A stretch of 64,000 nt of DNA. Source: Mayamaea pseudoterrestris (lineage: Eukaryota). Location: positions 744,001 to 808,000 of the forward strand of contig BROI01000013.1 in NCBI GenBank assembly GCA_027923505.1. Direction: 5' to 3'. Below the pieces are notes generated by a model. That model was given only the letters and a program-made list of their open reading frames with translations. It was not told the origin of the DNA and did not search any database. Shown in pieces: positions 1 to 64,000 of this stretch. The position numbers and the translations under genes are program-made. The number at the start of each line of letters is the position of its first letter. The first letter of the stretch is position 1.

Positions 1-1196
1 GAAGCCGTCAAGAATTTGGTTCTTCCAGGCGTCGGCAGCGTGTACATTTTGGATGACGTAATAGCGACGACAGCCGATCAGGCGAGCAACTTTTTTGTCG
101 TGGTGAATGATGATAATGAGGAGCAGGAGCAGCAGAGAATGCAGGACGACACTGCTAGTGATGCAGCAGCAGCAGCGAATCAAGATGTCTCCATGACAGA
201 CAGTAGTACTCACTTCAATTCACGCGCCCGCATTGCCATGCAACTACTCCAGGAACTGAATCCAGACGTTTGCGGATACTACCAGCACGTGGAAAGTCTC
301 GATGCTTTCGACTATGCGAGTTTGTTGCGCAGTCTCCTGCAAACGCAGCAGCAGTCAATGCAGTCACTCACCGGAGCCACTAGAACGAACTATGCCATTG
401 TCAATTCAATCAACAATCTGCTTGTCATTGCGAGCGACTTGCCTCCCTCTGTCGCTTTGTCGATTGCTCGCGCTTGTCACACCGTCCAAATACCACTATT
501 GTCGCTGCAATCCTACGGCTTGGTTGGAGTCGTGCGCCTGCAGAGTCCGCCACTGGCGCTGCTGCATGGCGCGGCGGCGAATCAACAACAAGCGAGTGAC
601 TTGCGACTGACGAATCCGTTTCATAAAATGATGCAACTGTATAAGAACATTGACTGGGACAGCTTGGACGACTATTCGCACCAGCATGTGCCGTATCCGC
701 TGATACTGCTGCATGCACTGGAAACGTGGAGGAATAATAGCAAGACTACGCATGAAAGTGGAATTAGCAGCCATGCGAGTAGCTCGTCACTACCAAGTAC
801 GCCGGACGAAAAGAAGGACTTTGTCGAAATCATCAAGCGCGCCAGTCGCAACTACGACAAGGAGCTCAACTACCAGCAGGCGGTGCAGTTTTGCCACTTT
901 TGCTACGCTTCGGCCGCGACGCAAACAGAGCTGCCACATGAACACCTGCAGCAACTATTGGCAAAACTGCCAGCGACAAATGATGATGCAGGAGCAGCCG
1001 AATCGGTGAACAGCAGCAGCTGCAAGTTGCGTGTCATTGTGTTGGCGCTGCTCGAGTTTGGGAAGTTGCATTACAACCAGGCGCCGCTGCATGGCGGTAT
1101 TCCCGACATGGCTTCGTCCACCAGCATGTACGTGCAGCTTCAAAACGCTTACAGGGAGCAAGCGCAAGCTGATTTGCGAGAAGTGCGCCAAATTTT

Positions 1197-1233
<37 letters not shown>

Positions 1234-1845
1234 CAGCAGGAAGGTGGTGCAGCAATCATTGTTTCCGACGGAGAACTCGTTGCCGCCTGCCGCAACGTGC
1301 ACACGCTCGATTTGCTATCGCCCGGATCCATCTTCGACGAGTATGTGAGCACCAGCATTCCCAATTCAATTTTGCAAGGGTTGCTGGAGGCTGCCACGGA
1401 CGCGGCCGAGGATGACGAGCGACCCGACCAGTGTCCCTTGCTGTGGTACCTTGGAGTGCAGGCTTGTCGATTGTTTCACGATCAAGTGGGACGATACCCT
1501 GGAACGATTGGACTTGAAAATACTAACGACAATGACGACGGTAGCGGCAATGATCAAGCCTACTTGCAGGATGTGCCGCTGCTGCAGGAATGCTTGGCCA
1601 GCATGGTGGGGCGCTATCAATTAAGTGACAACAAGCTTGTGCAGGAAACACTTGTCGCTCGCAGTGTCGACTACGCCACGGAACTGACTCGCTGGGCCAA
1701 CGCCGAGCTTCACACCATTGCCAGTGTCGTTGGCGGCGTTGCCAGTCAGGAGGCGGTCAAGCTGATTACCGGCCAGTATGTTCCGATTGATGACTGCTAC
1801 GTTTACAATGGGATTGCCAGTGTCGCTGGCGTTTACAAGTTTTGA
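1..1845 (+). CDS. NAE1: NEDD8-activating enzyme E1 regulatory subunit (APP-BP1/ULA1 family), 5' truncated by the window edge
   Basis: Frame is open from base 1 (EAVKNLVLPGVG). It carries LQELNPDV, DLRLTNPF, HQHVPY, PLHGGIPDMASSTSMYVQLQNAYREQA and the C-terminal ELHTIASVVGGVASQEAVKLITGQYVP, all typical of APP-BP1. Low-complexity insertions are present. Confidence 0.93.
1198..1230 (+). repeat. (CAG)11 microsatellite encoding polyQ inside NAE1
   Basis: Eleven uninterrupted CAG units read directly. Confidence 0.95.
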
Positions 1846-2386
1846 ATGTTATTGAAACGTGGAGTACTATGGTTGCATGGCGTAAGAAGTAACTACTTTA
1901 CAGTTATGATAACATGGACCTGCTTGTAGCGAACCTGTGGCAAGCCATGGCGGTCGCCGCCTACGTTTGCGTTAGCTAACCGAGACTCGCCTTTTGCGGC
2001 ATTTGCATGCCTCCGCTCTTGCCTATTGACAACTCTATTTGTTTCGCATAACGACAATGAAGAGGATGTATTCCTGTACGCAAGCTGCCTAGCAAGAGCG
2101 GATGTAGTTATCTGTGGAGGTGCTCTGCAACGCGAGACACGGACTTGTAGCTGATCCGTGCCTATGCAAACTAACTACATTCCGCAATCTAAACCGCATG
2201 CAGGAGCAAAAGCTATCAGTAACTACTAAACAAACGTTTTAGTAATGGTTGTTTTCGTCACATCATGTATTTCGTTGACAGTGATTTCCGTGTCGCTCCT
2301 CCATCGACGACTCTCTCTCTTTACATTTTGCAAGCATCGCAAAAAAGTCACTCTCCTCTTGTACTATATTCTTCTCTTTCATAAAT

Positions 2387-2704
2387 TTACACATGACTCG
2401 GATACAGCATGACGCGCACTCGCCCTCCCATGGCCTGCGGCGGAAGGTTGCGCGCAAAGGTGCATCGCACCACGCCGTTGCTACCGTGCGACCGCACCAC
2501 CTTGCCCCAATTGACGCAAAACTTGCCGCTGCTATTCTTGGTGACAAAGGCCACGCGCTTGCCAAGATAAAAGGCAGCGTCCTGAGTCGAGTCGACGCCC
2601 TTGATTTTGATCAAGCTGATGTTCGTGTTTTGCGTTCGAAGGGCGCGCTTGTAGCCGAGAATGGCGCCGTCAACGTGCAAGCGGGGGGAACGAGCTGAAA
2701 CCAT
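2387..2704 (-). CDS. RPL35A: 60S ribosomal protein L35a (eL33)
   Basis: LGYKR...NTNISLIKIKGV...FYLGKRVAFV...WGKVVRSHGSNGVVR..F..NLPPQAMGGRVRVMLYPS. Confidence 0.96.
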   Translation of the reverse strand: MVSARSPRLHVDGAILGYKRALRTQNTNISLIKIKGVDSTQDAAFYLGKRVAFVTKNSSGKFCVNWGKVVRSHGSNGVVRCTFARNLPPQAMGGRVRVMLYPSHV

Positions 2705-2741
2705 GATTATATCTGTATATTATATAAGTGATAATATTGGT

Positions 2742-2938
2742 CTGTGATTAAAGATAGAGAAAAGAGAATGGAGGTGAGTGACTGCGGCTGCAAGTGAATC
2801 GTTTCTCCGAGTCTCATGTTCTCCACTCGTTCCAACAGCTCGCTCGTCTCGGTGCATTCTTGCGTGCATCTACTGCATGCATGCTGCAAGAAGAGAGAGC
2901 TTAACTACAATCTCTGCCATCTACTCGCAGTCTCTTAC
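2742..2938 (-). other. Probable 5'-UTR intron of RPL35A
   Basis: Minus strand reads AG|GTAAGA at 2938, then CTCAC, a polypyrimidine tract and CAG ending at 2742, just upstream of the ATG at 2704. Confidence 0.6.
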
Positions 2939-3111
2939 CTCCTTGACTATAAACGCGGTGAATGCAACTGCTGCTATCACTTGACTCTCGCTTGCCGCTC
3001 GATCATCCACACAAACAAGCGGCTTCCAGCGCGACCGTCCGTCCGTCAACAGAGTTTTGTGCGGTGCGGTGGTTTCATTCAAGCTCATGACCCGTCAATT
3101 TAGTAAGGCCG

Positions 3112-3483
3112 GTAAGTGCGTGCGACCGCTCGCGCAAGGAAATAGAACGAGACCATTGCTGTTGTTGCTATTGATCAAGGTGAGAAGATTCAATCATGCT
3201 AGGCTCTTGTAGAGACTGAATAAGTAGCTTTATGGAGTAGCGCTGTTTCAGCAGCCGAAGCATACTGGCAGTGCAATGCCGATGGCGTCAGGTCAATTTT
3301 ACCTCAATGGAACGAGCCGACGCTTAGTCTTGGAAGACGCATTACGGAATCGAATGCTCGCTTGCTGCAAGCTTTTTGCTGCGAAAGCTTTGATTCCGCC
3401 TGCAATTCTTTGATTGAGTCTTTCGTCGTGACACTCTGCTACTCGACCCATTGTCACTCATGACCTCTTTTTTTCTCTTGCAG
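3112..3483 (+). other. Probable 5'-UTR intron of RPS15A
   Basis: GTAAGT donor at 3112 and ctctttttttctcttgCAG acceptor ending at 3483; ATG at 3537. Confidence 0.65.
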
Positions 3484-3536
3484 ATCAATTTGTCACTACT
3501 CTACTCTCTATTCAATAAACACATTCACATATCACC

Positions 3537-3929
3537 ATGGTTCGCATGTCGGTACTGGCCGACTGCCTCAAAACGATTAGCAACGCCGAAAAGCGCGGCC
3601 GCCGCCAAGTCTTGGTGCGTCCCGTCAGCAAAGTGGTGATTCGCTTTTTGCGCCAAATGCAGGTGCACGGCTACATTGGCGAGTTTGAGATTGTCGACGA
3701 CCACCGCGCCAACAAGATTGTGGTAGAACTCATTGGACGATTGAACAAGTGCGGCGTCATTTCGCCAAGGTTCGATATTTCACATGGTGACATTGAAAAG
3801 TGGGTGGTGAACCTTCTGCCGTCGCGCCAGTTTGGATGCATTCTCATTAGCACATCGCAAGGCATCATGACGCATCAGGAAGCCAAGCGTAAAAAGACGG
3901 GAGGAAAGATTATTGGATTCTTTTATTAA
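3537..3929 (+). CDS. RPS15A: 40S ribosomal protein S15a (uS8)
   Basis: [29 protein letters not shown]...[13 protein letters not shown]...[14 protein letters not shown]...LLPSRQFG...GGKIIGFFY, 130 aa. Confidence 0.98.
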
Positions 3930-4396
3930 GAAAACGAAAAAGAAGAGCGAGATGTTGCGTCGGCAGAGTCAACTACCGAAGCTTGGCGAACGCTGTTGCG
4001 AATAAGATACTAGTACCACAGTATATACAATTGTCTCTTGCTTGCTTTGGTCAGTTTGTAGCGTCTGAAAAGTAGAAGGAAGGAAAGTCATAGTTTGAAC
4101 TGCGTAGCATTGCTGTTTGGGCAAGGCGCCGCCAAGACAAAAAGTCAACCTACGACTGACTGCTTTGAAGCTATATGTGATGGATTGATTACAAATTAAA
4201 GGTTAATCTAGTATTGCGCTATAACAGGACGTGGGAATGAACTCTTAGCCGGTACGAAAATACAAACGAGCCCAAACAACGTGCGCATGGAATAGCGCGG
4301 GAAGGCACTCGCATTGCTCTTGAGCCGCCGATGGAAAACGAAGTCACCCAAGGCAGCTCTCTGCATTCAGGTAAACATAATAAACTGCCACTGTGT

Positions 4397-5173
4397 TTAC
4401 AATCGCGTCGTGCGATCCTTGTTTCGGCACTTGGGTGTTCCCTCGTCGCGGCCTTCTACTGCTGCACTCACAGCATCAGTCGTCGTTGGACTCGATTCGC
4501 GCTGCTGCTGCTTTTGATTTATAAACGGCTGATACCGACTCGAGCATTGCGACTCGTGCAGCAATTGCTGTATATTTTCACGCAACAAGGCATCCGTAAC
4601 GCAGTGTCTGTCGCGCAGCACTTGCTGCAAGTGCCGAAAGCGTTCGGAATCGTCCACCAAACGCTGCGCCTCGGTAATGCTCGACTGGGCGGCACTGCGA
4701 ATCTTGGGACCATGCTTGCGCTGCAAGTCGTGTGGTGATTCCACGTGAAAGATTTCGTCGTTGCTGCGGCCGCGGTAGAGCAAGTCGGAAAGGTAGTAGC
4801 CAGATGCAGCAGACGTGTTGTTGCTGCCTTTGGATGGTGACGAGTTTGGACTGGACGCTGGCGGAGGAGGAGGCGACGGCATGGTATGCAAATTGATGGA
4901 ATAGTAGTCAATAGTATCACTTGTTACTTCTGGTTGACGCTCTCGTAGTCCTAGAAAGAGGCGTTTACAGCGACTCTTTGTTGTTGTTGGTGTCGACGGC
5001 GAAAGCTTGGAACGAACAATCTTCCGTTGAGACGAATGGTTGGCTGCAACCAAAAAATCCCGACTTGATTGCGCAGATGCGGGCTGCGCCATGTCAATCT
5101 TGGGAGTCTTGACGTTGAGATGAGATTTTTCAACCGCTTCAGCGTTGTTCACTTGCAAGTTTGGGTGCTCCAT
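4397..5173 (-). CDS. Hypothetical protein; true start may be the ATG at 4882 (MPSPPPPP)
   Basis: Long ORF with Ser/Pro low complexity and a helical C-terminal part (LQRKHGPKIR...LLRENIQQLLHES); no family recognised. Confidence 0.45.
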   Translation of the reverse strand: MEHPNLQVNNAEAVEKSHLNVKTPKIDMAQPASAQSSRDFLVAANHSSQRKIVRSKLSPSTPTTTKSRCKRLFLGLRERQPEVTSDTIDYYSINLHTMPSPPPPPASSPNSSPSKGSNNTSAASGYYLSDLLYRGRSNDEIFHVESPHDLQRKHGPKIRSAAQSSITEAQRLVDDSERFRHLQQVLRDRHCVTDALLRENIQQLLHESQCSSRYQPFINQKQQQRESSPTTTDAVSAAVEGRDEGTPKCRNKDRTTRL

Positions 5174-5640
5174 GGTCAATTGGCTTCGTGTCGACTACAG
5201 GAACGAAATTGTGAGGGGAAACGCTCGGAGCGAAACGGCAGGCTTGCGTGGATGTCACGTTGCGAAATGTTTAGCTATGATTGACCAAGTCAACGAATCG
5301 TACCGGTTTCGATTGGCGATAATGATGAACGAGGACACGACTCGTAACTTTACTCTTTCTCTAGACGCCGCTGCATATTTTGGACGAGCATAATACTTAA
5401 ACAATACCATCTGCAATGTGAGTTGATGAATAAAGTGACGAGTAAGGCAGATAGTTTTGGGCAACCATTTAGACCAGTTTAAAACCGGTGCGTCCTTAGT
5501 ACTGGTGCGACTTCGACATATTTCAGTTCGTCAGCGTCCCCGACTAACCAAATATCCTACTTGATCAACTTGACCAGAGCCTGACAGTCGTCCAAGAATC
5601 TTTTGGTGCACATTCGATAAATACCTACATTCGAGAAAGC

Positions 5641-7176
5641 ATGTTTCGAGCTTGGAAAGCAAAGCGGACGGCTCGAAAGGACGCAGCCCGCGATAGACGA
5701 ATCGAACATGAGTTTAGGACTCACTTTGGCTTTACTTTCACAAATTCCCTTACGCCGAAAAGAATCAATCGTCAGTTGATCGACGCACTCTCCTCGATGG
5801 ACGATGGATTGGCAAGCATTCTATTGCGCAAACTTGAGGAGCAACCCATCATGCGCCTCAATATCGAGCTTATCAAAACTCTTGACTGTCGTTCCCTGCA
5901 GCGATATGAACAACTCTGCCAGGCGTTAGCGAAAACAAACGTTATTCAAGCGTGGCTTTACTTTGTTCATGATGCGCGAGTTTGCTCCATTGCGTTGCAG
6001 CATCTCCCTGACTTGAAGTATCTATGCATATCGTCCATTTCCTCTGGAGCAACTATTCAAGAATCCGAAATTGAAGCAGGTGAGGCGCACCAGACGAATG
6101 ATGTTCCAGACGAATTAGTCACTTTTTTGGACAACGAGCATATCCAGCACATTGTTAATTCTTTGTTAGGACTCGAGTACCTTCTATCTATCGATTTACG
6201 CGTTCATTCCAGTTTTCATCATGCCATACTCCCAGCGCTACCAATGATTGCAACACTGGATCGTGTGGTTCTCGACTATTTTATTACTTCAACAAGAGAA
6301 CATCCAGTCGACTGGGCAGCGCTTACTAACTTTTTTGGGTCGTCCCCGCGAATAGACGTAACTTTAAAGGAGATGAATTTGTTGGACGACTCAACATACC
6401 AAGCGTTATGTCGAGCAGCTGCTGGGTCCAGGGTCAGAAGCATTGAAATCAAAAACGTGTTTGGTGATCCTTTAAACGTGTTTGGTGATTCTTTTAGTAC
6501 CAGATGGGATTGGGTACTACTAGTACAGGTTTTACTGCTGTCATCTGTGGAGAGATTTAGCGTGTTGAAGACCATTGATTGCCATCCACTTCGACGTGAT
6601 CCAGTGTCAGGCAAGAAACTACTAACATCGCCTTTCAAAGAACTTACGATGTGTTGCTATAGCCTGTCCTATATTCGAGTCGTTGCAAAATGTCCGCAGC
6701 TAAAGGTTCTGCGTTTAAATGGACTGCCAGAATATACTGGACTGCCAGGATCTAGTGAACTGCCAGCATACATTGGACTGCCAGCATACATTGAGGAACT
6801 TGACCAGGCACTTGCTGAGTGCATTAAGTGCTGTCCTTTTTTGGAAGCTATATACATCAGTGACAATGTCGACCACTGTTTCTCTTCAATGCTATTGAAG
6901 CGAATGGAAACCAACTACACCATCAAGAAGATTGTCTTTGACTGTATTGCCCCATTTGCTGATCCCTTGGATGCGGCCATTATAAGTTCCATTGATTGCT
7001 TAGTCCGCATGAACTTGGCTGGGCGCGCATACATAAAATCGGATCCTACCAACAAATACAAGGGTGTGGCCGTGCTAGAGCAGGTTCTCGACAATCTCGC
7101 GGGCATATACTATCATATTCGCGAGAATCCGAACTTGCTGTCGCTGGCGGGTCGCGAGCTTTCGAGTGTCGTATAA
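5641..7176 (+). CDS. RNI-like/leucine-rich repeat protein, copy 1 of a local family
   Basis: 511-aa intronless ORF with LxxLxL repeats and a C-terminal signature (NLAGRAYI...KGVAVLEQV..NL..IYYHIRENP) shared with ORFs at 16143 and 57122. Confidence 0.75.
   Translation: MFRAWKAKRTARKDAARDRRIEHEFRTHFGFTFTNSLTPKRINRQLIDALSSMDDGLASILLRKLEEQPIMRLNIELIKTLDCRSLQRYEQLCQALAKTNVIQAWLYFVHDARVCSIALQHLPDLKYLCISSISSGATIQESEIEAGEAHQTNDVPDELVTFLDNEHIQHIVNSLLGLEYLLSIDLRVHSSFHHAILPALPMIATLDRVVLDYFITSTREHPVDWAALTNFFGSSPRIDVTLKEMNLLDDSTYQALCRAAAGSRVRSIEIKNVFGDPLNVFGDSFSTRWDWVLLVQVLLLSSVERFSVLKTIDCHPLRRDPVSGKKLLTSPFKELTMCCYSLSYIRVVAKCPQLKVLRLNGLPEYTGLPGSSELPAYIGLPAYIEELDQALAECIKCCPFLEAIYISDNVDHCFSSMLLKRMETNYTIKKIVFDCIAPFADPLDAAIISSIDCLVRMNLAGRAYIKSDPTNKYKGVAVLEQVLDNLAGIYYHIRENPNLLSLAGRELSSVV
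6721..6792 (+). repeat. Four degenerate 18-bp in-frame tandem units (GLPEYT GLPGSS ELPAYI GLPAYI)
   Basis: ggactgccag core recurs every 18 nt; a 21-bp duplication (NVFGDPL/NVFGDSF) also occurs near 6453-6494. Confidence 0.85.
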
Positions 7177-7677
7177 ATGCAATGGCGGTATGTCTATCTG
7201 TGTTTGTTGAGAAGAAGAAGTGGCCAAAGCTCTGCATACTGCAGTGTAGTCCATGCGACTTGTTTGTTCAAGGCATCGATGCTGATGACATTGTCGCAGT
7301 AGAACCAGCGGCAGGGCAAGGTAGTTGGTTCCATCGTTTCGCATCATCAGTAGTTTTTGAAGATCAATAGAAGTACCAGCAAATGATTGAACTTTTTAAC
7401 AAATGGTTGTAGGGTATCGACTTTCCATAGATATGAACACAATTTCGAATCACTTTGATCCTACGAAGCTACTCACGCAGTGTGGTGCATGTCTGGCACA
7501 GCCGCTACGCAAGCGATAGTATTCATCACGACTACAAGAAGCTGTCGTAATGTCAAAAAGTTGTAACTTTTACGCGCTATCGTTGCTCAATGGTTATATG
7601 ATTTTCTAAACAGTGACGATACCTATCTCTTCGTCCTGCATTCCCGCTCCACAAAATCGCTCTCTCTGTCACATGTT

Positions 7678-9036
7678 TCAAAACACTCCATGCGCCTGCA
7701 GCAAATACGTCTTCGTTGTTTCGTACGTGGTCCAGCTAATGGCCGCCGCCGGCGTGTGGCTCAACACGCGCGGCAATAAGCCCCGGTAAAAGCCCATCCA
7801 TCCCTCCTGCTGCAGTATAAAGCGACCGGCGTCCCACACGGTGCCATGCTTCGGCAAGCTGCTCACTAGTCGCGCAGTCTGATTCTTGGGGCATTCCTTG
7901 TGGTCGACAATCGGACCCTTCCAGCAGGTGGGAACGTGGTGCTGCGTCTGCAGACACGTCTTGACGCGATCCAGTGGCGTCGTCAAAGCCGATGCAACAA
8001 AACCGGCCGTGCTGCTCGCCAGCAGCACCACGTGCCAATCCTGGAGCGTATATAGTGGTTGCGGTGATAGTTGGTTGGCGAGCAACTGCTGCACTTGTTG
8101 TTTTCGCTGATACTCGTGCAAATGCTCCTTGATTCGCTCCTGCGTCAGCACTAGTATCATTCCATACGGAACATTGGTTGCCAGCGTGACACCCAGCGAC
8201 TTGTACAAACCCGCCAAGCCTTCCACGCGCAGTATGCTGCGGAGCGCAACAGTGGCCGACGCCTGGTAGTGACCCAGCTGGAGGCGCTGCTTGATCGTGT
8301 CGAGCGGCGTCATGATGACATCGTGGCCCGTCACGGCGGCCGCGCCGGCCAAGGAAGCGCCCCACCAAGTCACGGATGAGTATGATGATGATGAAGATAA
8401 AGTCGCATGACTGCTACTCGTCAGCGACTTGACCGTTTCGTAGCTGGAAAAGTAGAGGGCGTGCGCCGGCACGCAGCCCACCAGCATGGTTTGCACGCCC
8501 CGCCACAGGCGAGAAAAGCGAATCCAAGCCGTCGTGAGCGAATAATTGTTATTACTGCTAGTGAATGCTGATGATGATGTTGCAGTACTTCTTTCACTCG
8601 CTGCTGCACTTGATCCAACATTAACACTGAGCGGCTCGCTCATGAGGTTTCGAATCGTGCTCCACATGGATACCGACGACGTATTGGCTGCCGACCATGG
8701 ATTCGTGTGAACGTTCACTCGATATAGCAGACTGCTACTCGTCGTCTTGTTAGTATTCGTATTCATATTACTCATTTTATGCCGTTGCTGCTGCGCGCAA
8801 ACGCTGCAGGCCACTTGCAGATTGGTGCGAATCGTATCGAGCGGAAACACCAACGCATGCTCCACCAACCCAGCAAGACTTCCGGCCGCGCAGTGGATCC
8901 AAAAGGGACTGGTGCCGTCCCACTCCTCCCAGTCGTCGTCTGAAAAATTGTCGTAGTTATTGTCATTGTTTGTTGGTGTAGCATGTGTAGCAGTAGCATG
9001 AGTATGTGGATGAAAGAGTGGGTCTGTTTGCGACAT
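7678..9036 (-). CDS. Mitochondrial carrier, mitoferrin (MRS3/4, SLC25A37/28) type iron transporter
   Basis: Three PxDxxK-type signatures (PLDTIRT, PLDTIKQR, PLDRVKT) plus mitoferrin-like AGLVEH..FPLD, GCVPAHALYFSSYE, HDVIMTPLD, PAAAISWTTYE. Confidence 0.9.
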   Translation of the reverse strand: MSQTDPLFHPHTHATATHATPTNNDNNYDNFSDDDWEEWDGTSPFWIHCAAGSLAGLVEHALVFPLDTIRTNLQVACSVCAQQQRHKMSNMNTNTNKTTSSSLLYRVNVHTNPWSAANTSSVSMWSTIRNLMSEPLSVNVGSSAAASERSTATSSSAFTSSNNNYSLTTAWIRFSRLWRGVQTMLVGCVPAHALYFSSYETVKSLTSSSHATLSSSSSYSSVTWWGASLAGAAAVTGHDVIMTPLDTIKQRLQLGHYQASATVALRSILRVEGLAGLYKSLGVTLATNVPYGMILVLTQERIKEHLHEYQRKQQVQQLLANQLSPQPLYTLQDWHVVLLASSTAGFVASALTTPLDRVKTCLQTQHHVPTCWKGPIVDHKECPKNQTARLVSSLPKHGTVWDAGRFILQQEGWMGFYRGLLPRVLSHTPAAAISWTTYETTKTYLLQAHGVF

Positions 9037-9475
9037 GGCGGCGGCGGCAGGATGTAAGGATAAATGCGGAGGCGTGAGTAATCTAGACAGTTATTCAAGT
9101 GGACAATGCTTGCTCAATGAATGTCGTTTATCTGTATGAAGGAGAGCAAGACGATTGTTCCTTCTGCTGCTGCTTTGGGTTGGATTTGCGTCAATGTGAA
9201 AGGCTGCGCGGCAAAAGCGGGTGACGGATTGACGGTGTCGTACCGGTTCTAAGTTGCTTCATTCATTCATGGCATCACACCGGTTCTCACTCATCCGCGC
9301 CCGCGCGCCACTTTCCTCCCACCAACCAATGCGAATGAGTCGTCCACCATCCAACAACAAGGAAGCTGGACTTGCAATACAATCAGGATCAAGCTTTTGT
9401 ATAAGAACTCCTGATTCACTCTCTCATACGCTCACTCTCAATCACTAAACAAACAATATCACTTAATACATAACA

Positions 9476-11242
9476 ATGAAATACATTGTCGTGACTGGCG
9501 GCGTCGTGAGCGGCCTCGGCAAGGGCGTCACCATTTCCAGCATGGGTCGCTTGCTGCAATCCCACGGCCTCAAAGTGACGGCCATCAAGATTGATCCCTA
9601 TCTAAACGTGGACGCGGGCACGATGAGTCCGTTTGAACACGGCGAAGTCTTTGTACTAAGAGATGGCGGCGAATCCGATTTGGATTTGGGCAACTATGAG
9701 AGGTTTTTGAATGTGCAACTGACGCACATGCACAATGTCACAACAGGCAAGGTCTACCGCAAGGTGATTCTAGCGGAACGTAAAGGAGACTATTTGGGCA
9801 AGACGGTGCAGGTGGTGCCGCACATTACCGACTGCATTCAGCAGTGGTTGGAGGAGGTGGCGCACATGCCTGTGGAAGAGCATAATAGTCATGGTAATAA
9901 TAATAGTGATGGAAATGGAAGTGATGATAATAATGAAACAGGTGACAATAACAATTCCAATACATCTTCCATCGCCGACGTTTGCTTGATCGAAGTCGGC
10001 GGCACGGTCGGCGACATTGAGTCATCCGTCTTTTTGGAAGCCCTTCGTCAGTTTCAGTTTCGCGTCGGCCACGACAATTTCTTATTGTGTTTCGTGTCGC
10101 TGGTGCCGATTCTGGGCGAGCAAAAGACCAAGCCGACGCAGCACGGCGTGCGCGACTTGCGGAGTTTGGGACTGAGTCCGTCGGTGATTTTTTGTCGGTG
10201 CAGCGAGCCGCTCGAGCAGGCTGTGAAGAGCAAGATTAGCAGCTTTTGTCACGTTCCAACGAGCAACGTGCTGAGTGTGCACGACGTGAACAATGTCTAT
10301 CATGTGCCGGGGTTGTTGGAGTCGCAGGGATTGTATCACATTTTGGCGCAGCAGCTGCAGTGGCCCATGGACGTGCCAGCTGACCTACAGGCGTGGAAGA
10401 GCATGGCAGATAGTGTCGATCAAGCTACCCAAGTGGTGACGATTGCACTCATTGGCAAGTACACTGGACTGCAGGATAGTTACTTGAGTGTCATTAAGGC
10501 GCTCCGGCATGCGGCCATTGCCGCCAATGTGCGATTGGAGTTGGAGTGGATGGATGCGAGTGAACTGGAGCAAGGCGAAGCGAGTGTCTTGGAGCGCATG
10601 CACCAGGCGGATGGCATTATCGTGCCCGGCGGCTTTGGCCAGCGGGGATGGGAGGGCAAGCTCATTGCCGCGGAATACTGCCGGACCAGTGGCAAGCCGT
10701 ACTTGGGAGTCTGCTTGGGCTTCCAGGCCATGGTGGTGGAGTATTGTCGCAACGTGCTGGGCAAGGTGGGTGCCGATACTACCGAAATTAACCCTGACAC
10801 GCCGCATCCCACTGTCATTTTCATGCCGGAGATTGACAAGGAAACCATGGGCGGCACCATGCGACTGGGAGAGCGTCCGAGCAAGTTTACCCATCGGCAC
10901 TTCGACGGCACCATGAGCACGGCGCAGTTGCTCTACAATGGCGCCGAAACCATCTTGGAGCGACACCGGCATCGCTACGAAATTAATCCGGACATTGTTG
11001 ACGAAGTGCACCATAGTAGTGGTGGATTGGCGCTGGTCGGCCGCGACGAGACGGGCGAGCGCATGGAGATTGCCGAGCTGCCGCAGTCCATGCATCCATT
11101 CTACTTGGGCTGCCAGTTTCATCCCGAGTTTCTTAGTCGGCCGCTGGCGCCGAGTCCGCCCTTTCATGGATTGGTGTTGGCGGCGTCGGGGCAACTGGAG
11201 GAGTACTTGGCAAAAAAGCGAGAGGAACTTGGGACAGTGTAG
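9476..11242 (+). CDS. CTPS: CTP synthase
   Basis: [47 protein letters not shown], glutaminase GVCLG and [16 protein letters not shown]-rich insertion near 9880-9965. Confidence 0.98.
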
Positions 11243-11349
11243 GATGTTGTATGACTTGGTAAAAGATTATTTTAACATTTTCTAAAATATGAACTGGAGT
11301 TTGTTTTAACTTACAGACTCCATTTTTAGCTCGCGCTTGTAGCAGACGC

Positions 11350-13713
11350 CTACTTGATTCGCTCGACTGGACCAAGGCACGTTGCTGCTGGCGTTGGTAG
11401 GTAGACTCTCGACCCACTGGTTCGCGTCTCGTACACTCGCCCATGATAGCTATAGCGAATGGTTAGTTCCAGTGTTGGGCGCAAGGGCGCTTCATTTACA
11501 TGGCTGATTCGATTCCAAACTCGCTTCCACAGCGGCAAGGCATCATCATTGTTCATATCGTCATGTGCGTGAGGAAACATCCACTCGAGTCGATCCGACT
11601 CGAGCTCCAGACGACTATCCGCCACCCAAAACTGCAAAATGTCAGTCCATGAAGGTTTTATAGCTGTTTTTTCAGAATATACTGCAGATGTTGACGAGGA
11701 TGTTGCTTCCAGAATCACGAGCCCATCGATTGACGCTTCGTCCTTTCGCTTCCGCATGGCGGTGCGCTGAATTATTTCCTTCAAAAAGGTATTGTCACCA
11801 CCGAAAATGCTAAATTCTGACGTTGCATCAGGTACGAATCGCTTGTGCTTCTGTTTGGACTTTGTGAATAACGCCAGCTGCGGCAGTAAATGATTGTCAA
11901 CAAATTGTCTGACCAGCAGAAACGTCATGCACAAAATGGGCGTTTCCACCGACGCTCCGTTCAGCAAAATAGGAATCTTGAAGTTCCAAATGCTTCCCTG
12001 CAGCTGACAAACAATGGTCCACTGCCATGGTAGCAAGCCTTGCGAAGCGTTGCTGCACTTGAGGCCATACTGCAGCTGCCATGGTGTTGGCGACGGTGAC
12101 AGTGAAACGTTTCGACCCAGCGACAGCGGCTTGGTCAACCAGGTGCACTTGCAACCATTTAGCCACAAACCATTCACCAGTGACAATGAACCTCGCAGTC
12201 CATGGTTTGCATGACTTGTACATTTAAGCTTGATTAATGCACCGCCGAGACAGCCACTGTCGCTACTCATTGTTGTCACTTGCATGCGATATTTGGGAAA
12301 GACCAAGTTTTGCAGCGACACCATGAGTTGCGCCAGTGTTATATTCGGAACGAGTGATTGACGTCGGCGCACTGGTTGCAACGCCATCTTCCAGCATGCC
12401 TGCAGCTTGCGTTTGTTTGACTCGGATGCAGCAGCGCCACTCTTGTCATTGCTGCTGCTGCTGCTGCGTGAATATAGACTGGAGTAGCAAATGTTGCGAA
12501 GACTAGTCACTGAAATCAGAGTAGAGGCTGGTCGAAGCGACGAAAAAGTTGATTTAAATGTTGCTTCTCCTGCACCAGCAGCGTCTGGCTTTGTAGCAGT
12601 CGTTGCAGTATCACTGTCACTTGTTGCCACTCGTACTAAACTCGTTTGAAGGGCCAGCATGGTGACGGTTCCATTGGCGAAAGTACGTGAGGTTCGAAGT
12701 GCCACTTGAATGGGTGGGGATGTTGATTGCTGTAATATTCGTCGTCGCTTTTGCTGCAGCTGTTTTACATTGATGCTACCCTCACGTGCCGCGTCAACCG
12801 ACGCATCGACACGACCCTGCTCCTGCCGTTTACTATTAATCAATGGCGACACCAACGGCATTACTTTTGGCGACACTCCAACCGTTGCCGCCACTTGCGT
12901 CGCTGCTCCCAGCATCGCATCCAGTCCCACCATGGTTTGCATAGTGGCAGTGCCGGTAGGTGATACGCGACAGACCGTGCCAATGGTGGTTTGGCATGTT
13001 TGCGACAGTGACTGGCGACTGGTGAAGGCTAGTTGCGAGTCTGCTGCTGGCGCAACGTCCATGATTGGTGCTGCGTAAAAGTCGTGCTCCGCCGCCGCAT
13101 ACAATTGGTCAATCGTGATGGGCATTTCGACGGAAACTTCCATGGATTCGTTGGAGCGACTCGCTGCTGCCGCCAGCAAGCGTTCCTGCAGCAAACATTT
13201 CAGTAGGAGAGCGGCTCGGTCCGGATTGGTGACATGGTAGCGACGTAGCTGCAAGTAGTAATTGTCTGTATTGATGTTTTCATTATCATGTTCCATATTC
13301 TTTGGCTCCATGTTTTTATGTTGATCAACCTGCTGCTGCATGAGTCCCACCAAGACAACCCCCGGAATGCCGGCTTGGTCGTAGCAGAACCGCAGCAGCG
13401 AGTCACTCAATACTTCGTGCGCCAGCCTGACTTGTTGAAAGGCGTCTCGCGCCGTCAATGCTGTATCTGTATCTGCAAGTGTAGTGATGGCTGCATCATT
13501 CATCCGATCATCGTCGTCGTCATCACTTGCATCATTATATTCTCTAACGACATGCGCCTTGTCCGGATGAAAGGACAGGCTGAGCAACTTGTAGGATTTT
13601 TGCACGTCCGCCAAGGATGCATGTGGCGATAGGTTGAGAATGGAGTAGAGGCGCGCATGGTCGTCATCGGATGTCATGGATGATGGATCGGATGACGACC
13701 ATGACGAGCTCAT
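11350..13713 (-). CDS. J-domain protein, DNAJC11-like
   Basis: N-terminal J domain (LYSILNL...FHPDK...AHEVLSD...YD); C-terminal GLVILEA...LQFWVADSRL...LTIRYSYHG resembles the DNAJC11 C-terminal domain. Confidence 0.75.
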   Translation of the reverse strand: MSSSWSSSDPSSMTSDDDHARLYSILNLSPHASLADVQKSYKLLSLSFHPDKAHVVREYNDASDDDDDDRMNDAAITTLADTDTALTARDAFQQVRLAHEVLSDSLLRFCYDQAGIPGVVLVGLMQQQVDQHKNMEPKNMEHDNENINTDNYYLQLRRYHVTNPDRAALLLKCLLQERLLAAAASRSNESMEVSVEMPITIDQLYAAAEHDFYAAPIMDVAPAADSQLAFTSRQSLSQTCQTTIGTVCRVSPTGTATMQTMVGLDAMLGAATQVAATVGVSPKVMPLVSPLINSKRQEQGRVDASVDAAREGSINVKQLQQKRRRILQQSTSPPIQVALRTSRTFANGTVTMLALQTSLVRVATSDSDTATTATKPDAAGAGEATFKSTFSSLRPASTLISVTSLRNICYSSLYSRSSSSSNDKSGAAASESNKRKLQACWKMALQPVRRRQSLVPNITLAQLMVSLQNLVFPKYRMQVTTMSSDSGCLGGALIKLKCTSHANHGLRGSLSLVNGLWLNGCKCTWLTKPLSLGRNVSLSPSPTPWQLQYGLKCSNASQGLLPWQWTIVCQLQGSIWNFKIPILLNGASVETPILCMTFLLVRQFVDNHLLPQLALFTKSKQKHKRFVPDATSEFSIFGGDNTFLKEIIQRTAMRKRKDEASIDGLVILEATSSSTSAVYSEKTAIKPSWTDILQFWVADSRLELESDRLEWMFPHAHDDMNNDDALPLWKRVWNRISHVNEAPLRPTLELTIRYSYHGRVYETRTSGSRVYLPTPAATCLGPVERIK

Positions 13714-14108
13714 GCTTGATGCTGCTATAAGATTCTGACCAAAGTTTTACTCCCTAGAGTTCTATATGTCCGTCGTCGGCATGATTTATGTTAGGAGCTG
13801 TATTACCAAATGCTAGCAACGCAGGTGCTCCCAGATTTTCCATGGTCGAAAAAGGTGCAGTCGATGCGGCTGTCACGTATTATCGCAACGGGAATGCCAA
13901 TGTTGTCGGAGCACACTCGCCAATTGGCTCACAGCGTCCGTCCATCACCCGTAATGATGACGTTTTCGCGATCCTTTCGCAACTTGACATTCGAAGATTG
14001 ACCATGGCACAACGAATCTTCCGTCGCTTTTGACAAACAACACTACTAACAAACGGAAAATACTTTTGAACTCATTTGAACATTTGGAATCAAAAATATC
14101 AAGTCGAC

Positions 14109-15635
14109 ATGATTTTGAAATTCACGCTTTCCAGTCTCCTCCTCGGTTCCGCCGTTGCCTTTGCACCAGCCAAGTATGACTGGCGAGTTGCAGCACCGCA
14201 AATTTCGACTGCCTTCCAAAGTCCATTGCAGCAGCATCGACGACAACATAACTCCGATTATTTCCAATCGCATGCTCTTCATTCCTCTCCATCAAAATCT
14301 ACTCGTCTCTACTCGGACGCTTCCTACTTATCGGACAAGCACATTGCCTCGCACCAGGAGGAGCCCACGCCAAAGTCACTATCGAGCGGCACTGGCACGG
14401 CCACCATTTCCCAGGAAGTGTTCAATTTAGTCAAAGCCATTGTGGGCGCCGGCGTCTTGACGCTGCCGTCTGGGATTGCCGCCTTTGGTTCCGCGCCGTC
14501 GGCAGTCGTTCCGGCAGTAGCACTGATTGCATTGGTGGGATCACTCTCGGCCTACGGCTTTGGCTTGATTGGACGCGTCTGCAGCTTGACGCGGTCAACG
14601 TCCTACAAGGCGGCGTGGGAGGAAACGGTGGGAACCAAGTCGGCATGGATTCCGGCGTGGAGTGTAACGCTCAAAACGGTTTGCGCGACGCTGGCGTACA
14701 GCATGATTCTAGCGGATACCTTTCACGCGCTGATTGGAGTCTTGGTGCCAGGCATGACCAAAAGCATGACACTGGCAGCTGTCACTACATTTATACTACT
14801 GCCACTCTGCTTGCTGCGCAATCTGAGTTCGCTCGCGCCGTTTAGTTTACTGGGAAGCTTGGGCATGGTGTACACGACCATTGCCATGGGAATTCGCTAC
14901 TTTGGCGGCGCCTACGCCAAGAATGGAGTGTTTTCCAACGATTTGCCGAAAGCACTGCGACCAGCCTTTGGCAACGTGGGAGCGGCCGGTGCACTGACGC
15001 CGCAGATTGCCATTCTCATTGGCATGCTGAGTACAGCCTACATGGCGCACTTTAATGCCCCCAAGTTTTACGCCGAGCTTAAAAACAACACTGTTCCGCG
15101 GTACATGACCGTCGTTGCCACGAGTTTCGCCGCCAGTATAAGTATTTTCGCAACAATGGCGAGTCTTGGCTTTTTAACCTTTGGATCAGCCTCGTCGGGG
15201 TTGATTCTGAACAATTACTCGCCCCGCGACACACTCATGGGATTGAGCAAGGCGGCCGTGGCCATTGCCATTGTGGGAAGCTATCCGCTGGCCTTTGTCG
15301 GAGCGCGCGACGGTGTCTTGGATTTGTTAAAGTTGAAGCAGTCCAACATGAAGGCAATCACGTTGAATATTTTGACAGTGGCCATGCTTGGTGGACTCAC
15401 TGTGGCGGCGTCGGTGATTCCGGACGTTTCCTTCGTCCTGGCCTTTGCGGGAGCGACGCTTGGGAACGCGCTGATTTACATTTACCCGGCGCTCATGTTT
15501 CGTGGCGCCATGAAAAAGATTGCGAATCCGACCAAGCTGCAACAGTTTGAGCTCAAGGCGAGCGCGTTTTCGGCGATTCTGGGACTTGGGTTTGGAATCA
15601 TGGGCGCCGTCAAGGCAGTGCAGTCGATCATGTAA
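14109..15635 (+). CDS. Amino-acid transporter (Aa_trans/SLC38-like) with bipartite plastid presequence
   Basis: FNLVKAIVGAGVLTLP, LPLCLLRNLSSLAPFSLLG, AYMAHFNAPKFY, SYPL and about 11 hydrophobic segments; N-terminus MILKFTLSSLLLGSAVA-FAP. Confidence 0.9.
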   Translation: MILKFTLSSLLLGSAVAFAPAKYDWRVAAPQISTAFQSPLQQHRRQHNSDYFQSHALHSSPSKSTRLYSDASYLSDKHIASHQEEPTPKSLSSGTGTATISQEVFNLVKAIVGAGVLTLPSGIAAFGSAPSAVVPAVALIALVGSLSAYGFGLIGRVCSLTRSTSYKAAWEETVGTKSAWIPAWSVTLKTVCATLAYSMILADTFHALIGVLVPGMTKSMTLAAVTTFILLPLCLLRNLSSLAPFSLLGSLGMVYTTIAMGIRYFGGAYAKNGVFSNDLPKALRPAFGNVGAAGALTPQIAILIGMLSTAYMAHFNAPKFYAELKNNTVPRYMTVVATSFAASISIFATMASLGFLTFGSASSGLILNNYSPRDTLMGLSKAAVAIAIVGSYPLAFVGARDGVLDLLKLKQSNMKAITLNILTVAMLGGLTVAASVIPDVSFVLAFAGATLGNALIYIYPALMFRGAMKKIANPTKLQQFELKASAFSAILGLGFGIMGAVKAVQSIM

Positions 15636-16142
15636 CATGTGAAATGATAGTCGTGTGATTGTATCTAAGAATACCATTACAAATGTATATATACAAACAG
15701 CAAGCGCGCGACGGCACTTTAAGCTGAACATCAGAATTAACTGCAACCATAGTTCCCGCGAAATTAGCTAAACTACCGACCACCTTTCTTATCACAGACC
15801 TCCTGTATAGGACAGGTAGCTGGACACCATCTTTTAGTCGGCTGCGTTTGATGCCATCAAGACACCGGCCCCAATGATTCAAACGGGTATACACATGTCG
15901 ACGTTCTAAAACGTGTTTCAGCGAGCAAAGGAGCAAGCGTCATACGTTCTTGGTACTTGTACGGTAGATTTGTGAGAGCCATGGATCGACGTGCTGTGAA
16001 GAATGTGTGTCTTTTCACTCGCGTAACAGATTTGCGGCAATCACGGCGTGACGGCTATCATCATCGCCGATAGCGATAGTCTTCATTCTTTCCACGACAA
16101 CATGACAAAGAAATACGGGCACTCTGAAAGACAATAATTGAC

Positions 16143-17645
16143 ATGACTCTTAGATACGTGTCCTTGATATGGACTGACAAGACACTACCTCAGGAATTTA
16201 TCGAGAAAGCACATGAATTGGAAAAGGCAGGTAAAGAACAAGAAGACCAAGAAATCACGCTCACCGCACACTCCAGTTTAATGAGTGCACTAGCCGACAT
16301 GGACGAAACGTTATTTAAAAATGTATTGTTGGCCGTGAAGATTATGCCATTAACTTGTTTCGAATTATATTTGAAATCTCCAACTTGCCCGGCCTTGACA
16401 ACGAAGCAAAAACATCGTCTTCTACAGTTGGCCATGGTACTGGTCACAATTCCAAGTCTTCAAACCGCTGCTTTATCAAGTCACTTCTTTGGCCGACGGA
16501 TCAACACTTTTCCGAATCTCATCCAACTCACGTTGTCTGACTATGTTGAACGCGACTACTCATTCCTGGCAACAAGCCTCGAGCGACATCATTCGCTCCA
16601 AAGCCTTTTCTTGTCCCTGCCAACGAGCTCATACCGGACCCTTTTACCCGCCACCCTCAAGCTGCCAATACTAAATGCACTGCAGCTCGAGCATCGTGCA
16701 GGGCTTGCGCTACCTCATCCGTTTGATTTAATCGCAATCGCCCAGTTTGCTGCACGCAATAAGCCCATTGTTCTCACGCTTAGGGGTTTCAGACTTGGCG
16801 GGCGCGAAATAGTCCATCGGCGGTGCCGCGAGGCGATTCAAATGGCGAAAATGAAGGGCGTTGTCTTTGACGAATGTAGCATGCGCATTGACGAGTCGGT
16901 AGCATTGGCCCTGGTGAGTTCGTCGTTGAAAATCATAAAGTTCAATAGTCGGCCATTCTACTGCCACGAAGACTTTTTCAAGGCACTCGCTATGGGTCTA
17001 TCAACCATGACTTGTTTGGAGGAGCTGCATTTGCTTGAATGCATGGTTGAATACGATAAAAAGCCGTTGGATGATGCTGTTGTAATGCTCATTGAGTCAG
17101 TCAAGAATTGCGCGAGTCTTCGAAACTTTAGCATTGGTCTTCCGTCGTTGAACGCAAAATTGGTTATTGCTATCGCAAAGGAGCTCATTGGACCGCACTC
17201 GACTCTGAAAGAGATTGCCATTGGACTTCCACTAGTGAAAACGACGTCCTTACCTGCCATACTTGAAGCCGTCAGTACAACGTTTACAGTGCAAGACATT
17301 ACCTTTCTTCCACTCATTCCAAACGATTTTAACATGCGGGAAACAGTTGAAGATATGGACAACATGTTTAAATGCACTACAAAGATTAACGCTGTTCTCC
17401 TTCTCAACAAGGCGGGCCGAAGCTACATTCAAACTGCGCCTGAAAACCGAGCAAGAGGCTGCAAGGTTTTGGCAGCAGTCGCAAACAGTGTGAGCTGCCT
17501 CTACGTTCACTTGCTGGAGAATGCTGGTATTTGCAGCGGCACGGTACCCTTTGTCTATCGAAACCGAACGAATGCGACAAACGGCGGCGGCGGTAACATT
17601 GACGTGGCTTTGCCGCAGCGTGACCAGGAATCTGGCGCTAATTGA
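16143..17645 (+). CDS. RNI-like/LRR protein, copy 2
   Basis: 500-aa intronless ORF with LxxLxL repeats; C-terminal LNKAGRSYI...RGCKVLAAV...CLYVHLLENA. Confidence 0.75.
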   Translation: MTLRYVSLIWTDKTLPQEFIEKAHELEKAGKEQEDQEITLTAHSSLMSALADMDETLFKNVLLAVKIMPLTCFELYLKSPTCPALTTKQKHRLLQLAMVLVTIPSLQTAALSSHFFGRRINTFPNLIQLTLSDYVERDYSFLATSLERHHSLQSLFLSLPTSSYRTLLPATLKLPILNALQLEHRAGLALPHPFDLIAIAQFAARNKPIVLTLRGFRLGGREIVHRRCREAIQMAKMKGVVFDECSMRIDESVALALVSSSLKIIKFNSRPFYCHEDFFKALAMGLSTMTCLEELHLLECMVEYDKKPLDDAVVMLIESVKNCASLRNFSIGLPSLNAKLVIAIAKELIGPHSTLKEIAIGLPLVKTTSLPAILEAVSTTFTVQDITFLPLIPNDFNMRETVEDMDNMFKCTTKINAVLLLNKAGRSYIQTAPENRARGCKVLAAVANSVSCLYVHLLENAGICSGTVPFVYRNRTNATNGGGGNIDVALPQRDQESGAN

Positions 17646-18224
17646 GCGGCATATACCGCCTTTATCGGGACGCAGTATAGCGTTTCAATTGATGTTGGAT
17701 TGTTCTATTCGGCGATGGATGTTGCTCCGGCCATTCGTGTGTGGGAGATGCTGTAGTCTCATTCGCGGTACAAGTACAACCATTTGTAGATACCGTATGT
17801 TTTTTTTCAAAATTAATAGAATTATACTATTTTCATTGTCTCTTTTAATTGCACCATTCTGCTACAATACTTGTACTGTAAAGCATATGTGGCAGCGGGA
17901 GCAACCACATGTTGTGGTATCTCTCACTAGTTGTTATCAGTGACATAGCTAAGCCGTCCGTTTCCGTTCACTCTGGCGTCACATGAAAATATCAATTGTG
18001 GCAAGTATCGTGAAAAGACCTTCGGAGAGCTTCACAAGTGACTCATGTAGCTCGCACGGTTCATTCGACTTCCCCCACACGTCTGACGTTGCCGTTCGAT
18101 CATGGCCGCCGCAACCATGTGAGATGCAAGTGACGAGGTGTATCACAAAAAGTCTCGCCTCCTTGGAAAGTAATAGGAGAATTTACCATTGGCATCTACA
18201 TTAATCTCCTTATTTACTAGCTTC

Positions 18225-20431
18225 ATGTCTCCCAAAGATCAAGCAGCTGCAGCGACGAGCATGGTGAATGTTCCTCTCGGTTCCTCCGACGCTTCGAATC
18301 ACCCAGATGCCTCGGGCGGCTACTTTTTAAAGTGGAGCCACTTGACCAAAACGGTCGAAGTCAAGGACATGTCGTCCGGCGGTATCATGGGACGATCAAG
18401 TATTGCCGGAAAAGCGGTAGATGTCGTCAAGAAAGTGAATGACTCAAGTAACACGACGAGCAAGACGATATTGCATTCCGTCTCTGGCTACGCCGCGCCC
18501 GGCCAAGTGATTGCCCTCATGGGACCATCCGGTTCCGGCAAAACCTCACTGATGAACGTACTGAGCGGTCGCTCCCCCTTTCAGTCCGGTCAGTTGAGCA
18601 TCAACGATGTTCCACTCGTTTCCAAGCGCGACTTGAAAAAGATTTTGCACCACCAAGTGGCCTACGTCAAGCAGAACGACGTCTTCTTTGGACACTTGAC
18701 GGTGAAGGATCAGTTGACGTATACGGCGCTGCTGCGACTGCCGAATTCCACGAGCACGGCAAACAAGCATAAGGAAGTCGACTCGATCATTTCGCAGCTG
18801 CGACTCAACAAGGTGACGGATAGTCCGATCAAAATGGTTTCCGGCGGCGAGCGCAAGCGAGTCAATATTGCGACGGAACTATTGACGAATCCAAAGATTG
18901 TGTTGCTGGATGAACCGACGAGTAAGTTATGAATGAGAGAGAGAGAGAGTGATGGATTTTTGAACGCTTTGATCAGTGCAGATGATAGAACGAGGCCACC
19001 GAAAGCCGCGAATCAATTCACTTACTCATTTTAAACTTCTTCTACCATCTATAATTTACAGGCGGTCTTGATTCCTCTTCGGCGGTGCGTTTGATCCACA
19101 TGCTGCAGCGGATCGCCCGCGAGCAGCAGAAAACAATCATCACATCCATTCACCAGCCGTCCAGTGAAGTCTTCATGAGTTGCTTTGACCACTTGCTCAT
19201 GCTTTCGGAGGGACATGTCGTTTACTTTGGAACGCCAAAGGCGAGTTTGGGGTATTTGCAGAGTGAAGTTGGTTTGCCGTGTCCGCCTGGGTACAATGCG
19301 GCGGACCATTGGATGGATTTGCTGGTGAATGACACGCCGTTTGAGTTTGGAGATGATGCTGCTACTGCAAATGCCCAAGGCGATTACGATGTTATCATTC
19401 CCGGCCCAGATACAGTCGCAGCGAGGCGCAAGGGAAGTTTGCGTCGCGCAATCTTGCAGGAGGCGTGGAAGGAGCACGATGTCACGAGCGCCGACGAAAC
19501 GGAGCATGGCAACGCCAGCGAAAAGAGCAACGGCGACAATGCCGGACTTGACGCTGACAATATTGAAAAGTATCCAACTTCGTGGTGGCAGCAATACACC
19601 ATCTTGACGCACCGAGCGCTCAAGAATAGTCGGTCGGCCATTTTTACGCCGCTCAATTTGATCAAGAGTTTTGCGCTTGGACTCGTTGCCGGTTTGCTGT
19701 GGTACCAATTGGACTACACGGAGGCCAATGTATACAACATGACAAGTTTTGTCTTCTTCGGATGCACATTCTGGGTATTCGACAGCATGTTTATGGCGCT
19801 CATGGCATTTCCGGCCGAGCGAGATGTCATTTTGAAGGAGCGAGCGTCGGGATCCTACCGTTTGAGCGCCTATTTCATGGCCAAGACCACGGCGGATGCA
19901 CCGACGCGCATTTTGTTACCGTTACTTTACCTGTTTGTGTCATACTGGATGGTAGGCATTGACAAGACGTTTGTCGTGTTTATTGGAACTGTCGGTTGTA
20001 CCTTGCTGAGCGTCATGGCGGGTGAAGCGATCGGTTTGTTGATTGGTGCTGCCTTTTATGATATGCAGCAGGCCTTGACTGTCATGACTGTCTTTGCATT
20101 ATTTTTGATGCTTGTTGGCGGCTTTTTTGTTGACAACCCACCCATTTTTATTGCTTGGGGAAAGTATATTTCGCCATTCAAGTATGCGTTTGATGCATCC
20201 GTGCAGATAATCTTTCATCGCCCACTTCCGTGCGATGGATCTGGCGGTTTGGCCGGCATTTGTCCATCAGGCAGCGAAGGCACCTTTGTGGACGGAGCTG
20301 CTGTTTCGGAGGCGGTTGGTGTTCAAGGCTCTATTGGTTTTAACGTCGGTCTGCTTGTTGTCATGGCGCTTGTCCCTCGATATTTCGCATACCAATGCTT
20401 GCGCCGAAAGAAGGAAGGCGAGCGAGAGTAG
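18225..20431 (+). CDS. ABCG (White-type) half transporter, 2 exons (intron 18922-19061)
   Basis: Walker A GPSGSGKT, signature VSGGERKR, Walker B LLDEPT|SGLDS restored by splicing GTAAGT...CAG, SIHQP H-loop, C-terminal ABC2 membrane domain (ERASGSY). Confidence 0.93.
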
Positions 20432-20979
20432 ATGAAAGGATTGGAATTGGTTTATTAAGAAATAAAATACTTATTTTGGCATGTATTGTATGGATGATAC
20501 GATATATCGGTAAGTTTGGGTCGCTTTACCTAGGTGTACAGGAACCGACTGTCGGATTGGCAAGTCGGAAGGGAGACATCGAGACCCATACATAGAGACC
20601 CTACCGATCGGTCCAGACGGGATAGTCATCAATCATCAATTCTTTATCATAGGTTCATGCTGTCAGTGGTCTTCTGTTCGTCAAGATGCAAGATGCAAAG
20701 CATCTCGAGTTGAGGAGGGGAAAAACATTCAGTGACGCAACGGTACTTGTTTAGTGGGCCCACGCCCCATGTTGGCTTTTCCAAATTACCGTTTTCATGC
20801 AGAATTCTCTCTGCCTGATCTATATTCGCAAGCATTGGCTAATGATGAGTTTACACCATTATGATGTGTTGTAGCGATCGAAGGGTGGGATCGCTGCACT
20901 CATGGCTCGCTAAATGGTGTCGCACTGTGACTCATAATTCGATCGTGGGAGCTTGCATGACACAATATATATGAAGATC

Positions 20980-21264
20980 CATGCAGTCGTACAAGACGGT
21001 ATCCCTTGCAGTGATCTATTAGCATTATCTAGACAAGCATACAGCACCACCATGTTCGACAAAGTAACAAACGAAGAACCTGATGATGAAGGACGTGCAC
21101 TTGCCGAACAATTTCGTGTCGCAGTTGAGCATTTGTCGACCGTCAACCCCCACGCAGCTGGCGCACTAGTTGCCTTTGTTGTCGGGCTTACTCGTCAACG
21201 AAAAGATGAGAAGCGCCAAGCCGAGGAAGAAGCGCGCAAAGCGATGCAAGCCGCTAAAGACTAG
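20980..21264 (+). CDS. Small hypothetical helical protein (possibly a gene fragment)
   Basis: Short ORF with a charged helical C-terminus (RQRKDEKRQAEEEARKAMQAAKD); no family recognised. Confidence 0.3.
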   Translation, partial: HAVVQDGIPCSDLLALSRQAYSTTMFDKVTNEEPDDEGRALAEQFRVAVEHLSTVNPHAAGALVAFVVGLTRQRKDEKRQAEEEARKAMQAAKD

Positions 21265-21563
21265 TCGTTTGCTTTAGAGGTTGACACATGTTGTAATGGC
21301 GGCGGCGGCGCTTTAGCGCGTGAGCCGGGTCGTCGACGACGAATATGTTACGCGCCAAGAGAACGAGGGTGAAAGTGCAAGAGTAAATGAAACGTAAAAT
21401 AGGTAATCTTGTTATCTTCCTCTCATTTACTGATAATACTATAATTTATTGGATACGGTATGGTATAGGGGTAGACGCTTTGCAAGCGCGTACGTCCCGT
21501 ATTTTAACCTAACGGCACTTTCCTTCAGCAGAATGCTCACAACGCTTCTTTTCACGTAGCTGG

Positions 21564-22463
21564 CTACTTGTACTTACTGGGATCTACCGGTAGACTTTGC
21601 TGCCTGACTTCTTGATAAACAATGCCAAACAAAAGTCCTCCCAAATGAGCCGCATGTCCAGCTGGACTTGAGTGATCATGGTAGCGGATTACTACCCGAT
21701 ACAATTCAGAAACTAAGAGCAAGAGAAGCATCTGAAATGTTTGTACATTTGCGCCAGGAACAAGGATAAAGTTTGGCCACATCCTTGCGTAGATTGCAAA
21801 TATGGCGCATGTCATGTGGGCCATACCAATGCCTTCCCCGTCATCAAACATCAAATGAGCGACGTTGCCAGCAATGGCGGCCCCCATCAAAATGGGCCAA
21901 ATGGGTACTGTGGAATGCCTGGTAACATCTATGCCAAAATGAAGCATAAGCCATAGATTCAACGCCAAGTGCCAGATCTGTTTGTGAGACAATGACGATA
22001 AAAGCAAAGTGGGATAACGCTTGCTTGCCAGATTGAAGCGACTCAGCACAAAGTAACTGTTCATAAATGATTGCAGAAAGGGTAGTTTCCAAAGAATACA
22101 AATGGCAAAACTGCAAATCGTTGTGAAGTAGATTGTTGGACAATATCTTCGAGCAAGCATGAGGCTATCCCAGAAATAAAATTCGAAGATAGTAAACCAG
22201 AAAGCTGTTACAAATATCAATTTGTTGTTAGTAAGTAAACCAGCAAAAAAATTTTCGTCTTGCTTCGTCTGCAACAACGATGTGTCTTGGTTTTGCTTTA
22301 ACGTGGGTGTTCCAGCGTGGAACTTGGACGGAACCAGGAAAGCTCGGCGCTTTGAGCGGAACTGCCCGTTTTCATTGGAAGGAGGCTGGTCACGAGCTGC
22401 AGCTACAGAGATAGATCCCAGCAAAAGAGTTACAAGAAGACTGATGTTTGACGTAAGCTTCAT
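21564..22463 (-). CDS. Rhomboid-family membrane protein, probably catalytically inactive
   Basis: SH..IWHLALN (HxxxN motif) and AHLGGLLFG (catalytic His motif) are present, but the GxSG position reads GMAH; N-terminal signal peptide. Confidence 0.75.
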   Translation of the reverse strand: MKLTSNISLLVTLLLGSISVAAARDQPPSNENGQFRSKRRAFLVPSKFHAGTPTLKQNQDTSLLQTKQDENFFAGLLTNNKLIFVTAFWFTIFEFYFWDSLMLARRYCPTIYFTTICSFAICILWKLPFLQSFMNSYFVLSRFNLASKRYPTLLLSSLSHKQIWHLALNLWLMLHFGIDVTRHSTVPIWPILMGAAIAGNVAHLMFDDGEGIGMAHMTCAIFAIYARMWPNFILVPGANVQTFQMLLLLLVSELYRVVIRYHDHSSPAGHAAHLGGLLFGIVYQEVRQQSLPVDPSKYK

Positions 22464-23283
22464 GGTCGAGGCGGCGATGTGTTGTTACAAGTTTTGTCGA
22501 AACGAGAATGCGCACGATGAGATGAAACGGGCGGCCTGTCTAGTCGCGCTATGACACTTGGAAATCAGAACCAGTCTGACACGCAAATTGCTTCGTACTG
22601 CTACTTTGCCAATGCGGGCTCGATGCGTTGCCATGCGGGAAGGGAAACTAACCGTGTGCACTACCATTATATGAAAAAGCGCCATTCAATTTAATTGTGT
22701 GCTTGCCGCTGCGTTTGACCAATCGCCACAAACTTGGCCAACGAGGAACGCGTAAAGCCGGTACTTTGTGCTAACGAGTCTCGTTACAAAGAGGGCTTCC
22801 GCCCAATTCATTCCTAGCGCAAAACTGCACATTTGCCGTGTCGTGGGACAAGCGGTGCGGGCACGCCAAAAGCAAGGACAAACGGGAGTGTTTCGCGCAA
22901 CTTGCCCTTGACCCTTGACAATGTACCTTCGACGAGCTCGTTGCGATGTACGTGGCTGTAGCTGCTTGTTTGCAGGAGAATGTGGCCAATGCTTTAATGC
23001 AACTCTCTCGTTGTAGCAGTGCAACGCTTGGAATGGAGCGAACGGCTTGGCGCTTGGGCAATGAGAATGGCGAAACCGCGGGCAAACTCGATGATTCGTG
23101 ATGCGACACTCTAGAACCAGTCCGACACCGTCGCTTCTCGTCGGAACGAGCGGCTTCACCATGACGATCCGAGCAGTCAAGTCAAAACTGGATCAAGTTT
23201 ATTTCTTTTTGAAAAAGTAAAAAGTTTCAGTCTATTTAAAAAGATTTCCAAATCCATTACTGCACCTAGCAGTTACAATAATA

Positions 23284-24204
23284 ATGCCTCGCAGTCACCA
23301 CGAATCCATTCTCCCCGAAGTACTCGCCGCATCGATTGGTGGCGCCATTTCCGCCGCCCTTTTATTTCCCTTGGAGGTTTTGAAAACCAAAATGCAGACT
23401 GACGAAAATGCAAAACAAAAGAGCATGCTCGAGTACGCCAAGGAGCTATACGACCAGCAAGGCTATAATGTATTTATACGCGGCATGGAAACGAGCAGCT
23501 TTCAGTCGGCGCTGGAAAAGGCCCTGTATTTCTTCTCGTACGAGACACTGAAGCGAGTGCACGGAGTATTGACCAACCACGCGCCACTAAACACTATCAC
23601 AAACTTGTTGCTTGGCTGTTTGGCCGAGTGGGCGCACCTGCCAGTTACGCTGCCCGTGGATGCTTGGACGACGCGGATTCAAACCTGCAGCGACAAGCCA
23701 CTCGCCATTCTGTGTCACATGCTCAACGACAAGCAAACCAATTTTTACAAAGGAATCAGTGCTTATACATTGCTGTGCTTCAAGCCGGCGCTGCAGTACA
23801 CCATTTACGAGCAAGTCAAGCGTTGGTTATTGATAAAGCGTCGTCGCGCTCAGAGTTTGACAGCAGCCGAGGCGTTTTTGCTCGGCATGGTGGCGCGCAC
23901 CATTGCGACAGTATTGGTGTTTCCGTGCTTGCGCGCCAAGGTGGTCATGCAAACGAAACAACGAGAGAGTGCTGTGAGTGCTGGAGAAGAGGTAGGTGCA
24001 AGTGAAAGTGACAATGCAGCCGCAACGACACACGACGAAACCATGGCGCAGCTGCTGCTGCGACTGGCGCGCACCAATCCAGGTGCACTCTACCAAGGCA
24101 TGGCGCCGGAGCTGACGCGGGGCGTGCTGAGTTCCGCAATCATGCTCATGATCAAGGAGCGCATCCAAGTTGTGGTGCGGAAAGCGCTGGCGGTGAAACA
24201 GTAA
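23284..24204 (+). CDS. Mitochondrial-carrier family protein, peroxisomal adenine nucleotide carrier type (SLC25A17/ANT1-like)
   Basis: FPLEVLKTKMQ, LPVDAWTTRIQ, PALQYTIYEQVK, AFLLGMVARTIATVLVFP..RAKV, LYQGM.PEL.RGVL. Confidence 0.82.
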   Translation: MPRSHHESILPEVLAASIGGAISAALLFPLEVLKTKMQTDENAKQKSMLEYAKELYDQQGYNVFIRGMETSSFQSALEKALYFFSYETLKRVHGVLTNHAPLNTITNLLLGCLAEWAHLPVTLPVDAWTTRIQTCSDKPLAILCHMLNDKQTNFYKGISAYTLLCFKPALQYTIYEQVKRWLLIKRRRAQSLTAAEAFLLGMVARTIATVLVFPCLRAKVVMQTKQRESAVSAGEEVGASESDNAAATTHDETMAQLLLRLARTNPGALYQGMAPELTRGVLSSAIMLMIKERIQVVVRKALAVKQ

Positions 24205-24614
24205 TACTAGTTTTGTAAATGTAGTGTAATTTGAACTTGGTGTGAGTAAACATTTGTGATATGTATATGAACAAGATTGATGATTTCCTCGGCAGCCAAA
24301 GGAAGCCACCTACGCTTCCTGGGCTACTTCAGTCCATGTAGGAAGCGAATGGTGACTGGCGGCGCGAGCGCGTGTACATTCTTTTCCGGAAGATCATCAA
24401 GTCGTACATCAAAATTATCTTTATTGGAATGACGTTGCGAATTGCAATCAAGATTAACTATAAATGATTTGTAATTCGCGCTTTTCATGTACGTAAGCTG
24501 CTCGCTGCCGGGCTAGTACCCGAGTGCCCTGATTCATAAGCACGTTTCCGCGGTAATATTGGGACCATTAGTAACACTTGTCATAGCGTTCGGTGGTCGA
24601 CACAACAGTCGCAC

Positions 24615-26303
24615 TCAGGCCTCGTCGAGAAGTCCAATGGCAAGTTGCAAAGCTTCCTTAAGACTCTGCGCGCGGCTAAAGTGGCTCGACGCGGCATCCG
24701 CACACCCTTCCAGCGCCACATTGAGCGTCTTGCTAATCTTGCCCGTCATTTGATCAATGTATACAAAGGGAATGCCCGAAAGATAACATAAAATGGCGGC
24801 GTGGAGTCGATCGCAAACGACAACCCTGCCCAGCGAAAGTAGCTGCACACTGGTTTCCGTGAAAAAGTAGTCGGTTGACTGAAAAATATCGAGTCGGTCC
24901 TTCCAATCGACAATTTGAAAGCGCAATCCTTCGCCGCCCGGAATGTTTGCGAGCATGGATCGAATCGACGCATTGTTGCGCAGCTTGGTGAGCGAACTTT
25001 CCAAATCCTCGCGCAGAAAGAGCAGTATATCTAGACGCATCGCTGCTCCTTGCGGTGTCTCCAGGCGCTGGAACGGTCCCAGCTGAAAGGCAATGTCCGG
25101 CACGAGCAAATTCGTGACAAAGGGATACATTGCCACAGCTTGCTCGTAGCTTTCCTGCTCGCGCCACGTCAACACGACGCGTTTCCTGGTTTCCTCGGAT
25201 GGCTTATCTGCTCGCATGGCAACCATGGCGCTGGCAATGCCTTGTTTGAGTGTTGCGGCATCCTTGGTTTTGAGCTTGTCGTCCTTGTAGTAAAACGACT
25301 GCGGCATGCCAATCACCGTGTATCCCTTGCTGAGCAACTTGGCAAAGGATGGTAGCCGCATTTCCTGCGCCATGCGCCACAAGTCGCCCCAGTTGCCGCC
25401 GCCGTGCCACAGTGCCACCATGTGTGGTGATGATGATTGTGTGGAAGTTATCGACGGCAGTTTCTGCAGCACCGACTCGCACGACGGACAAAAGCCGCCG
25501 TGCTGCACGTAGCCGCACTGTGACGTTGTCGTCGTCATTGCCTTGGTGCTGCTAGTGCTGCTGGTATTATTGTTGTTATTGTTGAGTCGCAGTCGCTCCA
25601 ACCAAGCAAGCTCGCCGAGCGTAATCATGTGATCGCCCACGTTGCGGTGGTAGGCGGGATCGACGAGTAACACACTTGGTGGTGGTGACGTTGATTGCTG
25701 CATATATGGGCCAAGTAACTCGTCGTGTCGTCGGCGAATGTTTCGAATGCACTCGTGCCGATGTATGATTGCAGGTCGAGGGTCACTCAGTAAAGCGACT
25801 GGATCTGGTGGTTTCGATTGATGCGGCTTGATGACTGGTAGTTTGGTGACTGGCGGCTTTCGTTTGTTGGAAAAGACTTGTGTCTGTCCAAAGCGTTTTT
25901 TGGAATTTGATGGTTTTGTTATTGATGCAGTGTCAATGTCGTTCCATCCAGCAAGCGTCTGCGACTGTCGTCTGCCAACCACAAAGAGTACCAGCAGCAG
26001 TAATCCAATGATGATTCCCTGCTTTCGATTCATTCGCATATTGTTGTTGCTATTTTGTTCACGATATCTTCGTCGTGCCGGACAATTGTTATTAGCTGCA
26101 GTGCTTGACTGTCGAACATTCTGCCCTTCCAGCTGCACAATGCGAGACTCGCGCTCCAGCAGTAGCTTCTGCTGCTCGGCGATGCGCTTGCGCAGCACTT
26201 CGACCGTTTCGTGACTGCCGTGTGATGCAATGTCATTGTATTCGTCGTTGTGATCCGATGATGATGTGGGGATGCTGGAATGATTCGTATTCGTCGAGGG
26301 CAT
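24615..26303 (-). CDS. Polysaccharide pyruvyl transferase (Pvg1/EpsI-like), type II membrane protein
   Basis: NVGDHMI..GE, HGGGNWGDLW, MPQSFYY, WREQESY, VPDIAF, FLREDLES, VVCDRLHAAIL...GIP; single TM near the N-terminus. Confidence 0.85.
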   Translation of the reverse strand: MPSTNTNHSSIPTSSSDHNDEYNDIASHGSHETVEVLRKRIAEQQKLLLERESRIVQLEGQNVRQSSTAANNNCPARRRYREQNSNNNMRMNRKQGIIIGLLLLVLFVVGRRQSQTLAGWNDIDTASITKPSNSKKRFGQTQVFSNKRKPPVTKLPVIKPHQSKPPDPVALLSDPRPAIIHRHECIRNIRRRHDELLGPYMQQSTSPPPSVLLVDPAYHRNVGDHMITLGELAWLERLRLNNNNNNTSSTSSTKAMTTTTSQCGYVQHGGFCPSCESVLQKLPSITSTQSSSPHMVALWHGGGNWGDLWRMAQEMRLPSFAKLLSKGYTVIGMPQSFYYKDDKLKTKDAATLKQGIASAMVAMRADKPSEETRKRVVLTWREQESYEQAVAMYPFVTNLLVPDIAFQLGPFQRLETPQGAAMRLDILLFLREDLESSLTKLRNNASIRSMLANIPGGEGLRFQIVDWKDRLDIFQSTDYFFTETSVQLLSLGRVVVCDRLHAAILCYLSGIPFVYIDQMTGKISKTLNVALEGCADAASSHFSRAQSLKEALQLAIGLLDEA

Positions 26304-27139
26304 GCTGCTAGATGGATTATGAATGACGGTTCACGACCAAGCAGGAGACCAAACGAGTACTTGATGTTAGCAAGGCCTTTAAAAAGTGATCTCGTGCTTC
26401 GACTACCGGTTAGAGGAGGCTGATGGAGGTTGTTTTGGCCTTCCTGCTGCCATGGTTGGATTGGATGGCAACGTGCTAACCGTTGACAAAACGAATGTCG
26501 CACAGGGATCAATCCATTTTCGCACGATTCAAACTTTCAAATCTCTGTCGGACCAGCACTCAATCAGTACCGTTCCGACAAGCGGTGACGGAACAGCGCG
26601 CGCGTCGGCCATGCAGGATCCATGCGTCCTTCCCTCCACAAGATCGCAGGCTCCTTCGCACGTCACAACACATTCGCGGGGCGGGGAGGTGGTAGGATCA
26701 ATGGTTGTACAAGCCTGCAATGACTTTTGCGCGCTCCGCGCGCACAAACATTGCCAAACACTACCGGTAGACGCAGTAAATTGACTGGCCGGGGTAGAGG
26801 ATGTCGCAGAACCACTTGGAGTCGACTGCACGAACGCCAAGAAGTACGGCATGTCGCACCGCGGGACACAATTAATCTCGTGAAGCATGTCCGGATATAT
26901 CCTACCACAAAAATCCCTCTCGTCGTTCCTTCTTGCACTAGTTTTATTGTCAAGCCTTTCGTCCTCGTTAAAGTAAGAATCCAGTGTTGTGTATTGCTGC
27001 ACTCGACTGTCTAATTTGTGTAGCTCGCTCACGGCCTTTTTTCTCCCTCTCGCTCAGCTGCCGTCACGACGTTCCCTCCAACACATCAAGTCTCTCGGAC
27101 GGTTCGCAACTACTACTTTCGACGCATACGACATACATT

Positions 27140-28645
27140 ATGAAAGTCATTACATCTACAACTAGCTTGTCACGCTGCATGCTGGTATTGACTGCTGCAA
27201 CGCTTCTGTCGTCGCAGTGCGTCCTAGTTTCCGCTGACGTGCCCTTTATTCGCTCCTTGACGCTGCGCGGCGGCGCCATTCGACCAAGGTCGCCCAACAA
27301 CCGACCCAGCATTTCCGTGACGGCGACGAGCTCCAAACATCCAGCATTGACGGACAGAAAGTCATCAAGTGCAGCAACAACAAATGGTCCACCCGCTACA
27401 ACCACCATTGGCGGCGCCTCCATTTCCAACGAAATATTCAATCTGGCCAAGGCGGTGGTTGGTGTTGGCGTTTTGTCGCTGCCAGCCGGCATTGCCGCCT
27501 TTGGCGATAGTCCATCCGCGCTCATTCCCGCACTCGGCGCGATTGCCTTGATTGGAGTATTGAGCGCCTACGGCTTTTATTTAATTGGCAAAGTGTGCGC
27601 CTACACTGGTGCCACTTCCTACAAATCGGCCTGGGAACGTTCCGTGGGACCATCGACGAGCTGGATTCCCGCCTGGAGCACCATGTGCAAAACGTTCCTG
27701 GCGTGCTTGGCCTACAGCATGGTGCTCGCCGACGTGTTTACGAGCATTTTAACGTTTACGGATAATCGCACGCAGGTGTTACTGGGCGTCACGGTGCTGG
27801 CGCTGCTGCCGCTCTGCTGGCTCAAGAATTTAAGCTCGCTGGCGCCCTTTTCGCTGCTCGGCATACTGGGCATGGCCTTTACGGCCATTAGCATGAGTAA
27901 ACGGTATTTGGATGGGAGTTATGCGTTGAATAATGCTGCTGCATCGCTGCTGGAGCAAGTGCCCAAGCACTTGCAGCCACAGTTTGGCTCGCTCGGTTGG
28001 CGGGGAGCGTTCTCGTCGGGCAAGAGCTTGATATTGGTGTGCATGCTGAGTACCGCCTACATGGCGCATTTCAACGCGCCCAAGTTTTACTTGGAGCTGC
28101 AGAACAACACGCTGGCGCGATACCGGACGGTGGTGGCGAGCTCGTTTGGTATTTCCATTGTGCTGATGAGTTTCATTACGGCGATTGGATTCTTGACGTT
28201 TGGAAAGGCGTCGGCGGGGCTCATTTTGAACAATTACGCCAGCACGGACAGTTGGATGCAGTTGAGTCGTATTGCCGTCGCTGTGGCCTTGTTGTTTAGC
28301 TATCCATTGGCCTTTCAAGGATGTCGGGACGGAGTTTTGGATCTGTTAAATGTTTCACCCGCCAAGCGCAAGTCGGATGCCTTTTTGAACGCCACCACGG
28401 TGGTGCTCTTGTCGGCCCTGACGCTTCTGGCGGCGACGTTGAAGGATGTTTCGTTCGTATTGGCGTTTGGCGGAGCGACGCTAGGAAACCTGCTCACGTA
28501 CGTGTACCCCGCTCTCATGTATCGGTCCGTTGTCAATAAGATGAACCTGCCGGGAGAAGGGCTTGGCGTGACGATTGCCATGTTGTCGGCGCTCTTGGGC
28601 ATTGTCATGGGTGGCATTGGGGCTAACATGGCGTTGAAAAAGTAA
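27140..28645 (+). CDS. Amino-acid transporter (Aa_trans/SLC38-like), paralogue of 14109-15635, with signal peptide
   Basis: FNLAKAVVGVGVLSLP, LPLCWLKNLSSLAPFSLLG, AYMAHFNAPKFY, DVSFVLAFGGATLGN; N-terminal hydrophobic signal followed by LRGG. Confidence 0.9.
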   Translation: MKVITSTTSLSRCMLVLTAATLLSSQCVLVSADVPFIRSLTLRGGAIRPRSPNNRPSISVTATSSKHPALTDRKSSSAATTNGPPATTTIGGASISNEIFNLAKAVVGVGVLSLPAGIAAFGDSPSALIPALGAIALIGVLSAYGFYLIGKVCAYTGATSYKSAWERSVGPSTSWIPAWSTMCKTFLACLAYSMVLADVFTSILTFTDNRTQVLLGVTVLALLPLCWLKNLSSLAPFSLLGILGMAFTAISMSKRYLDGSYALNNAAASLLEQVPKHLQPQFGSLGWRGAFSSGKSLILVCMLSTAYMAHFNAPKFYLELQNNTLARYRTVVASSFGISIVLMSFITAIGFLTFGKASAGLILNNYASTDSWMQLSRIAVAVALLFSYPLAFQGCRDGVLDLLNVSPAKRKSDAFLNATTVVLLSALTLLAATLKDVSFVLAFGGATLGNLLTYVYPALMYRSVVNKMNLPGEGLGVTIAMLSALLGIVMGGIGANMALKK

Positions 28646-28756
28646 TAATTATTTTGTAGTACCTTCATTGGAGCAAGTAGTTATTTAATCATTCATGATA
28701 ATGTACGTCATTATCGTTTAATACGATACGTGGCGTCGGTTTTGATTGTCGCTGGT

Positions 28757-29586
28757 TTATACTCCCGTGAACGAATCAGCCAAAGCAACATCGGGGATTC
28801 TTTGTGTGCCAGCACTGTCAAGAGGCTGACGTTGTAGTCGACCGGACGAATGGCACAAAGCGTCAGCTGACAGCGTGCTCGTTCGACTAATAATCCTGAC
28901 CTGTCTACCAGGCGCGTAGATTTTGTGCATCTTCAGGTAGAAGGTATCCCAGTTGCCATCGCCATGAAGTGCCGTGGCCACCTTTAACGCACGAATGGCA
29001 TCGTCAAGTGTACTGTTCTCGAAGAACGCTCGAAGGAAGAACATGACAGTTACATAGCAAGGATCGCCAACATGCTGGTGCAAAAGGTAATAGTGCAGTA
29101 AATTCAAAAGCAAGAGAGATGCGGGAGCGGTAAACTCAAGTAAATCGTCAAGGAATTTGCCATCAATCTTCAAAACCTCTTCTTTCTTCACCGGCTTTAT
29201 TTGAGGGCCATGCAAGCGAAACATTCGAGAAAACCAAACCTCCCAATCGCGCGCATCCACAACTTGTTCAATGTGAGTTGTGACATCTACGCCCAAATCG
29301 ATCTCTTGATGACTGACAAAGAAAAACGTCTTAAGAAAGCCCGAGGCTTCCTTGCAGGAGCATGAGCCACGACGATGTTCATACTGTAAAGCGTAGTGAT
29401 CCATTAGAATCAACAACAGCATGGCACTTTGCATAAACCTTCCTACTAAATTGGTCAAGAAGTCAGCACCTACAATGAACAAACAGGTTGAGTCAACGTG
29501 AGGACTTTAATGTATGTGCACACAACAATCAGCGAAATTAGTTTACCTTGTAAAGGAGCTTGCGGATGCCCATGCTTAGTTGACAT
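28757..29586 (-). CDS. Hypothetical protein, 2 exons (29586-29547 and 29469-28757)
   Basis: ATG at 29586; G|GTAAAC donor and TTGTAG acceptor join in phase 1 (MSTKHGHPQAPLQG-ADFLTNL...); no family recognised. Confidence 0.5.
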
Positions 29587-29612
29587 GTTGATGACCGAGA
29601 ACAATGAATGAG

Positions 29613-29690
29613 CAGAAAAAGTGACAAGGTAATACAGAAAAAGTGACAAGGTAATACAGAAAAAGTGGCAAGGTAATACAGAAAAAGTGG
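29613..29690 (+). repeat. Minisatellite, 22-bp unit CAGAAAAAGTG(A/G)CAAGGTAATA x3.5
   Basis: Units start at 29613, 29635, 29657 and (partial) 29679. Confidence 0.95.
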
Positions 29691-30231
29691 GATGAGATGC
29701 ACCGATGCACAATTTGAATTCTGCTGTTAATGGATTCCTGGTTGGCCACCACTCCTCCCTTTGTTGTCCGCTCCAATGAAGTCATTTTACAATTGACGTA
29801 CCATCACCTCGCTGAGTGATGCGTTCTTCTGACGACTTGTCGTAGTCGTCACTTTGTCAAAGTACAGAAAAACTCCGTTGGCATTACTCGTTTGGCTTTC
29901 GCAGGTCTTGTGGCTACTGTCGATGCTGAATTGCTTGAGCGAATGCGTCAAAGCACGAGAGGACGCATCGACAAAGCACATTTTCGAACAGATAACGACA
30001 CGACCAGCTTGACAACAGGATGTGGGAGGGAAAGGATGGCGTCAACGTCCTTGACGACAATTGTCCATCACGGCGCGGGAGGAGTCGCCAAAAATGACGG
30101 GTCTCACTGGTTTCCACCCTAACGAGACGCTGCGGAAAGTACGATGTACGATGTACGAAGCATTATATAACTGTACTAGCGCGGCACAAACGACGAAGCA
30201 TCGAACATCAGTTGCAAGCAGCTGCTAGATA

Positions 30232-31761
30232 TCATAACTCATCAAGCTGTTCACCATCTTCAAGAGCATGCTCATTCAAAAAGTCGGTAATGTAGTTTCC
30301 AACTTGCTCCTGCTCCAGCAAAAACCCATCATGTCCATCCTCACTATGTATGACACCAAGCTTGCTATTCGGCAGAAAGTCTGCCAACTCTTGCTGCTCA
30401 AACAGCGGATAGAGTACGTCGCTGTCAATGCCCAAGACGAGGGCTGGTATTTGCACCTGCTCCAAGACTTGCTTGACGCTGCTTCCTCGGCCGCGGGAAA
30501 CGTCGTGCGAGTCCATTTGCTCCGTCATTTTCACGTACGTGACGGGGTCAAAGCGGGTCAGAAACTTGGTGCCTTGATATATTAAGTAGTTCTTGACCTT
30601 CCAGTCAGCCTGCGCGCCATATGCTGGACTGGAGGTTGCATTCGCTGATTGCATGCTGCGCCCAAACTTGGCTTGATAACCCATGGGCGTGCGATAGCTC
30701 ACCATGCCAATCTGTCGGGCAATCTCCAAACCAGCCGTCGCCTGGAAGGGATCATGCGCAAACTTGGCATCGCGGAAAATGGCCTGCCGCTGCACCTCGC
30801 TCACTGCAATCTGCCAGGCCGTATGCTGGGCGCCGCAGGCAATGGGAACTATGGATCTCACGTAGGGTTGTCCGTCACTGTTTGTCACATTGCCATTGAC
30901 AATGCCTCCCTGCGCGGCAAACTCGAGTACCTGCATGCCGCCAAAGGAGCCGCCAATGACAGCCTTGATGGACTTTACTTTTAAATGCTTCTGCAGCAAC
31001 TGCAGTTGCAGTTTGACGGTATCCTGGACGGAAACGTCAGGAAAGTCCATGCCGTAGACATTGCCTGTATTTGGATTGACACTGGTGGGACTGGTGCTTC
31101 CGTAGCAGCTTCCCAAAATGTTGCAGCAAACGATAAAATACTTTGTCGTGTCAAAGGCCTTGGCCGGTCCCAGCAGATCGCTCCACCAAACGTGCAGACT
31201 GGCGTTGCCCGTGAGTGCGTGACATACCACTAGTACGTTGCTGCGTTTCTCGTTGAGCGTGCCGTAGGTTTGGTAGCGCAGCTGCGCCTGCGGCAGCACG
31301 ACACCGGATTCGAGGGTAAAGTTGTCAACGGCGTAGGTATTTCCCGACGCATCCATGCTGCCGTACTCATCCTTCATGGCGTCGGATGACAGTGAATCGT
31401 TTAAAGCTGCTGCGGCTGTTGTAGAAAATGCATTGTTATTAATATTGTTTTTTGATGTTATAGCAGCGGAAGAAGGTGAGGAAGCTGTCGACAAGGCTCG
31501 ATTTGTCATTGATGTTCGAAGGAGATGAGTCATCGCTCGCCTTTGCGCAAGGCGTGCTGCAGGAGGCGGATTTTGCGACTGATTTATGTAATTAAATTTC
31601 ATAGAGAAAGTGCTTTGCAATGTTTTCTGCTCGACTCGCAGCAATGTCGAGTTTGCTGAATGAAGGAGCGAAAACGGCCTGCATGCATCTGTTGTTGGAA
31701 CGAGTGTTCGAACGTTTCGCCATGCGCCAATCGTGGCGGGATTTCGAGCCAAGCAAAGCAT
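30232..31761 (-). CDS. MET2: Homoserine O-acetyltransferase (MetX/Met2 family) with N-terminal extension
   Basis: YQTYGTLN, CHALTGN, NILGSCYGST, GGSFGG nucleophile elbow, DSDVLYP, GHDGFLLE. Confidence 0.92.
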   Translation of the reverse strand: MLCLARNPATIGAWRNVRTLVPTTDACRPFSLLHSANSTLLRVEQKTLQSTFSMKFNYINQSQNPPPAARLAQRRAMTHLLRTSMTNRALSTASSPSSAAITSKNNINNNAFSTTAAAALNDSLSSDAMKDEYGSMDASGNTYAVDNFTLESGVVLPQAQLRYQTYGTLNEKRSNVLVVCHALTGNASLHVWWSDLLGPAKAFDTTKYFIVCCNILGSCYGSTSPTSVNPNTGNVYGMDFPDVSVQDTVKLQLQLLQKHLKVKSIKAVIGGSFGGMQVLEFAAQGGIVNGNVTNSDGQPYVRSIVPIACGAQHTAWQIAVSEVQRQAIFRDAKFAHDPFQATAGLEIARQIGMVSYRTPMGYQAKFGRSMQSANATSSPAYGAQADWKVKNYLIYQGTKFLTRFDPVTYVKMTEQMDSHDVSRGRGSSVKQVLEQVQIPALVLGIDSDVLYPLFEQQELADFLPNSKLGVIHSEDGHDGFLLEQEQVGNYITDFLNEHALEDGEQLDEL

Positions 31762-32328
31762 TGCGATTCACTAGAGCAGTAGCAGCAGTAGTAGCAGGAG
31801 CAATCTAATTGAACAAGCAGTTACTTCCTATAAATGGCTTGATGCAAGTTGCAGATGGATTTGATGCTCGCGCGATTTTGTGGCCATGGTTCGTCACAAT
31901 CGATTCATCAGTCTTGCTGCGACATAGTGTCACGCATCCGACCGGTATTGAAATTTTGGCGATGCACGATCGATTTATGACTAGCGGCGAATTCACAGTC
32001 AGTTCGGATGCTTTGAGACATTCGACTCCTCGGCTAAATGCTTTATTATACCCTAAAGACTTGCAACGTAAAGCCCCCATGCAACTGAACTTTATCCGAC
32101 AACAAAACAAAGCCTATTGACAATTGCCAGCGACTTTGGAGTTCGGGTTTTCGCCGTCGGCTTATCTCCAATCGTGACTTTGGATCCAACTTCGGAGGAT
32201 CGGGGAAACGTCAAGATTATGCCGCGATTTCAGTTTGATGGCAAGTTGTTGAGCAAATAATGAGCTCACAATTTCCAAACTCGATCAAGCATCAAGACTC
32301 TTTACCAAGCAACACCCACAAACTCACC

Positions 32329-32727
32329 ATGTCAACCTTCAAGAGCAACGTTCCTTCCGAATTCATTTGCCCATTGAGCATGCAAGTCATGATCCAGCCA
32401 TTGGTAACAAAGTCGGGCATTCACTTTGAACGATCCGCCATTCTCCAGTGGCTCGCCCAAGGCTCGGGAGTTTGTCCCATGACCAAGCAAGCGCTCAAAC
32501 CATCCGACTTGGTCCCCGACAAGCGACTCGAAACGCGACTCCAGTTTTGGCGCGAACAACATGGCGTCGTTCTTTCCAGTGTGCTGCGCGAGCGAAAGCA
32601 AGAGTTCATTGGCATTTGCGCACTGGGTGAACGTGGAGGCAACGCGACTGCAGCGGTAAGGCGAGTGCCGCGCAGGTTGTTTCCTCGCGTCTTTGGCGCC
32701 AGCAAGGTTGGTGTTGCGGCGGCATAG
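32329..32727 (+). CDS. Small U-box domain protein (E3 ubiquitin ligase-like)
   Basis: VPSEFICPLSMQVMIQPLVTKSGIHFERSAILQWL...CPMTKQAL...LVPD..L...LQFW. Confidence 0.9.
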   Translation: MSTFKSNVPSEFICPLSMQVMIQPLVTKSGIHFERSAILQWLAQGSGVCPMTKQALKPSDLVPDKRLETRLQFWREQHGVVLSSVLRERKQEFIGICALGERGGNATAAVRRVPRRLFPRVFGASKVGVAAA

Positions 32728-33435
32728 CTTTCAATGCGCATCCTGCAAGGAGCGTTCCAAATATTACATGTATAGGCAAACAATAATCAGCAATTTTAAA
32801 TTGTAGCTTGTGGCATGTCAAACTTAGCAGCCTCCGCGAACGTAAGTTGGCATAGCCTTTAGCGCTCACATCAATAGGATCTTTGCGCCACTTCTGGTTT
32901 GCGTCTTGTCTGCTTTCCGTTGCTCTTAGAAACTTTCAGCAACTGCCGCATGTCATTATCCAAGTCGGGAATCTTGAGAGGATCTGGAAGACAATAAACC
33001 ATCATCCTGTTGGCAGCCGTGTTGACACAGCTAGCGCCAAACGGCTACTTGGATGACCAAGAGTGCGTTTACGGTAGCATCATAGATGCAGCTACCGGTA
33101 GTTTTTATCACAGGGCGCTGCTGTCTTTCTGCTTCATCAAAAGTAATTGTAGTGCCTTGGCGTGACATTGTGTAGCCTGTACCGTGAAAGCCATTGAATT
33201 GGCTCGGAATCCGAATCACTCATAGCTAGTTTAGAACTGCTGCGACAACGCCAGTCATTGTCGTCAAAATGGGATGCTACGATTGGCTGGATTGTCGAAA
33301 TCGGATGCCGCAAGATCCGCGACTCACCATGGTGACGGCCAAGGGAGCTTTCCATGAACTTGACCACGACAGCTCCACACCTCCTGCAGTCTCACTCATC
33401 AAGCAGCAGCGTGACTACGACTACACTAGATTAGC

Positions 33436-34458
33436 ATGCAATCAAAATTTCCTCGTCCAAATGACGGTGAAAAGGATGAAAAGATTCGTTTGCAGCAATC
33501 CCAACGATCCAAACTGCTGTGGCTAAGCATGCTGATTCTACTTTTCATTCTGTGTGCGGCCATGTACTTGGCGTCGTCCCCAAACGTCAAGCAAGCCCTG
33601 AATGTACAGCGAGTGAAAATGACGACGGAAACGGCCGCCAAGCTACGAAACATTGTTAGTCACGTCGCCAACGAGGAGCGACAAGTCAAGGAGAAGCAGC
33701 AGCAACCGAAAGCAATCGATCCAGTCGTTACCTTCTCGTCACTACTAGAGGCAGAGTACGGCAAGCTCGATGCTGAGACTCGTAGAATAAAAGCGACGGG
33801 CGTCATCATGGAGAAGGATCCAGCGTCGCAACGAGTCATTTCACAACTCCAAGATTTAGCGCGCAAGCTCATTGTGGCAAAGTACGGCCAGCGCTCCGCC
33901 TATCGCGTCCGACTCGATGTGGAGTTTCAACCATCCATTCCCGATTTTGTGGCAAACGGCAAGGACGGTAGCTTGATTATTGAAATGGCGCCCATTCACT
34001 TGATACCCGTGAGTGTCTACACGTTTCTGGAGGTGGCGCGCACGTATAAATCGGGCAGCTTTCACCGCAACGCCGATCACGTTCTGCAGGCGGAGGTACA
34101 CTCCGGCGTGACCAAGAGTCTGCCCTTTCAAGAGTATTCACCAGAGTTTCCACACACAAAAGGCACGACGGGGTACTGCGGGCGGCCGTCGGGGCCGTGC
34201 TTTTACGTGAGCATTCAAGACAACATTCGCAACCATGGACCGGGGAGTCAGCAAAAGCATAATCCCTATGAAGCGGATGCCAATTTTGGAAGAGTCGTGC
34301 AAGGTATGGATGATGTGGTTCCGCGCATTCATACAGTGCCGCAAAAGGAGTGGCTTGACGAAAAGAATAAAGTGTACATACGAAACATGCACATTTTGGT
34401 GCCAAAGAATAACGACAATCTGGACGAAGGCTTTGTCGAATGGAAGCAAGAATTATAA
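33436..34458 (+). CDS. Type II membrane protein with divergent cyclophilin-like domain
   Basis: One TM (LLWLSMLILLFILCAAMYL); PVSVYTFL, GSFHRNADHVLQ, FQEYS...H..GT, FYVS, FGRVVQGMD match the cyclophilin fold pattern. Confidence 0.7.
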   Translation: MQSKFPRPNDGEKDEKIRLQQSQRSKLLWLSMLILLFILCAAMYLASSPNVKQALNVQRVKMTTETAAKLRNIVSHVANEERQVKEKQQQPKAIDPVVTFSSLLEAEYGKLDAETRRIKATGVIMEKDPASQRVISQLQDLARKLIVAKYGQRSAYRVRLDVEFQPSIPDFVANGKDGSLIIEMAPIHLIPVSVYTFLEVARTYKSGSFHRNADHVLQAEVHSGVTKSLPFQEYSPEFPHTKGTTGYCGRPSGPCFYVSIQDNIRNHGPGSQQKHNPYEADANFGRVVQGMDDVVPRIHTVPQKEWLDEKNKVYIRNMHILVPKNNDNLDEGFVEWKQEL

Positions 34459-34678
34459 TATGCTATGGACGGCTCTAAAATCTGGACAAAGGTGAATGAC
34501 CGAAAGGAGATGGTAGCTCTGTCGTTAATGAGGCGTTTGTAAACTACGGGCGCCACTGATGCTACGTACTGGGAGTTGTGAGAGTGGCAGGTCGCAAGTC
34601 TTGATATTGCTTCCGATGCAACATAAAAAAGCAACGCGCTTGGTACTACATTATAGTAACAATTGTAGCTCTTGCAAC

Positions 34679-35581
34679 TCAATTAAATCTATGCATCGCA
34701 AATAGTGTAAAGACTGTAATGAACACAATGAGAAACGCCAATGCGTGGCTGGCCAAGCACGACACTGGAACCTTGTCCAGCTGCGGCCAGTAAGTAACTT
34801 TGGTGACGCGGTAGCGGCAGCCAACAATGTCTTCCTTGTCCTGAATGCCAAGGAGAATTGTCACTGCCATGCACAAGTAAATGGCAGGTCCGAGAGCTGT
34901 ATGCAGACGCAGAGCCGACGCCGTTTCGGTTGGCTTGAGGTTTCTAACATTGACGCCAAAGGTACTCGCGCCCGCAAATAGCTGGTAAAAGTACAGCGCC
35001 AGTACCAACACTCCGATCCACGAGTGCAAACTGTACAGATTGGCAATCAAACCACTGATTGGGTCGTCATGCGCGTGAAACACTCCCACAATCCCCATGA
35101 TCAAGCACACACCAGCCACCACCCACGGCAGTGCGTGCAGAACAAACTTGACCATCCATCGACTATTGCTGCTGCTACTGCTGTTGCTACTGCTGAATAC
35201 AGAAACCCGAAAGGCCAGTGACGCCAACGTCATGAGCATAAAGGCCGTCGTCATGCAGAAAATATGCCAGTTGAACGCCAAGGAAGCGCGGCCGGGCCGC
35301 CAGCCCAAGCCGCCCAGCAAGTGAATCCAAACACTTGCCACGCCCATGGTGGGAAGGCAGAGAAGCTGCGCCAACGTGCCAAACCTGCGTTGCCAGTGAT
35401 GAAGATGATTGTCTTCGTCTTGGTTATTTTCGTCTGTGCTGCTGCTGCTGCTGCTTGGTGGAGAAGCTGTCGGAACATTGTCACTCGTCGTAGTCGGCAG
35501 CAGCAGCAACGGATCCGATTCGGTCGGTGACCTAGCGTCGTAAAAATCATTCGACAAATAGTTGGCCATTGTATGCGCCAT
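34679..35581 (-). CDS. Cytochrome b561 (ascorbate-dependent transmembrane reductase)
   Basis: Four heme His motifs: AFNWH, KFVLH, NLYSLHSWIG, LRLH..LG; exact start uncertain. Confidence 0.9.
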   Translation of the reverse strand: MAHTMANYLSNDFYDARSPTESDPLLLLPTTTSDNVPTASPPSSSSSSTDENNQDEDNHLHHWQRRFGTLAQLLCLPTMGVASVWIHLLGGLGWRPGRASLAFNWHIFCMTTAFMLMTLASLAFRVSVFSSSNSSSSSNSRWMVKFVLHALPWVVAGVCLIMGIVGVFHAHDDPISGLIANLYSLHSWIGVLVLALYFYQLFAGASTFGVNVRNLKPTETASALRLHTALGPAIYLCMAVTILLGIQDKEDIVGCRYRVTKVTYWPQLDKVPVSCLASHALAFLIVFITVFTLFAMHRFN

Positions 35582-36581
35582 GACTTGATGCTGTCTGATG
35601 TAATGCTGGCGGCCTTTTGCAGGGCGCATCAACGTGACAATCTTCCATCTGAGTTTTTACTCCCACAATCCATAAGCGTGCTGCACACGTGTACAAATTC
35701 ACTCGTGCTGTACTTACAAGCAGCAATGACAAGGGTCTGCTACCGGTATGCCGACGATTCTCGAATGGGGCCAGTTAGACAAACGTCTGCTTGCGCGATA
35801 GTCTTCCATATAGTATTATGTTGGTCGACATGGGTAGCGCCGAAAGTGCACACTGCTCGGTTTTCTGTTCCGACAAGGTAGCAGTGTCGCTCCATTTTCG
35901 CACGACTCGAGAAGATCTTGTCATTGAGCAGCGCTGCGGCATGCCTAAATTCGAAAATTCGACCAAGCAGCGGCGGCTTCCAACAGCCGCACACAAGAAT
36001 GCGAACTAAAAAAATGTATCAGGAAGGCTCGCCTGGCTATTGGGCACTGCGCTTGCCGGCCTGGTTCTCGTTGGCTTCTGTGACATCAAGCGGAGCACGA
36101 CGACCTTGATCACGTTTCAAATGCAACCGCTGCTGCTTCAAATGAACCCATCGGCCAAAAGGTCGCGGAGAGCAACTTAGCGGAACAACCTCTTGCACAA
36201 CTGTTTGCAAGCTGCTCGCCGGGGTGTCCGATTTGGCAGGGATGCTCAAATACTACGATCGTTTAGTAACGGCAGTCGTCAGCTGACTGCACAACACTCG
36301 TGACTCCTTGGGATGTCTCTCTGCTTGCACTTGTAAACGACGCGGACGTGCTTTTCTCCTCATGTCCCCTTGCGACGATGCGGTGTGACGGTGAAAAGAA
36401 TGACGCTCACATAAACATCCCGGCGCCCTCGCCCATCATGCTCAAAGTAGAAGCTCGCTCACAGAACTAAAACACTCATCAATTTCCTCACAATATACGC
36501 AACGCACTTGACAATGGAGAATGAACAAGGTACCTAGTATCAGGCAAAAGCAAGTTTCTGTAACTAGCGTAGCTTTATTAT

Positions 36582-37268
36582 TTACTTAGCAGCAGCATAC
36601 CACTCCTTCACTTCCGGAAGCGCCTTGAAACGTTCAAGAAACGCGGTAAGCTCGGGATACTTGCTCAGCGAGTCGGCTGGAACGTGGTCCATGTAGCCAC
36701 GCGTGAACGCATTGAGCTGGCAAAAGGCCGCGCAATCCGCAATCGTCGGCTGATCCTTGCTCGCCATCCAAACGCCACCACTCTTTTCAATCATGCTGGC
36801 AATATGCTTGGCATGCTCGGGCAGCTTGGTCTCCAACCAGTTGGTCCGCATTTGCTTAATCTTCTCCTTGCCTTCGTCCGTCTTGCCAAAGTCTTGCGGA
36901 TATCCAAAGTCTTGCGGACTCATACCCATGTACAAACAGGGAGACCAACTAGTCCAAAAGTCATTAACAACACCAAGGGCTTCCTCAATGTCGAAGAGTT
37001 GCTCGCGCGGATACAAGGTATCACTGCATGTAGCGCCAACGTAGCGCAGCATGGCCATGCTTTGCGTCCGCGGTGCACCACCGTCAATCGTCATGAGCGG
37101 CAACTTGCCACTGGGCGTGGTTGGTTTCAAAGCAGGCCAGTTGCTAAAGTTGACGCGGTCGTCCTCAAAGGGCGTCTTGCTCAGCACGAACGCCAAGCGG
37201 ACTTGTTCGCCGACTCCGGCAATGTCAAAGTACGTGAGTTTGATGGATGGCTTGGTGGCGGATGTCAT
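36582..37268 (-). CDS. Glutathione S-transferase (sigma-like)
   Basis: KLTYFDIAGVGEQVRL, FEDDRV, LKPTTPSGKLP, TQSMAMLRY, PTIAD, ALPEVKEWY. Confidence 0.93.
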   Translation of the reverse strand: MTSATKPSIKLTYFDIAGVGEQVRLAFVLSKTPFEDDRVNFSNWPALKPTTPSGKLPLMTIDGGAPRTQSMAMLRYVGATCSDTLYPREQLFDIEEALGVVNDFWTSWSPCLYMGMSPQDFGYPQDFGKTDEGKEKIKQMRTNWLETKLPEHAKHIASMIEKSGGVWMASKDQPTIADCAAFCQLNAFTRGYMDHVPADSLSKYPELTAFLERFKALPEVKEWYAAAK

Positions 37269-37944
37269 GGTAGTCGAAAATAGCAATGAGATGATGGCGA
37301 AGAATAAGCTGACGAACATGTAAGCGTAAAGGTTTGAGTGGTTGTCGAGGGCGACTGATCGTCCAAGTAAAGCCGGAACGAATCCGAAGCAAATCGAAGC
37401 TCGAATAGATTCCTTCTTGTGAGCGTTCATGGTGGAACGTTTTGGTTGGCTAGTTTAAACAGTCGCAGTACGACACTTAGCTATCGACGCTTTTAGTGCT
37501 AAAGGTATTTCGCGAGTGGAAATCTCAGATCCCTTGGCTACAACACTTCTTGTTACTGATAAAACATTTCTTTCTGATTTTACATTACAACTAATATAGT
37601 AGAGGTTCTAGTTTTTATCTGTATATGGGCTGGCAATATGATTTGACTTGGCTACACTTGCGACGCGTTTTGCCTGCCCCTGCATCGTCGCTAACGACTC
37701 CCTCCGCGATTTGCCTGACCACTGCCTCGTCGCTATAAAATTTACTGTGAAATTTGTACAACAGCTTACCGTATTGTGGTTTAAAGATATACTTAGTTAT
37801 CACTGCAAAGGTTTATATTTACTGTAAGTACGCGCTTCCGGTACTTGTCCAATTATTACCGCAAATCATCTTGAATGGACTTTGTTGATCAACAGTGGCT
37901 GTAGCTCCTCATCGCACGGAACAGTGTCTCGTTGGTAAGTCTAT

Positions 37945-38289
37945 CTACTGCAGAAACGCAGTCATTGCCAACACGGATGATGCTCCCAAGCACTTTGCGA
38001 AGGTTGCAGTGGCACCGGAATCAATGATGTCGCCGACATTGTCGCCAACGTCTTCATTGTTGTTATCATCGCCGTCTTCACCGTCATCACCGTTGTTACT
38101 ATCAATCACGCCATTGTTATCACCATCGTCACCATTGCCATCGTCAGTGTCAATCACGCCATCATTCTCGTTGTCGGCGTTCGAAGTGATGACCGTCGTT
38201 GGCGCACTGGCAGGCGCATCTTGGGCCAGGTTCATGGTGCATGCCGAAAGGATGACCGTGATGAGAAGAAGCAACTTGGAACGAAACAT
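37945..38289 (-). CDS. Small secreted, D/N/G-rich, probably GPI-anchored protein (paralogue 1)
   Basis: Signal MFRSKLLLLITVILSACTMNLA; acidic core; SGA followed by hydrophobic tail LGASSVLAMTAFLQ. Confidence 0.75.
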   Translation of the reverse strand: MFRSKLLLLITVILSACTMNLAQDAPASAPTTVITSNADNENDGVIDTDDGNGDDGDNNGVIDSNNGDDGEDGDDNNNEDVGDNVGDIIDSGATATFAKCLGASSVLAMTAFLQ

Positions 38290-39042
38290 GTTAGGTATTT
38301 AAAAGTGAGGTGCTGCGTCGTTTTAAGCTCTGGATTAAGTTTGTGAACATCAATCGTCCATGCTCAGTCCATGTGATGTTGACGCCCCAGCGGGCGACGA
38401 AGATCTTCGACAAAGTCGCGAGCTACGGGATAGCGCCCATCGAAGTCTCTCATTTGACACGATTCTGTGAGTCTCTCTGCGACGTTTTGGCAGACACGCA
38501 ACACCATTTTTAGCTATCGAACAAAATTCTTGATTATTATGAGCGAGTATATATTATATTAAATATGTTGCCTGCCTTCCAATGCTTCAGCAACGATATC
38601 AAAGTACCAACAACAGTTTAGTCAGACCGGAAGATATAGACGGCTCGTTGCACCGGGAATGCCAGCAACCTCCATAATAGCAGCTGCACACTCGCAGCTT
38701 GTCATAGGCTTGTTATAGCAACCAACTGATCGTTTGTTTTTACAGACGAGTGTAGCGTAATGGTGTCGCTTCTGTGTGTCCTCGTGTCATCATTCGTCTG
38801 CAGTAAACGTTAGCCTTCTTGGTGGTAGTCTTGAAAACGCTTGAGCCCGCAATTGCACTAAACTTGCGAAAAAGCTGCGGACAAGTGTACCGCGCAGACT
38901 GCCAAGAAAATAAAAGCTAGTTGCACGCTAGAGTACGACATACTTGCATTTTCCATGGGTAACTTCAACTATTAATTACGGTAGATGGAAGTTTACAGCA
39001 CTACATCAATTCATTCCCCATAGCACATAGCTGCTGTCCTGT

Positions 39043-39282
39043 CTACTGCAGAAACGCGGTCATGGCGAGGACCGATGAAGCTCCCAAGATTTTTCCAAAC
39101 GATGAAGCGGCAGAAGAGTCGCCACTATCACCAAGAATGCTGTCCTCCGAATTGGCATCATCCGTGTCGTCCTCGGCCGTCGCGTTCACTGACGGCGCAA
39201 CCGCCGGCGACTCTTGCGCAAGGCTCATGGAGCACGCCGAAAGGACGATGAGTAAAAGAAGGAGCAAGTTGGCACGGAACAT
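39043..39282 (-). CDS. Small secreted acidic, probably GPI-anchored protein (paralogue 2, 79 aa)
   Basis: Signal MFRANLLLLLLIVLSACSMSLA; tail LGASSVLAMTAFLQ identical to paralogue 1. Confidence 0.75.
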   Translation of the reverse strand: MFRANLLLLLLIVLSACSMSLAQESPAVAPSVNATAEDDTDDANSEDSILGDSGDSSAASSFGKILGASSVLAMTAFLQ

Positions 39283-40067
39283 CTTGTTGCTGACTGGTTG
39301 GTATAATAACTGGCCACACTGCGGATCCGTTTGTGGACGTGCGATGGAGACGATGATGTGAAGCATCGGCACGCGCAAGCATGCGGCGCTTCGAAGGATC
39401 TTCATAAACAGCGGCGCGCCGTTTTATCGAAATCTGTTTGGCACGACTGCTTACCAGTAACGCTGCGACGAAATGAGAGGATGCATTAGCTATCTACAGT
39501 AATCCTATTCAATAGAAATACATGTCACCATGGAATGGTCTACACAATGGGCATGGCCAATATTACGTAGCCAATTTCTCACCCAAAGCTAACCCGTAAT
39601 TTGCGACGAGCAAGAATATTGATATTGCATCTTCTTTCGACTGCAGCGTATGGGCGTACGTATGAGCTCGCTACTGCTAAGGAACGCAGCGCCACATGCA
39701 CTCGTAACGAACGGTCCATTGCCCATATCTTCCGGTCCGCTTTTCGAGAGAATGAAGGTGTTGCATGCATGCTACCAGTGTGCGTGTGAGTGCTTGTACA
39801 CCTGGGTGTGAGCCGCTTGGCCGACAGCGCGCGATAGTGCAATTATAGTATGTCATTGATCGCAGCATGGCTCTGATGTCTTGTATCACAAGCTCTACCA
39901 TGAGCAGAGTATGAGTATCGCGTTTCACTATACGTGAATGCTATAGTTATACCGATATGCATTAGTCTAGCTTACAAATTATTGCACTAAGAAGTCTGCT
40001 ACGCAATACCACCTTATGCAACATCATTGTTTTACAATGCAGCAAAGTATCATTCCGAGCACCCTTT

Positions 40068-40775
40068 TTATTGCAGAAGCGACACCACTGACAGTAATAG
40101 TAACCCTCCCAAGCGTTTCGTAATAGCTGCTCCACTGGTAGCCGCATTGTCATCCAAGATGCTATCCTCCGAGTTGGCATCGTCCGTGTCCGCTGCCGCC
40201 GTCGTTGGAGCAGCAGCAGGCGCACTAGTAGCACCACCAGCCGCAGGCGCGCTAGTAGCTCCTCCAGCGGCAGCTTGCGGCAAGGTGGAGAGTGGATAAA
40301 AGATGAACACGTCCTCGCATTCCACGCTGCGTCCATCCGGCAGGTTGCTGCAGTCGGCGCTCAGCTCCTGCATGTCATTGTCATCATCCAAACAGAGACT
40401 GCACGCGCGGCACTCCTCATTGTTCACCAAGACGGTGCAGTTGCCCACGTTTTCCCACGACACACTGACGCTCACATTGGTTTCGTAGTCGGCCGCATTG
40501 TCGAGCGTCGACACGTCCGTGCCATTCTCCAGTCCATTGTAAAAGAAGAAGTCGTACGTATTGGGACCAAGGTAAACGGTCGTGCCATTCTCCAGCATGG
40601 CCGGGGACGGCGTCGTGCCGCCGTACGTGGCGCAAACGATGGGGTCGTTGTCTTCGCCTTCGAAATCAACCTCGGCGCACGTGACAGTGGTGCTGAGAAA
40701 GGCGGCAGCGTCCGCGTAGCGAGTAGTGCATGATGCAATCAAGACTGTCAAGAGAAGCAGGGAGGAACGAAACAT
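40068..40775 (-). CDS. Secreted Cys-containing acidic, probably GPI-anchored protein (paralogue 3)
   Basis: Signal MFRSSLLLLTVLIASC; Cys-containing domain; AAGGATSAPA repeats; DTDDANSEDSIL shared with paralogue 2; SGAA then hydrophobic tail. Confidence 0.8.
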   Translation of the reverse strand: MFRSSLLLLTVLIASCTTRYADAAAFLSTTVTCAEVDFEGEDNDPIVCATYGGTTPSPAMLENGTTVYLGPNTYDFFFYNGLENGTDVSTLDNAADYETNVSVSVSWENVGNCTVLVNNEECRACSLCLDDDNDMQELSADCSNLPDGRSVECEDVFIFYPLSTLPQAAAGGATSAPAAGGATSAPAAAPTTAAADTDDANSEDSILDDNAATSGAAITKRLGGLLLLSVVSLLQ

Positions 40776-41396
40776 ATTATATATATAATGTATCTTCGTA
40801 TGTAGTAGCAGCAAGGCAGCTGGCAATTCGTGGCAATGGTTGCAGTCGGAACAAGCGCAAGGATCCATGGTCGAGGTGCATCAAAGATACTCGGCACGGG
40901 CAAGCCGTTGCGACAAATAATATATGAGCGCGCGCCTGATTATGAGTTTCGCTGCGACGCTAGTTTTTTCCGAGTGGCTAGCTACCGTGCGAAAGCCAAC
41001 GGGAATAGGCAGCGGAAATACAAAGCAATAATGGAGTTAATTAATTGAAAAAAGATATAGTTTTGCTATTGACATCAATATAAATGGCAAATACAAGCAA
41101 ATTGATAATGCCCCAGGAGTCTAAGCTGGCGAGTCATTCCGATGGCTGGATTCAACTTGCAATAGATCCTCAAGGCCATTAAATTTTGGTAATTGAAATA
41201 CACTTGCCAAACGCTCAGTAGTTCGAATAAGCAGTAGATGGCTTGTCGTTACCATTCAACATACCCTATTCAAGTGACGAAAAGTATTCATTCGCTAAGA
41301 CATTACGATTGCAAGGCGATTGGACTTTAGCCGCGACTATTACAAGATTGCAACTTTTCGTTTATCCAAACAATCTACCTAATTAAATATTCATTT

Positions 41397-42083
41397 CTAT
41401 TTACTAACGTAGACTCCTTGATCCACTGTGAACAATCCAAACTGATCCGCCGCCGATCGCCCAAAGGCTTCCAAATGCCCCATAATGGGACAGTTTCCAC
41501 CACAATTTTGCGCGGTAAATTCAAGACTGGCGCTGGTTCCCAAATACTTTTGCGTATCCACGTGAAAGAATCGCACCTGGTCGCTGCGGCGCCAGTGTTT
41601 CGACTTCTTGTTCACACATTCGACAATAAAATTGTCACCATTGTCTCCTTGACCATCGCCTTGTCCATAGGCAGACATTTCCTGCTGCCGACTCAGTACG
41701 CTTGGAACGGCGTGCGAGTGCAGATTGCGCCGCGTGTTCAAATGCGTCAAGCGAATCGTAGCGCCGCACGCAATCAAGGTTCCGGCAATGCAGTCGGGCT
41801 CGCCGTGTTTGGCGCGAATCCACCAGAGTGTATCTGTCGTGACGGGGTCCTGCACGAATGTGACAATCTGCTGGCCGCTGCCGGCATTTAGATTCTTGGG
41901 CTCGCTGTTCAAGTAGTAGTTTGTTTCCTTGTGCTTGATTTTGATGGCGCTGCCGCACGTGACGATGGACTCGTCGTCGTCGTGGCTGCTGCTGCTTGAT
42001 GCGGCGCGGCAAACGCTACAGATGAGAAGGAAAATGGAGAATATGGAGAAACCGATTCTTTTATTATTTATTGTATTCGTCAT
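41397..42083 (-). CDS. SDF2: Stromal cell-derived factor 2-like (MIR domains)
   Basis: Signal peptide; VTCGSAIKIKH, GSGQQIVT, IRLTHLNTRRNLHSH, GDNGD, VRFFHVDT, PIMGHLE. Confidence 0.9.
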   Translation of the reverse strand: MTNTINNKRIGFSIFSIFLLICSVCRAASSSSSHDDDESIVTCGSAIKIKHKETNYYLNSEPKNLNAGSGQQIVTFVQDPVTTDTLWWIRAKHGEPDCIAGTLIACGATIRLTHLNTRRNLHSHAVPSVLSRQQEMSAYGQGDGQGDNGDNFIVECVNKKSKHWRRSDQVRFFHVDTQKYLGTSASLEFTAQNCGGNCPIMGHLEAFGRSAADQFGLFTVDQGVYVSK

Positions 42084-43248
42084 GATGATCCGTCTCTGCA
42101 GGTTGACGCTGTGAGTAAGGCAGACGAAATCTCGTCATGGCCGAACATTTTTCCGTCGGCAAGTTCCTCGTGGCAGAAACGGAGCGACATAATGGCACGC
42201 CGGGCGAGTATGCCTGGCTCGTCGCTTGGCGTCGAACAAGGCGGAACATAAACGAAAGTATGTCGCACCACGACCAAATTGGCGATGAATCCGTCGATTA
42301 ATCGACCCACCACAGAATTTGCAAGCCGACGACTACGTGACAATGCAAGTTCAGGCCTCTGCTCCGCAGTGGCTTTGTTTCGAACGCGAGTCTACTTTGT
42401 GAATCGCCAGTAGTAATGCGGGAGAGACGCCCAACTTGAGCGTCAAGCGTCACGAATCACGAGCAAGCCTTTTGACGACTACCTTCTCGCTGTCCTCTCC
42501 ATCAATCTCGCAACCCGACTCTTCCGAAACAGTAAAATGATAGTTGCAGTTTGCTGCTCCACAGCAACGCAGTCTTTGAGCTTCTTCGTGTCAGATGCAA
42601 TTTCCTTTCTTTCATCGAAATTGCGAACGATCAAGGCTCGCGGCTCGCCGAATACAAGCAACAAGCACTCTCATTTCGGCAGTCCGCGTATTCGATAGTA
42701 TATGCTGCTCCGTATCGATCGTTTGCAACCCTTTTATTGTCCGCAAATCCAAAGCGACAAGTGATGCGTTCGCTGAAGAGACTAGACGATTGACAGTTGC
42801 AACGTCGCTTTTTACATTGTCAACCCTTAACACGAGCGCGACTTTCCACACAGCCACACAGCAACATGGCATTACCGAGCGATGCAACGCCCTGATATGA
42901 AAAAATGTGGCAGCCGCTAGCCAACTGGTTCTTGGGTTGTTATGAGTGACGACTGTGTATGGTCGCGTCGAATAAGGGGGGGAAAGCAGCCGACACAGAC
43001 TATAACACACGATTGCAGCTGAGATCAGTGTAAATGATGATGAGATTCCCTTTCTGTTTGTAGACGAGTGCATACCTTTTGAAAATGCAAGATCTGGCAG
43101 CAATTAAATAAAGCTTTTGAACTTTTAAATACTGCTCGGAACAAGCGATGAGTGGTTGGAGAGCCGTTTTCTTTTGCCGAATCGCAAGCTTCGCCACTCT
43201 ACAAGTGACAGTAGCGGAAAACTTAAAGAGCAATGCAATACTAACAAG

Positions 43249-46200
43249 TTAAGCATCTATGTCATACCCATACCGGCGATTCAGTTCCTCGTCGCTGACA
43301 AAATGCGATCCTCCACCGCATCTCCATCCGCCGCCTTGCTTGTACCATGTGAACCCAGCTGGACATGCACTGATGGCCCGAAGGCGTGCACGGGTAGCTT
43401 CCGTGCGACGTCGTTCCTCTTCCAGTTGAATTCTCACTTGCTCCAACCGCCTTCGCTCCATTTCTGCTTCGTGACGACGTCGCTCTTCCTCCTGTTCGCG
43501 CCGTTGGCGTTCCTCTTCCAGTCGTTTCCTCTCGAGCTCGAGTTGCGCCGCGAGACGACGCTTTTCCTCGGCAACAATCTCTGCCTGAATGCGAGCTTCT
43601 TCCTCGTCCAACAAGCGTTGCTCCTCTGCAAGTCGCTTGACTTCAGCTTCGTATCTCTCCCTGCATTCCTCGCTGTGTCTGACATGCTCGTCGTAAGCCT
43701 GCCTTGCTTGGAAGGTTTCATTCTCGTGGTCTTTATCTCGAGACTTGGCGGCCTGCAGCGCCGCCCAGACATCATCTGGCACTCCATCGTCCCTTCCATC
43801 GTCTTTTCCATCGTCCTCTCCATCGTCCCTACTCATTTCAAATTTATGCGAACCGCATTCTGAATCTTCGTCCTTTACATCGTCCGCCTTGCCCTCTGCT
43901 TGTTCGAATTGGAAACTTTGATCGCCCATTTCTGCTCCTTGGCTGGCGAATGCTTTCTTTTGTTCGCTGTTCGTAGATTCGGCAATGGCTGTAGGGAGCA
44001 AATCAACATCATTGATTCTTTCACTCATACCCGGACGTCTATGTTTTGGTTTGCGAGATGTGATCATAGCAGCCATGGCTTCGTCAACGTCGGCGAGTTC
44101 AATATTCCGACCGGTCGTCTGTTCTGTACTATCATACGCCCGAACAGCCCAATTAGATTTCGCCTCGTCCCATAACTGTTTCACGTCACGACCGTTAGCC
44201 CAGCCGTCGTAAGTGATGAGTTCTTCGCAACCAGTCCCAATCTGGTGCAATACTTCGCTATTGAGTGGCGAAAAGCCATCCCGTTGACAGCACCGATCGA
44301 AAAATGACGCACAATCCTGTGGGTCCCAGTCCGGAAACTCGAAAAAATGCTGAAAGCGACTTCGTAATCCACTGTTGGCTCGAAGCATTTCATCTATCTC
44401 GTAAGGATAACCAGCAATGACGATAGTCACGTCCTGATAGTCTTCGCTCGTCATACCGGCAACTAGCGTATCACATGCTTCGGCGCCAAAACTACCTTTC
44501 GAAAGATTGTAAGCTTCATCAACGAAAAGGAGTCCGCCTTTTGCTTCACGAAGTTTCTCGCGCACTTTGGGGGCTGTCTGGCCGACGTGCTGCCCTTGCA
44601 AATCAAGAGCTGCCACTTCCACCACTTTATCCGATGGTTTCAGCCCCAATCCAAACAATACGCGCGCGATGCTGCGAGCAACCGTTGTCTTGCCCGTACC
44701 TGCATTAGAAAATCTAACGTGAGTTAAAAAGATTTCAGTTAATCCACCATCGGCGCTTCTGCTCCTTACCTGGCGAGCCAGTGAACACAAAGTGTCCGAG
44801 TGTGGGCAGCCCATTGCCTTCCCGGCGAGCCACGGCCCATGTTTTCCTCAGACGTTCAACTTTCTCTTTAATCTTCTCCATTCGGAAAAGTGTTTCAAGA
44901 TCAGAAAGAGGGTCATGATTGGGATCAAGATTAGATATCTTGCCAATCCTAGCCATGACCATTGACTCCAGGGCGCTCTTTACATCAGACTCGGCAATGG
45001 ACTTCTCAATCACCGGGACGCTATGCACTCGCTCAGACCGGTTGCTTTTGGTCTCCTTCCAAATCTGTACTACATCGCGACCATTACCCCATCCGTCAAG
45101 TTGGCAGATACGGCTGCATCCTTCGTGCATAACGGCAGCGACTGTTTCCTGGAGCACAAACCCTTCTTTCGACGCTAACGACGTAAAGTAGTGAACACAA
45201 TCATCTGGCTTCCAATCCTCAAACTCAAAAAAGTTCGTGAAACGACTTTTTAATCCGACGTTGGTGTCAAGCATTCGATTTATCTCTGTCGAATAGCCGG
45301 CAATTACAATGATCACATCGGAAAAATCCTTGCTGGTCATTGCAGCGACCAAGGTATCGCAAGCCTCAATGCCGTATTGGCCTTCTCCTAATCCATATGC
45401 TTCGTCAATAAAAAGAATACCACCTTTCGCTTCTTTCAGTGCATCATTGACCTTGGTCTTCGTGTGCCCGACAAAGTCAGCCGTAAGGTTCTTCGCAGAA
45501 GTCTCGACAATTTTATTGGAAGGTAAAAGCTGGAGACCGAAAAGGATGTCCGCCATGGCTCTCGCGACTGTCGTCTTTCCCGTACCTTCAAATGAATTAG
45601 ATTTAGATGTTTTTTCGTTTGCAGAAGCTTATATACCAGAAGGTACTTACCAGGCGAACCTAGAAACACGAAATGGCCAAGGGTCGGTTCGTCGCCACCC
45701 TCACGTTGTTGGACGTCCCAGTCCAAACGCATTTTGTTGAGTTTTGCTTTTACCTTGTCCATTCGATACAGTTGGTCAAGTTGAGAAAGCGGATCAGCAT
45801 GTCGTTCACCGCGGGCAAGACCAGGATCCTCAATATCATTGCGATTTAATATAAAGTTTGTCTCAGATGCACGTTTTGCGGCCTTGAGCATTGCTTTGTT
45901 CACTAAAGTTTCAACGCTGCCTGCATTGCCAAAGTGTGTCTGCTTCTTCTGAATTTGCAATATATCTAAAGCTTTTTCTCGGAAGGAAAAGTCGGCGTTG
46001 ACTTCATTTACCTTTAGATACGAGTCAAGAATTTCTAAAAGTTCATTCTCGCTATAGTCCTCGAAATAGAAAGCTTGATCTTTCGGAAATCGGCGAGCAA
46101 GCCCAGGGTTTTGATTTTCAATCATCTTGATCATTTGTACTTCATATCCTACAAGAAGCACCGCAATATCATCAGACGAGGTGCCTTGGACCTTCTCGAC

Positions 46201-49200
46201 AAGCGTATCGAGCACTTGCTTTCCATATAAATTGTCATCGAGACTATATGCTGGGAACGTGTACGGTACAGTACAGAGGGATGGCATGAGTTAAACAAAG
46301 TTCACGAGAATCAGAAATCGCAGTGTCACCGAGCCATACCTTCGTCGACGATCAGCACCTTTCCCTTCGCGCCTTCCAAAATCGCATTAGATTTTGACTG
46401 TGATTCACCGACATGACTGCCAACAAAATCCGAAGCTGCCTTCATCACAACGCCGCCAATCGACAGAAAACCTAGTTCTTTCAAAAGGCGTCCATATAAC
46501 TTGGCGAACGTGGTTTTCCCCGTGCCTGCATACAACAATTAGCGATTAATGTCATGTGATTCTTGATACAAGTTGCACTCGACCTAACAGATACTCACCT
46601 GGATTGCCCATTAGCAAGCGGTTGAGGGACACCGGTAACTGCTGTTTGCCAAGGAGTTCTAACTGATAATTTGTGCCGCATAATTCCACAAAATCTTGGA
46701 CGCTCGATTTTATTCGTCTCCAGCCTATCTTACAGTCGATCTCATCCAGGACCTTTTGCAACTTTTCGCTTGATAGACGGGGATCTGTTCCAATCACATC
46801 TTCAATTGTCAGCCGCATAGTATCAAGACCAAAGTTCCGTCCAAGACGCGCCATTGCGGTTTGCGTCGCCAGTTCGAGGCGTCGGCGGACCTCCTGGACA
46901 AGGAAGAAAAAGGTGATTAGCAACAACTTGCTTTACGGCAGCAAGAACCACATGCCAACGAACACGTACTCTCGCATTGCCAAAGCCCTTTCCTCCCTTC
47001 ATTTTCGTCAAGCGTCGTCCGACTACATCAGACACGCCATCGTCCTCCTCCCATTTTCTCTTTGTTCGCATCTCGGCCCAAATCGTTTTGAGTTCATCCT
47101 CGTCAAAATCCTCGAATTGCACCTCGCGGAATCGGCTCTTCAGACCTTCATTATAGGCAAAAAACTTCTTCTGAAAGTCATCCTCGTATCCGGCAAGTAT
47201 AACTGAAATACGGTCGCGATCGTTTTCTGTTAACGTTAAAAGTTCATTCACGATTGGTTTCCCCTTGAAGTCATTGACTGGGTCAAGATCATAGGCTTCG
47301 TCAACGAAAAGCACTCCATTGAGCGCACTGTTGATAGTCTTTCGAAACTCATCAGCGCCATCATCTTTGACGGCTTGCGCAGTGCATTCGAAAATCTTGT
47401 TCTCAGCCCGAATTCCTGAATCACACAAGATGGCTGCAAACAGTCGGGCCACCGTTGTTTTCCTGGCAGTGACGGAAGTAGCTATGAGTACGTGTGATAT
47501 TGGGTCAATTCAGGCAGCGGCTTTGAGCTCGTACTTACCCAGTCCCTGGGTTACCTAAGAAGCAATAGTTTGCAGCTATCGAATTCGCTTTCCGCGTTTC
47601 ATCGTCCATTGTTTTCAGCTGTAGAGCTGTTTGCCATATGCGCAATGCTTCTTGTTTAACTTTCAACAAGCCCGTCAGGCGCAAGAGATCACTAGTTGCC
47701 TCAGATAACGTGTCCGCAGGATGATGAGTTTGGAGATCAGTCCATTCGCTCCATAGATCAGCGTGAGGATCCGACTTCTTAATGGCTGTGCTTTGCATTA
47801 GCGTCCCATTCACGATGTCGCGCTCGGCTTGGCTCAATACGTCAATCTGTAGAGGGAAAAACTCGAAAAACGTGGAGAGCAATCTAGTGCAATCACGGCT
47901 CTCGAGTCGAGCTGCCACTATCAAGGCCCATGGATGAAGCAAGTCATGAGTTGAGCGCACATGGCGGATGTACGTGTCGAAATGAGATTGAGCTTCAATT
48001 TGCGACCACTGCTGCAACAATTCTGCTGCCATGAGCAAGTGCAAAAGCGGGGCATCCAAAGTCTGTGACAAAGTGCGAATGTATTTGATGCCTTTCATTG
48101 CTGCAGCATCAGGATGAATGAATTGCATCTTATCCAAAATGCTCTGTTGGGCATTAGAAGGAATGCTATCATGATCGATGCCTCCGGTCCATTGCACATC
48201 AAGCTTGTAACCTTCAAGCCTTGTCGTCTGGAGCATACTTTCAGCACGCGCTTCTAGTTCTTCTGTAAAAGCAAGATCTGAGTCGACAGACGATTCGTCG
48301 TCCAGTTCGGCCTCAGTAGTCTGGACTCCATCTGGGTTGCTGCACGCGGCAACAAGCAAACACCCTTTGGGTGGTAGATTGAACCGCAATGATCGACTTT
48401 CCACACACTCGGGTTGTACGTCAGCGAGGCTTTTGGAGAGGTCGAGCAGCTGCTGTCGGGACAGAGTCAAACGGCAGAATGCAACGACCGGGTACGGATC
48501 AAAAACAAGCAGATTGTGAATTTTGTCAAGTTGGTAAGTCATTGAGTCGTATCCGTCGAAGGCAATTCCTCGAGCTAGCTTTTCCTTTAGCTTAGAATTG
48601 CTTGGTGGTGGGTCCTTAAGTACTTTCGTTTTTGCAACTGCAGCGTAACCAAGCAGCAACGTACAGGATTCTCCCTTGATCGACAAGTTAGCAAGATTCT
48701 CTTTGCTCCATAGCATGCTTATCATCCCATGAAAGCTATTGGCACCATTAACGAAAAATTTGGGATTGAAAGAATCCAATCCTGCATTCTTTCGTAGAAG
48801 GTTTCGGAAACAAGGAACACGAGCGCTTTGGAAGTACCACTTTTCGTGGATATCACTACATTCAAGCAACCTTTCTCGACAAATCTTTAGCAGCTTCTTT
48901 TCTTTCTGGATAAAGAGCTTGTCGCGGTTAGGAAACCATGTGATACATTCATCAGGAATGCCATGAAGCAGCTTTCTAAATTCGGCTTCTCCAGTAAACG
49001 CAGCCTGATTGTCGATCGCCCGATTAGCTTCGTCGAGCGAACAACTTGGGCAGTCAATAGGGACACCTTCTGAGCATTGCTTGATGCCTGGCACCGTGTG
49101 CTTTCCAGACCGGCATGTCCAAGTTGACGCGTCCAAGCAAGCTGCCTGGGCATTAAAGTCGCACGGAACCTCAAGCTTTTTGCTGCAATTGTTAAAATTC

Positions 49201-52200
49201 CAGCAGTCAACAAGCTTCGTAAAAGGGCAAACAATGTCGTTTTCACCGGCCGAGTACTGTTCAGCTTCAAAACACTTTGCCTCGACAGTGTGACCACATG
49301 CAAGCTTTACTTGCACGATGCTTAAGCATTCATGGATTGCAGCTCTGCTACTCAACATTGATACAAGTGTGGAGCAGCTCTTTGGTGTCACGTGGCCACA
49401 CGGAAGAACCATTGTAAGTGATTGATTGCAGGCCGATGAAATACTCCGGCATGCATCCGAAGAGAGCTTTTCAAGATCAAATGCAAGCCGGCTACTTTGG
49501 GATATTTCCTTGTCCTTGTAAATCTTCTCATAAACATCTGGCTCCCACAATGATGCTGAAACCAGGTCTTGCTTAACAAAACAAGAAACTCGTATCTCGT
49601 GTCCACAAAGCGGACTCCTCATATGCACCTTCACACGACAAGGCTTCGCCGGTGTGTATACTTCCGAGCACATGACTTCTTCAACATGACCGCAATTACG
49701 AACCAATTTAACTTTTTCGCGGCAGCCTGACAAACCAAAGTTCGACTGACGAGAAGACACGAGGCCTTCTTTAAACTCAAGCGCAGCAATCGGGGCGGTT
49801 ATACCAAGCGCCGTCAGCTCCTCTAGCTTCGTGCATGAGAGACGAACTGGGTGACCACAGGAGGGATGCCTTCCATTGACAAGTGTACTGCACGGTGAAA
49901 GGGAGCAATTTCGGGCAAAAGCTTCACGGCAGGCCATCGTCATTGTATGACCACATGTTCGAACAAGTGTAACTTTCTCTTGACAAGCGAAGTCCTGAGG
50001 ACCGTAAATAACACCCTCCTTTACTTGGCCAACAATTTCAGCATTGACCCCGGTCCAGTCGCTAAGCTTGAGCGCCACTAAACAGGGTACATCTTGAACG
50101 TGCCCACAACGAGGCAACCGAACGCTTACAAGCTGGTCGCAAACAAAAGTCTCGCGACCTGCTAAGATTTGACTTTTCCGACAGCACTGCAGTTTCTTGG
50201 AGTGGCCACATGGTGGATCGTATATGTCCTCCTGCTTACAGGCCACGAGATTGGGTTCAGCGTTATACATCGACAGCTCGTTGCACTTTACTTCTAAAAT
50301 ATGACCACACGATGGAAAGGTGTATGGAACTGGCGACATTAACTTGCAAACGGGAAGGGACATTTGACCGGCAGAAATTTGTCTATCCTTGCTACACGCC
50401 AACTTGCTGGTGTGTCCGCAGGGGAGCGTTCTTATCACCTGAGTGGGACACTGGTAAAAGGACATGACAGATTCATAACTCGTTGAATTTTGTGCAACCG
50501 CAGCATTCTTAAACGCTACGGAGCATGCTACCTTCCCGGGATGCCGGTCGCATGGTGACTCTAATTGCACTTCGCACTGTTTTCTATGCTGTTTCACGGG
50601 CCAATGACAGTCAAGCGAACAAAAATGTCCGCACCCAAGTTTATGCTGGCAAGGCTCTTTACAAAATCCTCGTCGAAGTTCCCGATCTGTTGATGCCAAG
50701 AACGTATTGCTGCGGTGGACTGGACAACAAAGAGGCAGCGCCGGCCCAGTTCTCACGCCGCTGAATAGTTGGTCACTGTTTTGTTGTGAATAGGTATCAT
50801 CTCCTCTCGCCATCTTGAGCTGCTCAAAGGTCTGCGCCCAATGAGCCGGCACACCAGAACTCTCGAAATAGCGAGTGTTTGCAATGAGGTAACATCCCAA
50901 ACGCGCCCGACTCAACAGGACTATCATGCGATTTACAAGCTTAACTGTGTGAAGAAGTGTGTTAAGTGCTAGCTTATAGAGTATAATCGATTAGCAGCCT
51001 CAACTTACCGAAACCAGTCTTCGAGTTTTCATCAACAACAAGACTACATATTATAATATCTTCTTCGTCGCCTTGGAAGCGGTCGACTGTTGATACGCGC
51101 ACAGTCTCATTGCCAACCGGTGCCCTCGGAAGCAGCTGCAAAGGTTGCAAATGCGGCTCTTTGATAAGCATCTCTCTCAACAACATTAGCTGCCCTTTGT
51201 ATGGAGTCAGCACGGCTATCGATGATCGTGGGACGCCACACTCAACAAGATAGGCGACGAGCGAGCAGGTCATTCGCGCTTCGAGCTGGTTAACTCTTGA
51301 CACGCCAACTTTGGATCTCCCCTGCTGACCTTCGTGAGTCCAAAGGAAGATGTGAGGAGCTACGCCTGGAATCTCGCGTCCTGCAGTTGATGAAGATTCA
51401 ACTATTGCCTTCAGAGCTGGACTGGCTCTGGCGCCAACAACCTGCGATTTACAGGTTTCATGATCCTCAATCGCTGTGATATCTTCATAAAAACCCCGAG
51501 TCAAATCACATATGTTTGACCTCATGCGCCGTTGGAGCGATAAGACCGTCGAAGGTACCGCGTGACTCGTAGGGGCTTCAATAAGTCGCTCAAACATGGA
51601 ATTGTTGATTTTGTTGAATACTTCAAAGTCGAAGCGACTCATGACCGAAGGTTTAAGCTGCCGATGATCACCAATGAGCTCAAGTTTGACTGTACTTTCA
51701 GTCAGACAAGAAAATAATAAAGGTTCGAGGACTTCAGAGGCCTCTTCCACAATCACCGCGAACGGCCGCGTCTTCCGAATGGATTCCAAACGAGTAATGC
51801 AACCAACCATCGTACCACCAATCACTGACTTGTTTTCGTAAACTTTGGCTTTCGCGCGGATTTTCGCCTCCTGCAAGTCTGCTCGCGCCTGCAATAGTGC
51901 ATCCTTTATTTCCATGCCCGCTGCCGTAAGCAATCGTCGCAGCTCGTCCATCAAAGCCTGCACTGCTGACCAGCGCTCCTCTAGCGTCATCTCCCATGTC
52001 CAATCCTTAACATCAACAAAGCTCGATGCATCTTGATTTGTTGCTGCGTCATGAAAAAGGTCCATATCCTGTTTGCTCCTATCCGAATAGCTTGACTCCA
52101 CTGAATCACCATCGTCGACTTCAAAAACTTCCCGCAAATGTTGCATCGCTTCTGCTTCGTCGTTCAGATCAGCTTCATCGCTGTCAATAATTTCTGCAGC

Positions 52201-55200
52201 TTTATCGTCGGTTACGACTAGGTTAAAACTTTCATGTGATGACACAGAGGCAACGTCACCATCATCGCACTGTAGAGCTGAATCAAATCTGCGCAACGGA
52301 CTTCCTTCAACAGCGCGAATCTGGCCACAAGGCACTGGTTCTGCGGGTTCGTTCTGATCGACTTCCTTGCAAATTGTTTCCACAGTTGCTTCCTGCGGTT
52401 TCGAGTTTAAAGGTATATTTGTCATGGCGTCGGAGACACGAGAATGATCAAAGCAAAACTTCGACCCCGGCAGGCATATACCTTTGCACGGTTTTCCGTA
52501 TCTGTTAATTGCACTGCATTGCGCTGGAGTTACTTCTAATTGCGCAGGCCGATGACGATGCACCTCCTCATCTGTCATTGTCTCAATTTTAGTTGATTCG
52601 AACATAATTTTCGCCTGACTGCGATGGTCCACACAAAAAGGAACCAATGCAGAAATTGCTTTGCCCTGGCAGGGCTTCTTCTTTTTTGTCAAAGCAAGGC
52701 ACTTTAGTACTAAGTGCTCCGAACAATAATTTTTTTCAGTGTCACTTAACCGAGGGCAGCCAGGGTAGCAGCAAATTGGATGTTCCGAGCAGACATTTCG
52801 AGGCGGAAGATCCTCGGCAAGTTCGGAGATAATTCCAAGTTCAACACATCGCCAGCAAGCATGTTGAGTACAGAATTTTTGACCGTCTGCCAATTTCAGC
52901 AAACCACAATCTTCAAATTCACAACTATGCATGAGACAGTAACAGCTGTCGGAATCCTTGCATTGGCTTGTACAACGGAAGCCTCGATCCGCCCGACAAA
53001 TATGCTGGTCGCAGAGCCTGATATCCGGCGACACGGCAAGGTTCGTGCACCTTTCAAATCCACATTTCGGTAGAGGCGTCTTACCACTAATCCACTTCCA
53101 GAGCAATTCTCCCCAGTGATCCAGGCTTTCAGACGTTTCGTCGCCAACGAGTGCAGGCACTAAGATGGAGCCTGAATTTGTCTGCAGCAGGCATTTCACT
53201 CGTTGACTGCGCGATTGCGCGTCGCCTGGCGGGCTCACGAAACGAAACTTGTCGACAATTTCTGTCGGCTTCGGCTTGACGCCCTCTGTCGTGCTTGCAT
53301 CAGCCGAATTCGCCTCTCGAAGCAGATGCCTTTGACAGATGCACTCCATCAATACATCCGTCGCTTCATAACTCGCCTTCCGCCTGCTCGCATCATCATC
53401 GTTACGAAACATCAAATGAAAATATGATAGATAGGTTGACAATGTACGATCTATCGTAGCCTGCACCAGGTCGCGGCAAACATTCAAATTGTCTACCAGC
53501 TTGCGTGCAACAGTCACCTGAGCATCAGACTGATAAGCGCTTCGCTCCGAATATTGTAGAAGCCGATCATCCTTGCACTGTCCACCGATGCGAATAAGAT
53601 GCCTCCCATTTAACGAGGGCTCAGCTGCTACCAGATCGACCAAGAACTCGTCAATTGCATGGTTCTTGTAAGAAAGTACTACATATTCCAAAAAAAGCGT
53701 CAGCATGTAGCGACAGATAAAAATGAAACAAAGTACGTCATGCAAATCTTACCGAGTATAGGAGATGCGCCAACTGAAGCACTCTTCTTGATCCAAAGAT
53801 CCCGAATTAGCATAAGCGCCCGAACCAGCACTACCCCAAGGTAAGACTTGCCGGTGCCTGAAAAAAGCCCGATAACGTGTCAGAAAGAATATAATTCGCA
53901 AACCGCAGCCACATGGAGAGACGCACCTGGAGGACCTTGCGTGAGATGGACTGGATCGCGCAACGCTTCAACGAAGCTGATAAGCTGCATTTTATCCAAA
54001 GTCGTTACCGTAACGAGATGCTGGAGCTTGGAGCTCAGCGTCAATCGCAGACTTTCATCTCTTCGAATTTCGCGAATAGGCTCGAGCTGGCTGTTAGCGA
54101 TCATCTCATCCATCAGCGGCCTGTAATCGACACTATCAGTTGCGGACAACAACATCTCTAAGTTCATATCTGTGCGAGGAATTGGACTGTCCTTCTGCAG
54201 ATTAAGGTGCCTTCCGTTTTCAAACGGCAATTTTTCGTGACGCTGGCGGTCCAGAGCCCGAAGAACTGGAACCCATTCTGGAACAAAGGTCATGCAATCA
54301 ATAATAGCAACGGGCAAGCCTGCTTCGAAGTAGTCGGGATCGCAGCCGACAATAGAGGAGATGTTAACTGCGATCTCTCCAGCGTCACGCCGGCGGTCCT
54401 CTCCACGTGAGTAATCGTGATTGACGACTTCTGCCCATTTGATGCGATCGCCATTCGACAATGTAGAGCCCCGAGCATGAAGACGCACAAGGCCAACAAG
54501 GTTGGGAGTAGCCAGACGCTTCGTTGTCCTCCAGTGGATGCTCGGTGGCGGATTACGACTCTTAAAGTTCACAAGATACAGCACTCCATCAGGATCCACG
54601 TGTTTGATTCGAGCGTCATAAATATGCGTAGAAGCGTTCTGACCAGGGACGCCAAGATGATTTGTAATGCAACGAGTGGCGCATTCGGCGCATAAAGCGT
54701 CGTGTGATCGATTTCGGCAACAAAATTCCACGGGCCGTCCACAGCCCCTTGAGCGGCACTTGAGGTTACCGACTTGATTTCCGTTTGTTTCCGCGACAGG
54801 CCAAAGAGCATTTCCACAAGCTCCATTGTTGCCGCGGGCGCGGCAGTGAGGAGCAATCGCGGCATGCCCATCAAAAAATGTCATGGCCGTCCAAAGGCGA
54901 TGAACAACTGACATGTACTCGTCAGCCGACTCGTACACACCTGCCTTTCCAATCTTCATCTTGGGGCACGAGGATGGAGAAAAGATATGCGGATTGGCAA
55001 GCCATTGAATCGTCGGCATCTGCCAAGCATCGTATCCAGTTCCGCCGTCGCTGGCGCACGTTGCTTCGATATCCGTTTCACTCAACCCAATATCACGGGT
55101 GCGGACTCGCCACGGCTTGCCCAAATCTTCCAACAAGTCCATCAATCGCCCGCCAACATCTCGATGATCCTTGAATTTTTTTCGAAGCTTCGACTCTGCG

Positions 55201-56006
55201 TGCAGGATAATGTTGCTTAACGACGACCGGATTTGGTCTGCCCCACAATCCCAATCGAAAAGAAGCGTTCTAGTAACTGCGTCTAAAACCGTCTTGACGA
55301 CTGTAAGAACATGATCGTCCGACGAGTCCGCATCCACCTCTTGATCGAGAAACTTTGTCGCAGCTGCTTCAAACTCCTCAGGTGGCGGCGGGTCAACCGA
55401 CGAAGATCCAGGAATCTTTGCCAAGACCTCCAGCATGCAGCATCTGGTCTTGTCGTCGAACTGTCCATGATTCAACCAGCAGCGGCGCCAAAGAGTTGCA
55501 CTTTTTGACAGTTCGTCACCGAGCTTCTGCACGGGGATTATCGACAAGTGCTTGATAAACTTGCTCGTGTCGGTAGCAAGCTGCTGTCCATTGCTCTGCT
55601 GCTGCTGCTGCTGCTGCTGACTTCGTCCACCTGCTCCTTGGGTACTCGCGCCGCCACCATGCGAGAACCTGCAGCTGCTACCAAACCGACAGGAGCCAGT
55701 ACTTTGCCACTCGTGACAAACACCAGCTTGAAAACCGCCGCGGCCGCTGCCACGACCACCGCCTCCGCCGCGTCCTCCAGCAAAATTGCCACGACCGCCC
55801 GCATTGTTTCTTCCGCCACGGCCAGCGCCGCCTCCTTGCTGGTTTCCACGACCACGGCCAGAGCCGCCACCGCCGCGACCACTGTTACTGCCGCCTCGAT
55901 GCGGCACGCCTCCACCAGCACTGGGCCCACCGACATGACGAAACCTGCAGCGAAATCCGTGCGGACAAGCCCCAGTCTGGCTCCACTGGTGGCATATCCC
56001 CGACAT
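43249..56006 (-). CDS. Giant 4033-aa ZNFX1-like SF1 helicase / NFX1-finger / 4x CbbX-SpoVK-type AAA+ fusion. Exons: 56006-53927, 53857-53753, 53678-51009, 50944-47539, 47462-46970, 46893-46599, 46525-46340, 46250-45651, 45585-44770, 44699-43249
   Basis: Nine GT-AG introns of 64-89 bp join in phase (12102 nt of CDS). Helicase motifs GPPGTGKS, SYKNHAID, VEEASE, IGDHRQLKP, SMFERL, LTPYKGQ, TVDRFQGDEED, NRMIVLLSRAR. Four G(N/S)PGTGKT...DEAY...SRF/RRF...GN(A/G) AAA modules. Two C-x8-C-x5-C-x3-H fingers and repeated CGH motifs. Confidence 0.9.

Positions 56007-64000: not shown

Follow-up and report, generated by a model that had tools for sequence, protein, structure and literature searches.

The window analysed here, a stretch of 64,000 nt from Mayamaea pseudoterrestris, carries a giant gene on its reverse strand, the coding sequence of which occupies positions 43249..56006 (-) in 10 exons. 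Removal of its nine introns left a single open frame of 4033 aa with zero internal stops. This spliced frame is letter-for-letter identical to the public protein P0001 (hypothetical protein MPSEU_000674800, Mayamaea pseudoterrestris). The first-pass annotation had given the feature as 44700-53926, which is right for the span from intron 9 to intron 1 but falls short of the coding gene itself.

From the N to the C terminus, the protein harbors two CCCH fingers, a ZNFX1-like SF1 helicase, NFX1-type cysteine repeats and an AAA+ array of four CbbX/SpoVK-type AAA+ modules, which is followed by a charged C-terminal tail. Pfam matches were obtained for zf-CCCH, AAA_11, AAA_12 and PF00004 with AAA_lid_6. 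The helicase shows the features of the ZNFX1-like SF1 class, namely the AAA_11 and AAA_12 halves (2e-10 and 7e-26, respectively), the Walker A sequence GPPGTGKS and the NFX1-type repeats downstream; this call is in line with the precomputed domains of the public record and with homologues bearing the name 'NFX1-type zinc finger-containing protein 1'. The CbbX/SpoVK-type class of the AAA+ modules is indicated by PF00004 over exons 5, 7, 9 and 10 and by AAA_lid_6 over exons 8 and 9, and the predicted AAA+ ATPase motifs comprise four GxPGTGKT and four (V/I)DEAY sequences. The architecture of a helicase with three or four AAA modules is also found in Seminavis, oomycetes, chytrids, Hydra and plasmodiophorids.

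The nine introns and their splicing

All nine introns lie on the (-) strand, measure 64-89 nt and have GT at the 5' end and AG at the 3' end (9/9). Their positions in the protein are marked below by a vertical bar. The helicase contains the first three, all in phase 1. Intron 1 (53858..53926, 69 nt) splits its Walker A loop at GPP|GTGKS between the exon flanks CCAG|GCAC, intron 2 (53679..53752, 74 nt) lies in the motif Ia region at PIL|VLSYKNHAID, and intron 3 (50945..51008, 64 nt) stands directly ahead of motif VI at TGF|VKLVNRMIVLLSRAR (TGF|VKLVNRM). In AAA1, intron 4 (47463..47538, 76 nt, phase 2) falls within the bracketed Gly codon of the Walker A loop GNPGT(G)KT, and intron 5 (46894..46969, 76 nt, phase 0) at GNAR|EV, the lid start in the sensor-2 region. 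AAA2 is interrupted in phase 1 by intron 6 (46526..46598, 73 nt) at the Walker A GNP|GTGKT, with flanks CCAG|GCAC, and by intron 7 (46251..46339, 89 nt) at the Walker B VDE|AY. The last two, also in phase 1, split the Walker A loops of AAA3 and AAA4 at GSP|GTGKT: intron 8 (45586..45650, 65 nt) with flanks CCTG|GTAC, and intron 9 (44700..44769, 70 nt) with flanks CCAG|GTAC. The motif G..G.GK[ST] thus occurs five times in the giant protein and is interrupted by an intron in 5/5 cases, and four of the five Walker A loops are split at the identical phase-1 G-x-P|G site. Both counts had been given in the first-pass annotation, and the motif count bears them out.

Splicing at these places was confirmed by contigs from public sequencing runs. 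X2 and X4 are runs of one study, judged transcript-like from their spliced contigs. The X2 contigs carry joints for 8/9 introns, including introns 1 and 7. The X4 contigs carry joints for introns 6 and 7 and have loose ends fitting introns 4 and 5. Together, they show joints at precisely all nine intron places (CT..AC on the plus strand), and no further joint is listed within 43100-56200. The contigs of X1 and X3 are unspliced and DNA-like. The nine introns are real and spliced, at the places first read from the sequence and now matched by the public protein and the contig joints. As part of the whole explanation favored below, it seems somewhat probable that they are ordinary, constitutively spliced U2-type spliceosomal introns.

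Sequence and conservation at the intron sites

The placement of the introns in the giant gene is non-random. Five of the nine fall in the 115 Walker A sites among 12096 possible sites (P=8.7e-9). When 7-residue windows were compared across 18 homologues, the mean identity at the nine intron sites was 0.83 versus 0.34 at random sites, and a mean of 0.83 was matched by 0/100000 random draws. The conservation percentiles of the nine sites ranged from 78 to 99.9, with the intron 5 site at the 93.7th.

A proto-splice bias had been offered as one explanation. It turned out to be right in kind, yet too weak in the form of a generic CAG|G preference. Strict [AC]AG|G exon flanks were found at 3/9 introns (1, 6 and 9) and G|G flanks at 5/9, the non-strict flanks being CTG|G, TGG|G, AAG|C, TCG|T (twice) and AGA|G. 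In the giant coding sequence, Walker A accounts for 4 of the 46 CAG|G sites, and the introns at CAG|G sites sit in Walker A in 3/3 cases (P=2.6e-4). Hence, a generic CAG|G preference is insufficient to account for the Walker A clustering. Conservation is also needed. Among the 16 Pro-Gly dipeptides in 4033 aa, 7 are conserved, and 5 of these lie in Walker A; 4/7 are split at P|G, and the chance that all 4 would be Walker A sites is 5/35 = 0.14. The clustering is therefore accounted for by conserved protosplice-type codons, and becomes unsurprising only after conservation is demanded of the Pro-Gly sites.

The neighboring genes in the window, described earlier as mostly intronless, gave one convincing intron in a crude ORF-joining scan. 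This predicted intron interrupts an ABC transporter gene at DEPT|SGLD, and so the siting of introns in motifs is not confined to the giant gene.

Introns in relatives and history of the AAA+ modules

Intron positions in relatives were read from DNA for L001-L004 only, and most others were deduced from the ends of ORF-style predicted proteins. The metagenome locus L001 has introns at the same site and phase as Mayamaea introns 2 and 3, while its helicase-loop intron lies at GPPGT|GKS, 6 nt further on than Mayamaea intron 1. Since L001 shares introns 2 and 3, the two helicase-loop introns may be one ancestral intron displaced by 6 nt rather than two gains. In L003, the AAA1 and AAA2 introns are both at GNP|G. 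The latter is at the same site as Mayamaea intron 6, whereas the Mayamaea AAA1 intron is instead in phase 2 of the next Gly. L003 also has a further intron at DRFQ|GDEED, and neither L003 nor P0011 has an intron at the GNAR| site of intron 5.

Among the homologous ORF fragments, 12 stop at the AAA4 G-x-P|G site (the intron 9 site) and 3 after GKTT. The read-through residues of stopped fragments fit GT-starting introns (GK = GTAAG, GE = GTGAG, GM = GTATG and GA = GTGCG). The helicase QGPPG cluster representatives (n=88) are divided equally, with 44 stopping within the loop and 44 reading through; the stops fall at GPP|G (4), in the second Gly (8) and after GK (32), although ORF-style fragments lack independence, and a single clade with one old intron may lie behind all 32 'GK|V' representatives. 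Loop-stopping fragments mark 4 further sites. Other fragments read straight through the loops (WA1, 15; WA2, 24; WA3, at least 23; WA4, at least 11), some of which may be transcript-derived or annotated proteins hiding introns. Because read-through fragments are many, the presence of Walker A introns is patchy. For instance, P0190 with P0009 has the AAA1 intron only, P0089 and P0094 read through AAA3 or AAA4, and long intron-free ORFs exist in the family (e.g. P0013, 3990 aa on a 14.4-kb contig). Introns in Walker B (DE|A) are likewise met again in further modules of other homologues, namely in AAA4 of P0070 and in AAA3 of P0232 and P0271.

Across the relatives, the inferred intron positions number at least eight in the helicase loop and about six in the AAA loops; the top-150 homologue list is biased to fragments reaching the loop, and as the positions were compared without a species tree, gain, loss and sliding look alike. 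The comparison with orthologues suggested in the first-pass annotation thus found the same loops split in relatives, but patchily and at shifted positions. These differing positions would represent independent events.

In the module tree, AAA1, AAA2 and AAA3 form separate clades, each with diatom, oomycete, chytrid, Hydra and plasmodiophorid modules. As each clade spans such distant lineages, the triplication is far older than the diatoms. AAA4 clusters with AAA3 within the diatom modules (Mayamaea plus Seminavis, SH-aLRT 97) and is a lineage-specific copy of AAA3 in the diatom line, so introns 8 and 9 could both derive from a single intron. Domain duplication, which had been proposed for some of the sites, therefore holds for the AAA3/AAA4 pair, but does not extend to the ancient, separate clades of AAA1-3 or to the helicase loop, which is unrelated to the AAA modules.

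Origin of the Walker A introns

Our favored explanation, held with modest confidence, is that the intron sites mark the places where introns of this family become fixed and survive, these being the invariant Gly, Pro-Gly and Lys codons of catalytic motifs. The sequence G-x-P-G-T-G-K-T of Walker A has to be coded CCN GGN ACN GGN AAR, which provides a number of junctions of the G|G, AG|G or AAG| kind, i.e. protosplice-type exon flanks, and selection on the protein would hold those junctions constant for hundreds of millions of years. In an intron-poor diatom lineage, the few introns of a 12-kb coding sequence would therefore be concentrated at such junctions. One loop intron would have been carried along in the duplication that produced AAA4 from AAA3 in the diatom line, whereas the helicase, AAA1, AAA2 and AAA3 introns would occupy equivalent codons through codon equivalence and not as an intron shared by descent. 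The same loops in relatives would have repeatedly gained, lost or shifted introns, and Walker A would thus behave as an intron hot spot. We infer that the cause lies in sequence and conservation and not in function. Among the observations that count against this explanation, strict [AC]AG|G flanks occur at only 3/9 introns, an unused CCAG|GG site lies directly beside the used intron site in the AAA1 loop, and the ABC transporter GPSGSGKT, the sole other true P-loop in the window, is uninterrupted.

A bolder and more tentative proposal is that the Walker A loop DNA (GGN CCN GGN ACN GGN AAR) is a true intron-insertion hot spot across eukaryotes. Introns would then have come into this 24-nt stretch on many separate occasions, in ZNFX1-like helicases as well as CbbX-type AAA modules, with suitable splice-junction flanks already present in the stretch. 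If an insertion duplicates a few of the bases beside it, different lineages could fix splice-site pairs a few bases apart (e.g. 6 nt, in phase) while the protein stays unchanged. If so, parallel intron gain would be predictable in the catalytic loops of P-loop NTPases, and this gene family would offer a natural system in which to follow the birth of introns.

It is rather unlikely, in our estimate, that the introns were simply inherited, with an ancestral AAA module that had a Walker A (and a Walker B) intron before the AAA1/2/3 triplication and an ancestral helicase loop that had another. Intron-poor lineages would have shed most of their other introns and kept these, because imprecise genomic deletion of an intron inside an invariant motif would be lethal, and small positional differences would be intron sliding. 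The G-x-P|G phase-1 site is indeed used in AAA1 of L003, P0003, P0004, P0009 and P0190, in AAA2 (Mayamaea, L003 and P0265), in AAA3 and in AAA4. Walker A introns are also the most widely shared among diatom-like homologues, introns 2 and 3 being seen only in Mayamaea and L001, and the sharing of the latter two with L001 suggests a common ancestral gene structure that included a loop intron. Phase-1 and phase-2 positions within one Gly codon are compatible with sliding by a single base, described in the passage on sliding in PMC3488318 as real but rare; for sliding beyond one base, the same passage reports no evidence, and the helicase-loop and AAA-loop positions differ by up to 18-27 nt. Moreover, the triplication is older than the separation of stramenopiles, opisthokonts and plasmodiophorids, so an inherited intron must be about that old, and yet even homologues of 55-66% identity carry the introns patchily (P0190 and P0009; P0089 and P0094) and the family includes long intron-free ORFs such as P0013.

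Less likely still is the copying of one Walker A intron into the other loops of the same gene, be it by reverse splicing into a near-identical junction of that transcript or a sister one, with reverse transcription and recombination thereafter, by short-tract gene conversion from one loop segment to another, or by insertion of an element that provides both splice sites through its target-site duplication. Introns 1 and 6 share the identical exon context TCCAG|GCAC although their domains are unrelated, four loops are split at exactly the same codon position and phase, and the in-phase 6-nt offset between Mayamaea and L001 would fit duplicated flanks being used alternatively. Among the five Walker A introns, however, there is no mutual sequence similarity; of the 36 intron pairs, only 7 versus 9 (z=4.2, marginal) and 1 versus 3 (z=2.9) stood out, and neither is a Walker A pair. 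Such spread, if it happened, was old and left no trace. Local alignment of each intron with 60 nt of each flanking exon gave z values of 1.9 or less, and introns so unlike the adjoining exons argue against tandem duplication of an AGGT-containing exon segment. Splicing as a safety switch, an idea raised in the first-pass annotation, appears very improbable. Catalytic-loop introns would be kept so that regulated retention yields truncated, ATPase-dead products or transcript decay and shuts off a potentially harmful 4033-aa motor protein. Retained intron 4 does read GGG TAA, an immediate stop as annotated, and every ATP-binding loop is affected. But retention of any of the nine introns leads to a premature stop (8/9 lengths are not multiples of three), so the stop is no particular mark of these sites. 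Premature stops on retention are common for short introns, and one placed anywhere upstream would be just as effective. In the transcript-like contigs, it is the spliced form that is seen. Some or all of these introns are missing from homologues at 50-66% identity, and entire lineages possess intron-free genes, so the arrangement is dispensable. The idea thus finds no support, and the Walker A loop introns look like ordinary introns at an apparent intron hot spot, not a regulatory switch.

Compared with known proteins, the giant protein is like ZNFX1/Hrr1-type SF1 helicases in its AAA_11/AAA_12 halves and CCCH fingers, and like CbbX/SpoVK-type AAA+ ATPases in its four PF00004 plus AAA_lid_6 modules. 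In this array it appears to differ from human ZNFX1, for which the abstracts examined mention no CbbX-type AAA array.

Introners and introner-like elements, the transposon-derived intron families treated by Gozashti et al. 2022 (PMC9860276) and others, could place many introns in a genome, also at sites where a duplicated flank supplies a splice site. The introns of the giant gene are short (64-89 nt) and within the gene show no family resemblance beyond the marginal pair 7 and 9. Parallel intron gain at hot spots, e.g. in the Daphnia populations summarized in PMC3488318, is alike in that introns recur at or beside the same place in independent lineages; the Daphnia gains treated there are recent and seen as DNA polymorphisms, whereas the events in the giant-gene family would be old, are mostly deduced from ORF ends and are putatively independent. 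The closest known system is that of protosplice introns in conserved Gly and Pro codons (Sverdlov and colleagues, in Rogozin et al. 2012, PMC3488318), where, by the summary given in that review, introns are predominantly at (A/C)AG||Gt sites. Similarly, introns of the giant gene lie inside invariant Gly codons preceded by a Pro or Thr codon, flanks like CCAG|G and several phase-1 G|GN splits are seen, and residue conservation keeps the site. In contrast to the set as summarized there, only 3/9 match the strict (A/C)AG|G consensus, the same 8 codons in homologues bear introns at many neighboring positions, and the giant gene concentrates the effect on one motif type, with 5/5 Walker A loops split.

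Gene model and splice junctions of the giant gene

The minus-strand coding region of the giant gene runs from the ATG at 56006 to the stop at 43249-43251. Nine GT..AG introns of 64-89 nt each were read in its sequence, and their removal left one open frame of 4033 aa. Every residue of it agrees with P0001, annotated as 'hypothetical protein MPSEU_000674800' in the public data for Mayamaea pseudoterrestris, a freshwater pennate diatom. Pfam matches in this protein comprise a pair of CCCH fingers, an SF1 helicase of the Upf1/ZNFX1 type in two halves (AAA_11 and AAA_12) and four CbbX/SpoVK-type AAA+ modules (AAA1 to AAA4; PF00004 and AAA_lid_6), and cysteine-rich repeats sit between the helicase and AAA1. 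A helicase combined with three or four such AAA modules was also found in Seminavis, oomycetes, chytrids, Hydra and plasmodiophorids. In the N-terminal region (55500-55950, minus strand), a long low-complexity stretch rich in Gly and Arg separates the CCCH fingers from each other, and a poly-Gln run comes after it. The C-terminus (43249-43400, minus strand) has a long Glu/Arg-rich stretch and then a terminal Cys- and Gly-rich motif, CPAGFTWYKQGGGWRCGGGSHFVSDEEL, which recurs at the C-termini of Phytophthora and chytrid homologues and of other homologous fragments.

The splice junctions were checked by aligning contigs of four public sequencing runs (X1 to X4, one study, run type unrecorded) to 43100-56200; repeats at 55588-55628 in the N-terminal region were skipped during alignment. 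X1 gave a single unspliced contig identical to the window over this range, perhaps the source DNA itself, and X3, from the same sample as X1, gave unspliced contigs rich in indels. The contigs of X2 and X4 were spliced, with joints exactly at the nine modelled introns and no further joint listed in 43100-56200. X2 contained the joints of introns 1, 2, 3, 4, 5, 7, 8 and 9 (numbered in coding order), and X4 those of introns 6 and 7, with loose ends that fit the exon borders at introns 4 and 5. Thus all nine junctions, which had been modelled from sequence at first, were found in these contigs, and the long exons (2080, 2670 and 3406 nt) show no additional intron over the length that the contigs cover. 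The introns are not of the U12 type, a class ruled out by 5' ends such as GTAAGT, GTGAGT and GTACGT.

Intron placement in conserved catalytic motifs

As the first-pass annotation had stated, all five G..G.GK[ST] motifs of the giant protein are split by introns. Introns 1, 6, 8 and 9 split the Gly codon immediately after Pro between its first and second bases (G-x-P^G-T-G-K, where ^ marks the splice point), and intron 4 lies after base two of the next Gly codon in the Walker A of AAA1. On the same minus strand, intron 2 falls in the motif Ia region of the helicase (PIL^VLSY), intron 3 before helicase motif VI (TGF^VKLVNRM), intron 5 at the start of the AAA1 lid (GNAR^EV) and intron 7 in the AAA2 Walker B (VDE^AY). 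Walker A accounts for 115 of 12096 sites, yet it holds five of the nine introns (P=8.7e-9 under random placement). The wider description of all nine as 'in or beside catalytic motifs' was gauged objectively by conservation, using 7-residue windows in an alignment of 19 full-length family members. Mean window identity was 0.83 at the nine intron sites versus 0.34 at random sites, and 0 of 100000 random draws reached 0.83. The conservation percentiles of the sites ranged from 78 to 99.9, the lowest being the site in AAA4, a module absent from many homologues. Hence, the placement of the nine introns in motifs is confirmed and statistically strong.

Proto-splice bias, one of the causes proposed at first, proved too weak in its general form. 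There are 46 CAG^G sites in the spliced coding sequence, four of them in Walker A, and the three introns located at CAG^G are all in Walker A (P=2.6e-4); a general preference for this tetranucleotide is therefore insufficient. With conserved Pro-Gly codons as the reference, the clustering is less surprising. Seven of the 16 Pro-Gly dipeptides in the giant protein are conserved, and four of the seven are split; the chance that all four fall in Walker A is 5/35 = 0.14. Because five of the seven are themselves Walker A loops, the puzzle shrinks to introns in invariant Gly or Pro-Gly codons. Introns in conserved Gly and Pro codons are regarded as direct evidence for protosplice sites with the consensus (A/C)AG^Gt in the review PMC3488318. 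No report of introns in Walker A loops or P-loops was found in the literature searched, and the word intron was absent from the searched main text of the Mayamaea genome paper (PMC9724779), which gives a genome of 30.6 Mb with 11,019 genes.

The only other true P-loop gene of the window encodes an ABCG-type transporter (18177-20431, plus strand; Pfam domains ABC_tran and ABC2_membrane). No intron interrupts its Walker A at 18522-18545 (GPSGSGKT). One intron of 140 nt (18922-19061, plus strand; GTAAGT..TTTACAG, phase 1) was predicted in the gene from the genomic sequence, at DEPT^SGLD right after Walker B. Such an intron near Walker B would favour a general tendency of the genome over a device peculiar to the giant gene. 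A crude ORF-joining scan of the window for other introns returned mostly false positives and was convincing only for this transporter intron.

Introns in relatives of the giant gene

A scan of metagenome DNA returned nine loci, of which four (L001 to L004) were family members; a 26-kb contig with the proteins P0002 and P0065 is outside this result. L001 has introns 2 and 3 as in Mayamaea, equal in codon and phase, and its helicase-loop intron lies at GPPGT^GKS, 6 nt further on. L003 has introns at GNP^G in both AAA1 and AAA2 and at DRFQ^GDEED in the helicase, and has none at GNAR^ or at the intron 3 site. At 3980-4029 of L003 the frame shifts without a recognisable intron, where an assembly indel or a real frameshift is possible. 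In L002 the single intron lies among the cysteine repeats, and L004 is intron-rich, with helicase introns at other positions. The three loci poor in introns have six clear ones between them, and catalytic motifs hold five of these. Since L001 and Mayamaea share introns 2 and 3, their loop introns may go back to one ancestral intron, with an in-phase displacement of 6 nt. In PMC3488318, sliding of introns is described as supported for one base only; by our own inference, an insertion duplicating a few flanking bases would permit a 6-nt shift and leave the protein unchanged.

A wider view came from proteins predicted from unannotated assemblies (JGI, ENA, Logan), evidently called per ORF and ending in introns. 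The first residues past the break (GK, GE, GM, GA and GT) match introns starting with GT. These ends are inferred rather than DNA-observed splice sites, and the proteins are related to each other. Among ten helicase-region fragments of 44-51% identity, the helicase loop is read through in three and the intron 2 and 3 sites in all ten. Stops in the Walker A of AAA1 are seen in six of the ten, at GNP^G for three, within the next Gly for two and after GKTT for one; a further one passes AAA1 and stops in the AAA2 loop, at its first Gly. Of the fragments matching the AAA3 exon, 12 stop at G-x-P^G of the next loop and two after GKTT, several start just ahead of GTGKTT, and others run on without a break. 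In a wider set covering the entire AAA region, read-throughs, some of which may derive from transcripts, numbered 15, 24, at least 23 and at least 11 for the Walker A of AAA1 to AAA4, respectively. Breaks across this region are scattered; in other homologues some fall in the Walker B of AAA3 and of AAA4, with phase 0 or 1. P0009 and P0190, two proteins on a single contig of one organism, indicate an intron in the AAA1 loop only.

For the helicase loop, the 450 residues ending at GPP were searched against 1.84 billion cluster representatives, giving 137 new proteins. Among 88 representatives with QGPPG, 44 read through and 44 stop within the loop, in a ranked list that favours fragments reaching it; about nine of the 44 read-through proteins end within 100 residues beyond the loop. 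The stops comprise four at GPP^G (the Mayamaea site), eight in the second Gly and 32 directly after GK, and mapped ends gave four further sites (Q^G, first Gly phase 1, QG^ and first Pro phase 2). Comparison with the closest named relatives suggests that diatom-like sequences include both the GPP^G and the GT^GK form, and that one GT^GK form is oomycete-like and one phase-2 form chytrid-like. Among the clusters of ten representatives, one has a named member, an Attheya entry. The group P0350-P0440, with 32 representatives ending in GPPG(T/S)GK then V, shares about 30% identity with every named homologue compared. Its end fits a putative phase-0 intron after the Walker A lysine, and this large group may be one clade with a single old intron. 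In the Seminavis-like P0345, a stop-free intron in the helicase Walker A was read through in frame (GPPGTG ... YIGKSYLGV), so the protein sequence alone yields both borders of a GT^GK intron.

Origin and significance of the loop introns

Domain duplication had also been proposed as a source of the shared sites. A module tree built with Walker A itself excluded placed AAA1, AAA2 and AAA3 in three long-stemmed clades, each with diatom, oomycete, chytrid, Hydra and plasmodiophorid modules. AAA4 joined AAA3 inside diatoms (SH-aLRT 97) and, separately, inside Phytophthora (99). Since AAA4 lies within diatom AAA3, introns 8 and 9 can be a single intron copied along with the module, and to this extent the proposal survives. 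It does not account in the same way for the identical sites in AAA2, AAA3 and the AAA1 of relatives, as the three clades each span eukaryotic groups: duplication as their source requires an intron older than those groups. In diatoms and in Phytophthora alike, AAA3 and AAA4 are mutual closest relatives, the fourth module having arisen, or been homogenised, separately in the two lineages.

A bacterial origin of the triplication, had it held, would have forced independent intron gains. The bacterial multi-AAA arrays clustered among themselves, with no one-to-one match to eukaryotic modules, and thus this test was uninformative on independent gains. P0195, P0224, P0251, P0269 and P0289 (Bacillus, Melioribacteraceae, Ignavibacteria) have five to seven CbbX-type AAA modules in tandem, with 29-32% identity to the eukaryotic array. 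Clustering of these modules by lineage suggests independent tandem amplification or concerted evolution.

Taken together, we lean slightly towards the reading that the nine introns would be ordinary and constitutively spliced, that invariant protosplice-type codons of the catalytic motifs would set their positions, that the duplication of AAA3 into AAA4 would have copied one intron, and that the loops would have turned over introns repeatedly among relatives. Ancient inheritance of the loop introns with selective survival would need the great age that the module tree demands of a shared intron, and the neighbouring but differing loop positions among relatives would then reflect sliding of old introns; we consider it rather unlikely. 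Spread of a loop intron within the giant gene, which the matching sites in four loops might bring to mind, is more doubtful still. When the nine introns were compared with each other and with the flanking exons, no convincing likeness was found, and hence nothing points to an introner family, to recent copying from loop to loop or to birth by tandem duplication. Least probable is that the introns are kept in the loops for regulated retention. That splicing might act as a safety switch had been proposed from the immediate stop (GGG TAA) given by retained intron 4. Any of the nine, if retained, would bring a premature stop, which lies within the intron itself for seven and follows a frameshift for introns 5 and 8; the stop in intron 4 is therefore nothing special, and no other pointer to regulation was found.

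The giant gene bears on the long-running question of where new introns originate and why distant genes share intron positions, that is, parallel protosplice gain versus inheritance. It is an unusually clean case, an intron-poor diatom having nine introns in 12 kb, all in catalytic motifs, and the same ATP-binding loops have introns at neighbouring, differing positions in many homologues. Should these shifts reflect independent gains, Walker A loops would offer a defined and repeatable target at which mechanisms of gain could be examined in taxonomically labelled genomes. A practical consequence is that ORF-based calls on eukaryotic metagenome contigs of this helicase-AAA family break exactly at P-loops, so that catalytic motifs are missing from the predicted fragments. 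On the biology of the giant protein itself the intron pattern is probably uninformative. What merits pursuit is a possible cross-lineage hot spot at Walker A; the placement in Mayamaea is a good example of an already known kind of bias.
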